Below, one piece after another: positions 1 to 64,000 of a stretch of DNA of 64,000 bases. The stretch covers positions 682,001 to 746,000 of the forward strand of contig BROI01000004.1 of NCBI GenBank assembly GCA_027923505.1. Reading direction: 5' to 3'. The notes below the pieces were generated by a model, which ran no database searches, was not told the DNA's origin, and was given only the letters and a program-made list of their open reading frames with translations. The stretch is from Mayamaea pseudoterrestris. Taxonomy: Eukaryota. Each line of letters opens with the position of its first letter. The stretch's first letter is position 1. The position numbers and the translations under genes are program-made.

Positions 1-2
1 TT

Positions 3-914
3 CCATTGCCTCCACTGACCAAACCAATGGCACAGTGTACTGCCCAAGACTACTACTACACGTACAGTCCAGTCATGCAGCAGCTACTCTACTATCTACC
101 ACAAAGTCCTTTGCTTTCGGAGCGCAAAGCAATCATTGTGTTTGACTCTGGGTTGTACCTGCACCAACCACTCCAGGACGCCCTCGTTCGCATATTGCTC
201 CACGTTGTGCAGTGCAAGGCCGTTTCCTTTGTCAGCAACATGCTCATGGTGGGAATGAGTCTCATGCTACTGCCAGAGTCGTCGGCGTCTGCTGATTTGG
301 AATACAGTTGCTGCAACGCCAACTCCACCTGCTTGGCGGTGCACTTGACCAATCAAGAGGCGCAATGCATTGTGTGTTCGTCGCATCAAGCCTTGCCATT
401 CACGTATCAATCGACGGGCAGTGCTGGCAAGGAGCAGCAGCAGCTATACTGGAATACACCTATCGGTACGGCAAGAATTGTTGCAAGTATCCTCCATTGT
501 CTACACGCATGTCCACGCGACTTGCGCAAGCAGGCAATCCACAATTTGTACATTTGCGGAGGTGCCGCCAATGATGTCATGGCTGTCAAGATTGCCAAGC
601 AGCTGCAGGAGACGTTGCTGCGAAACGATAGTGATGATCAAGTAACGATGAGTGCCGTCATGACAAACAACGACGACGATACAACTGCTACGACAAACCC
701 TGCAGCAGACGAAATTTCGTATATGCAGCTCTTGACCGTCGCGCCAGCCAATGTATCCGTGCTACAGCCACTGGCCGACTATGTTTCCGTCGTGGCGCTG
801 CCGCAGTTGATGCGACCAGACTTGGCAGTTTGGATGGGAGCCTCCTTGTATGCGAACCATGTTTTGAACAAGAATGCAGACTCTGATTCGTTTACATGGA
901 TAACGCAATGCTAA
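3..914 (+). CDS. Actin-related protein (ACTR10/Arp10-like), C-terminal part; 5' end lies outside the window
   Basis: Actin-fold C-terminal motifs 'SILHCLHACPRDLRKQAIHNLYICGG' and 'PDLAVWMGASLYA'; frame is open from the window start. Confidence 0.65.
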   Translation, partial: PLPPLTKPMAQCTAQDYYYTYSPVMQQLLYYLPQSPLLSERKAIIVFDSGLYLHQPLQDALVRILLHVVQCKAVSFVSNMLMVGMSLMLLPESSASADLEYSCCNANSTCLAVHLTNQEAQCIVCSSHQALPFTYQSTGSAGKEQQQLYWNTPIGTARIVASILHCLHACPRDLRKQAIHNLYICGGAANDVMAVKIAKQLQETLLRNDSDDQVTMSAVMTNNDDDTTATTNPAADEISYMQLLTVAPANVSVLQPLADYVSVVALPQLMRPDLAVWMGASLYANHVLNKNADSDSFTWITQC

Positions 915-1150
915 CTATGTATCTTACGTTTACTTTAAGTATATATCCTCTCTATCAGCTTGGAACGAAGGCAAAATTAAATCTCCGCGCTCGATGCACT
1001 ATCCGTTGAGTGCTGATGCGACTATCACAAAGTCGTCGGAGATCGCAAATTTTGGCGCGCCGTTGTGGAAGCGAAGGCGCTTCTCGAACGCGGCACAACT
1101 TTCGACGCAGCGCAACAAACTGGACCGCTGAAAAACAACCATAGTACATC

Positions 1151-2158
1151 ATGAGCGACGAAAATGCTTTGAAGCGAGTTTTTGAAAAGATCGATGCTTT
1201 GTCGTCAGATGTGGAACGCCTGGACCGCGAAAACAAGCAGTTGAAGAATGAAATCGCTGCGACCAGCAAGGCAGGAGCTCTCAACAAATTTGACACACCA
1301 AGTAAGGAGGATGTTCTCGAACTGAATGTTGGAGGAGGAGTCTTTCATGCCCTTCGTGGAACGTTAACGTCAATTCCAAGCCTTTTGGCGACTAAATTTA
1401 ATGGTGATTGGGACTACAAGCTTCCGAGAGATGCGCATGGTCGCTTCTATTTGGACGAAGACCCGGAATTCTTTAGTTCGCTTTTAAAATACCTACGCGA
1501 GTACAATCGCATGGCCCTTCCGGTAGCAGGTGGTCAGAGTCCCGTTATTCCAAGCTTCAAGGATCCCACAATGACGCAAGGATTTATTCGCTTCCTGGAG
1601 TCACTCCATTTGACTGAGCACATGTACCCCATGAAACTTTACAAGTATGACTATACGAATCTAGATCAGCCTAACGAACTGGGTTTTCTCGCTGGCAACT
1701 GGTGTGATACTCAAATAGTGAGCCAGGATAATCGTTACGTCTACGTCTTCAAGAATAACAACGCGGTGAAGCGTCGAATACATTCCTTTGAGGTGGAGTG
1801 CCTTGAGGATAACGAGGACATACAAATTGGCTGGATCGAGTGTGATATTGATAAATATCATCCCCAGGCCGATTTTGAAGGGTCAATCATCGTTTTGGAC
1901 GTACGTCGCAGTCATATTTCTATAGATGAGCGTTTCGGGACCGTACACAATGAGATTGGAGTTTCCTTTCCAAAGACTGGTAATTTATTTATTCGCACTG
2001 CAAATTATGGAGCGCAGTGGTTTGTCAATGAAACGCTCATTGCTGACACCTCGGAGGTTTGTGAATTATTGGCCGAGGAAGGAGAATGGATGTCTCCGTG
2101 GATTCTTCCTAAAGGAAATTTCCGCATTGTGAAATTGGAGTATGATGAGATCGAGTGA
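1151..2158 (+). CDS. BTB/POZ (KCTD/T1-type) domain protein with N-terminal coiled coil
   Basis: 'LELNVGG..FHALRGTLT..PSLLATKF..GRFYLDEDPEFFSSLLKYLR' matches the KCTD BTB pattern. Confidence 0.85.
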   Translation: MSDENALKRVFEKIDALSSDVERLDRENKQLKNEIAATSKAGALNKFDTPSKEDVLELNVGGGVFHALRGTLTSIPSLLATKFNGDWDYKLPRDAHGRFYLDEDPEFFSSLLKYLREYNRMALPVAGGQSPVIPSFKDPTMTQGFIRFLESLHLTEHMYPMKLYKYDYTNLDQPNELGFLAGNWCDTQIVSQDNRYVYVFKNNNAVKRRIHSFEVECLEDNEDIQIGWIECDIDKYHPQADFEGSIIVLDVRRSHISIDERFGTVHNEIGVSFPKTGNLFIRTANYGAQWFVNETLIADTSEVCELLAEEGEWMSPWILPKGNFRIVKLEYDEIE

Positions 2159-2204
2159 AGAAGAAAAATACAATTACATGACAATAAAAATCCTTCGTTA
2201 CTTG

Positions 2205-3074
2205 TTACTTATTTACATCTCCATCTCGCTTTGCTTTGGCTCGCGAATGAATCACCCGTAAATACTGCGAGTGCAGTAAATCGAGAAAGCGATCATCCTG
2301 AATCAGTGACAAGAGCGCCAGCTGCAGCGACTTTTTGTCCAAGGCAACTCCCGCTCCGGCTGGTGATCCGTGTCGGGGTGGCGTCGGTGCAGATTGTAGT
2401 CGTTGATGATTAGATGCAGCTGCCGGAGTTGCGGCTGCTGCAACTGGCGCAGATGCAGCCTGCACCGCCGCGGATTCATTGTTCAAAAAAGCCGGCGGAC
2501 TTGAAAACGCAATAGGTTCCGCAACATCAGAATCATTGCCAGCGGTAGCAGCATCGTCCTCTCCCGTCAAACCCATGACTAGCAGCTTGGAAGCTAGCAG
2601 TTTGGTAGCTTCATAATCGATAGCCGGCGCGCTTGAAATACTATCTGGCGGTACCTCTGGCGCAACCTCTGGCACAGGCACCGGATTCTTTAACCGCTCC
2701 ACTGTTTCCAACAAGCCATTATAAAACGATTTTTGCTCATCCGCCGAAGGAAACCAATTACCCAAGACTTGCATTGTGCTTGGGACCTTGACTATCAAGT
2801 AGGGCGGCTGGTCCTGCAGCTGCAGATTGGCCGTCACTTGCAGCGTGAAATTGTTCGGCGTGCTTCGATTCAGTATAATGCAGTCAAATTCAGCGCTGCT
2901 GCTGCCTTTCGAAACCAAAAAGATGCTTCCCTCCACGCCCATTTTGGTCCATGATGCGCCGGTGAACTCGTAGAGCACCACGTGGGTGGATGATGCCAAA
3001 ATGTCATTAATGGAGGCGTCGCAAGTTCGCGTTAAAAGCTTTAGATTGGCAGCTTTGCGAGCAGAATTGTTCAT
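2205..3074 (-). CDS. DCP1: mRNA decapping cofactor Dcp1
   Basis: EVH1 N-terminus 'NLKLLTR..INDILASSTHVVLYEF..WTKMGVEGSIFLV' and C-terminal trimerisation helix 'LQLALLSLIQDDRFLDLLHSQYL'. Confidence 0.9.
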   Translation of the reverse strand: MNNSARKAANLKLLTRTCDASINDILASSTHVVLYEFTGASWTKMGVEGSIFLVSKGSSSAEFDCIILNRSTPNNFTLQVTANLQLQDQPPYLIVKVPSTMQVLGNWFPSADEQKSFYNGLLETVERLKNPVPVPEVAPEVPPDSISSAPAIDYEATKLLASKLLVMGLTGEDDAATAGNDSDVAEPIAFSSPPAFLNNESAAVQAASAPVAAAATPAAASNHQRLQSAPTPPRHGSPAGAGVALDKKSLQLALLSLIQDDRFLDLLHSQYLRVIHSRAKAKRDGDVNK

Positions 3075-3397
3075 AGTGATATCGATTGTGTATTCTATAA
3101 TTTCTGGTTACTGGTGAATGAAAGTGTTGCTTGCTGCAGCTGGGCTAAAAGGTTGGAATTGGTTCCGTCATGGCCACTGGAAATTGTCGGCTGTCAACAA
3201 AATGTCGCATCGGTCAAACGAGTCCCATCGGTTTTCAGTTCCTCCGAATTTGAAAGCCGTTTGGAGCCAAGATACGCTTCAAGCCGATCATTGGAGGGAG
3301 GACATCCCCATCATCGCTCGCCGGACCAAAAGAGACACTCGCCTTTTTCATTCAAAGGATCATTGGAATCTCCTTTTTATCTATTGCGCTAGTCATC

Positions 3398-4198
3398 ATG
3401 AAAGCCTCATCGACTAGTACAGTTCTACTGTTGCTGCTAATAGACGCAGCTTCATCCTTTCAATCGCGACCGACCTTTGTTTACAGCAGCAGCAGTCGTT
3501 GCTGCTCGTCGTCGTTGTCAAAGGCAGTCTCACACCGCAACTATCAGCAGCATCAATCCACTCGTCTCTATAATAATGCCATCAACTTGGTCGATACGGC
3601 TCTTCCAACCATTCTATTCGCTGGAGCCATTGCATACACGGTCATGAAGGATGAAGATTTTCAAATCAAATTTCCAAATCAATTCAAAAGCAGTTTGGAA
3701 CAACAGTCGGCGCCGCCGCCGCAACCAATCTCCGTGACGGTCCAACAAGAAACGGACGGCAATACCGTCGTCACCAAGCAGCCGGCAACGATTGCGGAAG
3801 CAGCTGTCACACCAGTCGCGAAAGTGACGAGTCAACAAAAACCACCAGCCGTTGCCACACCAGTCGCTACCAAACCTTCCCCGGCTATTTCCGTTCCAGT
3901 CTCCAAACCAGTCTTGACAGTGGTGGATGTGGCATCCACCGTGGAGGAGCAGCGGGCGACGCGAGAGTTGGTGGAACAAAAAAAGAAAAAGCAGCAGCAA
4001 GAACAACAAGGAACAAAGGTGGCAAATGATGCAACAAAATCGAATACGCTAGCAGCGTCGTCCACATCGAATACCATAGCCGAATCCGCCAACGCAAACG
4101 CCGCCGATTCCAAGGCCAGCGGCAAGAAGCGAAGAATGGCACTGCGGGTGCTGAAAAAGGTGGTGGCGCCGTGGCGCAAGTGGGAAAGCATTGCGTGA
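3398..4198 (+). CDS. Hypothetical protein, probably plastid-targeted, one TM segment
   Basis: Signal peptide followed by 'ASSF' and a Ser-rich transit peptide; basic C-terminus 'LKKVVAPWRKW'. Confidence 0.6.
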   Translation: MKASSTSTVLLLLLIDAASSFQSRPTFVYSSSSRCCSSSLSKAVSHRNYQQHQSTRLYNNAINLVDTALPTILFAGAIAYTVMKDEDFQIKFPNQFKSSLEQQSAPPPQPISVTVQQETDGNTVVTKQPATIAEAAVTPVAKVTSQQKPPAVATPVATKPSPAISVPVSKPVLTVVDVASTVEEQRATRELVEQKKKKQQQEQQGTKVANDATKSNTLAASSTSNTIAESANANAADSKASGKKRRMALRVLKKVVAPWRKWESIA

Positions 4199-4778
4199 AG
4201 CAGCAGTCAGTAATTATCATTTACATATAACAACTTCAGAAAGCAAGTTATAGTTCCTTTTTGACTTTGAACGTTTGAGTGCAAGGAAAGCAACTAAGCC
4301 GCTTGCAACGTCTGTAGGTGTTCTACGCGTAGTTAGATAAGCCTCAACCCTAACTCCTTCCGTCTATCCTTCGCGGTCGCCGCGCCGTTTCAGCCGCACA
4401 CCTCTGCACAATGGCGTCCATTGCTTCATTTTTCCCTGCAGCAATCCTTTTTGCACATTGAAAGATAGATTGACATTTGTTTCCATTGAAGCAAGCGTAG
4501 AGACGGGTTGGTAAGTACATGGTGGCAATGCCCGATGAAACTGTTCAGCAAGAAGCACGGGTGCACTTGCCAGTGCCACTTGCTGTTACTTGATGCTGGA
4601 TGCATTGCGGAGCTAAGCCGTGACCTTTCGCTTGTATTCATTTATTCATTCTAACCTTACTGTTTATTTTGTATGCAGGTGGTAGTCATTGATAGTCTCA
4701 GTAGTCATTGACAGTTGCAGTAGTTTGAGTCCCTAACAACCAAGAGTATCATTTGATTACACATCGTCATCATTCAGC

Positions 4779-7700
4779 ATGCCACCCCGGGCCGTCACCT
4801 TTCCCTTGGGCAACGCGCACCGCGACGCTTGTTTGCGCTGCATGCACTTGGGGCCTAAGCCCCATCGCCTCTTGGTGCAGCGCATCTATGGCTTGCTATT
4901 CAAAAAGCTCACCAAGAATGCACCGCCGCCGGAAAGTGACGACTCGAACAAGGAACCATTGGCACTTGGTTGTGCATTTTTGCTGCTGGTGGTTTGGAAG
5001 TCTTTCGAGGAGCAGGAGCGAGTGCGACTCGAACAGGAGGAGGAGGCACCAGAAAACGACGCTATGAACAACGACATCCATGCAGCACCATACACGGCCA
5101 GCACGGATCCCTACTTTTTGCTGCGCCAAGTCACGACCGACTACGCGCGGCTGGTCCGCCTTTTGGCGGGTGGGCAGCAGCAGCAACATCCTTATCCCAG
5201 CTTGCTCGTGGCGGCCAAGGCGATTTTGTCGCAGTACTTGGAGACGTGCGAAAAGATTCCAAAGTGGATGCAGATTGCAGCGAGTAAAGTGACGGCGGAT
5301 GCGTTTCTAAATGAAACTGCAGCAGCAACATCAGTGGACAAGAAGACCAGTGTCGATCCACCTACTGCCGCCGACGAGGATGACGACGAGGAGGAGGACG
5401 ATGAAGACATGGACAATGACGACGAAAACGACAATGCGCAGACGGAAAAGAAGCAAAACAAACGCCAGCTCGTTGCCAATGCTACGGGTCCACTGCTGCA
5501 GTTTTTGCGCTCCGTGTTGCAAGGATTGGTGGAAAATACGACGATTCTAATGTCCAGCTACTGCCTCGACTTTGGTCCGCTGTGGGACCGCACGGCGTGC
5601 AACTCGCTGGAACCGACTGTTTGGACGCGCTACATGCAGCAGCTGGTGACACATGATGCAGATCATGATAATGAAACGTCAACGCCAAGCAGTCGCGATG
5701 AACCTTACGTCATCATGCTGGGTGAGCATGCGATTCAAAATGACGCGCAAGTCATGATGCAACTGCAAACGGTGGCGTGGAAGATGGCATGCTATCGGGC
5801 ACATGTGTTGCACTCACAAAATACTGCGAGCGGTTTGCCGAGTCGGCACGAGCGACTCTTGGCGTCGTGCGGATCATTGTCGTTTGTCTTGGCGTTGAAT
5901 CGCATCATGATGGATCACATCATGGCGGAAAGCGATGGCGACGAGGATCGCATGAGCAAAAAGTTTAGAAAGGACAAGCTGCTGGAAACGATTCGGGATG
6001 CTGTCACTGATTCGAGAAACTTTTCGCGGTGGACACCGGAAGGTAGTGACGACAATAAAATAGGGTCCGAGCTAAAGGCGGATGAGCTGCAGGAGGAGGT
6101 GACCGCACTCGCCACGGCTGTATACGCTGTTGTTGCTCAGGAGGCACCATTGAAACCAAAAAGTGACGATTCGCAACCGAATTCCCCAACGAATGACGAT
6201 TCTCGGATTCAGCAACTACTGGAACTAATGCCGGATGGTGTCGATCCACACAAGGTTGTATTTTATTTACCTTCAACGGCCGACTTGTTGTACAACTCGA
6301 CCCTTGAAAATTTGAAGCTGAAAGAGTTTCATCCAAAGGACATTGCTTACATGAATGAGGCCGACTTGGCGGAAATGAACGCCTTGGATGCGATTGTCGT
6401 TGGCGCGCACGAGTTTCGCAAGATTGAGCCGCAGGATAAGGGTCTTATAGTCTCGCCGGGTGGATCAACAGCTCGTCGTGTTGTGACGCCTCCTGTATTG
6501 ACGAGCAATATGGAGCTCAATGAATGGACCGTGTCACTTCTCTACCTGGAGACTGTGAAACCGAGCAAGTTGCTGATGGACTTTTTGAACTTGGCAAATA
6601 GTTTTACTACGAACGAGAAAAAATGTTTCAGTGTCGTCTTCCCAATCTTGAATCGCATTCTTTTGAGATTATCCCAAGAAAACATGCTTGAAAAGACGAG
6701 TCGAGTATCGCCTATCAATGTCAATTCTTCCACTGGTGTGGTCGAAGTAGCCGGTGAAGCAAGTCCCGACAAGCAGCTTTGTACTGCTGTTGTTGCCTTT
6801 TACTACCACGCCCTCGAAGCCATTCTTTATAGCGAAACAATTCGCCTACCCAACTTCTCGCACCAGCGACTAGTCTTTGATCCGGGCTTCCATAAATCAT
6901 TGCTGGCCTGCTGCATCATGTGCGTGGTCAAGGCTGTTGGCGTAACTCAAAAGATACGCCCAAGCGGCAACATACAAAGTCTCCAGATTTTTGGTGTCTT
7001 ACCAATTGCTGAGATCAGTGCGTACGACTTTTTAAAAATATCTGAATCTTTTGTTCGTGCGCTGACGTCCAGTTCCGCGCGTGGAAAGATCGGCTCGCCT
7101 CTTGTGTTTGCCTTGCCGAAAATTCTCGTCAAGGATATTAAGCGAACTGAAAGCGTTATCATGGATTCTTTACTTTGGGTTCGTGACAAGAAATCTCCCG
7201 AGTCTATGATAGATATGATTGAAGATTTCCAGGAAAAGACAGACAAAGGCTCCAGCTGTCTATGGCCACCACAAGTGCTAATGCCTGCTGCACACGAACC
7301 TCCCGAGTTTGATTGTATTGATCTGCCCGAGCGGAGATATCCAAGTTCTGAACACGAGGACTACGCTGATTACCGATGTGTTTCCTACCTTCTGCGTCGT
7401 CTGCTGAAAGTTGCAAAAGACCGCATTCAAGCCTTGTGTAGCTTTTTGGGTATCCCTCATCATCTGCCGGTTGCTCATCAGGTATGGGTAGCCTTTCGTT
7501 ACATTCTTCGCAACCATGTCGACTTGCTGTATGACCGACATTTGGACCATTTGATTCTATGTTGCTTGTACGGTGTTTGCCGAGCGTTGAAGTACGATCC
7601 AGATCTTACATTTGCCCGCATAATAGACGCCTATGTTGTGATCAGAGGGCCAGATTTAGGCGATGTTACCTGCCAGCGCATCGTACGGCATATCAAGATC

Positions 7701-8018
7701 ATGGACGCTGCTCCGCAGCCTATCGCCGACATCATCTACCTATACAATCATGTTTTCTTGTGGAAGGTCCATCAGCACTTGCTGCGAAGTAAATCTATTC
7801 AAGTGGCTTCGGAGGAAATCGCAAATGTGTCTCGCACACGTCATATCCAAGTCAACTCTAAGTCGCTTGATTCTCATCTAAAAGACACGCAGGACGCCCT
7901 TCGAGGACGCAGTGAGAAACAAATCACACAAGCAGTTATTCAGATGGGCACGCCGGTTCCTGGAGAACTTTCGTTAATAGGTAAGGCTGGCGGCGATTCA
8001 ACGACTACCCTACCTTAA
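4779..8018 (+). CDS. RBR: Retinoblastoma-related pocket protein
   Basis: Pocket A 'FYYHALEAILYSE..FHKSLLACC' and pocket B 'RIQALCSFL..VWVAFRYIL..LLYDRHLDHLILCCLYGVCR..IIYLYNHVF'; the 3' end could include an unrecognised intron. Confidence 0.9.
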   Translation: MPPRAVTFPLGNAHRDACLRCMHLGPKPHRLLVQRIYGLLFKKLTKNAPPPESDDSNKEPLALGCAFLLLVVWKSFEEQERVRLEQEEEAPENDAMNNDIHAAPYTASTDPYFLLRQVTTDYARLVRLLAGGQQQQHPYPSLLVAAKAILSQYLETCEKIPKWMQIAASKVTADAFLNETAAATSVDKKTSVDPPTAADEDDDEEEDDEDMDNDDENDNAQTEKKQNKRQLVANATGPLLQFLRSVLQGLVENTTILMSSYCLDFGPLWDRTACNSLEPTVWTRYMQQLVTHDADHDNETSTPSSRDEPYVIMLGEHAIQNDAQVMMQLQTVAWKMACYRAHVLHSQNTASGLPSRHERLLASCGSLSFVLALNRIMMDHIMAESDGDEDRMSKKFRKDKLLETIRDAVTDSRNFSRWTPEGSDDNKIGSELKADELQEEVTALATAVYAVVAQEAPLKPKSDDSQPNSPTNDDSRIQQLLELMPDGVDPHKVVFYLPSTADLLYNSTLENLKLKEFHPKDIAYMNEADLAEMNALDAIVVGAHEFRKIEPQDKGLIVSPGGSTARRVVTPPVLTSNMELNEWTVSLLYLETVKPSKLLMDFLNLANSFTTNEKKCFSVVFPILNRILLRLSQENMLEKTSRVSPINVNSSTGVVEVAGEASPDKQLCTAVVAFYYHALEAILYSETIRLPNFSHQRLVFDPGFHKSLLACCIMCVVKAVGVTQKIRPSGNIQSLQIFGVLPIAEISAYDFLKISESFVRALTSSSARGKIGSPLVFALPKILVKDIKRTESVIMDSLLWVRDKKSPESMIDMIEDFQEKTDKGSSCLWPPQVLMPAAHEPPEFDCIDLPERRYPSSEHEDYADYRCVSYLLRRLLKVAKDRIQALCSFLGIPHHLPVAHQVWVAFRYILRNHVDLLYDRHLDHLILCCLYGVCRALKYDPDLTFARIIDAYVVIRGPDLGDVTCQRIVRHIKIMDAAPQPIADIIYLYNHVFLWKVHQHLLRSKSIQVASEEIANVSRTRHIQVNSKSLDSHLKDTQDALRGRSEKQITQAVIQMGTPVPGELSLIGKAGGDSTTTLP

Positions 8019-8405
8019 ACGAAGATTCGAAGAAAGAATCCAAATGTGGCACTGACACGAACGATTGCAGTCAATGGTGAGAGTGGATTGGCCGTTATGA
8101 TTGATTGATTGGATATTTCTTGATCGGGGTATGATCACGATGTTACGGGTGGTCTCAAGGTATCATATACACATTTTGTCGAGACATTGTTTGTTGCTGC
8201 ATGTCTTTCTATGTTATGACTACAATTTACAACTCTCGACGATATTTTACATACCAAACTGGCTCATGTGATTCAGAAGGATTCAGTAAATGTTAATGCG
8301 ACGATATTGTTTCGTACAATATCGGAATCATAGCAATGAGCAAATATGTAAAACGCGTATTTAATTGTAGCCACTGTTAACCTTCTAGTAAAAGTAATGG
8401 GGCGA

Positions 8406-10984
8406 TCACCGACTTGCTGCTGTCGGCGCTAGTTCAGGCGTCGGCCTTGTGATTTTGGGCCGCGTAATGTAGTCAATCGTCTCCCGCACTTCATCCGTCA
8501 TAGAGAAGTCCCTATCGGTCATGTACCGAATATCGCATTCATCGTCGAGCGACCCATCCTCCTTTTCGCATGGTCGAAAGAGATAACCTGCCGCCTTGCC
8601 AAAATTATACACATCCAGAGGATCCTTGCCAGAGCCATCGTCAAGCAACTTGACGCACTTGCTTTTAATGTCAAAGATGATTGGGAGTCCATTCGGAATT
8701 TCCAACTCAACTATTTTCTCCTCGGGTATCTCACAGAGATGCATCAGTAATCCCCGAATGGCATTTTCGCTACTTGAAATTAGCACTCGCTTGCCCTGGC
8801 TGACAGCCTCCGGAATGATTTTCTCTGTGAAGAAAGGAATTGTTCGGTCCATGCAATCTTTCAATGACTCTGTTTTGGGAAGTTTGCGATGAATTATTGG
8901 TCGACCCTTCTCAATGCTTCGTATAGCACTCTCCCGAAAGCCCCAACGAACATCATTCAAGTACTTTTGATATCGTCTATCATTGCCGGGATAGTGCTGT
9001 GAGAATGACGAGACAGCAGGAGGCCTTGTAGTAAAACCTCGGCGCCAAGCTTTAAATTGTGTCTCACCATGGCGCTGCTTTACCATCTGCTTGGACAACC
9101 CTGTCAGCTCCCCGTACATTCGTTCATTTAAACGCCATGTCTTGATCATCGGCAACCAGAGCGAGTCGAGCTCATCCAAAACGTACAAAGCAGTCTCGAT
9201 TGCGCGCGAGAGCCAGGACGTGTACACCACATCAAATTCAAATCCATGTAGCTTCAACAATCTGCCCGCTGCGCGGGCCTCTTCGACACCATCTCTCGCC
9301 AGAGGAGCATCTTCCCAACCTGTAAAAAGTCCTAACTTGTTGTGCTCTGTCTTGCCGTGACGAATAATAACAATGACAGGGTCTCGTCGGATCGGTGTTG
9401 CTCCAATGCCTGGAACGAGCGTCGCACTTGGTATGGCCGTCACACAAGGATTGTTGCTGGACATGAGCGGCCTGATAAACGTATTTCCTTCACCATCACG
9501 AGGTCCATTTGCAGCACTGGCGGCCTGCCGAAATGCGTGCTCCGGACTAAATTGTTCACCCGACTTTAGCTCTTGCATACCAAGCTCCCATATCTTGTCT
9601 TCTACCAATCTGAGCGGCTTGCCGTTGTTACCGTCGGTTCCGTCATCTTCTGCCGCAGAAGGATCAAAAAACTGTCCCGCCCAAGTTTGAATTTCGCGCT
9701 CGGCCATGAGCTTGTAAAGACTCCGTTCCAAGGCACTCATTGGGGTCTGCGCGCGTAACATCTGCTCAGTGTAGCCAGGCACTTTCTTGCACCACTCTTC
9801 TTCGCGTTTCAAGGCCTCTTTGAGTAGGCCTGGCTTTTCGAGAAACAGTCCGTTCATGTGTACCTGAGCCGTCGTTCGCTGGTCGATATTGGGTGGAATG
9901 GATACCATTTCCTTGTTGAACTTGTAGATAATTGGAATTCCAGTCGGTATGGCAACTTCTTGAATGTCTTCGTCGTCGATATTATCAATAACTTTGACCT
10001 TAGGGGGATAATAGAATGTAAGAATTACAGAGACAAAGTGCAGATTGGTTTTGATCTACTTACCAATCCGCGAAGAGTATTGGCATGCGCAACAACCATG
10101 ACATTCTTCCCTCGACGTAGCTCATACACAATCTTGCAATCCCAGAGCGGCTTGACGCGCTCCATGCAATCCAGCAGCGATTCGGTGCGAGGTATTTGCT
10201 CAGAAGTTAAGTCAGCGTACTTACGATCCTTGCCTGGCCAGTATGCATCACCTGGCTTGACTGCGGGCGGCCTACTCTTGAGACTGCCTCGCCATTGCTG
10301 GACAAGATCTGGTCCGAGTTGAGACGCAGTATCCTTCTTGCCAAGCCCAGTCAATGCACCGTACATGCGCTCATTAATCCTCCAACTTTTGAAAACAGGA
10401 ATATACACGCTGTTCATTTCCTGCAATATAATCCAAGCACTGCGGATTGCCCGTTTCAACCTTGATGAGAAGACTACATCAATTTCATATCCTCCTTCCA
10501 GCAGCAACCGGGCAGCATGTTCCGATTCTCGTCGTCCCTTTTCGGTCAAATCAGGATCTGCCCAGCCTGTAAACGTTTGATTGGCGTTCCACGCCGACTC
10601 GCCATGACGTACAAGGATCAGTGTTCCCGGTTCCCTTGCCTGCGGAGAAATGAGTGCCTTAATGGGTGCACGGATCAGTCGCATTAGCAGGGAGCGCTTC
10701 TTTCGTCGCATATCGCCATATCCATCCTCATTGTCTTCTCCGTCAACTTGAGGCCAGAGGAAGCGAAAAAAGCTGCCTCGCTTGTCAAGTTCATTAGAAT
10801 ATTTGTAATTGGACGTGTATCCATTGATTTCGCCTTTTGTAAAGGGTTCTGCTGGTATTCGCGTTGATTGCTGTGATCGTTTCGTTATTGATGAGATTGT
10901 CGGAACGACAAAAGCATCGGCCCTCAAAATCAAGCTCATCACAGCTGCAAGAATAAACCGTTGCCATTTTGCAATCCTTGCCAT
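8406..10984 (-). CDS. PGAM: Plastid-targeted 2,3-BPG-dependent phosphoglycerate mutase with two tandem dPGM domains; exons 10984-10064 and 9998-8406
   Basis: Two RHG motifs ('LVRHGESAWN', 'IIRHGKTEHN') and two 'WR(I/L)NERMYG' motifs; 65-bp intron 9999-10063 (GTAAGT..AG) joins 'TLRGL|VKVIDNI'; presequence 'ADAFVV'. Confidence 0.92.
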
Positions 10985-11330
10985 GGCTGAAATGGTTGAT
11001 TGCTTGTAAATTGCGATCGCCGATATTAAGATAATGCAATAATGCGGATGATCTCGCCTGTTTTATCTGAGCTTCCATCCGCATCTGTTCTTCGGCAGAG
11101 CATCGAGCATCGAGCAATCACTCGTGTCCGTCTGGTACTGGAGACGTATTCACTCGTATTTCGGTCACACTTGGCTCGCCCGACTCGGGCGTTCCGTCAT
11201 CACTATAGCGTATAGTGTACACTCACCCATGTTGTTGTCCGTTCACCTCGAACAGCTCAAAATTGAAGACATTCAAGTCATTCATGTCTGGCTTGCCCAA
11301 ATTTCTGACACATACTTCAATAGATCGACC

Positions 11331-12692
11331 ATGACGAGTCCCCGGCGTCCCGCGGAGCATCGTATGCAGAGAAGAAGAAGATCATGGTTCATGAGCAGCA
11401 TATTACTGCTTGTAACATTCCTGCAAGTGCTTCGGCATCGAGCTAGTTCTGACGAGCAATTTATGGAGTCGAGGCATCCACTCGGCACGCGACGAATGAG
11501 AGCGATACCACAAACGAATATAGAAAAGGACCTACGCTATATAACATTTGGATCATCTATTACATGGGGTGTCGGATTGGATGATTTTAAACAAGCTTAT
11601 CCGTATCGATTGTCGTCCAAAGTTCGCAACGCTGCGAGCCGCATGGGAGGCGCGGCGCTTGCTGCCGCCTGTACCGAAACGATTGTCGGAGAGGATTTGT
11701 TTGATGTCGTGACTATTGAGTTTGTTGAGTTTGACGAGACGCATGTCATTTTGTCCAAGCGTCTCAGGCGGCGATTTCCAAATGCTGTGATTTTGTTTGT
11801 TCGGCTTTGGCATCCGGAAAACATTAGATATACTTCTGATTTTGGTGATATAATAGACTTAAATACTTGGCGAACAGTCAATGGGGGTCATTCAATATAC
11901 TCAAGTGAGCTGGCACTACTCATGATGGAAGCTGGGCCCGCCAAGTGGCATATACAAATCCCTGATGACCCGCTACTGAAGAATACGGTCGAACACATTG
12001 GCGCTCGAGTTGTCATTTTACCCATGCCTGATCAGGAAGCGTATGCGTTCCCGCAAAATCTGCTATCGTTTCTTACATTCTTTGATGAGAATGAGCACCA
12101 TTTACTGACAGCGAGGGGGCATGCTGCGCTTGCTTTGGAAATTTTAAGCGCTGTCAAAAGTGTTAGCTCTCTAGGGACGAGACTTGATGGTACCGTTGGC
12201 TCTTGGGGATCGGGTGATCAGTGCAACATGTGGTACTATAATGGTCAATTTCTTACATCGAGCGGCCAAAAACTCAAATTCTCGCAGGATGGTGACGGGT
12301 CACACAAACATGCGCTCGAATTCATGCCAGGTGGTGGAGCCTGGATTCGCGTGACAAACAAGTTTGAGAGTGATCGTATGCTGCATCTTACATATATGAC
12401 TGCATCGGACGAAGAAGACAATAAAGTCTACCCCCGAACACGAGTTCGAGTCAACAACCGGGCATTTGTTGTGTTGGAGCCTTACAATGAGGGAACCGAT
12501 GATGCTCACTTGACGCGCACCTCTGTGGTCGGCCGCATACCTCCCGGTGAATCTGTAATTTACATGGACCCGTTGGAGACATCACAGCTTTACTTCCGAC
12601 TAGTGGGTGCCAGCCTTTTGAGTGAGGAAGCAATTGAAGGTATTTTACCGATCGATTTTAAACTAGAGCCTGAGCCGGCTGCTGCCTTTTGA
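11331..12692 (+). CDS. SGNH/GDSL-hydrolase-like type II membrane protein
   Basis: N-terminal TM anchor, block-I-like 'YITFGSSITWG' and block-V-like 'HHLLTARGHAALA'; start codon uncertain. Confidence 0.55.
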   Translation: MTSPRRPAEHRMQRRRRSWFMSSILLLVTFLQVLRHRASSDEQFMESRHPLGTRRMRAIPQTNIEKDLRYITFGSSITWGVGLDDFKQAYPYRLSSKVRNAASRMGGAALAAACTETIVGEDLFDVVTIEFVEFDETHVILSKRLRRRFPNAVILFVRLWHPENIRYTSDFGDIIDLNTWRTVNGGHSIYSSELALLMMEAGPAKWHIQIPDDPLLKNTVEHIGARVVILPMPDQEAYAFPQNLLSFLTFFDENEHHLLTARGHAALALEILSAVKSVSSLGTRLDGTVGSWGSGDQCNMWYYNGQFLTSSGQKLKFSQDGDGSHKHALEFMPGGGAWIRVTNKFESDRMLHLTYMTASDEEDNKVYPRTRVRVNNRAFVVLEPYNEGTDDAHLTRTSVVGRIPPGESVIYMDPLETSQLYFRLVGASLLSEEAIEGILPIDFKLEPEPAAAF

Positions 12693-13292
12693 CTTGGAAC
12701 GCCAGCGCTTACAACTCGAAAGATGGTCGAGTCGGAGTTTGAGCAAATTAGTGTTTTTTGCACGAGGCCATTCTCAGGAGCAAAAACGGACCAAAGATGA
12801 AGGACTTCCTCGCGCTGCTTGGAAATAACGAAGAACTTGACGTTTTTGCAAAAGAAGGTGCACGAATTTGCCAGCTCTTTCCCCATGCCTGGCTTCGCCA
12901 CATCGACAATGAAGTACAATGACTGCCATGGCGCATAATTTTAGAACATTTCCTGTTACCTTTTGTTGATTTTTTGTTAGGTTAAAAGGGTGACAAATTT
13001 GCGTCAATTTCCAGTGTAGAATAACTAGATCGCTGGGAGTAATAGCCGAGACATTGCCTGGCACGCAATACTTTTAGCTATGATTTTTTTGCAAGATAGA
13101 CAATCTAGTTTAAAAATTCCTTAATTACGTGATTGACCGCAGTTTGCAAAGTGTCGTTATTGGCAATAGCCTCATATCAAAGTAGTCATGGCGTCGCATG
13201 GCGGAACGAAGACCGTTTTATACTCACGTTCGCAAGCACAATCGTGTGGCTCCAATATGCTGAAAGACTGCAGCTGAAGCTACCCTGAATGG

Positions 13293-15812
13293 TCAATGCT
13301 CTAGTGTATGTGAATGATCACGGGGGAACGGAATTACCAGAGGGACGGTTGTGCCGTGTCGAATCTGAACCAGGAATTTTGTAAAGTTGCTTCGCTGGAC
13401 AAACTTTGATATGGTGGAGCACCCTTGCGCATGTATATGCGTCTGGATAACAGCCGATTCGAAAAGTCCAAGCTGGCATATGACATTACCCACTGCAGGC
13501 CTTGGCCTCGACGACGAAAAGTGGACACTGCCGTCTAAATTGACAATTCGCTTGCTAAATCGCTCATCCCATGATATCTCCTTCATTTCCACTCCGCGCC
13601 TCCGAGTGGAAGCATCGACCGACTGCAACTGCTCTCGTATAATAATCGGATAGTCGTGTCGTCCAGTATTTTGCACGACGGTTCGCAGTTCAACAACTGG
13701 TAGTGACGTGAACGTGTCCTGGCCGTCAGAGCGCTTACAACTTCTCAATGTTTCTCCATTGCTTCGCTCCACCAGAAATGTCCAAGCGGAAACGACACCT
13801 TGCAATCGCGCTTCTCCGAGGAGGAACATTCCGTCGTGATTGAAGTGCGGCATTACATTCTCCGCATCCATACACTTGTAGAGACGAAGCGGTAGGCACG
13901 ATATCCCCTCATCAGCGTCCTCCAATTTCTCCCGCCATTGTCTAACATTGAAGAATCCAAAGCGCTGGATTGCCATGTCATTCCAAGCAACGGAGCCGTC
14001 AAAGTGCCGCTTGAACGTTTTCGAAACTTGTGTGCATCGGACAATTGTCTTTGGATCAAGGAACGATGCAATGCATGAATTGACGCGGGATGAGCTTCCA
14101 AGAATTAAATCCATTCCGTTGCGAATGGTAATGTCAATCGCCAGTCCCTGCTGATTGTGATGCAACACTTGGTCGACGCGGCAACGTTTCGCTTCCATTT
14201 CTTCCGTGTAAACGGCGCCATTTTCGTCCGCCTTTCGTTTGTGATCTCCATTCTTTAGTTCGTTCTTAGTTGAAACCAGCTCCCTCATGAGCAAGTCGCA
14301 CTGAGTGTTCAGGTATTCGACCATTTTGGCAGCGGATCGGACAAAGGTTGGCCTGTCCCATTTCTTGGCTTGCTCGGCAGTCAGCGTCGCTTCCGTCAAA
14401 CAAGTTGGAACACTGCTCGTTATGAAGCTAGAAGACGGTTTCACGACAGTCTGCCACTGATCGGCCCGTTCCTTGGACTGCGACCCTGCCACATGAATGG
14501 CAATGCTCAATTGCTCAATACTTTCGTTCAACTTGACGCGGGCAACCTTGGCGCGATGCTTTTTGCGCTCATAGGCATCGCCCGCGTTGACATTGTTCGC
14601 GTTGCTGCCACTATCGTCCGGGTCGTCGCCATCGTCGTGCGTGGCGGAACGCTTGTTCTTCACACTACCTCCGCCAGTCGTTGCTTTTGGAACATGCGAC
14701 AGTGGCTCCGGAATACTAGGCACCTTGTGCTTACGGCCAAAGCCATACTGGGACTTTTGCTGCGAGGCGCGCTCAATGGAGGCTGGAATGCTCTTGCTGG
14801 CAGACGCTTGATGATTTGCTGCGCTGTTGGTGGAAGCTTGCCGCTGCGCGTCAGTGGCCGCAAACGATCCACTGCGACCAGCATGGTCGGAATGCTGCTG
14901 CAGCGACAACTCTGGTGATGCCATGCCACCACTATCATTGACTATCGATCCTCGCATAAAGTTGATATCGCGCGCCCCATTGACTGGAATGGGAAGGGCC
15001 TGTTGCCGATGCTGTCCCGAGTGTCGTTGCAGCATGGTCGTTCGCTTGATTTCCTCCAGCGGCGTGGGATCGACGGAAAGTGCATCCAGCAATTGTTCGT
15101 CATTATCGTATAAGGCAGTCGTATCCTTCTTTTCATCTTGAATCGATGCCACGTAGTCCATCATTTGATAGTCAAAGAGTTGCTCCATGCTGTCGCCGCG
15201 GAGGCGAGGCTGGTTGGTCATGTCTTTGCGAATGCTATTGGTACTTGCTGTTGCTGTCTCCCTGTTGCCGTTTATCGCAGCAAAACTTGCTGCTGCTGCT
15301 GCTGCTTGTGCATCTTGTCCAATGGTATTGTAATTTCTTGTAGTTGTTGCTGCTGTCGTAAAGGTACCACGCGTCAACGCGCCAGCGTTGGCGTAACTTC
15401 CATGGTACGCGTGCCGGTTGCTTGATCCCAAGAAGGTTTCGCCCAAGTTTTCCGGCTTGTAGTCATTGGTATTAACGCTCCCATCTTGTTGCTGCTGCGG
15501 CTCGTGAAGGTAGTGAAGCTTGCGAAAGGACGAGCCGGTGCGATCCACGTTTTCCACAAAGGTTGGTAAACGGGCATTCTCCTGCAGCACCATGTGCACC
15601 GAGTTTGTCAAACGCCACGTCATGTCGTCATTGTCATGCATGTCATTGTGATTGGGACTATTCTGCAGTGAATGTTGTTGATCTCCGTCGTGATGCTGCG
15701 GAGAAGAGGCGCTCAGCGTATCGTCAAAGCTCGTCATGAGCTCGTCCAAAATGTCCATGGCGTCGATGGACTCGGCGCGACTGCGAAAGTTAGGCGATGC
15801 AGGTAGTGACAT
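13293..15812 (-). CDS. Atypical bHLH-like plus F-box protein
   Basis: 'ERKKHRAKVARVKLNESIEQL...KKWDRPTFVRSAAKMVEYL' is HLH-like; 'IASFLDPKTIVRCTQVSKTF..W..MAIQRFG' is F-box-like; long low-complexity N-terminus. Confidence 0.7.
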   Translation of the reverse strand: MSLPASPNFRSRAESIDAMDILDELMTSFDDTLSASSPQHHDGDQQHSLQNSPNHNDMHDNDDMTWRLTNSVHMVLQENARLPTFVENVDRTGSSFRKLHYLHEPQQQQDGSVNTNDYKPENLGETFLGSSNRHAYHGSYANAGALTRGTFTTAATTTRNYNTIGQDAQAAAAAASFAAINGNRETATASTNSIRKDMTNQPRLRGDSMEQLFDYQMMDYVASIQDEKKDTTALYDNDEQLLDALSVDPTPLEEIKRTTMLQRHSGQHRQQALPIPVNGARDINFMRGSIVNDSGGMASPELSLQQHSDHAGRSGSFAATDAQRQASTNSAANHQASASKSIPASIERASQQKSQYGFGRKHKVPSIPEPLSHVPKATTGGGSVKNKRSATHDDGDDPDDSGSNANNVNAGDAYERKKHRAKVARVKLNESIEQLSIAIHVAGSQSKERADQWQTVVKPSSSFITSSVPTCLTEATLTAEQAKKWDRPTFVRSAAKMVEYLNTQCDLLMRELVSTKNELKNGDHKRKADENGAVYTEEMEAKRCRVDQVLHHNQQGLAIDITIRNGMDLILGSSSRVNSCIASFLDPKTIVRCTQVSKTFKRHFDGSVAWNDMAIQRFGFFNVRQWREKLEDADEGISCLPLRLYKCMDAENVMPHFNHDGMFLLGEARLQGVVSAWTFLVERSNGETLRSCKRSDGQDTFTSLPVVELRTVVQNTGRHDYPIIIREQLQSVDASTRRRGVEMKEISWDERFSKRIVNLDGSVHFSSSRPRPAVGNVICQLGLFESAVIQTHIHAQGCSTISKFVQRSNFTKFLVQIRHGTTVPLVIPFPRDHSHTLEH

Positions 15813-16249
15813 GGTTGATCGTTGTTTGTAAAGGGCCAAAAGGGAGCAGCTATAGCTATAGTAATGAATGAGCGATGAGGAAAGCTTTGCGGTCGGCCGA
15901 AGGCATAAGCAATATAGCTGCAAGCAACACAAAGTAGACTATTGGGCTCTCTCTCTTTCTAGTTTATATAAATGAGCTAGAACTTGAACTATCAAAATAG
16001 TATTGGCTATTGGAAAATGGACTCATGCAAGCTTGCTTGGTTCAGAGGATTGCTGTTCGCGGCGCACAGCACGAGGCGGTACCAAGTACCGGAACGACGA
16101 GAACGTTCAATGCTGCTACGACATGATGACGTTTGAAGTAGAAAAGTGCAGCAAACCACTCGCTTGCCTTGGACGACCATGAACATCATTCTTCCCATTA
16201 CTCCACTGCAGCACCGCGACCAAAGCTTGGTGACGACGACGACGACGAC

Positions 16250-16726
16250 ATGAATCACTACCAAGTGTTAGGAGTCTCATCGACTGCGTCGAAGCACGAA
16301 ATCAAGCAAGCCTTTGTAGCATTGGCGCTTCAGCATCATCCTGATCGCTGTCAGTCTGCCGATAACGTTGATCATGATGCTCCACGAAAAGGCAACAGTA
16401 ATGACTCTGCTGAACCATTTCATCGCATCCAATTAGCTTGGGATTGCCTGCAAGACTTGCAGCTGCGACAGCAATATGATCAAGCACTCTTTCTGCAAAG
16501 GCAGCAGCATAACGGCAAGCGACAGTCAGCCGTTAGCATTCGCATTGAAGACTGCTATACAACAAGACCGAACAGTGACGACAACCTGAATGGCTGCTGC
16601 TTCTACAAGTGTCGATGCGGACAAGAGTTGGATGTTTACAATGAAGTGAATGACCTGCTCGACTGTACAGCCTGCAGTTTGGTGTATGACACAAAACTAA
16701 TCTTTCAAGATGAACAAGCAGCATGA
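16250..16726 (+). CDS. DPH4: Diphthamide biosynthesis J-protein (DnaJ + CSL zinc finger)
   Basis: J-domain 'HYQVLGV..HHPDR' and C-terminal 'YKCRCG..DCTACSL'. Confidence 0.88.
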   Translation: MNHYQVLGVSSTASKHEIKQAFVALALQHHPDRCQSADNVDHDAPRKGNSNDSAEPFHRIQLAWDCLQDLQLRQQYDQALFLQRQQHNGKRQSAVSIRIEDCYTTRPNSDDNLNGCCFYKCRCGQELDVYNEVNDLLDCTACSLVYDTKLIFQDEQAA

Positions 16727-16838
16727 ATGTGGCTACAGATATGATGCATCACTTACAACAACTTTTATGAAAACTTCAATTACTATGATAAAATGTAATC
16801 CGACATGATCCGTCCTCCGCATCGCCACTTGCACATGC

Positions 16839-19076
16839 TCAAAGTTCCAAACGATCATCCATGACCACCACCAACTTGGCCACGGACGGCTGTCGCGACG
16901 GTTGCACCGGCACACTAATGGGCGGACTATCACAAAACGGCGATCCCGGTCGCGTCGGCACACACGGTGGCTCCAACGAATCATCCGAAACATCCGGATG
17001 ATTCTTTTGCAATTTGCGATTGGCCTTGCGCAAAAAGGCCGCTTCGGTCATTTTCGACGATTTACCGGAGGCGCTGCCCGACTTTTCGCGGCAGTACTGA
17101 ATGTAGGTGGCGTCGCGTCGGGCCTTGCGAATGTCTTCGGGGCGGCAGTTCCAGTCCTGCAGCAGCAAGTCGGTGCGCTTGCCGGGCGCCAAGTAAAACT
17201 CGCGGCGGGTGCGGCCCGAGCCGCGGCGAGTCTCGTACTCGTCAATGGCATAGTCTTGGGCGGGTAAAAAGTTCCAGCCAATACTAATGGGAGCTGTGGA
17301 ATGTGGTAAATTTAGAGTCAAATGAGCGTGGGTCAAAACACAATTGTAACGGAATCACATTTGCAAACACCATGTTTTATACTCACGTCCACTCGAGCAA
17401 CTAGGATTGTCGCCCACCACGCGCTCATACTCGCGCACATGGATGCGATCGAATCGCACCGACAGTGGCGTCTTGTTGGGCGTCGTCTTGCAAATGCTCT
17501 TGGGCGGGGCCGCCTTGTCTCGCTCGGCCATCCACGACGCCATGATTCCACTCAGCATCGAGTAGGTGGAGCTGTCATCGTCCGTTCCGTAGCCAAACGA
17601 GTCGTCGTGATGGTATTCGTGCGACTGCTGACGCTGCGGCGGCTGCGGGGGAACGACAATCAATGGTGTAGACGTGTCGGCGTCATTTGTCTTGCTTTCA
17701 GTGTCGTCGTAGGTGTTGTTGCTGGAAGATGCGTGATGATAGTTGCTGCTTTGCGCCGCATCGTCGTCATGTATGAGCCCCTGCAGCAAGTGATCGACGC
17801 GCTTCATTTGCTGCATGAGCTCCTGCCGCTCCTGCAACAAGTTGCTCTTGGAGACGCCGCCACCACCATTGCTAGTAGCGCAAGCAGCAAACTCGTCCTC
17901 ATCAAAGTCATGCTTGAGCGACTGCTGCCGGACCGGACGCTTGGGCAAGTCAATGAAACTGGTCAAGTTCATTTGCTTGTGCGTTTCGGGAACATGGTCT
18001 GGCACCGGCGACGGCGACCATCGGTCGACTGGATTGCGAAAATCGTCAGCGGTAACGCGCTGCTTTTGCTGCGACTCCGACAGCAGCGTCTCCGGAAGTG
18101 GAAAGTCGTGCGAGCTCGAGGTGGACGCCATGGCAATCTCCTCGTCAAAGTCGTACGAGCCTTCCGACTCGGTTTGGTTGTCATTGTCCGACACTTGGGG
18201 TGACGCTGGAAGAGTCGTCATGGTGGGCAGCGCATCGAGTCGTTTGGCGGCCTTGAGCTTGCGGGGAAAGAGCTTGGTAAAGATGGAACTGGATCGCGCA
18301 ATGAGTGGCGGCGCCGTGACTGCCGCTTCTTGCTTGCTGCTGCCATTTGCTTGCTGCAACACACTCGGCTTGGTATTGTTGTTACTGCTGCGACCAAAGA
18401 AGCCAGACTTTTGCCGCGGGAGTTGCGTCGACTGCTGCGGAACCATCGGTTCAAAACCATTTCCAACGTTCACACCCTGTTGCTTTTGTTCCACATTGCC
18501 TTCCGCAGGAGCCTGCGCGGGAGTGAACCAAACGCGACCAAAGAAGGAAGCCTTTCGCTCCGGCAAGGCAGCGGGAGACGGAGTGCGCATGCGATAGTCG
18601 CGTGACTGCTCCTTGGCAAAGTCGGCAAGGTCATACTCGACTGGCAGCTTTCGCTGCTTTGGCGTTGCTTTCGAATGAGCCTTGGCTGGAACGAATCGAC
18701 GAGATGACGAGCGAGAGCGAGCAATGGGTGGAGCTGCAGTAGTAGATTGGACATTGTCAAAGAACCTGTCGTCAATCTTGTATGACTGCTTGCTGTAGTT
18801 GGAAACGACGCGCTTCATTTGCTTCGTCTTGAGTTTGCTCGTCATGTTGCTCGAGGTCTTTTCCTCGTTATCCACCTGCGCCGTGTTTGACCCACGACGT
18901 TGGAACCAGGAGCCGGAGGATGACAAGACTGTCGCTTGGTCGGCTCCACGGGCTGGTGGAGTGACTGCTACGTTTTTGAAACTTGTTTCAAACTCTCGAA
19001 CGAGACGCCATCGATCCGCCTCGGAGCGAGCTCGATTCATTGTTGGAGTCGCAGTTGATGCAACTGTATTGGCCAT
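16839..19076 (-). CDS. Diatom-type hypothetical protein; exons 19076-17387 and 17293-16839
   Basis: 93-bp intron (GTGAGT..CAG) restores the motif 'VRFDRIHVREYERVVGDNPSCSSG|PPISIGW..YETRR'. Confidence 0.75.
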
Positions 19077-19445
19077 GGCTCCTATGTTCTGATCACTATT
19101 GAATCGATTTCTAGTCTCTCAATATGTGAATGAACCGAAGCAGTCGAGTCGATCGAAAGGATCGAGGCAACTTATTCGTTTCCTTTTTCGACCGCCGCGA
19201 ACATGTTCGGAGTTCGGTCAGTCCCAGTCACAAATGTCATGGGGTCGTGGATTCGTTTTCATGATCGTAAGCGAGTGTCGCGGGATCCGGGTTATTCAAG
19301 GTGAACCGATGCGACAGTTGATTTTGCCTCATCATCACAATCGCATCGACATTACAACATCACACAATCCTCGTCGTTTGAATCCCACAGAGGCTCCCAT
19401 CATTTCTCACACTCACTTGTCAATTACGATCGCCCTTGTTCCGTC

Positions 19446-20561
19446 ATGGATTTGCTGAAAAAGGAAATGGAACGGAAGCGACAGGCGCTCGCGTCGGCCA
19501 AGGCAGCAGCAGCCACATTGACGCAGAATCATCCATCCACCAACGGCAGCAACAACAATGGTAAACGATACATCAAGGCTAGCGACTTGCGACGCTTCCA
19601 GGAGCAAAATGAAGAGACAAACGTGGCCAATCGCAAGCGAGAGAGAGCGAGCAGAGAAAACGCGGACGAGCAGCAACACACTGACGAAACAATAACGTCG
19701 GCGACGAAGCATGCGAAAACTGATCCCGTCGACAAGGAACGGAGCACGAAAGCAACAGACAGCAGTAGCACCAAAATGGAAGAAGTAATTGAGAATTACT
19801 CGTCTCAAGAATTGACAATAAAGCTGCGTCAACTTGGTCTTGCCGTCCGCTTGTTTGGAGAAGAAAATGACAGCCGCAAACTGCGACTGCGCGAAGCAAT
19901 GACGCTGCAGCATGAGCAAATGGCATCCGTGACGGAACAAAACGAGTTTCGCCTTGGTCATGGGCATGGGATTCGTAATCCCTTTTTGGAGCGAAATGAA
20001 GATGCAGCATCTGCAGCTCATGATACTGTCGAACAGAAACCACGAGACGCCAAGGCGATGGCAGCGGAGGAGGAGGATATTTCCGATGATCCCAATAAGC
20101 GTATCCATCGCTACTTGAAAGGCCTATTGAAGCAGTGGGAGGACGATCTCGTGGGGCGGCCAGAGGAGGAAAAGCGATCCGTCGCTGGACGCAACGAAAC
20201 CAAAACGTACAAGCAATGCAAGGATTACATACGACCGCTCTTCAAGCTTTGCAAGAAGCGGCAATTGGAGGAAAGCATTGTCAGTCACTTGATCAAGATT
20301 ATTGACTTTTGCGAGCAGGAGGAGTTTGTCAAAGCAAACGATACGTACATGGACTTGGCGATTGGACGCGCCGCGTGGCCCATTGGAGTGACCATGGTCG
20401 GTATCCATGCCCGGTCTGGCCGCGAAAAGATTGCCTCTGGCAATGTTGCTCACGTGATGAACTCGGAGCTTCAGCGCAAGTACTTGACAAGTGTCAAGCG
20501 GCTCATGACGTTTGCGCAAAAGAAGAGTGACGTGGACCCAAGTAAAAAGGTTTCCATGTAA
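19446..20561 (+). CDS. PRP18: Pre-mRNA splicing factor Prp18
   Basis: 'AIGRAAWPIGVTMVGIHARSGREKI..AHVMNSELQRKYLTSVKRLMT' plus PRP4-like 'LRQLGLAVRLFGE'. Confidence 0.95.
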   Translation: MDLLKKEMERKRQALASAKAAAATLTQNHPSTNGSNNNGKRYIKASDLRRFQEQNEETNVANRKRERASRENADEQQHTDETITSATKHAKTDPVDKERSTKATDSSSTKMEEVIENYSSQELTIKLRQLGLAVRLFGEENDSRKLRLREAMTLQHEQMASVTEQNEFRLGHGHGIRNPFLERNEDAASAAHDTVEQKPRDAKAMAAEEEDISDDPNKRIHRYLKGLLKQWEDDLVGRPEEEKRSVAGRNETKTYKQCKDYIRPLFKLCKKRQLEESIVSHLIKIIDFCEQEEFVKANDTYMDLAIGRAAWPIGVTMVGIHARSGREKIASGNVAHVMNSELQRKYLTSVKRLMTFAQKKSDVDPSKKVSM

Positions 20562-20692
20562 TTGACTTGATGCTGACATGTTAAATTCGTCTACCGTACA
20601 CTTTTTAATACATCTACGGTATCCTGTACGGTACGCTCCCTTGTAGATATACGTACATCCAACCCGAACAATCTAATATGGCATTATATCAA

Positions 20693-22279
20693 TTAAAAGA
20701 TTGTCACCAAGACAAACGCTGAATAGAGCAGTGCAATTGGATACGCCATCAAGTATCGCTGCGCCCGCATGTTGCATCCAACCTCCAAGAGTCGCGTGCT
20801 GGCAACGGTACTCCAAAGCACCGTCAACACTCCCAAGAATCGTAACATGAGTAAAACAGTCGCGTTATGCTGCAACATTAACATGCTAAACAGAATCTTG
20901 ATTGCGGCGAGTACATTGACTGGTAGTAGCGCGTAGCCAAGAATACTCGTCGTGGTCCAAATGGAAATCGACACTGGCTCGTGTTGCTGCTGCACCATGA
21001 CATGGTCGTACGCACTTCCCAGCGACCCCTTCATCAAGTTCAACACCAAGGCCAGTGCGCCGCATCCAAACACGCTCAACCCGTAAATGTATCCAAACGA
21101 GTGAAGCTTGCCGGTCAGTAGCAGTTCCGCTCCCAGCAGCAAGGCAAACACCAACGGACCGGCCAAATCAGAGTCCTGCATCATGCTTGAAGTAGTTTCA
21201 GTGTAACCCGTCGGCTGCGACAGACTGTTTGTCTTCAAAAAGGGTAGTCGCGCGAACGGAAGAACCACCGCCTTGGTTTTGAAGAAAATATGCGACATGT
21301 TGATGCCGAGTTCCTCCAGCAGCGGAGGCTCGTCCAAAAAGTCGTTATTGTTATAGTAGCTACTGCTAGCGGTATTCGCTGCTGTCAGTTGCGGCGTAAA
21401 GTAGGCTGGCGTCGTGGTTGCTGCATCCATGCTGCCAGCAAATAATGATGATGCAGTATTGGCGGTGGCCGATGTGCTCATCCAGCCGGAGAAATCATTG
21501 TTGTTTTCAAATGTCGAATTGACATTGTAACTAGTAGATGCCGCAGTAGCTGGTTGCGCATACTGCTGCTGCTGAAATGGTTGCGTTTGCGAGTAAAAAT
21601 TGCTATTGGTAGCAGCAGCATCTGCAAAGGCAGGCGCTTGCGTCGGAGCTGCTTGCAATTGACTCGAAGAAGAAGCTCCTGTTCCTGCATTTACAATCCC
21701 GTTATATCTGGACGCAGAAGGATCAGATGGAGTGAAAATGGCTGGCTGCGGCTGCACGGAACTGAATTTGTTTGCTTCGTGCTGCTGCTGTTGCTGCTGC
21801 TGTTGCGAAGGCTGATAGAATCCAATGGGAGTTGGTGCAGTTGCTGCTGCTGCCGCTCCAGTAGGTTGCGGCAAGCGCGTCGAGGATCGATTCGTCGCCG
21901 TCGCCCTCGCTGGACGAGTCTGCATCATTTGGTGACGATTCGTTCGAACGCTTGTGGTTGCTGGCGCGTTGGTTCCCATGGGCCGAGGTCCAGTCGCAGT
22001 GACGGAACGAGTCGTTGTTGTTGCAGAGGCAGGAGTAGGAGCTGCTGCCGAGAGTTTTGTATCACTTGCAGCAGCAGCGGAATGGCTTTGAACTGTCGCT
22101 CTGCTCGCTGCTGCTGCTAGCGAGGAAGATGGTTGCCGAGGAGCTTGAGGAGGTTGCTGTTGCTGCTGCTGAGCTGGAGTAACTCGATGGGGAGGCGGTG
22201 GTGGAGGAGCCTTGGCGCGAGTGGCTCCAGCACCTGCACTTTTCGAGTCACTGAAATCATTGAAAAACTCGTCTGACAT
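20693..22279 (-). CDS. YIP1: Yip1 domain protein (YIPF5/Yip1A-like)
   Basis: 'DEPPLLEELGIN..HIFFKTKAV', 'DSDLAGPLVFAL', 'SILGYALLP', 'YPIALLY'; multi-TM C-terminus. Confidence 0.9.
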   Translation of the reverse strand: MSDEFFNDFSDSKSAGAGATRAKAPPPPPPHRVTPAQQQQQQPPQAPRQPSSSLAAAASRATVQSHSAAAASDTKLSAAAPTPASATTTTRSVTATGPRPMGTNAPATTSVRTNRHQMMQTRPARATATNRSSTRLPQPTGAAAAATAPTPIGFYQPSQQQQQQQQHEANKFSSVQPQPAIFTPSDPSASRYNGIVNAGTGASSSSQLQAAPTQAPAFADAAATNSNFYSQTQPFQQQQYAQPATAASTSYNVNSTFENNNDFSGWMSTSATANTASSLFAGSMDAATTTPAYFTPQLTAANTASSSYYNNNDFLDEPPLLEELGINMSHIFFKTKAVVLPFARLPFLKTNSLSQPTGYTETTSSMMQDSDLAGPLVFALLLGAELLLTGKLHSFGYIYGLSVFGCGALALVLNLMKGSLGSAYDHVMVQQQHEPVSISIWTTTSILGYALLPVNVLAAIKILFSMLMLQHNATVLLMLRFLGVLTVLWSTVASTRLLEVGCNMRAQRYLMAYPIALLYSAFVLVTIF

Positions 22280-22586
22280 TGTAGTGTATTTGATTAGCTA
22301 TGTTTAGCTGTGGAGCAGCTGAATAAATAGATAGCAACGCGTTTTAGATAAAGACCAAGATGCTGTTATTAGCGTCGGATCGTTTGTCGACGTCATGGTC
22401 ATTCTTTCCGTTCGCGCCTCGGGCGACGGACAGGTGGGGTGTGACGTAGCGGCACCCACAGTGCACGACCGAGCGGTACTGAATTTTGGCGAACTGTGTT
22501 CTTCCCGCACCTCGATTCGTTTGAGAAGCTTCTCTGCTGCTTACATCAAAGCACCATCCATGATCACCGACACATGCTCATAGATT

Positions 22587-23204
22587 ATGCCACCTGCAGC
22601 TACAACAGATACAACACATACAACACCCTTGTTGAACGTTGACGAGGAGATTGCCATTGCGTCTCACATTGCCGCCACACCCGAGGAAGTCGCCGGCAAT
22701 TGGCACTACTTGTTTCTCACGGGCCTCATTGACACTGTTGTTGGAGTTGCGTGCCTAGTGGCGCCCCTGCTGGCGACGCAGGTGGTGTCGCTGGTGCTCG
22801 TGGTGCTCGTCTTTTGCACCGGACTCTTCAACGTGTCCACCGTTTGCGTCACGGAACGTGGATACCAGCACCAATTCTTTTGGGTTGGAGTTGTGGAAAT
22901 TTTTGTTGCCATGATCCTCTACTTTCATCGACTTGGAACCATGACGTTGTTGACCATTTTGATTGCCGTTTCGTTCATGATCTTTGGTTCACTGGAAATG
23001 ACAGTGGCCCAGCAGGATGAGCGCATGGCTGCCCGCGGCTTGACATTCTTTTCGGGTATTTTGACGTTGATTTTGAGCATTCTGATCATTGTGGTCATGC
23101 CTATAACGCAGTGGGATACTGTGGGAGTGTTGCTTGGAGCGAATCTGATCAACATTGGCATTTGCCGGGTCATTGTTGCGTTGTATGGACGCAGCATATT
23201 GTAA
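22587..23204 (+). CDS. HdeD/DUF308-like multi-pass membrane protein
   Basis: About 6 TM helices with repeated 'W..L..G.I...VG...L..P' and 'GVLLGANLI..G' patterns. Confidence 0.65.
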   Translation: MPPAATTDTTHTTPLLNVDEEIAIASHIAATPEEVAGNWHYLFLTGLIDTVVGVACLVAPLLATQVVSLVLVVLVFCTGLFNVSTVCVTERGYQHQFFWVGVVEIFVAMILYFHRLGTMTLLTILIAVSFMIFGSLEMTVAQQDERMAARGLTFFSGILTLILSILIIVVMPITQWDTVGVLLGANLINIGICRVIVALYGRSIL

Positions 23205-23538
23205 GCGTACGGGTAGTGCAAATGGAATTGATATCTGCAGTCGGAGACTAATCATATTGGTCTTTTAATTGCGTGAACTAAGCATGAATGTGCATCCATA
23301 TTAGTAGTCTTGTCGTGCGTATCAAAATAATGAAGGGCTCGGGCGAGCAAAAATAATTTTGGCAATGGAAATAGCTAAACCGTCGATGTCACAATGAGTC
23401 GCTGTCAGACACTTTTGACGCTTCGCGGCGACCGCAAAGCATCATCCGATCCTTGCCTTCACATATCAATTTTGCTTGACGAACCCATGCCTCTCATGAT
23501 CCTGTACCGGTAGCTCCAAACTTTGCCTTCTTAACAAT

Positions 23539-24798
23539 ATGATGAAGCTCAAACACGTTTCAATATCTTGCTACTTTGTTGTCATGAATGAAACACTCTG
23601 TCACGCTCGCCATTGCCATCATGCTTCATCATCGGCATTTCTGCATTCAACATTTCGACGCATCAATCATCAACCAGCAATGCCGCCAGAGACGCAATTA
23701 TCGGCCAAGGCAAGCAGCAGCAAGAAACGCAGTGGATCTTCTGCAGCACTCAAAGGGTTTGGATCTTCCTTGAAAAACACAATACCTACCGACAAGAGTC
23801 CCACGACACGAGCCTTTCTCAAGTACTTGGACGACAAGGGCGCCGGCGACAATTTGAAACGAACGGCGCTTGGTTTCGTTCCCATGAAGGACGTTTCGTT
23901 GCGAGGTATCATTGCCATGAAGGACTTGAAGCAGGGTCAAGACATTATTGACATTCCCTATGAATTGGCCATTAACCTTGGCCCGCAGGGTGACGATCCC
24001 ACCATACCCGCCGTGCAGCTGCTGCGCGACTACTGCGAGTGCCATCACAATGAGAATGAACGCTTGGCGTACTACAAAATGCTTCCAGCGTTCAACGGAA
24101 CTGACTCGTTGGGTTCCACCGACGTTTACTCGAACGCGGCACTGGAAGCCTTGCAGTTTCCCTTGATTGTGGAGGAAACCTTGCAGCGTCGTAGATTGAC
24201 GCAGTTACGGTTCGAGAAGGATATTTCCAGTGACGCTAGCTTTCCAAAGTGGATCGATGGTGAAACATGCGTGTCGCTGCAGCATTTCACGTGGGCCGTG
24301 TGGATCGTCACGTCGCGCGTGCTCACCGTTCAAGATGACGACAGCAGCAGCGTTCGATTGCTCATTCCCTATTTGGACATGTGCAACCACGATCGATCCA
24401 GTGTGCACGTGCTGACGGGCCGCGCCTGTAGTGGCGGTCGACTCAGAGTGGTGGCGGGCTCCATGATCAAGGCGGGAACGCCCGTCAACATTTGCTACGG
24501 CGCGGAAACGAACGACCGCTTCATTCAGGACTACGGATTCTTGGACACGACCACGCCGCAAGGCTTTCGCCTGCTGGCGCAGCAACTAGTGGGAAAAATG
24601 CGCATGCGAGAGTTGGGCAGGTTGGTGACGATTTCCGACGTTGACCGAGACCGAACGTTGGAGCGACTGCGCGAAACGACCATGGCGGAGGATGAGGCGC
24701 TGCTGCAGCGGCAAGATTTGGATGCGCAAATGAGACTAACCATTGAGTTTCGATGGCGGCTCAAGCAGGCACTCTCCGAGTTTACAAATATAGTTTAG
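23539..24798 (+). CDS. SET-domain lysine methyltransferase (Rubisco LSMT-like), possibly plastid-targeted
   Basis: 'RGIIA', 'WAVWIVTSR', 'LIPYLDMCNH', 'ICYG..NDRFIQDYGF'; 'SSAFL' in the presequence; start uncertain. Confidence 0.85.
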   Translation: MMKLKHVSISCYFVVMNETLCHARHCHHASSSAFLHSTFRRINHQPAMPPETQLSAKASSSKKRSGSSAALKGFGSSLKNTIPTDKSPTTRAFLKYLDDKGAGDNLKRTALGFVPMKDVSLRGIIAMKDLKQGQDIIDIPYELAINLGPQGDDPTIPAVQLLRDYCECHHNENERLAYYKMLPAFNGTDSLGSTDVYSNAALEALQFPLIVEETLQRRRLTQLRFEKDISSDASFPKWIDGETCVSLQHFTWAVWIVTSRVLTVQDDDSSSVRLLIPYLDMCNHDRSSVHVLTGRACSGGRLRVVAGSMIKAGTPVNICYGAETNDRFIQDYGFLDTTTPQGFRLLAQQLVGKMRMRELGRLVTISDVDRDRTLERLRETTMAEDEALLQRQDLDAQMRLTIEFRWRLKQALSEFTNIV

Positions 24799-24876
24799 CT
24801 ATAACGCGACATAGAGACATAGTAGGCTACTTGATTTGTAAATGTACTCTAATGTTTGCTTGGCAGCTCGACAAAC

Positions 24877-25314
24877 TTACACTGACAAATCCAAGTCGTC
24901 ACCATCATCATTCACATCACCAAACACTTCCGGCTCGAATTTGTTCATGCGCGGATTCTTGACATTAATACCCGCCTGCTTGGCCACTCCGAGCAATTCT
25001 GCCAGCGCCTCGCTCTGCTGATTGTCCTTTGCGGCGGACACTTGGCGCATGAATTCGCCACGATCCGAAAGTTTGTAGCCTTCAAAGGCCTTGCGCTCGC
25101 CGCCGCGCTTGCTGGCGAATTCTTCCGGGACCATGTGGCGACTGTTGCTCAAGCCCCAGCCGCCAGTGCCTTCGGCGTAAAGACGAGTTGTGGTAATGCT
25201 GATATGTCTTGTTGAGGTTGTGCTTAATCTATGAGGTTTATCTGGAGCGGTAAAGGCAAGTGACGCTGATATCAGACAGACGACGAGGAGAAATAGTGAC
25301 ATGTAGAGCGACAT
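24877..25314 (-). CDS. Small plastid-targeted hypothetical protein
   Basis: Signal peptide plus 'SLAFTAP' and Thr/Ser/Arg transit peptide ending 'TTRLYA'. Confidence 0.65.
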   Translation of the reverse strand: MSLYMSLFLLVVCLISASLAFTAPDKPHRLSTTSTRHISITTTRLYAEGTGGWGLSNSRHMVPEEFASKRGGERKAFEGYKLSDRGEFMRQVSAAKDNQQSEALAELLGVAKQAGINVKNPRMNKFEPEVFGDVNDDGDDLDLSV

Positions 25315-25571
25315 GGCTATTGTCTGTCTCTTTGAATCTGTACAATATGCAAGCTGTAATGGAAGCAGAAAGCTGAAGTCTTTGCTGGATTCAGTCGGCC
25401 ATGGTGGAAGCGAAGCGGAAACGGATGACGTGGTTTCCTCGAGTACCGGTACGACGTTTTGTCACGCTTGTTCGATTGGCAACGATTAGCCATCACAATG
25501 CCGACGAGACCTATCATGGATGATACTGCAGCAAGTTACGAAAATGTCACATTGAACATTTGCATATTACA

Positions 25572-26597
25572 ATGTTTCGCTACAAACTCATTGTTGCCTA
25601 CGATGGAACGCGATTCCATGGCTTTCAACGACAATTGAAGAATGAGGATGTCACTTCGTCGTCGTTGCCCACTTCTAATACCATTAGCAATAACAAGAAC
25701 AGCAAGAATCATCATCAACCACCAAAGCGACCTCACTGGCTGGCTTGCGGCCAAAAGAAGCCATGCAGTCACACCATTCAGCAAGTGTTGGAGACGGCAA
25801 TCATGAGTTGGACCAATGTAGCGAATGTGGCATCGCTCCAACTCGTCTTTTGCAGTCGCACCGACAAGGGAGTGCATGCGCGTCGTCAAGTGGTGGCAGT
25901 CAGTTTGCCCGTAGACGAAGTGCCAGTGTACGAGATACAGAGTAGCATCAATAGTCGACTGCCGTGGGACGTTTCGGTCGAGGCGGTGGAGCGTTGTCAC
26001 GAATCGTTTGATCCCCGGCTACATGTGCGCATCAAGCAGTATTCCTACACCATTAAATACCGGAAACGAGTCTACGACAATGACAATTCGCTGCTACCAA
26101 TCTGCCAACGCGGCCCGCACAGCTTTCGGAGCGCACTCGACCATCAGTGCCTCTGGTACGTGCCCTGGGCACTGGACGACGCGCTTTTGCCGCAACTGTG
26201 CTGTTTGCTGCAGGGCACACACGACTTTGGCGCCTTTGTCCACAAGGAAGACCGGCACGCCAAGTGTCAAATACTCAATGTGAGTCGCGTCGAGTTTCAA
26301 GTACTTGAGGAAACTTGTGACCAAGCACCCGTCGTCACGGGCCGGTTCATTTTTGAAAGCGTGGGCTTTCGTCGCACCATGGTGCGCAACTTGGTGGGCT
26401 TTTGCATTGACGTTTGTCGAAGCGCCGATCACGTCAAAAACTGGGACTGGGCCAAGGAGCTGTGGACAACGGCGCCGGATGAGGCTGGTGTGCGCGTGCA
26501 TGCGGCGCCGGCTAGTGGGTTGTGTCTGGAGTTTATTGATTATGATGAAACAGGTGATGGTAATGCGAAAGATGTAAATAGCAATGGAAGTATTTAG
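25572..26597 (+). CDS. truA: tRNA pseudouridine synthase A family
   Basis: 'YKLIVAYDGTRFHGFQRQ', catalytic 'SRTDKGVHA', 'GTHDFGAF', 'FRRTMVRNLVG', 'APASGLCL'. Confidence 0.93.
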   Translation: MFRYKLIVAYDGTRFHGFQRQLKNEDVTSSSLPTSNTISNNKNSKNHHQPPKRPHWLACGQKKPCSHTIQQVLETAIMSWTNVANVASLQLVFCSRTDKGVHARRQVVAVSLPVDEVPVYEIQSSINSRLPWDVSVEAVERCHESFDPRLHVRIKQYSYTIKYRKRVYDNDNSLLPICQRGPHSFRSALDHQCLWYVPWALDDALLPQLCCLLQGTHDFGAFVHKEDRHAKCQILNVSRVEFQVLEETCDQAPVVTGRFIFESVGFRRTMVRNLVGFCIDVCRSADHVKNWDWAKELWTTAPDEAGVRVHAAPASGLCLEFIDYDETGDGNAKDVNSNGSI

Positions 26598-26610
26598 CAG
26601 TTTCTATGTT

Positions 26611-29323
26611 TCAACCATTTAGTATTCCGCTGCGTGCTACGGCGAGTTTCGATGCCTCTGCCGCAAGAGCCTCACGCGATTTGATGACACGTTGCAGCAA
26701 TCCTTCCTTTCTCTGGCGCAATCGCTCGAATCGCTCCTTGAAGGATTCCGTCATTTCCGGTTCGGCAAGTGACTTGACCCTCATGCTTGTTCTCGTGTAG
26801 CGAAGCGGTCTGCCGGGTCCCTGGTCAATCTCACGCCGAATCTTCCAACCAAGAAAGGGTTCCCGCAAATCGAGCGGATCAACGTGGAGCGGACATTGCT
26901 CGTAGCCAAAGGTTTCCATCAATCGAGGACTCAATGTTTCGTGCGCGTACTTGCGGTCGATGGCGTTCAAGCCGCGATGACGGCCATACGTGCCGACTTG
27001 CTTCATGAGCGATGATATAAAGTCGGTGGGATTGCCGTGCACCTTGGAGCGGCTAATCATGTACTTGAAGGTGTGTGTGTCGTTCATGCCAATGCACTCA
27101 CGGATCGAGTTGACAACCTCCTCGAGTCGATACAGTGCATCCTCAAATCGAATCATGAGTCTCGGATAGTCTGTTGAACATTATTAGCGCGTGAGTAGTT
27201 GTGCTGGCAAGAAATCAAGCAACAGAGGCTGCAACCAGTCTTACCGGCGTCTAGATACTGCAAGTGCCAATCATTCCACATATCCGCGAGGCTGGTATAG
27301 TTATCTTTTATTTTGTAGGATGTCTGATGGGTGTTGCATTGGACCGGCCTGTGAACGTGAACGTGCATGGGTAAAAAGGGCGCCTCTTGAACGGAGCCGT
27401 GCTCCCATCGCATGCAAAATGACTCACCAAGTGGTCATGTTGTGTGCGTAGCGAATAAAATTGGGACAACGATTGTTTGGTTCCTTCTCCCACATTGCAT
27501 CGTAACGAGCCTTGCACATGGATTGAAACCAAAAGAATGGATCGCGCACTGGTAGCAGAAAGGAGAAGAGTTAGCGACAGACAGTAAGTGGATTGCTGGT
27601 AAGAATAGCACAAATGTCTGTACCTACCAATTACGATGGGTAACACTCGTTCTTGGTTCTCCATGTTGTCAATCGGAAACCTGTTGTGGAGTCGATGAGT
27701 ATCAGGTGGTAAATGTTTGCCTATACGTACAGTAATGGCACGAGACAAAACACAGTGTTGAGAAGCAAGCTTCCAAGACGCAGCAAATGCATGTGGCAGC
27801 AGCAGCACACACTCTTGTAACTTACCCCACGGAACTTCATGCGGCGAAAACTCCCGGCGCGGCAAGCGCTTGACGTTTTCGTTCAAGGATCGACACAGTG
27901 CATTCGTACCGCAGTGATACAAGCCCGCCACCCGCGGCATTGGCTCCAACTGCTCTCCATCGTTACGTTCCGGCATGAGCAAGTCTCGATACGCTTGGCA
28001 GGTATCCAGACCCACAATGACTGGTTTGGTTCCATATTTCTGCACCACTTGGGCGTGCGTCGGCAAGGCGTGGCATAGCGCGTCCCGCTTGGCGGCCGAC
28101 CGGCGAGCCATGGCGTCGCTCGCCGAAAGTATTATGCGCAGGTAGGGTTCCTTGTCGAAGCAAGCGTCGGGATACAAGGTCAACATCTCCTGGACCTTGG
28201 CTTCGACTGTCACTGGATCGGGAGCTGGAGGATACACCAGGCCGGTGCGATCCGACAAGCGATTCCTGCGGTATCGTTCACTCCGGTCTGGTTCAAACAA
28301 TATGCTCCTTTTCGATGCGTCTTGATGTTGATTGTTGACTGTGGTTGTGGTTGACGCTGCGATTGTGCTGGTGCGCCGTGCAAAGGGATTAAGGTTGGAT
28401 GCTTTGTTCCATATCCTTTGTGCTAGGGATGTGCTGGTTCGTTGATGTATTGTTGTAGCATTGTAGACTTCCGATAGTTGCAGTGCCGGTATTTCTTTCT
28501 TATCAACAGGCGATGATCCTTCGTCGTCCTCGCCGCTCATAGTCAGTGCATCAGCCGATGCAGGCGGCAGGGCGCTGTTGTTTGACTTTGGCAGACCATC
28601 TTCATGGTCCAATTCTTCCTCATTCTTTTCATACTCGCCTCCTTGTACATCGTCGTCATCGTCGCCATACGCTTCGTGGTTGTCGTCGTCAATATTATAT
28701 CGAGACTCGGACGCTCGCGCCACTCCGTCGCGGACAATGCTGAAGTCAAAGTCGGGCAGTGACACACTCGGTCGCTGAAAGAATTGATCCCTAACGTCGC
28801 TGCGTAAGTAATCACTACCATCGTTATCATCATTATCCAATACTTTTTTCGATTGCTTGATGAGGTAAAAGCTTCGATAGCAAAGTGCCACCAACAATAC
28901 TAGCAGAAGCACGGCAAACCTGGTCCGTCGTTTTCGTTTTCGTTTCTGCTGCGAGTGCTTGCTGGGTAACGTCATGGTGACCGTCATGGGCGCCGTTTTT
29001 TGAAAGGGTTGCTTGTTGCTGAATGATGGATGACTGTTATCGTTGTACCGCCTAGTGTACTGCAACGTTGGTGCAGGAATCCTCAAAGTGGGAGTACCTT
29101 GTTGACGTTGACTACTTGCATTCACAAGGTACGGACGATGTTGATGTTGCTGATGGTGACTCCTCGGAGACAGACTTAGATGTTCTACAGCAACCATGCT
29201 TGTCTGAACAGTATGGTTATTTTTGCCATCATGGTTGGAATGGCGCAGTTCGCCGTCTCCGCGTCGTCGCGTCGGAGATACGTTCGTCGTGCCTTTTGTT
29301 TGTGTGGAACTATCAGACGGCAT
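26611..29323 (-). CDS. Sulfotransferase-like type II membrane protein; exons 29323-27826, 27720-27628, 27548-27428, 27348-27245, 27170-26611
   Basis: Four GT-AG introns (105, 79, 79, 74 bp) give a continuous frame with 'AGLYHCGTN' (5'-PSB-like), 'VPWGKH', 'IVRDPFFWFQSMCK' (3'-PB-like) and 'MIRFED'; TM anchor after the KRKRKRR tract. Confidence 0.65.
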
Positions 29324-29660
29324 TCTTCCACCAATCACCTCCTCTGATAGATTTGTATAGTAGACAATTCATGTGCTAGATTAACTACCAGTCGCCGAGC
29401 CCAAAATGAGGCAGGCATGGAATGTTGTCACACTTTTCCAATCGCACTCACTGAGTAACGCTGCGACTTTAGTACCGCTACGAGATATCGCATTCGTCGA
29501 GGATTCGCGCGCGCCGTCGCGCGCACTTTTTTGGATGACCATGAAAAACTGAACGACGAAAAAGGTATAGAGAGGGCTCCACGTATGTAACAACAACCTA
29601 CTACTACAATCACTAGAACTACTAGTGTATCATTCATATACATCACTACAATTCACTCAA

Positions 29661-32300
29661 ATGATGGCAGTCGCACATCGTCGCGCTGGTCAACCGAGTC
29701 GACCATCCAATCCCTTTCAGTCGGGCGGCACCAAGCTTTCCTACGCGGACCCGCGCTATCGATCGCATCAACAATCGCAAACTAGTTGCGTGCGACCAAT
29801 GACGGTGATTGCGCTCATGATACTCTGCGGCTGCTTGTATTTTTTAGGCGCGAGTCCAGTGTCGCCGAGCAGTCTCATGGCGAGTAGTAGCAACAACAAT
29901 GTAGTCAACGCCAAGACGGCGATCATTAGCAGCAAGCCTGGGAGTCTGTTGCAGCAGCAGCAGCAACAACAAACACCACCAATTCCAAACGAGCGAGAGG
30001 AGCAAGCGAATGAATACGATGCGGCGGTCAAGCAGCGACGCGAGGAGCAAGACCAGCAGCGTATGCCAGAGAATGCTAGTCACGATCGAAACGGATCGGA
30101 ATCAACCTTGGAACGCTCGGCCGGCTTTGAGCAAGCGGATTTTGCGAAGGGATCAGAAGTTGCAAGGTCGAATGCGAATGGGTCAGAGGCAGCAGGATCC
30201 ATTGAGAACAACGTTGACTCGGAGCAAGACGAACAAAATGCCAAGGAATCTGACGAAGGCACGGACGGTGAGCAAGATTCGTTGGTCGCATCCACCGAGG
30301 AGGAACAATTGGAGGAAGCGAGACGGCGTGCACCGCCGAACGTCAATGACGACTTGGGCAACGAGTCAACGGATAACGAGGATTCGCAGGAGGACGCTTC
30401 CGGCGAAGAAGGAGATGAAGGAAATGCTGCTGGCGAAGAAATTGACAATGCGTCGGATGAAGAAGGAGAAGAAGATGGGAATGCGTCCGACCACGCTGAC
30501 AACGAACCTGATGCTTCGGGCGAGGAAAATGAAAATGCGTCCGACCAAAATAATGACAACGCTTCGGGCGAGGAAAATGACAATGCGACGGATGAAGAAC
30601 ATGATAAGGCGTCTGGTGACAATGAGCAAAATGCATCCAATGAACAAGGTGAGAATGCGTCGGGCGACAATGAGAATAACACATCCGGTGAAGAAGTGGG
30701 AGATCAAGACGGCAGTCAAGAAAAAGTCGACGCTGCAATGGTGAATGAAAAGGATCAGGTGCAACAACCATTGGACGAGTCGGAAACGCAACTTGCCGAC
30801 AAAGTTCAAGTGACGGAAGGCGTTGCAGCGATTGATGCAGCCAATAGCAATGAAACTGAGGCGACGGGGTCCAACGTGGTGAATGATGCGCCACCAAGTG
30901 TTGAGGCTCAGGAGTTGGCGGCAGCGGACCCATCCAAAGAGTCAGACGCAATTGTTGGATCGGAATTGAATGAGGCCACACTGGAGGGACAATCAAACAA
31001 CGAGACTCAAGCAGGCGAAGCGTCATCGGTGGCCTTGACTGTCGATGAAAGTAGCACGAAGGATGTGAATGTTACACTGCCGGCAGATGACACAAAAGCG
31101 TTGGGTAATACAGCGGATAAATCTACTTTATTAAACGACGGTGACGGCGCAAATAGCTTGAAGGATGAGGTGGTCGCTACTGGCTCGAAAGCCAACGTTG
31201 TCATACCAACCGCGAATGACAATGAGGCCGGCGAGACGGCAACTAAAGACCAACCAGACGGTGATGCACAGCCTTTAAACGTAGAGGCGTCAACGACAAA
31301 TGCTACTGCGGATACTAAAACAGACAAAGAAGACGATCCAAATGCATCCAATGCTGAAGGGGCGGAAAGCGAAGTGGCGATTGCAGAAGAGACAACTGCG
31401 GACGCCTTGGTGACAAAGCCTGAACATGAGAACAAATTTGAAGCCGTCGATCCACTGGTTGAGCAGCAACAAGGCGAAGCTAAGCCAGTAGATGTTGGGG
31501 TAGATAAGGTAATACCGCCGAATTCTGATACCACCATTGCTGAGAAAAGTTCTAAACCTGAGGCAGGTCCCGAACAACCAGACGCTATGAACGAACAAGA
31601 CAAGAATGGCTCACAGAGCCAGAAGGTAGATCAGTCGAAGGACAACGAGCTCGTTAAAGTATCATTGAGAGGTGCGAAACAAGCCAAGGGGGATGGCGGC
31701 TCAACAATGACATCCGACAAGCAAATTTTGAAAGTTGACGCTACCGAAGGCACCGCTGTCAAGCCTGCTGGAACGAGCAAAGACAAGTCAGAGGATAAAG
31801 TGGAACAGACGGTGGACGCAAAGTCTGAAACGAAGACGGACAAGAAGTCTAAAGATAATCATGACAAGAACTCCAAGGACGACATGTCAAAAGTAAAGGA
31901 GGACGAGAAAGACATTATCGTATCGTCCGATAAAGTAAAGAAGGACGAAGAGGCATCTATTGACAAGGACTCAGTAGTAGCAGCCTCGATTGACGAAGCA
32001 AAACCAATCAAGGATGCAAAGAAAGAAAAGAATGTATCCAGTAAGACGGACAAAGCTGAATCTTCAATAGTAAATGTTTCCAAGTCTGTTGTTGCCGAAG
32101 AGGGCCAAGCAACGGTGGACGATCCAAAGAAGGATGACAAATTGTTAGCGAATGACAAGGATGTTGTTGCCTTTGAATCAGATGCGAAAGGTAAATTATT
32201 GAAAGGGTCGAAGGATGCCAAAGTTAAAGCAATCAAGCGCAAGGTAAAAGAGGGCGAGGGTGGCACTGACAAAGCAAAACACCGACGAAAGCTCCGTTAA
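29661..32300 (+). CDS. Acidic low-complexity type II membrane/secretory protein with internal repeats and a Lys/Asp-rich C-terminus
   Basis: Intronless 879-aa ORF, TM 'VIALMILCGCLYFLGA', D/E/N-rich body, ends 'KAKHRRKLR'. Confidence 0.7.
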   Translation: MMAVAHRRAGQPSRPSNPFQSGGTKLSYADPRYRSHQQSQTSCVRPMTVIALMILCGCLYFLGASPVSPSSLMASSSNNNVVNAKTAIISSKPGSLLQQQQQQQTPPIPNEREEQANEYDAAVKQRREEQDQQRMPENASHDRNGSESTLERSAGFEQADFAKGSEVARSNANGSEAAGSIENNVDSEQDEQNAKESDEGTDGEQDSLVASTEEEQLEEARRRAPPNVNDDLGNESTDNEDSQEDASGEEGDEGNAAGEEIDNASDEEGEEDGNASDHADNEPDASGEENENASDQNNDNASGEENDNATDEEHDKASGDNEQNASNEQGENASGDNENNTSGEEVGDQDGSQEKVDAAMVNEKDQVQQPLDESETQLADKVQVTEGVAAIDAANSNETEATGSNVVNDAPPSVEAQELAAADPSKESDAIVGSELNEATLEGQSNNETQAGEASSVALTVDESSTKDVNVTLPADDTKALGNTADKSTLLNDGDGANSLKDEVVATGSKANVVIPTANDNEAGETATKDQPDGDAQPLNVEASTTNATADTKTDKEDDPNASNAEGAESEVAIAEETTADALVTKPEHENKFEAVDPLVEQQQGEAKPVDVGVDKVIPPNSDTTIAEKSSKPEAGPEQPDAMNEQDKNGSQSQKVDQSKDNELVKVSLRGAKQAKGDGGSTMTSDKQILKVDATEGTAVKPAGTSKDKSEDKVEQTVDAKSETKTDKKSKDNHDKNSKDDMSKVKEDEKDIIVSSDKVKKDEEASIDKDSVVAASIDEAKPIKDAKKEKNVSSKTDKAESSIVNVSKSVVAEEGQATVDDPKKDDKLLANDKDVVAFESDAKGKLLKGSKDAKVKAIKRKVKEGEGGTDKAKHRRKLR
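30393..30695 (+). repeat. Degenerate ~24-nt coding tandem repeat encoding (N/D)AS(G/D)EE-like units
   Basis: Recurring 'aatgcgtcgg/gcttcgggcgaggaaaatga' units translate to NASGEEND, NASDQNND, KASGDNEQ, NASGDNEN. Confidence 0.8.
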
Positions 32301-32671
32301 GGCGCTACTTAATGGAAGAAGAAACAAGCCTACTCAACATTGACATTCACCAAATCGACACGGTCATTGAAAATTGTATTGGTAAGCGTCTGAAACAATA
32401 AAAATTCGAGACTTGGTGATGGCCACATGGAGCCTCCACGACAATTGTTTCTTTTTGAGCTTTAGGTTGCTGGCACACTATAGGTGAACAGATTAATTAA
32501 TTCTACCAGTAGTCAAAGATGTTTCAGTTAATCACAAGCTTAAAATATAAACACAAATTACCGGATAAAGCGCAGACACGCTCTTTCTCGCTAAGTGATA
32601 ATACGAATTGTCGTCGCTGCTCAATCACTTCCTCCGTCTCATCCACAACCATTCTTCCTTAATGCATCACT

Positions 32672-34777
32672 CTAGAGAATGTTGCACGAGCTGTCGGCAT
32701 TCGCACATGGCAAAAAGTCCAATGGTCCATTCATGTCAGCCTCCACTCCCTTCTCGCTCGAGATGAATTGGTCAAGCGGCTGTCCCTCGCGCTTGCGGTA
32801 CTGCGTCCACAAGTCATGTGAAATTTCCAAGATTGGCCGGGCCGAGCTTCCAGACTCCTTAATCTTGGCGGCAGCGCCCTTGGCACTCGCCTTGGCTTCC
32901 GGGCCAGTGCCGGCAACGTCAGCGTACGTAATAAGCATTTGCGCAATCTCGCTGGCAGCCTTCTCCGTCTGAACAGACTTGCGGGGAGGATCAGCAACCT
33001 GGAGAATGGCTGGAAGCATGGCTTCAATGGCTTCCGCTGCATACTCGGCCGACATGGCATCCGGAACGTACTTGGAGCCGCCTTCAGCGTCATCCGTCGA
33101 GGCAAGCACCAAGTCGGAAATGATTTGAAAGCACAAGGCGACAGCCGACGGGAATCCAAGTACCTTGGTGTTCGACTCACTGCCATCATCCGAATCAGCC
33201 TTGGCCGCCGCGATAGCAAGGTCGCGGTAAGCCTTGGTGGCCGTGTATAGCTTAAAGACGCCATAGGCGTACTGGCCATCCTTGCCCTTCTTTTCGACAA
33301 TGTTCGTCATGAGCTCCGCCGCCGCCTTGGACGCCGGATTGCCGCCATCTGGGAACGACGCCCAGTTGGCTCCGAGAAAGGCGCACGCCATGGTGGCCTT
33401 GAGTCCCTGCAAGTCACCCTCCGTCATGATTGGCTTGACAACTTCGACAGCGCCAGCGTTGATCAGGGCATCGCGCGAGCCCGACCACTGGGCCAAGTTG
33501 AGAATGACAAAGAGCGAAAAGTCCTCGAGGCTGTTGGACGTCCAGCGGCTAGGAGGAGCCGTCGTTGCGCGAATATTCTCCACAACGCACTTGGGAATGT
33601 CCGTCTTGCCAATCAAGGCGGCATTCTCCTCGCTCTTGGCCAAGTTCTTGATCAAACCACAGGCCCAGCGAACGCCTTCCGACTTGCCCGAACCAGACTT
33701 GGGGACGGCCGGCGAGTTGGTGAGAAGCTTTTCCAAAACACGAAGGAGCGAGTCCGGATTGTCAAGAGGAGCAAGGTTCTTCTCGCTCGGCGAATGCTGC
33801 AAAATGCTGGTAATGCTCGCCTCCAAGAACGAAAGGTTCATGAGGCAAATGCAGCAGAGATACGACTCCTGCTTGTCTTCGGCAATAACCTTGCAGAGAC
33901 CTCCAATCACATCCTTCGATGCAGGTCCAAGGGCCATGACGCGCTTATTTTCCGTCGGAATGGAAAGATTGTTTAAGGCCAAGCAAGCCAAATGGCGGCC
34001 GTCTCCACTCTCCTGCGTCAAGCACTTGGCCAAGGGCGTCAAAACGTCATACTTGCCAGAGCAAACCATGGGGACGCGGTTCTGCTTGTGGCCAACGTCG
34101 CAAAGCTCGTAAATGCGCTTGGTGGCAGCCGCACTCTTCTCGCCCTTGGAGTTGAGCATCTGCTCGACAAGCTCCGGAATGTCATCAAGAGTAGGAGGCT
34201 TGGTTGGAGCAGTCGTTGACTTGACAACGGGCTGTTAATAGTGAAAGAAGAAAGCGAGTGAGTAAACGCAAGCTATCTATGCAAGTGAAATGCTGACTGA
34301 CGATGACAGCAGCGCGTCACCCGCCAGCGCAAGACCAAGGACGATGCGGCAAACAAACACCAAGTAACGCTGCTGATCAGTCTTTCAATCAAGTCAAATC
34401 AAATAGAAATCGATTGAATAGCCGTGTTATCTTGAGGTGAAAGCTAGCTCGTTCCATCTTCCATCCACGGCTGCAGCAATCAATCAATCATTCAACTTCC
34501 ATTTTCAAAAACTCACCTTGTCCGCCTTTGGCGCCGCATCGTCCTTGGTCTTTTCGTTCTTGGATTTTCTGCGAAAGCTTACCCTAACGATACAAGAAGA
34601 AGATGGAGTGAGAATCATGTTTTGCATCGAGCGTGGATGCAGACACGAAAGTGTCCGCTGCTGCAGTTGCATCCGAAACGAGCCACCATTTTCGCGCAGC
34701 ATCGACAAGCTACAGCTCTTTGACTCGTCTCCATATATTCAATTCAATTGATTGCACGCAAGTTGGCTGACTTACAT
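32672..34777 (-). CDS. Armadillo-repeat protein; exons 34777-34776 (AT), 34583-34517, 34231-32672
   Basis: ARM-like units 'RHLACLALNNLSI', 'CCICLMNLSF', 'WACGLIKNLAK'; introns 34584-34775 and 34232-34516 are GT-AG and keep frame (MVSFRRKSK..ADK|PVVK). Confidence 0.78.
34331..34552. repeat. Perfect 20-bp inverted repeat (34331-34350 / 34533-34552)
   Basis: aagaccaaggacgatgcggc at 34331 is the exact reverse complement of gccgcatcgtccttggtctt at 34533. Confidence 0.95.
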
Positions 34778-35293
34778 GGTGAACGTGTATGTAAGGTGGT
34801 TGTTGTTGCTTGCTGGTGTCTGGATGGAACGATCGCAATGCGTGAATTTTGTGTGTGAAAAATCGCCAATGCGGTTTGGCTTGGCGCGAATGTGCGCGAA
34901 TGTTGGCGATGATGGGCTTGGACCGCGCGCGCTCCCTCCGATGTGAACCGACACGCAAAACGAAAAATGGGCGAGTGTGCTTTTGACAGCGAACGCATGG
35001 GAGAAAAAGAACTCGCGAGTCGTGGAAGTCGTTTGCTTCACAAATTCACAATTTCGATGGCGAGGTTTGGTTGACAACAAAAATGATGATCGAAGCATCA
35101 CGACGAATCTTTGATATGATTGTCTGAACGAGTAACAGCTCGATTGTGGAAGACGGTGTCGAGAGTAAGTTAAAATAGTAGACGAAGCGAAAGCTTTCAT
35201 CATGCTCATTCATTGCTTTGTTCTTCGTTCATCATCTCGTTATCTCGTTCCATGCAAAGTCGGCATACTGGTCACCTCATATAAAGATCTTTA

Positions 35294-38157
35294 ATGACAA
35301 CATCTACCATGACCGTTCACATGTCAACTCAGCACGAGTGCAATAAGAGCAATGGAAATGGTCATCGGCGTCGAAATTCTCCTCGGGAGGTCATTTTGCC
35401 GAGCAGTTTGGACTTTGAGCGCGTTGTGAACCTTTACTCCATCCAAGCGACCATTGATCAGCCAATGCACAGTCGAAAGGATACCTCATCACTACCGGAG
35501 GAAGTGCATCTACTGGGGTCGTCGCTGCAGGAGTTTTATGATTCGAATGCAAGCTCGTCGCTCAAGGACACATTTGCCCCTCCTCCGCCACCCCCACCGC
35601 CAATGCCACAAGTGCGAGAGTTGTCCCTCCTGTCGCAGAATCCCAGGCCGCTTGGATACACTGGAAGTGCAGCCACTCGATGGATACTTATTATTTTGAC
35701 TGGCTTGATGACTGGTCTTTCGTCCATTTTGATTGTCAAGTGCACCTCAGTGATTGAAGCTTGGAGGTCGTCCACCATGGACCGGCTTTGGCGTGAAAAT
35801 GCCTACTCGGCTACAATATTCTTGACGTTTGCATCACTAAATTTGATACTGGCAATGCTATCGGCAATACTGTGCGTCTATGTCGCTCCGGAAGCGATTG
35901 GGTCGGGCATTCCTGAAGTCAAGGCGTACTTGAATGGCGTCCGAGTCAAGCGATTTGCACGAGCGCGCTTGTTCTTTTCCACCATTGTCGCAACCATACT
36001 CTCTGTCAGTTCTGGTCTGGTAATTGGACCTGAAGGACCACTGATTAGCGTCGGGAGCTGCTTGGGGGCTGGTTGCACTAAGCTATACAGCGTTCTGCTG
36101 CGTCTTCCAAGAGCTTACCTTCCTGAGAGTGTCTTGTCCTTCATTGTGACAGATCTGTCACACTTTTCGAATGATGGCGAGAGACGAGACCTTGTGAGCG
36201 TTGGAGCCGCCGCGGGGTTTGCATCAGCTTTTGGTGCACCCATCGGTGGTCTATTATTCTCCATGGAAGAGGCTTCGAGCTACTTTGATCATTCAATGTT
36301 TCTAAAGACTCTTGCCGCAACAGCGGTGGCAACATTTTGCATTGCTGTTCATCACGGCAGTTTAAGTGATTACAGCATCATTTCGCTTGGCAGCTTTCAC
36401 TCGAACAATAGTAATATCTTCTTGAATCGAGTGGAAGAGCTTCCACTCTATGTGCTAATTGCCGTCGTTGGGGGCGTGATGGGCGGTGTGTTTGTCAGAT
36501 GCTGGACATTTCTTCAAAACCTACGCCGTAACACCTTTACTCAACGTCAAGCTCGGAATGCTTTCCAGCTTGGCCAAGTTGCCTTTGTGAGCCTTTTGAC
36601 ATCGGCGTTGACTTACTTCATCCCGCTCATTTGCTCTTGTCGAAAGATTGATGACGACGACGATTATGTCACCAAGCTCGGGTATGACTCGTGGAAAGAT
36701 CACGCTCATCAATTTGACTGCAATACTGGAGAGATCAATGAGCTTGCGGCCATCTTCTTTGGTTCCCGTGACGAAGCTATCAGCGCGATCTTGACTGACC
36801 CGAGGCAGTTCGAGGTGAAGTCGCTCGTTATCACGGGCATTTTATTCTTCTTTCTCATGACACTCACACTTGGAGTTGCATTGCCGAGTGGTGTCTTCAT
36901 GCCCACCTTTCTGATCGGTAGTTCACTTGGTGGCGCTGCTGGATCCGTTTTTGTGAATTGGTTGGGCCAAGAAGTCTCTCGGTCAACATTCGCATTGCTG
37001 GGCGCAGCAGCCTTGCTCGCGGGAATTCAGCGATCGCCAGTAAGCCTCTGCGTTATCATCATTGAAGGAACAGGGCAAGTTAAAACCCTTATCCCAGTGA
37101 TTATAACCGTCGTTATTGCGCGGTATGTCGGAGACTTGGTCAGTCGCCTTGGGCTATACGAGGCTGCTATGGAAATTAACCAGTATCCTTACCTCCATCA
37201 CGACGACTTGCGAAATTACGACATTATTGAAGTTAGCCGTATTATGAGTTCGCCGGTGGTAACTGTCGGTCCTCGTGAGCGTGCTGGGGATCTCGCCAGG
37301 ATTCTTCGTGACACGGATCATCGTAAGTTGTCATCGCTCGCTTGTTGTCGCTTACAGTCTTGCGCTTCAGAGGTCCTCGCTAATCACTGACACCAACTTT
37401 TACAGATGGCTTTCCGGTCGTAGACCCCGAGACAAAGGCCTTTCTTGGGCTTGTACGACGCAACCAGATCATCGCGCTCATTGAATGTGGACAGTTTGAC
37501 GATGAAAATGACGACGACAATGACATGGAATGCTCATATAATACGTCGACTTGTGACTCGAAGGACAAGCGGAACTGGACACCCAAGGCAGGTTTATCCA
37601 AAACACCTCTCATGCATCTTGCATTCGACATCAAGTCTGACAGGTACGAGCACATCTCTGACCCAAGCATTCCTCAGGAAACTACCGAAAGCATGCTTGC
37701 CGAAGACGATCACGACTCTCATGACTGGTTGGCGACGTTGAGCCGTAATCGCGATCGCTTACAGAGACTCGGTTTGCCTTTCGAAAGCGTGTTAAACTGC
37801 AGTCTACTACCACTTGAGAATCCCTTGCGCTCGGCAGGTGCGCAACGAGGAGCCGTTGTTGGCGTAAAAATGAAGGGGACTGTATACATCAAGTGGCTGC
37901 TACCGGCGAATCGAGTCAGGTATGTCAACATTGCGGCGGTGATGAATCGGGGCACGTACTGTGTCACAGAGTTTTGCCCGGTCAGCAAAGCGATTTCACT
38001 TTTTACAAAGCTGGGATTGAGACACCTCGTCGTACTTGGAGGGGTTGGAGGTGGCCAGGTGGTAGGCATGGTGACAAGAGTGAATTTGCTTCGGCAAAAT
38101 ATTAAGGAGCTAATAGCTGAACGGGCTGGCTACTATACGCAGAGAAAATATGGATAG
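35294..38157 (+). CDS. CLC: CLC chloride channel/transporter with CBS domains; intron 37323-37405
   Basis: 'GSGIPE', 'GPEGP', 'FGAPIGG..EE', 'GVFMP', 'GLYE'; CBS 'HHGFPVVD' across the intron and 'GLRHLVV..VGMVTR'. Confidence 0.95.
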
Positions 38158-38312
38158 CAACAAAACATGTAGTATGTCTTCTATTATGTTAATCAATCTT
38201 TCAACGAATAGTACGAGGTAAAACTGCAAGCTAATCGACCTCGTTATCTCGTTGTCCAAACAACGCCGCTATTTCGTCCACCATCGACAATTCGCTCCCG
38301 ATCGTCAGTTAT

Positions 38313-38570
38313 TTACTTCTTTGGCTGCTTTATTAGCTCTTCGCGAAGGTTCTTGGTAAAGTCGTCATCCATATCATCGTCCCAGTTGTCAACCCACATT
38401 TGATCCTCCATCTCCGTCTCGATCTTGGCCCAATTCTCTTGGTCAAATTCCTCAAATTCGTCATCCTCCTCCATTGCTTCTAAGATTTCTTTGGGAATTT
38501 GCGTTTTGCTGTCCTCTTTGGAAGACGACTCCTTCTTGTCAGCAGCGGCGGGTGTATTAGTCGTGCTCAT
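38313..38570 (-). CDS. SEM1: Sem1/DSS1 (proteasome lid / BRCA2 partner)
   Basis: 'EEDDEFEEF..ENW..WVDNWDDD..DDFTKNLREEL'. Confidence 0.92.
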   Translation of the reverse strand: MSTTNTPAAADKKESSSKEDSKTQIPKEILEAMEEDDEFEEFDQENWAKIETEMEDQMWVDNWDDDMDDDFTKNLREELIKQPKK

Positions 38571-39023
38571 GGTGAACTCTTTGTGCGTCGTCGTGCATCG
38601 TCGGATCCATGGTTTGTCGCAGAGGTTTTGCAGAAGCCGGTGTGACACATCAGCTACCTTCTGGTTGCGCTTGAGCGTCGACAAACAATGCGCGTTGACA
38701 AAGAAGCAGCAAAGTATTTTGTCTATGCAACTATAATAATAAGTAGTGACCGATTGAGTTTTGAGTTCGACTCAACGATTGGCACCTGTCACAGATAGCG
38801 GTGCACAGTATTGTAACGGTAGAGAGTCAAAGCATAATCAACAACAGCAGCAAGCTATATTTGAAATCTTTTTACTTTTACTAAACATGAAAGCCGATCG
38901 ACTACAAGGTGTAGGAACGAGCCTCAAGCAAACTCGAACGTTTGGGGTGCCCAGTCCTTCAAAGACATGGGTTCACCAACTACTTGGGCTCCAGCTGAAT
39001 TGGACGCTCAACCATTCGCGCGA

Positions 39024-40452
39024 TTACTCGGTGGCGTCGCAAACTCCCTGCGGACCAATCGCAAACTGCGCGTCGGCTTCCGGAAGTGTCGGCGAGTCAA
39101 AGACGGTGCAAATGCGGTTCTCGCCGCGGCCCTTGCGCAAACGGAGGCGAGTCGTCGAAGCATGAGCAATAATGTTGCCTCCAATCGGTTTAGTCGCATC
39201 TGTTAAAATGATAAAGGAGATTTTAGTTTTAATCATTATCAAACACTGCATGGCAATGAAAATGGCGCGGCATGCCACTCACCTTTCGCGAACGACATTC
39301 CATCAGGGTTGGCGACCACCTGATTTGTAATGAAAACTGCAACCCCAAATTCTTCGGCCAAGCGCGTCAACTGACGAAGAAACTGCGCCATTTGCATTTG
39401 ACGCTCGCTCAACTCTCCACGACCCGTATAATCCGTGCGAAACAAGGCCGTCGCACTGTCCACCACCAGCAACGCGTAGCGATCCTGCGCCATGATTGCT
39501 GCCGCCAGCTTTAAAAGCTCCATTTGATGCTCCGAGTTGTGCGCGCGAGCGTAGGCAACATTTTCAAGCGTAACGGCCGGATCCATGCCAAAGCGTTCGG
39601 CAATTTGCTGCAACCGTTCCGGACGAAAGCTGCCTTCCGTATCAATGTAAATGGCCTTCCCTTCGGCTCCTCCATCCTGGACGCTCATCTGGCAAGTGAC
39701 GCAGAGCGTGTGGCAGAGTTGCGTCTGTTGAATGGAATGAAGAAAATATGAAGCGTTTTAGTCAGCCATGATCTACCCCGACGACGACAAACTTGCTTCG
39801 ATTAAACAACTAATAAAAACGTTACTCACTTTTCCGGTACGAAACTCTCCGAACACTTCAGTAATACTTGAAGTTTCAATGCCTCCTTCCAAAAGCTTGT
39901 CAAGCTCCTGCGATCCCGTCGAAAGCGTCACCATCGTCTTGCGATCCTCCAATGCGTCAGCCGCCGTTTTAAAGTCCATGGGGACAAGGTTCTTGGTAAT
40001 CTCCTTGAGCTTGAGAACCTTGGCTTCCGAAATGCCCTTGACTTCGGAAAGCTTGCGAATCGTGGCGTGAGCAATCTGCGAGAGAGAAGGATGGAGTATA
40101 AGAGAATGAATGGATGAGCCAATGACACTTGATTGTTCGTGGGTTTGCTCGTCCGCAAGCTCTCCGCATACGTACCGACTCGACGGTGTAGAATCCGGCA
40201 GCATTGAGCTTTTGAATATCATTCGTCGCGACTCCATGCTCCTGGAGGACATCCAAGGGTTGGTACGTAATGGTAACCTGCAAGCAAGGAGAAGCAGCAC
40301 CGTGTCAGAGGAATGGTTCCAAATGATTCCAATGAGACAAGCGATGCTCTTTTTTCATTCACTCTTCTTACCTCCATATCCTCGGCTCCTTGTAGCTGCT
40401 GGCCTCCAGCCGCCGCAAGGTCGTACTGAACTGCTTCTGCTGTCGCCGCCAT
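39024..40452 (-). CDS. RAD51: DNA recombinase Rad51; exons 40452-40372, 40277-40176, 40075-39830, 39724-39283, 39199-39024
   Basis: Walker A 'GEFRTGK|TQ', '[12 protein letters not shown]', Walker B 'LLVVDS', '[14 protein letters not shown]', 'GRGENRIC'; four GT-AG introns. Confidence 0.96.
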
Positions 40453-40598
40453 GGTGAAAAATGATGCTCGTGGAAATGATGCTGCGAATTTGTGTGTGAT
40501 TGCTCGAGGAGCGATGCGTCCGATGCAGCGAGTATGAAAAGACCACGCCAGCCGCGTTTGCTCTGAGTTTGTGAAAGGCTAAATTATTCAAAACACAG

Positions 40599-40610
40599 TT
40601 TCGCGCCAAA
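40599..40610. promoter_or_regulatory. Candidate E2F site (two overlapping inverted TTTSSCGC)
   Basis: TTTCGCGCCAAA lies about 147 bp upstream of the RAD51 ATG, in the RAD51/ilvD divergent intergenic region. Confidence 0.5.
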
Positions 40611-40799
40611 CAAGAGCGCGCGCATACTTGAAACACTGCGACATTACCGAGCCACGACAGACGGTGATGGCAGCCAAGAAAAAGATCTCGTTCCAAGGAT
40701 CAAGACAGCTTGCCGTCACACCAACTACAATCCATCGCAGCTGATCCAAACGTGCATGCAGATCGGATAGTCTCGTCACTTTACAGCAGCGAGACGAAA

Positions 40800-42918
40800 A
40801 TGAGGCAGCAGCGTGACTGTTTGGTGGCCGCTTTGGCCATGGCAGCCGTAGTCCATGGCTTTGCTCCGCCGTCTGTGACAAGTCGACGCATGACGACGAG
40901 CCTTGCAATGAGCGACGCTAGCGAAGATGGTCCAGTTTTGAACAAGTACAGTCGGTATGTAATTATGGAGTGCGCTTGATCTGGGACATTGAATGCATTT
41001 ATCTCGTTGTGTACTTACATTCAATTGTACAATCATTAGCATCTTGACACAAACCAAGGTGCAGGGCGCCTCGCAGGCCATGCTTTACGCCACAGGCTTG
41101 ACGGAAGCCGACATGAACAAGGCACAGGTTGGCATTTGCTCCGTTTGGTACGAGGGCAATCCTTGCAATATGCATCTATTGGAACTATCGGCAAAGGTCA
41201 AGGAAGGTGTTGTTGATTCAGATTTGGTGGGATATCGCTTCAACACTGTTGGTGTCAGTGACGGCATTTCCATGGGCACGTCCGGAATGAGGTACAGTTT
41301 GCAGAGTCGCGACTTGATTGCCGATTCGATTGAAACAACCATGGGTGGTCAATGGTACGATGGTTTAATTGCCTTGCCGGGTTGCGACAAGAACATGCCG
41401 GGCTGCATCATGGCCATGGGCCGACTAAATAGACCAGCAATTATGGTGTATGGTGGAACGATTCGTGCGGGAAAGAAGCCTAGCACTGGAGAAGCCTTGG
41501 ATGTTGTCAGTGCCTTTCAATCCTATGGACAGTATATTTACGGAAAGATCTCAGAGGAGGAACGCATGGAAATTTTACAGCACTCATGCCCGGGTCAAGG
41601 AGCGTGCGGTGGCATGTACACAGCCAACACCATGGCCACGGCGATTGAAGCTCTCGGTACGTATTATAGTGAATGTCATCTCTATCTTATGTTTTGAAGA
41701 TCGACGGCACTGACTAAAACCTGCTTTCTCGCGCGATCAGGTATGTCGCTTCCATATTCCTCGTCGTCACCTGCCGATTCGACTGAAAAGGCCAGAGAAT
41801 GTTTCGAGGCTGGCAAGGCCATGCGAACCTTGCTGGAAATGGATTTAAAACCGCGTGACATAATGACAAAGGGTGCTTTTGAGAATGCAATTCGCATGGT
41901 CATGGTAACGGGAGGATCCACCAATGCAGTTTTGCACTTGATTGCCATGAGTCGGTCAGTGCAGGATCCATCGGTAGCAATTACCTTGGATGATTTTCAG
42001 CGCATTTCAAACATCACTCCGTTCCTTGCTGATTTGAAACCATCTGGTCGCTTTGTCATGGAAGACGTACAAAATATTGGAGGCACACCAGGTTTGATTA
42101 AGTTTATGATTGACAATGAATTATTTGACGGAGACCAGTTGACCGTTACAGGAAAGACGCACAGTCAAAACCTTGCCGACATGAACCATCCTGGTCTCAC
42201 TCCAGGACAGGAGATCATTCGACCGCTCTCCGACCCAATTAAGAAGACTGGACATTTGCTGATGATGTATGGCAACTTATGTCCAGGAGGAGCCGTCGCT
42301 AAGATAACTGGCAAGGAGGGCGAAACGTTTACTGGTACAGCACGTGTTTACGACAACGAGCCGTCCATGATGCGTGGGCTTGAAAACAAGGAAATCAAGG
42401 CTGGCGACGTTGTCATTATCCGGTACGAAGGTCCCAAGGGAGGCCCCGGTTTGCCGGAAATGTTGACTCCAACGTCGGCCATTATGGGCGCAGGTCTTGG
42501 TGATGTTGTTGCGCTTCTAACTGATGGTCGGTTCAGTGGAGGATCGCATGGTTTCTGTATAGGCCACATTACACCGGAAGCGCAAGTTGGAGGTCCGATT
42601 GCACTTGTAAAGGACGGGGACGCAATCCGCATTGACGCACGGCCCGACTGCAGGACCATCGACTTGCTCATTTCGGACGAGGAATGGGAGAAGCGACGGA
42701 AGGAATGGGTGCCGCCTCCTCTACGTGTAAACCAAGGAACTTTGTTTAAGTACATTCAGAATGTGGCAACGGCCAGTGAGGGATGTGTGACTGACGAAGT
42801 GGGAACCAAGTCGGCAGCCGAGATATCTATAGGCGCACCCAAGACTCCAGCGGTGGCAGAATTGGAAGCTAGAATCGCAGAATTAGAAGCCAAGCTTGGC
42901 GCAGGCGCGGTAGCATGA
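40800..42918 (+). CDS. ilvD: Plastid dihydroxy-acid dehydratase; introns 40955-41039 and 41657-41740
   Basis: 'GNPCNMH', 'VSDGISMG', 'GCDKNMPG', '[12 protein letters not shown]', 'TDGRFSGGS'; presequence 'VHGFAP'. Confidence 0.96.
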
Positions 42919-42976
42919 GTAGACGTAACATATAAAAACGTTTGCTGACTTCCTGTTCTATTTTGTCGCGCTGAAG

Positions 42977-45900
42977 CTAATCATCTAATGAGAGTAGCTC
43001 CATTACTTCCGATTTTGAGCTGAATCCGCCATCTATTCCACCGCCGCCGATAACTGACTTGCGACCTTCGTTAAGTGCTTCCTCTAACGCCTCCTCGTCG
43101 ATCTGATGTTCTTCTCTTATCTTATCAATTTTTGTTTCAATCGTTCCTTCAATCAGGTATCTATGCACGTAAGTGCGGCGGCATTGTCCAATCCGAAAAT
43201 TTCTTGAAATAGCCTGTGCGTCCAATCCAGCATTAAGAATTGGTTCAACCATAAAGCAATGAGTTGCTTCAAGTATAGTCAAGCCCTCGGCTCCATGTTT
43301 CACATCTAATAGCAACAATGTTACACTTGGGTCTCTGAACCGCACCACACTATCGCCAATAGATCGTCGCGAATCTGCCCGCACAAACCCCACCTCATTC
43401 GCAACGAGCGCGCTCTGTACAATATCCAGCATATCCTCCCACTGGCTGAATACAATCCCTTTATCGCCTTGGTCACGGACATCGAGAACGTCGGCGAGCA
43501 AATGCGTTACTTTGGTACCGTATGACCCCTTTACTTTTCGCGTGCTAGACGAACCATCGACCTTGCTGGCGTTGGATGCCAGCATAATATCTTGTGGGTT
43601 TGTCTTCAATGAGCACTTCTTCGGGCAAGTGATGAGTTGCCCTTTGGAATGCGCTTGGAACTCATCCAAGCACTTCTTGCACATGGAATGTCCGCACCTC
43701 AGCACCGCGCGCTCATCAAACGCATTTAAGCAGATAGGACACTCAAGTTCTTCGGCCTGCCCGAACACAAGGCTTTGCAAGTAACGCAGCTTGTCCTGCG
43801 CTCGCCGTAAGTCGCCGAGTGCCATAGCTTCCTTGGCTGCATGGTCATGGTAACGGCGGTGAATATCCACAGCCTGTACAACAGCATTCTTCTCGTCTTC
43901 TGATAGCTTTGTAAGATCTTCTCCTTCTTCGGACAAGCGCATCGAGCTTTTCACTTGCGCCAGCTCGTCGAGATCATTCAAGAGATCCAAGTGCACTCGC
44001 CACATCCTGTACGCTGCAATCTTTTCTCGTTTTTGAGCTTCCAAAAGATCGAAAAATGACTTTGCCCTTTTGGCAACACAGCTTCGATCGTCGATCTCAT
44101 TGAGGATTGACGTTCCAAGACTACTCCGCACTATGTCACCAAGGACGCGAAGCACATTTTCGGTAACTTTATCGCAAGACAAATCTTCCAATTCGCTGCC
44201 CAAATGGCAATGCCGACATTTTGGTCCAGTCTTGTACCAATCAACTTTGCAAACAGAGCATTCACTGTTCATTCGCAAAAAACGAGGCATGTTAGAGCCA
44301 ATTACTGCATCTTTTTTATCAAACTTCATCAAATGCGCCACCTACCTATTTTCAAGTATTTCCGCTGTAGATGGGTCATCTGATAGCGCCGCAACAGCAT
44401 CCATACAATTGGCATGTTGCCCAGGTGTAAGCTTAAATCGCGTGCTGCGATACTCAAACAGCTGAGCACCATCAATAGTACCGGACTCATCTTTACGGTG
44501 AGAGTCAGCTGATTTGATAGCTCGCGACTTCGTGTCTCCTTTTTTACCACCTATACCCGAACGAATCGACTGGATACGGAAATCTAAAGCTGTCATGAAC
44601 CCATGTGTACTGTTGAACGGAGGAAACTTAGGAACCTATGTCCAATCGAAGAAGATAGAAAGTTCAGTGAGAACATGGGCGTTAATCTAAGCACAAACAT
44701 CAACCTAAACTTACGCCACGTGAATCAAAACCTTGGCTGTTGCCTTCAATGTAGATATGCAGTTCTTCGCTCAGTTTTGACAAAATAGCCTGCTTTTGCT
44801 GGTCAGAGCCAAAAATATGGACTGCGCTCAGAAAATCGCGCCACCAAGTGTCTTCCCAACAATCCGCGGGTTGCGCTTGACGGTCTATACTGTGCAGGTA
44901 TAAAGCTTCCTCCTTGTCAATGCGCTCCCCAGTCGATTGTTGGAGCTTTCTCTTCGTCTCGCTGTGTAGCGAGCGAGCGCGTCCAAGGTACAATGATTCA
45001 ATGATCGCTGCCTCGTCTTGAAGTGAGGTTATTTGCGCATCAGTAACTTTTCGCGTTGAGTCATCCTCCAATGCAAGAAGAGACTGACACGAAACAACCG
45101 CATTAGTCAAAGCGTGCAAACGCTGGATAGGGTCGTTGCTTATATCTGCTTCATACATTTCAATGGAAAGACCGACGAATACCCCAAAAGGTTGGCCGGG
45201 AATACAAGGACAATGATCTGCTAGCTGGTGAAACGAGCTTACCACAATTCGCCAAATTTTCGACTTGTTTGTCATGAAACCAGCTTTCGTGATCCAATTC
45301 TCAACTGCCGCTTCACCGGAATAGAGCGGCATAAAAAAAGTAGCGACGTTTACAAAATCACCTCCGACCGAGTCAACCTGAACCTGCAAAATGCATTCTT
45401 TAGGATGCAACACTTGCCAGACAAAGTCAACCGATGCATCATCCCTTAATGCTAGCGGAACGTCTGCAACAGTGAGAATGCGCAACTGGGTTACTTTTTT
45501 CGACGTCGTTTCGGAAAAATCGATCGTGGCGGATACATCGCTCGGAATGCGATCCATAAACTGCCAAGCAATGTATCCAATTCCGTTCTTCAAGTGGGAC
45601 ACCCGTGACGAAAACCCGATACTACCAGTGACAAGCCCATCACCAAGAATGAGATTGGGTGTCGCATTACCCTTAACAAGCTTTAAAGCCTCTAGATATA
45701 GATCGCGACTTTTTGACAAAAGCAGGAGATCGGTTTCAGGGATTTCAATATCCCTCTGTTTCGCTATAACCTTTAATCGCGAGATGGCGGCAACAGCGTT
45801 GCGGTGCATAATAGCTAAACGCTGAGCTTCTTCGCACTTTAGTCGAGCATCTTCTATAAAAGTAATCAATATCTGTTCCATCGACATCACACGACGGCAG

Positions 45901-48768
45901 ACACTGTTTGAGGCCCCGTCCGTTGACCGGCGTAGTCTTTTCGGGTGAAATACGCCGCTAGATCCCACCTGAGGATGGCAACACGCTGCTCGAAGGCGAT
46001 ATAGTCGGTCCGTGACAGCCAGCTGAACAGCCTTGCGTTTCTTTCCTTTTTTCGTATCGCCATCCAACTCAGCAACAACCGAAAGAGCCTCTTGAAGCTG
46101 TTGATTGTAAAAATGTCTCTCAATTGACGAAAACCGAAGGACGACCTTCTTTTGTATTTGATCTAACAAACCGAGCTGTTGAGAGACAATATAGGATGAC
46201 TTTGTTGATCTCCAGAGTATACTGTTAAGTAAATGTGCGATCCGTTTATTAACGCATCCAAAGCCCTGAAAGTATCTGTTGAATATCTGTTTGATTGTAA
46301 ATGGCTTCAAGCGCAAAAATAAAAGAAGACCATATAAATCGTCTAATTTCCCCCGACCCAAAGGCGTTCCAGTAACCGCCCACCTGTGGCAGCCGGTCAG
46401 CTTGAGCGCCATTTTCGCCGAGCTCGCCGTCGATGACTCAACCCGTTGCGCCTCGTCCAGAATTATACGCCACCACCGTATGCTGATTAGAGGACTTGCA
46501 ACAATGCGGTAACGTTTGCGCTTTCGCAAGTGGGCCTATTATACGGGGGGAGAATTAAACTGTCAGTGCATTGCCAGTTAAAACACGCTACCTAATGCAT
46601 GTACGCACATCTTGATCAGCCGCGACGAATCGGTTGTCATCCGAATGGCAAAGATCCGACATCAGGCTATCAAAGGTCATTAAAACGATATCCGCCTTGG
46701 CAAGAATAGAAGGATGTAGAAACTGTCGCGACGCTGACGTGGAGCGAGTCGACTGCAAGGCTTTCACTCCTTCATACACAACAACATTCAAACCGCCTTC
46801 GCGCGACGTATGCTGCGCAATTTCGTGTCGCCATTGATCCAGAATAGCAGGTGGAGTAATAATAAGAGTTGCGCCACTATTCAAATCGTTGCTCCCAGAC
46901 GCAATACAGCTTGGACAACTGCTGGCGTAGCAAGTGAAGCACGGAATGGCTTTGTTAGTGAATCGTTGTCGAAGTTTGTAATGACACTGGCTGTTGGTCC
47001 CATCATGTTTCGGCCAATTGGCGCATTCCATGTGCATCGGCTCTCTGCACGAGGAACAAACCACAATTGATTGTCCTTCGCAATCCGTAAACCCAATGAC
47101 TTTGCCGCATATGCATGATCCGAGCTCGTCGTCGTCAGCCCACTCCTCCCTGACAATATGGCGCACATCCATTAGCTTCTCAGGTGTGACAGGTGCGGCG
47201 CGATTGCTTGCACAGACCGTTGTTGGATCAGTTCGACTGTTCCTTGATAAAGATTCCTCATCCGAAGAATCTTCCGCGTCACCAAACTCGGCCAAATCTC
47301 CCACAAAACCGACATTGTCACCGGAAAGATCAATCATTTCGTCAGCATTCGTCGCCCGAAGCTTTTCATCACTAGTCGTAGAGTCTGGGCTAACTAGTTG
47401 TCGATCATTTGCAATGGTAGTGGCAGTTACCGATTGGTGCACTTCACCGAATTGCGGCATTCGATGTGCCAGAATGCAGGCTAACACCTCAACCGTCTTT
47501 CCAAGTCCCATGGATTCAGCCAAAATTCCACCGCGAACGACTAATGCTTCATCACCAACAGACATTGCCCTTGCATCCTCGTAGCTAGTCGCGAGCCATC
47601 CAGTGAATTGGTTGTAATATAACGATGCCATGGGTGCATTTTTTAAAGACGCAGCCATATAGTCCGGCAAGAACGTATAACCTCCTTGATCGCAGTCATG
47701 CAACACCACCCATCCCAACTCCCACTCGCGGCTTGGTGCCGCTTGCTCCTCCCGCTCCAGCATCCATTCAACGGCTGCTTGCTGGTACGGCCGCAACGTT
47801 GGCAGCAAGCCAGGAAACACTCGTCGTCGACAAGTTGCTTGCTCCTTTTCGTCGAGCCATGTTTGCAGTTGCACATTGTCAACGACCTTGTATATTTGAC
47901 GCGCCGTCACATCCGGTACACTTGACGACGGCGCAGTGTTTGAGAGGCCAGGAAAGAAGCTTGCCAATACGGTGCGCATTTGATCGGCTTTCTGACGCTG
48001 CTTGGAGTGCGGACTGTTGAGCAGCGACACTGGCAGATTTAATGCATGGCAGGTTTCCAACGCCGCGCGAGTCACGTGAACATTGAGTGTCGTCGTCAAA
48101 ATCGTTGTTGTTTGAATCTCAAAGCGCAAAAAGGCTTGTTTCAAGCAAGCAAGTAGGTTCGGCAGCGACTCGACGCCAGGCAACGAATAATGCTTCCAAA
48201 GGTCGGCCACCCCAAGACTTGTGCTAACGATAGATGCTGGCGGCAGCTTCGAGCCTACTTCATCAAACTTAACGATTGTGTTTGGCAAAACAAAGCTGCG
48301 AAGAAGAAACGTTGGCGCATCATCGGCAGACGTTGTTGCGGTTCGTGGCGAAACCTTGAGAACCGTCACCTCATCGTCATTTTGCGACAGCATTATTTCC
48401 GGAGGCAACATTGCCGTGACAAGTGATTCGGAGAAGGAAACATTCTTTATTCTTCTTGCCTTTTTCCTGCGGGGCGGAGAAGCGCGCGGTCGTGCTGTTG
48501 GAACGACTATAATGTCCTGCGAATCGTCGTCACTGTCTTCCTTCTCAGACGCATCGTTAAATTCAACGTCCTGTGAATTGTCGGCATCATCAACCTCAAA
48601 TAATTGTCGCCGCGTAGTGCGTCGTTCTTCTTGTTCTTCCATCAATTCTTGCCGCAGCAAATCTTGTGGTGAAGATCCAGACGCGCGTCGACCAAGCCAC
48701 GCATCGTCCGACGATTCGTTCGAATCCACCTCTCGCCGCTGTACTGGAACAGATTTTGATCGTCCCAT
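42977..48768 (-). CDS. SHPRH: SHPRH-like SNF2 helicase / E3 ligase (PHD + RING); introns 46536-46608, 44636-44714, 44265-44345
   Basis: 'LRPYQ', 'GGILAESMGLGKT', PHD 'CICG..CSSC..H..C', 'ILDEAQ', 'VTGTP', 'LRAACCHPQ', RING 'CPIC..CGH..C..C', 'IVFSQW', 'QAISR..RIGQ'. Confidence 0.9.
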
Positions 48769-49052
48769 GTTTGCGAATGTTGATAACGCTTGCAAGCAAA
48801 ATGTAATGTAAAATGGCTGAGCCCTCGCCACAACCACGAAATTAACGCGGATGGGAGTTTCGAAAGAACATCAAGATGCGCTTGGGAACCAGGCTCAAAA
48901 CAGATTCCTCATTAACTACATGAAGAAGCTGGCGCTTGCAGAAAACTTTGGTTTAGCTAATGTGTCGGAACCAAAGCCTCCCCCATGAACACGCTGACGA
49001 TCGGGCGGACCAAGCGCGGTCAATCGTCACGGCAGAAGCTGTGCTGTCCCAG

Positions 49053-50215
49053 GATGGGATGGTGCTTCTATAATTTGGTCTCGCGTGGTCGTGATCCAGG
49101 AATTATCAGCTGCAGCAACAACAACAATCCCAAAGGAGCAGACTGGTTCGTTGTTGGTGTAGCGTGTGCATTGCGAACAAATTTGGTCATAGTCAAGGTC
49201 ATTGTCGGTCTAGTTGGTTGTCAGTGTGCCCCGCGGGACATGCGCCACTCCGAACCGAAGAACAAGGAAAGATTGAAGAGGCTGTTCGCTGGCCATCACC
49301 GAGGTTCGACAGACAGTGGCGGCAGCAGCAGCTCTGGGTGGTCATCCTCCAGCATGGTCTCCTCGCCGCAGGATTCTTGCACAAGGTTTGCCGCAAGGAC
49401 AGCCGACGGACAGCGACAATCGGATAACCTTTCGTCGGCGCATTTGGAGGAACAACATCATCAGACACAATGCGCCTATCAAGTTTCTGCACAAAGAGGC
49501 TCTTTTCTTCCTTCGAACAATACTGATACCATGGAAGACGGCTATGGTTTCTTCGTAGACTTTGCCGAACCAATGATTGACGAGCGACAACTATTGACAG
49601 ACTTTGGAGGGCCTCTGAAGCGGTCGTCGTCGCACCTTTTCTCGATTCGCGAAGCTTGAGAGAGTTGAGGGCTGTCTGTTACTGAGTTTGATGGTTTGAA
49701 CGAGACTGATTGAGAGAGAGAATTTTGCATTATTTGTACACTTCCCCTTCTCCTGCGTTTGTTCGCGAGAGAAACAATTCTATTCTTCAATGGCTGCACA
49801 GAAGCTGATTGATATGAGATCGCATATAATTACATAGAATTTACATTGTCATATTGATGAAGTATGTAGTTCACATGGTAGTTGCTACTCAATAGTCGCA
49901 GCTTTATGTTACAGTGCTGACTTCCCCAGGTAACGGCTGGCGAAGCGCTCGCTGCAGACAGCGAAAGAGACGGCGATATCGTGCATAGAATACTCTCGCA
50001 AACAAAGGATACCTCCCCTGCTCAGACGAATATATTGACAGGTAATTTACGGGAGACTTGCTGTGGATGGGCAATGCCTACACGTGCAATGCCCAACCAT
50101 GGAAATTATCGGTAGAAGGTGACACCTTCACGAACAAACACTGATCAATTGGCTTACAATATTCATGAAAGATGAATTTTAACCTGTCTTTTCTTGATTC
50201 TTTTGCTAGAGTAAA
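49053..50215. repeat. Direct repeat copy 1 (counterpart 56070-57763), lacking a 514-bp internal segment
   Basis: Colinear matches from 'gtgatccaggaattat' (49091/56124) to 'ttttgct..agtaaa' (50215/57763); weaker match back to 49053/56070, so ends are approximate. Confidence 0.9.
49292..49659 (+). pseudogene. 5'-deleted duplicate of the small gene at 56796-57218; possibly a chimeric ORF from 48985 or 49240
   Basis: Encodes GHHRGSTDS..YGFFVDF..HLFSIREA like copy 2 but lacks the MPRILSRSE start. Confidence 0.6.
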
Positions 50216-50799
50216 GATGATGGAAACTGAATCGGCAAAGTGTAGAGAGGAGCTATTGTGGGGTAGCTTTTTGCCGTCTTTCCAGAATGTTATATCGCAC
50301 GCGCGAATGGGCAACGTGCGGCGTTCGACTTTGTCGCCTTGATGGATCTTAAGGTACTCGCAAGAGCGCATGGCAAAGAAGACGGCAAGGCCAACTAAGA
50401 GCTGAAAATGACTGTAAGCTGGGTTGTCGGAGCGCTCCATGATAAGCTTGCGCATTAGGGACATCGGGAGCGCCATTTGATGACGTGTAGACGGATCCAA
50501 ATTCTTGTAGCCTTTGTAGAGTCGCTCGAGCACTAGGAACGTGTCGCCTCCTTCGTTTTTGCGGGGATCTGGATGCCGGCGGCTTTAAAGGCCTTAGCCA
50601 CACCATTGATGGTGGACTGGACAGATCCGGCAACCAAGAAGGGATTGCCGTTGCGTGGCGCTGAGTAGGCGCCGTTTCTGACGGATTGGACAAAGGCAAT
50701 GAAGAGGATGAGGCGTTGTGAGTTGCAGACCTCGAGGAGGAACGGATCCGTGGCAAAACCAGCTCTTTCAGAGAACTGTATCCAACGGTCCCAAGCCAT
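50210..50799 (-). pseudogene. Tyrosine recombinase, frameshifted near 50533 and truncated near 50210
   Basis: 'WDRWIQF..DPFL..VQSTINGVAKAF' then 'YKGYKNLDP..ALP..FFAMRSCEY..DITF..SVSIIF'; no downstream HxxR/Y motifs. Confidence 0.8.
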
Positions 50800-52553
50800 G
50801 TCTTCTCTAGCGTGTGTGGCGCGTGTGACTCCGAAGAACTCGTTGTGAGCCGCATTAAGGAGGAGAGCGCGAACGTAATTCTGCTCGGTAGACGACGCAC
50901 GCGAAAGGACGCCGGTACCTGTGATGCCAATGAAGGAATAGAGAGGATATGGGAGGTGAGATCGGCGTTTGAACGGTCCATATCACGTGATATCAAGTCG
51001 GGGACCACGTTATCCAATCCCATTCGCCACTGCGAGTTGCAGCAGATTCCGTATTCCAAGCAGACGGCGGACAACAGCCTCGCTAACAAGAGCGTTTGAG
51101 GACTGGCTGTTTTGTCTGAAAAGTTGGATCGACGCAACCAAGCTGCTGCAGTTGTATTGTCGCCGATTGCAAGCACGCAGTCCCCTGGATTGAGGCGTCC
51201 TTCGAAGGCGGCGAGCCAAATGCCGACGACGAAACCAAGGAACTCGTAAAAGTTAATGTGCTGCGGCTTTGCGCCTTTTGGAACGCGCCATCGCCATCCT
51301 CGTCCATCCAAATCGTAGCCGCCAACTTGATACATGCAAGCGTCCGTAAGGATAAAGGCGTCGGCAAGGCGAGTGACAATGGTGTTGATATCCACGCCAG
51401 CGTGCGCAGTCGCAAGGAGCTCCAAGCAGGCGAACAAATCGCGGCGTTCTGCTCGAGATAGACGAGCTCGCTTGTACTTTGCACCCTCTGCTCGTTGCTT
51501 TGCCGAATGGATCCTGCCGAGGCAATGGCTCATGGCTGTGACGACGACTGAAACGTGAACTAGTCGTCCGTACAGCGTGTTGAGGATTGCAAGAGGAACG
51601 ACGTGTCCTTCCTTGGTCAACAGCGCTCGAATATCCTCCGTATAGAGGCGATACTTGTCCTGTGGGAGGCGAATGATAAGCGTGCGAGTATCAATCTCCC
51701 AACCAAGGACCACTTGAATCTCTGTTAAACACCCTTCTGCAATGAGCTTGGAGACTGCAATTAAAGCGTTTCGCGGTAGAGGTTCGTCGGCACGCTCGGG
51801 GCGACCAAGCACATCAAGTAATAATGGGATGGCATGAGCACCACGGATCAATGCGTCGTTACTAGTATGGACAATGACGCCAAGATGATCATCAAGAAAG
51901 ACGTCAAAACAAGGGCTGCCATCAACAGGGATCATAGCACCAACTGCCATGGGGCGAGATGTTGCAAATGGTGTTGATGGCGTAGGATACACGACTGGTT
52001 CCACGCTGATGTTGGCATTGAACCTGGATTGGAGTGTCGCAGGGTGCCAGTTGCCGTCGCGGACAAGCTGGTTCGCCGCGTCTGTGACTAGTTCCGAGAG
52101 GTCACTGAAGACCGTTGGGCATGGCGAGCCACCGAAAGTCATGCGAAGGGCAATGAGCGCCAGCGTGGAGTTGGGTGTGATGCCTTTTGTGGTGGTTGCC
52201 GCTTGGACAAGTGTTTCGATGCCAAAGTGACAGTTCTTGTAGGCCGATTTCCAGTCATACTTGGGTAAATAGATCGCTTCCTGTTTATACTTGTCGCGTG
52301 TTGCAATGATGCGATGTAAAAGGTGTTTCAAAGCAAAGCCATAAAAGACTGGTGGTAGATCCTCTTTACGGACTCGTTTATTGACAGAGGTGCCAGCGTG
52401 GAGGCGGCAGAACGTTTGATCGTGCGTAATGCGACCAGCCTCCTTGCGGGATCCATCTGCCTGGAGCTTGAGTTGCTTAACGTATCCAAATGGAGCCACA
52501 GAAACGTTGGGAATGAGTATGTGAGTCCTTCGACTGGAAGAGGCAGATGCCAT
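50349..52553 (-). CDS. Reverse transcriptase - RNase H (pol); N-terminal part continues upstream to about 52900 in broken frames
   Basis: RT motifs 'KYDWKSAY', 'MTFGGSPCP', 'FLDD' (51888-51899), 'LGWEIDT'; RNase H 'TDAC', 'HINFYE', 'GDNTTA', 'NVVPDLISR'. Confidence 0.9.
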   Translation of the reverse strand: MASASSSRRTHILIPNVSVAPFGYVKQLKLQADGSRKEAGRITHDQTFCRLHAGTSVNKRVRKEDLPPVFYGFALKHLLHRIIATRDKYKQEAIYLPKYDWKSAYKNCHFGIETLVQAATTTKGITPNSTLALIALRMTFGGSPCPTVFSDLSELVTDAANQLVRDGNWHPATLQSRFNANISVEPVVYPTPSTPFATSRPMAVGAMIPVDGSPCFDVFLDDHLGVIVHTSNDALIRGAHAIPLLLDVLGRPERADEPLPRNALIAVSKLIAEGCLTEIQVVLGWEIDTRTLIIRLPQDKYRLYTEDIRALLTKEGHVVPLAILNTLYGRLVHVSVVVTAMSHCLGRIHSAKQRAEGAKYKRARLSRAERRDLFACLELLATAHAGVDINTIVTRLADAFILTDACMYQVGGYDLDGRGWRWRVPKGAKPQHINFYEFLGFVVGIWLAAFEGRLNPGDCVLAIGDNTTAAAWLRRSNFSDKTASPQTLLLARLLSAVCLEYGICCNSQWRMGLDNVVPDLISRDMDRSNADLTSHILSIPSLASQVPASFRVRRLPSRITFALSSLMRLTTSSSESHAPHTLEKTWLGTVGYSSLKELVLPRIRSSSRSATHNASSSSLPLSNPSETAPTQRHATAIPSWLPDLSSPPSMVWLRPLKPPASRSPQKRRRRHVPSARATLQRLQEFGSVYTSSNGAPDVPNAQAYHGALRQPSLQSFSALSWPCRLLCHALLRVP

Positions 52554-53819
52554 CCTTTTGCAGTCTCTTCTTACGTGTCGAGTACTGCGCGTTCCGTTTT
52601 TGCTGACTTGTGATTCCCATAATCGACCATGGCGTTGAGCTCTTCAATGCGCGTTTCCTCGAGAGGATCGAGAGGAAAAGCCACGCCTGTCGAGAGTGTG
52701 CTGCGAACACGCGGCCGTTAGGGTGGCCGGAAGATTGGATCGAGTAGTTCCACTGGGCGAAAGTTGGATCCCGGACAAGTTGGCAAATCCTTGTTACAAG
52801 AGCAAGTGGCGCAAATCCATGTCGTTGGCTTGGAGAATGGATAAATTGAACTGGCAGCTTCGGCGTAATTTCAAAACGGAATGGCGGCGGAAGTAAAGGC
52901 GGTGGCAACCACTGAGCGCTTGGAGGATGGACTGCAGCCAGGTGTCGTCGGTGACGGCCAAGGAGCGAAGGTCGATCAGTCCTGGATCGACTAGTTCAGT
53001 CGATAAAGCGAGTCCAATTGATTGTGTAGTGGATGTGGCGTTAACGTGGATGTTAATTGGGACGTTTGGTGGGTTTGTTGCGGACTCGTCCTGAACGGAC
53101 GAAGGGATTCGAACAGTCCATTTGAGGACTCGTTGAAAGGAGGACTTACTCATTTCGTTTGATATGGAAGAAGGGTGCAGGAAAGTGGACATCGGATGCT
53201 TATGTTTAATCCGTTTAGTTGCTGGTTCATTCTTTGTTGTTGTAGCGGCCGATCCGTTTGTGTCGCCGTCGTCTGCCTCCTCCTCTGAGTCGTCTCGCTC
53301 GGTACGAGCAGCGAGGCGACGCGCAGTCCAGGCAAGTTGATGTTTGCGCGCTGGTGTGAGCTGGCGTGATGGCGAGGCAAGGATTGCGGGAGCGACTGTT
53401 GGAGCGTTGATTGCAAACGTTGGCTTGGTAGGCGTCGTGGCGACTGTCGTGGTTGCCGTCGAGTCTGTAGCATGGCTTGTTGATGCCGCGGACTGATGAT
53501 TAATGGAATGAACACTGGAGGTGGCAGAGTCGTCGTCGGAGGAGGATGACTCGTCCTCGATGGTTGCTGTTGCTGTTGATGAAGTGAGTGAATCAACTTG
53601 TTGTTGGAGACGTTGCCATTGATTGTGAAGTTGACGCAGCCTTGGAGAGGTCGCAGTGGCTGCCGGTGGGGCATGGACGTGTTCGTTGATGTTGTTGTTG
53701 ACGAGTCGACTAGTAGCGTTATTGTAGGGATTGGAACCTTGTGCTACTAAGTTATTGTCGCCGTAACTAGTAGAGGCTCCTCCAGCATGATCATCCGCCG
53801 ACCATGTGGAGGATCCTCC

Positions 53820-56066
53820 TCAGGACTCGTCTTCATCCGCGGCCGCTGGTGGGTTGGCGTCTCCATTGGGATTGGCCGCTTGAGCAGCGATAAACGCTTC
53901 GAGTTTTACTTTATCTTGAGGGCGCAATGGACCATGCATGTTTTGACAGATGCGGTAACGGCATTCGCCGCGAAGGTAGTAGTTCAAGCAAGGGCGGCCT
54001 GCCTTGTTGCCGATCTTGATCCGAGGGCTGCGACGGAAGCTGCCTGGAGGACAGAGGCTTTGATACGTATGCCCTGCTGGGATATCCAACTTGTTTGGAT
54101 TGATGCGAGCTTGAAATTGGCGAGCTCCTGCGCCACCTTCATCGCCGGTCTTCGCTTGCTTGATTACAGGAGGAGAGGCTCCTCCTGGTGGCTGGCCGGC
54201 GCCACGTTTGGCAAAGCGATGCGATGGAAGGCGCTCGAGCAGGAAGGATGGAATGGTGCAAAGGATGCTTGAAAAGCCGCAGTCCAAGTACTTGTCAAGG
54301 GTTTCCAACTCGTCGAGGCGAGTAGGGTCGAAGATGGCGTCCTTGAAACAATGGTTGAGGAAGATGTTGATCTTGGTGTCGATCGTGTTGGCGAACTGAG
54401 CGATGGCGTCAGGATCTTGATTCTGCAACGTTTGCATCTTGTCAATGCGATTCGCTAACGTGGAAGCCAAGGAGCGAATCTTTTGAGCGATGAGGGTGGA
54501 TGTGCCGCTGGTTGGAGAGAGGCCAGCGAGTACGTCAAAGTAAACGGCGTACTTGAAGAGGCCACGGACGAGCGCGTTGCCATCGGATGGAAACTCCCAA
54601 ACAATGTCGCCAGCAATCTTCTTCATGGTAGATCCTTCAACTTGATTGTTGGCTAGAGCTTGGCGATCGCAAAGGTCATCAGTAGAATGAACGACAACAA
54701 GACGTAAATTGAGGAGGAGATGTTCATGGTTGAGTCCCGGTTCGACGCGGGATGTCCGTGAGCGTGCGCAGCGACACCCCTTTGCCAACAACAAACTCAG
54801 CATTGTAGGCGCTCGCAAGCTTGCTTCAACAACGAGTGAGCCACATCTTTCTTGGACGCAAAGAAGTTTGTGTGAAACTCTGAAGGGTTCGACGCCATCG
54901 ATGCATGCCGCTAGGCGACGTATCATCAGTTGGTTTTCGGGAAGGAGCTTGGAGAAACCAGTTGACGACGACTCGCCTGACTTATACTTCTGTTCAATCA
55001 AAAGACGTTGGTTCTCATCGACGCGCTTGCGCTCTTCGTCGCGGCGTTTAGTTTCCTCGGCGTGGCGCCGTTCTCGATTGGCGGCGAGCTTGTCCTTCTT
55101 GGCATGAACTTTCGTGATCTGCGCAACTGATGTCATTAACGTCGCCAACATCGACCGAAGTTGGTTATTATTGTTCAAGTCAATAGGTGGTTGGTTTTTA
55201 GGATCCTCGTCGCTGTCGACGTCGGAGTCGTCGTCCGTTCGTGGTGTTGAGATGGCTGGTGTTGACGCAGCTGCCGTGATTCCTGCGAGCTTAGTTGCTT
55301 CGAGCAGATCCAACGTGACGTCTTCCGGGATGGTATTGGACTCAAGGGTGACTGGAGCTTTAGGCAGCTGATGGAGGATACTGAGTTCAGGTTTGGAAGG
55401 CTTCGTTGTCGTGAGGCGGACGCCCCACCAAAGCAGTTGAATGAAGGGGAAACACGACTGGATGAGCTTGTCGGTAGGGACTTGCTTGTCAAATTGATCC
55501 GGCCACGTCGCCAAGGTTGACATAAAGGCTGAAAGGATGCCTTCAATGTCGTATGGACCGTGCTTGGCAATAGCCTCAATGGCAAGTGGCGGGATGGGAA
55601 AACAGGCGGACGAAACAAGAGGCGTCGAAGCGTTGGTTTCGAGCTTGAGCAATTCCTCGAGGACTGGACGCTCCAAGTTCTTCAAATCGAACAGAACCTC
55701 GCCCAGAGGCGTGTAGACAGGCGTCGCCTTGTTGGTAACAAGCTCAAGAGTCTTGACGTCAATCAAAGTGACCGGAGCGGAAGCCTTGTGACCGAGGAAG
55801 GCAAACAACGTTGACGCGTTGCGAGGGTTGCTTTGATCCTTGGGAGCGAACGTGAAATGGTGAGCCACATGCACTCCAATCTTGTCTCCATCAAAAGAAA
55901 TGAGAGCAACTGGAGTCGCGGGAGTTGCAAAGAGCTTCTCCAATGAGCTCTCGACCTTGTGCTCTTGGAACGTCATGATGGTTTGAGCGAGTCCGTTGTA
56001 GAGCGGAGGAAGAACGCGGCGGTTGCGACTCGGGTCCGAGTAGTAGGAGAGCCAGTTGGAAGACAT
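53820..56066 (-). CDS. Gag-like ORF1 with C-terminal CCCH zinc finger
   Basis: 'CLNYYLRGECRYRICQNMH' (C-x8-C-x4-C-x3-H, 53934-53990), a central coiled coil, and position upstream of pol. Confidence 0.75.
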   Translation of the reverse strand: MSSNWLSYYSDPSRNRRVLPPLYNGLAQTIMTFQEHKVESSLEKLFATPATPVALISFDGDKIGVHVAHHFTFAPKDQSNPRNASTLFAFLGHKASAPVTLIDVKTLELVTNKATPVYTPLGEVLFDLKNLERPVLEELLKLETNASTPLVSSACFPIPPLAIEAIAKHGPYDIEGILSAFMSTLATWPDQFDKQVPTDKLIQSCFPFIQLLWWGVRLTTTKPSKPELSILHQLPKAPVTLESNTIPEDVTLDLLEATKLAGITAAASTPAISTPRTDDDSDVDSDEDPKNQPPIDLNNNNQLRSMLATLMTSVAQITKVHAKKDKLAANRERRHAEETKRRDEERKRVDENQRLLIEQKYKSGESSSTGFSKLLPENQLMIRRLAACIDGVEPFRVSHKLLCVQERCGSLVVEASLRAPTMLSLLLAKGCRCARSRTSRVEPGLNHEHLLLNLRLVVVHSTDDLCDRQALANNQVEGSTMKKIAGDIVWEFPSDGNALVRGLFKYAVYFDVLAGLSPTSGTSTLIAQKIRSLASTLANRIDKMQTLQNQDPDAIAQFANTIDTKINIFLNHCFKDAIFDPTRLDELETLDKYLDCGFSSILCTIPSFLLERLPSHRFAKRGAGQPPGGASPPVIKQAKTGDEGGAGARQFQARINPNKLDIPAGHTYQSLCPPGSFRRSPRIKIGNKAGRPCLNYYLRGECRYRICQNMHGPLRPQDKVKLEAFIAAQAANPNGDANPPAAADEDES

Positions 56067-56069
56067 CTT

Positions 56070-57763
56070 GATGGGAGGAAGACTTAAAAATCTATAATTA
56101 CTGGTCTCGACGGGAGACTCGGGGTGATCCAGGAATTATGAGCTGCAGCAACAACAACAATCAAAGGAGCAGACTGGTTCGTTGTTGGTGTGTTGCGTGT
56201 GCATTGCGACCAAATGGTCATCCACGATCAAGGTCATTGTTCCGGATGACCACGACTAGTTCGGAGTTGTCAGTGAATGCCCCGCGGGACATGCGCCACT
56301 CCGAACCGAAGAACAAGGAAAGATTGAAGAGGCTGTTCGCTGCGAACGCCGCTGGCGTGGCTTGAAGGAACTTGGAATCCTGAAAGCACCACCTCTCATT
56401 TCGACCAATCCAGAATCCCAAAACGCCATCGCCAAGATCGAGCGAGCCAACTTATCGCTCCGGCACTCACTTTCCGCTGCGCTGTTCGATGACGTGGCTG
56501 AATTTGAAGCTTTAACGCGAAAGGGTGCATCGGCACGCTCGTTGCGGCAGCCAATGGAAACGCTGCAAATGGCCACGCAATGCGGTCAACGGTTCACGAA
56601 AGCGAAAGACATGGACCCTCCAAGATGGCGATTGCTTCCGATGGTGGCGCGTCATGGTCGTTCCTCCGATTTCCATCAACGAGCGACAAATCCTGCATGC
56701 GGCCAAAGGATCCATTTGTCAATTGCAAAATAGCAAGTGCTTCATCGCATACAACTACTTCTTGTCTAGTCGAGCAGTGTCTGTCTCGTTTTGTCATGCC
56801 TCGCATCCTGAGTCGATCCGAACCTCTTGGTCTTCGCAAAAGCTACAGCTACCTTGGCCATCACCGAGGTTCGACAGACAGTGGCGGCAGCAGCAGCTCT
56901 GGGTGGTCATCCTCCAGCATGGAGTGCTCGCCGCAGGATTCTTGCACAAGGTTTGCCGCAAGGACAGCCGACGGACAACAATCGAGTAACTTTTCGTCGG
57001 CGCATTTGGAGGAACAACAACATCAGACACAATGCGCCTATCAAGTTCCCGTCACAAGAGGCTCTTTTCTTCCTTCGCATACAGATACCTTGGAAGACTC
57101 GTATGGCTTTTTTGTAGACTTTGCCGAACCAATGATCGAGGAGCGACAACTATTGACAGACTTTCGAGGGCCCTTGAAGCGATCGTCGTCGCACCTTTTC
57201 TCGATTCGCGAAGCATGAGAGAGTTGAAGGGTGAATTCCACTGAGTGTGATGGTTTGGGCCAGATTGTTTTCACCATAGTGATTGAGAGAGAGAATTCTG
57301 CATTTGTACACTTCCCCAGCTCCTGCGTTCTGTGTTTGTTCGCAAGAGAAACAAGTCTTATTGTTAAATGGCTGCTCAGAAGCTGATTGATATGAGATCG
57401 CATATAATTACATAGAATTTACATTGTCATATTGAAGTATATTGTTCACATGGTAGTTGTAGCCTTACGTTGCAGTGTTCAGTCGCCATGCAACGGCTGG
57501 CGCAGCGCTCGCTGCAGACAGAACGAAAGAGACGGCGAAATCATGCATAGATTACTTTCACGAACAGAAATATTCACATGTTTAAGACGGGGAGACTTGC
57601 TGTGGATTGGCACTGCTTGCGAAAGCATCAAGTGCAATGCATACCCATGGGAGACTGCCTGTTGAAGGTGACAACCTCGACGAACGATCACAAGGACAAG
57701 TAGCTTACAGAATTTATGAGCAGTGGACTCAATCTGTATCGTTGATACTTTTGCTGCAGTAAA
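56070..57763. repeat. Direct repeat copy 2 (long form)
   Basis: See copy 1; additionally contains 56343-56856. Confidence 0.9.
56796..57218 (+). CDS. Small Ser-rich hypothetical protein (140 aa)
   Basis: ATG at 56796; frame is preserved between the two copies, with only whole-codon indels. Confidence 0.6.
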   Translation: MPRILSRSEPLGLRKSYSYLGHHRGSTDSGGSSSSGWSSSSMECSPQDSCTRFAARTADGQQSSNFSSAHLEEQQHQTQCAYQVPVTRGSFLPSHTDTLEDSYGFFVDFAEPMIEERQLLTDFRGPLKRSSSHLFSIREA

Positions 57764-58000
57764 CATTGACCACTCTGTCTGGTTTTGGCGATGGGGTTAG
57801 CTCGATTCGTGCCGGGTCACTACTTTCCTGTCGCACTGAGTACCGCTCTGCGTTTGCGGTCATGAAACCGTCGCTCGACGAAAGGCAAACAGCAAGGAAC
57901 CTTGTGTGCATTGCATCCTTGGCTCGTGCTATCTTACTCGCAACTTTGAAAGCACTAGAAAATGGCTCACCAACCAATCTCCGATGGAAGTAACAACGCC

Positions 58001-58821
58001 ATGTCGAGCGTACTGGGTCTATACAGCAGCGCGTACGTTTCAGTTGCTGTTGCTAGCATGCAACGGTCATTTCCGCACTCGAATTAACCGTTTGATATTG
58101 TAAAATTACTTGATTGACTCATACTGACTCATCATTCTCTTGCAATAATATAATATTACAGCAAGGAAAAGTGGGATGCCAGTGGCGCCAACGAGGCCGT
58201 CGGCCGCTTGAATGCCTCGATACCCGACTCGACCAGAACGCTGGTCAGTTCCATGTTCAAGCGAGAGCACTTGCGGTCAGTTTCGGTAGTCTTTGGACTT
58301 GGCGAGGAGCGTCCATTCTACGTGGAAAAGACGCCGTCGCTGCTGGTGGAGCGGCTGCGTCATAATATGGTGTTCTTCTACTTGAACTACATGTTCATTA
58401 CGGCCATTTTGTTTTGCTTGACGCTACTGATTAGTCCGGGAGCGATTATTGGAATTGGGCTCTTGGCCATGGCGTGGGTGGCGCTCATTCGGGCATCGCA
58501 GAGTGGTTCTTTGAGGATTGGAAGTACGTAGCAGGACTTGTGTGATGATTGATTGCCACCTTTGAACGACTTCACCTCACTTTGTATACAGGCATTTCAA
58601 TTCCACAAAAGACAGCAACCATTGGCATGGGTGGCGTATCGATATTTGTACTCTTGTATATCTTGTCGAATATCTTTTGGTGGACGCTCTTTTCGTCGGG
58701 TTTTATTGTTGCGGCGCACGCCTTTTTGCGAGATGCGTCCATGCACAAGGATTTGGACGACGCTGTTGCCATGGAGGGAGACTTGAACTTGGGCGAGGAT
58801 GCAGCCTTTTTGAATGCGTAA
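58001..58821 (+). CDS. PRA1: PRA1 family (prenylated Rab acceptor); introns 58033-58161 and 58524-58591
   Basis: 'RLRHNMVFFYLNY' and 'AHAFLR'; GTACGT..CAG introns keep frame. Confidence 0.88.
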
Positions 58822-59142
58822 ATGGATATCACTATGTTTAAAGGCCGAGGCACTACTGACAACTAGGTTCATGTTTACTTTTCGGGCGAGGTGATTGCTA
58901 AGCTTGAATATATGAAAGTATCAAGCACTAACATCTACAATATAGGAAAAGTGTATGGTCCCTAGTCGACACTCTATAAAACATGTATGTAAACAAACAT
59001 TATTGTCACTGATGTGAATGTTGGAAATTTCTGGCAGCACAACACAGGTATGATAGCTAACCCGCGGTCGACTTAGTGTTGCGGGTTACTTCACAATGCC
59101 GCTCCTCGCGATCATTATTTTGATCAACCATGATCCATCACC

Positions 59143-59949
59143 ATGTCGCTCCTTCCTTTGCTTGCTCCACGCCGTCCTCTCGACAGCGTCTCCTCGGATG
59201 AAGACTCTGCCGAGATTGTCTCATCACTTGGCATGTTTGTCTCGAATTTGGAGCGCGAAGCTTGCCTCACCGAAAAGCTTGGCATTGACCTTGCGCGTCG
59301 CCTGTTCAGCATCGTATCGGAACTGCAGGTCCTTGACTCAATTCAGCATGCGCGCAAGGCCTACAAAGCATCTACAATCATTGACATTATGCTTGATCAT
59401 CCCAAGAACGAGCCTGTTCAAGAAATGGCGCTCAAGGCGTTGGCGACTTTGTTGGATGAACAGTCAAGCCATGCAAATGTCATTGGATTCGTCAAGATGC
59501 AGCTTGCCGGCAAGAAGCAGACTTGCTACATGATTTTGGAGATCATGCTCAACTACCAAACGAGCGTTGCCATTCAGACGCATGGATTGGCCGTTCTCAT
59601 GGCGTATCCTTGCGTCACGCGAGACGCCGACGGGGAAGGCATTCACATTGAAACGGCCTTGACCCTTTTGACGGGAGTGGCTCAGCGCATCGTCATGGAA
59701 GCCATTTGGATTTCGACGCAGCAGCTTGGCTTGGAGAGCTTCATGGTCAAGCATGACGCGTGGAACTCCTTGCTTGGGCGATTCCACAACGTCATGGCCA
59801 TTTTGGTGGCCGAGCAGCAGCTCAATCAGAGTCGCGACAATGGCAATGACGAAGACAATGACAACGACGACGACGCCGCTTCTGCCGCTAGCATTGAATC
59901 GATTGTTCTTCTTAATATCGCCGAGGTTGATGCAGATGAAGAGTCGTAA
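59143..59949 (+). CDS. Hypothetical protein, helical/ARM-like
   Basis: 268-aa ATG ORF; 'IIDIMLDHP..VQEMALKAL' and 'ILEIMLNY..IQTHGLAVL' look like repeat units. Confidence 0.55.
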   Translation: MSLLPLLAPRRPLDSVSSDEDSAEIVSSLGMFVSNLEREACLTEKLGIDLARRLFSIVSELQVLDSIQHARKAYKASTIIDIMLDHPKNEPVQEMALKALATLLDEQSSHANVIGFVKMQLAGKKQTCYMILEIMLNYQTSVAIQTHGLAVLMAYPCVTRDADGEGIHIETALTLLTGVAQRIVMEAIWISTQQLGLESFMVKHDAWNSLLGRFHNVMAILVAEQQLNQSRDNGNDEDNDNDDDAASAASIESIVLLNIAEVDADEES

Positions 59950-60387
59950 TGCCTCCATTTCGCGTGTCGCGTGCCGCTGGGTATTGAGCCGACCTTCGAC
60001 TTTTTCGTTGCTGCTCTTGGCATTGCTGCAATTTGCAGCTTGCAGCGATGAAATTCCAACGCAAGTCTGATAGATTTTCACAGTAAATAGCTTGACTATT
60101 GCACCGCTTGTGCTGTATTTTATGTTCGTCTGTAGTTTACAACTGTACTGTATTGTACTACCGACTGCGGTAGTTGCCGCGACGGAGCAAGTTGGCGGGA
60201 AGCACCATGGGCTCATCGCAGCGTTACTCATGGTGTCACGGAGCGACGTCGACTCGCGCCAACAATTTCTTGGAACGATTCTGCCAATGTGAGAAAGGCA
60301 GTTGTGATCCCGTCGAATTATAGCCAGCTTCTTTAATCTAGTAGCTGTTGGAGGCTAGATCTATCAAAGTAAACTGACCAAACAGCA

Positions 60388-61346
60388 ATGAGGTGCGTTT
60401 TCAAGCGAGGCCACGTTGACATGACGTTCGATTGATGTTTTGACAACTTCTCGAGTGCTGTGATGGCACTAACAAACGCCTTGTTCCGACCATTTTTCAC
60501 AGTCCGCACGACGATCAGCAACATATTGATGAAGTAAAAGCCACTGACGAGTTAAATGGCCAGCTTCAAGCTACGTTGGCCATGTGTCGACATTGCTTTG
60601 ACGTTGTCATACAACGACTACACGAAGAACATGAAAGTCTGAATGTGGGACAGCCTCGAAACCTTCCTTATACGAAAAACAACGATCAAGACACTGCTGA
60701 TGCTCAACCCGACTTTGTTCAAGACTTGCAGGATCCAAACGTGACTTGTCCCTTGTTTGTCACGTGGGACAAGCGACGTTCCGCTCGCTCGCATCACTCG
60801 TTTGAACTTCGCGGCTGCCTCGGCAGTCTTTCGCCTCAACCACTCGTGCCCGCCATTGGCGAGTATGCCTTGGCGAGCGCCTTTCGCGACAAGCGGTTTC
60901 CGCCCATCCAAAAGCATGAAGTGGAACACTTGCGGGTGGCAGTGTCGCTACTAGTCAACTATGAGAGTTGCATGAATGTTTGGGACTGGATAGTTGGTAA
61001 ACATGGGATTGTTATTTCATGGCACGGACCGGATGATCGACGCTTTACAAGTACATATCTACCGGAGGTGGCTTCGGACCAAAAATGGGATCAAAAGACT
61101 GCTGTCGAGTCGTTGATTCGAAAGGCAGGTTGGTCCGGGGCTGTGACGGAGGCCTTGCTGATGACTATTCAGTGTACGCGATATCAGTCATCCAAATTGC
61201 GATTAACGTACGAGGAGTACATGGCGCATTGTCGGGCTGGTGATGATGTGGTAATGTTGGATGTGAATGCGGCCCAGGGCTACCAGCGCCATGCAGACGC
61301 CCGGGAAGCATCAGGAGGCAAGGTCGACCATTGTCGTATATCATAG
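60388..61346 (+). CDS. AMMECR1: AMMECR1 family protein; intron 60393-60502
   Basis: 'CPLFVTW', 'LRGCLG', 'SAFRDKRFPPI', 'VGKHGI', 'TYLPEVA', 'RYQSSK'. Confidence 0.93.
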
Positions 61347-61569
61347 ACGAGATGTTACCAATACATGGGTAAAAAAGTCATACGAGCTTTATATTATAAA
61401 GCAAGCGACTATCGCATGCCGTTCAGTCGAACGTGTTAAACCTGTTGTTTATGCTATTCTTAGCGAAATGTCACGTAATTTGACGCCGCTGCCCGTTTAT
61501 AAGTAAAGTTAATGACCATGGCTTCATGTAGCCACTTTTGATATGCAGATTGTGATGCTCTTCAATCGA

Positions 61570-63420
61570 TTAGTCATTCTTCATGCTCGGTGCCAAGGGA
61601 TCGGGTAGTGATTGCGCCAGTACTCGACATTGATCCGCAAACTCCTCTTCCGCAACATCCTTGTCCTCAGACTCGCCGCATAGCAGTTCATACGCAACTT
61701 CCACCATACTAAAATCACCTTTTTTGGAGCAGCTAATGATATCAGTCAGCAGCACTCGCTTCTGCTTTGGTGAAATGGCACCCTGTTCAGACAATTTTCG
61801 CAGCGCCGCAATGCAGGCTTGTCGCAAGGCATCCTTGGGAGCCCCCGTCACCATATTGTTACTAACGTCTTCCTTTTTGCTCTTGGTTTTCATGCTTTTG
61901 CTCTTGTTCCATCGCTTCAGCGACACTCGCTCCTCCGGTTCAATGTCAACGACTTCATACTCGTCGTCGTCGCCATCCTCATCGTCACTGTCATCGTCGC
62001 CGTCCAGCAAATGAAGCTCGTCATGGACATCGTCGTCGTCGTCATCATCCGTTTCACTTGTAATGCGAATAATGTTGCGAAGACTCTTATTGTTGCCGTC
62101 GCCTTCATCCTCCTCATCGTCGTCATCATCATCGTCATCCTCACCACTGCCTCCCAAGAAACCACCAAGGCTTCCATTCAGCAAGTCACTCAAACTTCCC
62201 ATGGCAACAATGCGTTTCGCAGGCTTTTTTCCAGCTCCGCTCGAGTTGAGCAGCGGTCCAACATTGAGACTACCAAGAATGCCATTCATAATATTGGCAT
62301 CAGCTGTTTCCAAATCCTGCTTGCTGTCTTGACTGTTGCGTCTCGACGACTTGCCGCCGCCACTAACATGACTGTTCATATGCCGCAGTCCCGTCTTACT
62401 CGCCTTGCTGTCGCAATGCCACGACGCGTGGTGATGGTGAAGCAACCACTTGCCATTGACCTTGCGAAAAATGTTGGTCGCCAGCAGCTTGTTGACCAGT
62501 TCCGTCTGCCGTTTCTGGCCCTGCACAAAACGTCGCGTGTAAACGTGCTCCTCGCACGTGAGAATGGCCGTCGTGGCGCCCTTGACGGCCAGTCGCATCT
62601 GGTGCGGCTCAATCATGGTGCGTTGATTGGTGGGATTAATAAACAGTGTTTGCCAGCTTGACAGTATTGCTTTCGTGCCAATCAATGCGCGACAGGCGGG
62701 ATGAATGCATGTGGCGGTGCCATCCTTGGTCCATAGTGTGGCCATGTGTGAGTAGTCTTGGTTCGAAAAGGCCTTGTAGAATTGCGCATTGACATACAAC
62801 ACTGATCCGCAGTCGTCAATGTGCAACTGCGAAATTTCCTTTTGGAGTTTGGCCGCCGCGTCAAAGTCGCGCTGCTTGGCGGCCAAGTACAAGTCTTGCT
62901 CGAGCTGCGACTCGTGCTGCTCCAATGAATCGTCGACGCTCGACTGCGGTTGCGGCGGTGCAATCAAAATTACCTTTTTCAGTTCCTGCTCCAAGTCCAC
63001 CGGAGCATCGGGACTGGCGAGAATTCGATCCATGTCGGCTTGGGCCTGCTGGAGACGCATCTTTTTGTGCAAGTCGTGCACCTTTTTGCTGTTCGTTTCA
63101 TTGTTTGCGTTAATTGTCGTTGATGCTTCTGTCACGTTCGTTTGGCTTGTCGGTTGGAGGCGCTGTTGTTCTTTCGGCGCCAAAGAGTGCTCGTCGTTGC
63201 TGAATTCATGATCGGAGGAAGACGACGATGCGTACAAAGAGACTGTCCATGCATTAGTTCGTTCTAATGGCGAGTATTGACTGTGTCGAGCCGAACAAAA
63301 CGTTCTTTCATTATGTTGTTGCTGATGCGTCGTGGTCAAGAAAGTCCATGCTGACGTTGTTTGCGCCAGAAACCCAAGCGATGAGCTCAGTAGTAATAGT
63401 TGTAAAGATCGCGTTATCAT
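61570..63420 (-). CDS. Probably plastid-targeted UVR + SnoaL/NTF2-like domain protein
   Basis: Signal peptide 'TSAWTF'; UVR 'AAKQRDFDAAAKLQKEI'; SnoaL 'NAQFYKAF..CIHP..ATNIF..W.LHHHHAS'; acidic tract. Confidence 0.8.
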   Translation of the reverse strand: MITRSLQLLLLSSSLGFLAQTTSAWTFLTTTHQQQHNERTFCSARHSQYSPLERTNAWTVSLYASSSSSDHEFSNDEHSLAPKEQQRLQPTSQTNVTEASTTINANNETNSKKVHDLHKKMRLQQAQADMDRILASPDAPVDLEQELKKVILIAPPQPQSSVDDSLEQHESQLEQDLYLAAKQRDFDAAAKLQKEISQLHIDDCGSVLYVNAQFYKAFSNQDYSHMATLWTKDGTATCIHPACRALIGTKAILSSWQTLFINPTNQRTMIEPHQMRLAVKGATTAILTCEEHVYTRRFVQGQKRQTELVNKLLATNIFRKVNGKWLLHHHHASWHCDSKASKTGLRHMNSHVSGGGKSSRRNSQDSKQDLETADANIMNGILGSLNVGPLLNSSGAGKKPAKRIVAMGSLSDLLNGSLGGFLGGSGEDDDDDDDDEEDEGDGNNKSLRNIIRITSETDDDDDDDVHDELHLLDGDDDSDDEDGDDDEYEVVDIEPEERVSLKRWNKSKSMKTKSKKEDVSNNMVTGAPKDALRQACIAALRKLSEQGAISPKQKRVLLTDIISCSKKGDFSMVEVAYELLCGESEDKDVAEEEFADQCRVLAQSLPDPLAPSMKND

Positions 63421-64000
63421 TCTATTCTATTGTTGTATCGTTGTCTGTAAACTGTATGGTTGTTGCTTGGAGGAAGAAGAAGGAGCGTGATGGTGGCAGA
63501 TCGTTCGAACAAGCGTTTCGGTTGATGGAGCAGCTGCAACCGTGCGTCAGTCAACCGCGACCCAGAAGCGTGACTGAAAAGACACAAATGTAGCTCACTC
63601 GTTTGATGATAAAGTCAAGAACACCGCAGCGAACAACACATCATGCTGCTACTACATTTGCCGCTCCTCCATCAAGTTTTAGAGTTGAAATTTGCGAAGT
63701 ATCGTGTTACATCCGTAGCAGAGTGTAAGCTTGTAGAGTACGTGATTACAAGGAACAACACTCGGCAATGCTCGCTCGTTACTACTTGCGCGCGGGAATG
63801 GAAAGACGTTGCAAATAGCAGCGTGATGTATGTGGACTCCTTTCCGCAGTCTCCCATCGAACAAGCTACCGCAACGACCGAACAAGCCTCCGCGTAGAGC
63901 CAAATTCGACCGATCCCACGTTACGATCAGAGGCAGTACAGTACTAAGCAACATCGTTTCGGTTAGCTCGAAGCTGCGCGTTATAACACTCACCATGAGC

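Follow-up and report, generated by a model that had tools for sequence, protein, structure and literature searches.

Gene-bearing direct repeats around a Ngaro-like retroelement in the diatom Mayamaea pseudoterrestris: very probably an assembly artefact at an element on one of two haplotypes

The Locus and Its Genes

The window analyzed here is a stretch of 64,000 nucleotides of Mayamaea pseudoterrestris (GenBank assembly GCA_027923505.1, contig BROI01000004.1, positions 682,001 to 746,000), referred to as G000:C4:682001-746000, where G000 is the whole assembly (30.6 Mb, 41 contigs). A first-pass annotation made from the letters alone had placed a retroelement with gag (CCCH), reverse transcriptase (RT), RNase H, and tyrosine recombinase (YR) on the minus strand between two diverged direct copies of one segment. 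Both parts of this description are present in the assembled sequence: gag, pol, and the first half of YR lie between the copies (Table 1), which were recovered by self-BLAST of the window (49091-49291 resembles 56124-56342 at 85%, and 49290-50218 resembles 56855-57766 at 79%, E 0.0) and by a local alignment of copy 1 and copy 2 as one unit, starting at 49053 and 56070, respectively. As annotated, copy 2 starts just upstream of the gag ATG (14 bp from 56068), copy 1 starts at the point where the recombinase frame ends, and translation gives the same small plus-strand frame in each. The description of a single 1.7-kb repeat unit did not hold, since copy 1 is only ~1.17 kb long and is without 512 bp present in copy 2 (56343-56854), and each copy is a composite of the A repeat of the element and host DNA. 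The true end of the element, B2, lies outside the range given for the structure, 49053-57763. Elsewhere in the window, self-comparison detected a 42-bp direct repeat at 30423-30599, with copies 86% alike and 135 bp apart.

Contigs from public sequencing runs were compared with the locus. Five runs of two studies contain part of 48400-50500, two of them more than half (0.74 and 0.72), with no RNA run among those listed, and four runs (X1-X4) were compared over 47500-58500. All of these data are contigs (Logan), not reads; X1 belongs to study P1 and X2 to study P2, one of which may have supplied the reads of the assembly itself. Because rare variants are lost from Logan contigs and some records are filtered out, a joint missing from them is not proven to be absent. 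X4 is RNA-like only by one GT..AG skip.

The left flank carries the 5' part of an SNF2/SHPRH-like gene, whose next frame matches PF21325 (SHPRH), and is single copy in the assembly (one full match, and one match of 119 bp elsewhere). The PRA1-family gene of the right flank has a 129-bp GT..AG intron (58033-58161) that is skipped in a contig of X4, a run that also covers the coding part of both versions of the small gene. A full scan yielded two homologues of the small gene, one of them full-length (P0037; 54% identity over residues 1-139, E 7e-19) and having the N-terminus found in copy 2 only; a word-index search gave no homologue among 13 candidates, and the gene has no Pfam match at the cut-off and no known family. 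The small gene is a host gene. In copy 1, 17 codons derived from repeat A stand in place of its first 20, and the resulting 139-codon chimeric frame is most likely an artefact. Without the element, the SHPRH-like gene and the small gene would start ~480 bp apart. An insertion splitting a host reading frame was considered and dropped, the site being between two gene starts once the ends of the element were fixed.

Table 1. Features of the locus (positions in the 64-kb window unless a contig is named)
Feature	Position	Strand	Support or remark
SNF2/SHPRH-like gene, 5' part (left flank)	46588..48768	-	PF00176 E 3.7e-22; ATG at 48768
B2, 3' terminal repeat	48886..49051	-	clean to 48985, blended after
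Blend of B2-spacer-A2 and the other allele's promoter (putative consensus artefact)	48986..49215	.	alignment-score test
Clean A2 piece	49216..49291	-	74/74 aligned letters equal to C10
139-codon chimeric frame	49240..49659	+	17 codons of repeat A + allele 2 of small gene
H', second allele of 56856-57762, very probably misplaced inside the element	49292..50215	+	502-bp contig, X1 and X2
Tyrosine recombinase (YR), first half	50216..50982	-	first catalytic Arg box only
pol (RT + RNase H)	50352..53819	-	fragmented in the window; a single frame of 1100 codons in C10
gag/pol TGA	window 53817-53819; G000:C10:654909-654911	- (window)	
gag-like frame with CCCH finger	53820..56068	-	PF25542 E 0.0034, below Pfam's cut-off
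A1, 5' terminal repeat, 342 bp	56082..56423	-	341/342 equal to C10 A2, 340/342 to C10 A1
G, host promoter + first 20 codons of small gene	56424..56855	+	single copy: no second match in G000
Small host gene, 140 aa, allele 1	56796..57218	+	P0037
H, host segment, allele 1	56856..57762	+	462-bp contig 57406-57867, 0 differences, X1 and X2
Right flank with PRA1-family gene	57795..58821	+	PF03208 E 1.4e-09; 1 match in G000

Coding Frames and Class of the Element

In the relative on contig C10, gag, pol, and YR are frames of 780, 1100, and 284 codons, following one another on one strand with YR overlapping the end of pol, and the order in the window is the same. RT was supported by Atlas features at 0.94-0.96 to RVT_1 clusters (family share 13-92%), RNase H by features at 0.94-0.96 to RT_RNaseH clusters (family share 12-23%), and YR by Phage_integrase clusters at 0.96-0.97 (family share 27-36%); a copy on contig C19 retains the whole YR frame, with all R-H-R-Y boxes in one frame. 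We take certain motifs of pol to be the catalytic motifs of RT and the boxes of YR to follow the R-H-R-Y pattern of such recombinases. Pfam matched no RT, RNase H, or integrase family in the proteins of the window, C10, or C19, nor an RT family in the 14 of 36 pol homologues scanned, and PDB sequence and profile searches with pol gave 0 matches. Of the 36 homologues, 31 come from public assemblies and have 30-42% identity, and none of the 36 is a named reference protein of Ngaro, PAT, or VIPER. No methyltransferase domain was matched by Pfam in pol, but Pfam misses even the RT of this protein; only 156 residues follow RNase H, and these overlap the YR frame. The element would work like Ngaro and is called Ngaro-like here, its placement with Ngaro rather than PAT being tentative.

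Gag and pol share one frame, which in the window and C10 copies alike is interrupted by one TGA with a G after it. The stretch 54850-55500 of the window is an open, diverged gag variant with no other match in the assembly, covered by neither X1 nor X2 and partly by X3; it may be the genuine sequence of this copy, overwritten in part by reads from related copies, or have arisen by natural recombination. Identity of the window core to C10 is patchy (73% to 100% per 250 bp), and some frame breaks of the window are not supported by contigs, namely 50575 (X1, X2) and 54702-54808 (X2, and part in X4).

Terminal Repeats and Genomic Copies

The left C10 copy is built in the order A1 (342 bp), gag, pol, YR, B1 (167 bp), A2, 19 bp, and B2. 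The first-pass annotation had typed the element as Ngaro/PAT with split direct repeats, and this plan (A1..B1-A2-B2, with the internal pair downstream of YR) is seen whole in this sister copy, where B1 equals B2 at 167/167 letters and the A pair is 99.7% alike. The B2-spacer-A2-B1 joints are present in contigs of X1, X2, and X4, and a 342-bp A1 contig was found in X2. Of the split repeats, the window retains A1, B2, and part of A2 only, its own A2 and B2 being partly blended; alignments showed it to lack the 5' 81 bp of A2, together with B1 and the second half of the recombinase. At the 3' end, 104/105 letters of 48881-48985 equal the C10 copy, and the contigs diverge from the window at 48985 and then continue like C10. 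The ends of the element coincide exactly with the termini of the family. There is no target-site duplication: no adjoining repeat is common to the flanks at 48885 and 56424, and the longest word common to the 40-bp flanks has 6 letters and lies away from the ends. The five letters outside B2 agree at 4/5 between window 48881-48885 and G000:C10:649949-649953, a possible target preference, judged from two sites only.

A genome-wide match search with the core and the repeat was run, as suggested in the first-pass annotation. Copy 2 as query gave 15 matches in the assembly, 3 in the window and 12 outside, and all 12 outside matches end within the first 334 query letters, i.e., at 56423, so that in this search they stop within A1 and the gene-bearing part is absent from every other copy. 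The core has relatives of 86-98% identity on contigs C10 and C19, as well as a sister family near 70%. The flanks beyond A1 at C10, C19, and C20/C4 (three insertions) are unrelated to the host segment of the window.

Several of the other copies are irregular. G000:C10:650140-664939 (L036-L038) holds two 7400-bp copies, 100% identical, with a double A repeat joint without B2 between them; this joint was found in none of the contigs listed and may be another assembly error. G000:C19:116470-125296 (L040-L042) is a copy with a 1055-bp internal duplication, followed by a single A repeat and the start of a second copy. An older copy (85-89%) is present at G000:C20:60026-67503 and G000:C4:1169001-1176316 (L044-L049), with gag split by ~6.5 kb of other DNA and with its A1 flank shared by both places, the pair being either a segmental duplicate or two haplotypes. 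Decayed, isolated pieces of the A and B repeats lie at G000:C1:395283-395423, C1:1169972-1170169, and C19:131294-132910.

Copies 1 and 2 are Alleles of One Gene

The same 502-bp contig occurs in X1 and X2. It follows 49828-50215 with 0 differences, continues with 37 letters that resemble 57763-57794, and enters the right flank at 57795; in both runs the contigs of copy 1 thus continue into the right flank and not into the recombinase. Depth was also suggested as a check, and the depths of the two copies sum to that of the flank in X1 (74.8 + 85.3 = 160.1 vs 160.2 at 57818) and in X2 (13.3 + 21.2 = 34.5 vs 34.5), which is support only, as depth is not equal to copy number. Because the contig of copy 1 enters the right flank and the depths sum to the flank's, copies 1 and 2 are alleles of one gene, leading to one right flank. 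Since each flank occurs only once in the assembly, there is no other place in it for the second allele. Over 120 common codons of this one gene, the alleles differ by a dS of about 0.18 and a dN of 0.063 (dN/dS 0.36); the coding DNA is 93% alike and the 3' non-coding DNA 84% (ungapped), plus 19 gaps. In the SHPRH-like gene, the X1/X2 contigs show at least 12 differences within 47967-48680, of which at least 10 fall in 48205-48394, as is consistent with high heterozygosity.

Among the X1 and X2 contigs listed, none contains the joints that create copy 1, at 49291 and about 50215, or the joint of 56342 to 56855. The depth of the bin 48968-49334 (20.9 in X1 and 5.46 in X2) is fully accounted for by its first 18 letters, which end at 48985, so the rest of the bin, the joint at 49291 included, has no cover. 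Loose contig ends at 48985 and 56082 read like the B2 and the B2-spacer-A2 of C10. The empty joint (48885 to 56424) is directly visible in none of the contigs; it would probably fall below the 95% likeness cut. No contig among those listed bridges the insertion joints at 48885 or 56423. Regions of the core are uncovered as well (51904-53004 in X2, 52271-53004 in X1, and 54840-55206 in both or nearly so), and such bins are evidence neither way. A 23-letter pattern common to both alleles, used to look for an independent empty site, had 0 matches in metagenome contigs.

The Blended Stretch 48986-49215

The stretch 48986-49215 is a blend of the B2-spacer-A2 of the element and the promoter of the other allele. 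Aligned with G (56424-56854), it scores 0.504 per base against 0.222 +- 0.040 in controls (z 7.1; 0/720 controls reach the score), while the true C10 stretch scores 0.199 per base; aligned with C10, it has 15 gaps and has lost 50 letters. The match is colinear with G at 56555-56790, where a left-anchored empty allele would lie, and the pull is confined to 48941-49260 (sub-windows z 1.9 to 4.0), the first clean sub-window being without it. The pull is not seen in 29 bins of the core (largest z 2.6); the core is not drawn to the right flank either, nor is H' drawn to the stretch of the element that was replaced (0.170 vs 0.176). The claim rests on this alignment-score test and not on the short-word test, in which the number of words common to the blend and G did not reach significance (it was equalled or exceeded in 136, 125, and 284 of 1078 controls for 6-, 7-, and 8-mers).

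The lengths fit an overwrite: from 48881 to the YR joint there are 1313 bp in the window vs 1319 in C10, and H' starts within about 20-30 bp of the position expected from an empty allele. An old solo-repeat allele as the other haplotype was rejected, its lengths fitting worse than those of an empty allele (about 530 bp too long). We know of no biological route to such a letter-by-letter mix, and we infer that a colinear, length-keeping mix of two unrelated sequences is the product of a consensus step on reads of two alleles.

Origin of the Gene-bearing Repeats

We consider it very probable that the gene-bearing direct repeats are an assembly artefact at an element carried by one of two haplotypes. 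A young Ngaro-like element of about 7.6 kb (A1-gag-pol-YR-B1-A2-B2) would be inserted on one of two strongly diverged haplotypes, within a space of roughly 480 bp from which the SHPRH-like gene and the small host gene start in opposite directions. Haplotype 1 would read left flank, whole element, G, H, and right flank, and haplotype 2 left flank, G', H', and right flank; that the second haplotype lacks the element is most likely, judging from the blend and the lengths, and we infer that the insertion at this site is real. In a collapsed haploid assembly, haplotype 1 would have served as the backbone, and reads from the empty haplotype would have been anchored by their left-flank part and then forced along the 3' end of the element. 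The consensus or polishing step would then have blended both over 48986-49215 and replaced the next 0.92 kb (the rest of A2, B1, and the second half of YR) by the other allele, ~1.2 kb being overwritten overall. Such an overwrite would produce the false direct repeat, the false truncation of YR, and the false chimeric frame. Of the three origins offered in the first-pass annotation, this corresponds to the stitching of two haplotypes in assembly, with which the contigs, the depth sums, and the blend test all agree.

The structure could also be real in a subclone, a break in the 3' end of the element having been repaired by copying the homologous chromosome so that allele 2 was fused in frame to repeat A. 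The 12 letters that H' and YR have in common at the 50194 joint and the 2-letter overlap at 49291 might be repair microhomologies, the fusion is in frame, and a rare subclone would be among the variants that the contigs drop. However, an aligner also tends to switch at short matches, the X1 and X2 contigs follow H' without a break into the right flank, and repair leaves both the 230-bp blend of two unrelated sequences and the conserved total length unexplained; we regard this origin as very unlikely. Slightly more improbable still is the second origin offered, that host DNA surrounding the element was duplicated in tandem long ago and that the copies are paralogues that diverged in place. Their divergence bears the mark of purifying selection (93% coding vs 84% 3' non-coding, dN/dS 0.36), but diverged alleles give the same pattern, each copy has about half of the flank depth, the contigs carry copy 1 straight into the same single right flank to which copy 2 leads, and A1, at 99.7% likeness to young copies, is too young for such an age.

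The least probable origin, which we practically dismiss, is that the 1.2-1.7 kb segments are unusually long A1/A2 termini holding a captured or antisense accessory gene. It was suggested by the start of copy 2 just upstream of gag and by the same A sequence opening both copies. It fails because the flanks of other copies are unrelated beyond the 342-bp A repeat, at three other insertions (C10, C19, and C20/C4); the 12/12 outside matches end within A1, and the repeats proper to the family are A, of 342 bp, and B, of 167 bp, whose joints are present in contigs.

Comparison with Known Systems

The element resembles the Ngaro of the stramenopile Cafeteria burkhardae, which is arranged as A1-[ORFs]-B1A2B2 with a gag-like ORF1, RT/RNase H, and YR, in its split-repeat plan, its proteins, and its 6-7 kb scale (PMC8547959). 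It differs in having a 19-bp spacer between A2 and B2 and in the lack of a Pfam RT/RNase H match, the C. burkhardae Ngaro being described with PF00078 and PF17919 (PMC8547959). The same split-repeat pattern is described for PAT-like and VIPER-like YR elements, and the weak CCCH match of the window gag recalls the Gag zinc finger of Pat1; PAT elements encode a methyltransferase domain (PMC4157794, PMC6681497), and Pfam, which misses even the RT, matched none after RNase H here. Structure alone does not classify YR elements, as PMC4157794 cautions. By analogy with the mobility model cited in PMC6681497, the element most likely moves as RNA that is reverse transcribed, with jumps from one split repeat to another, into a circular DNA, which YR integrates without target-site duplication. 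Ngaro has already been reported as a repeat class in a diatom (10.64898/2026.04.27.720831). The present element is an ordinary new representative of a known kind and adds another young Ngaro-like family to those of diatoms.

Assembly trouble at putatively heterozygous insertions, in that case of virophages, is also mentioned for C. burkhardae (PMC8547959). Diverged haplotypes are known in diatoms from Fragilariopsis cylindrus (PMC5634323) and the allopolyploid Fistulifera solaris (PMC5935921), where alleles diverged enough to assemble apart and the non-coding DNA is less alike than the coding, as here. Unlike in those genomes, the assembly collapsed at this locus, and the second allele is visible only through the error.

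Implications

A false lead is removed by this analysis: there is very probably no new type of terminal repeat, no gene capture, and no chimeric gene. It also brings out a recognisable artefact, a length-conserving overwrite with a blended edge. Such artefacts will arise at heterozygous insertions in collapsed long-read assemblies, so that interrupted frames and unusual repeats found elsewhere in this genome should be checked against reads.

The real remainder is modest, a young Ngaro-like diatom family and a sign of strongly diverged haplotypes. Judging from one gene, we tentatively suggest, while holding it somewhat short of probable, that the divergence of the two haplotypes goes well beyond that of ordinary alleles and is of the kind found in hybrids or allodiploids, that the collapsed assembly hides this, and that a young YR element sits on one of them inside a 480-bp two-way promoter. 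If so, the element could bias expression between the alleles of the SHPRH-like gene and of the small gene. The strong allele divergence is the one lead worth genome-wide attention.
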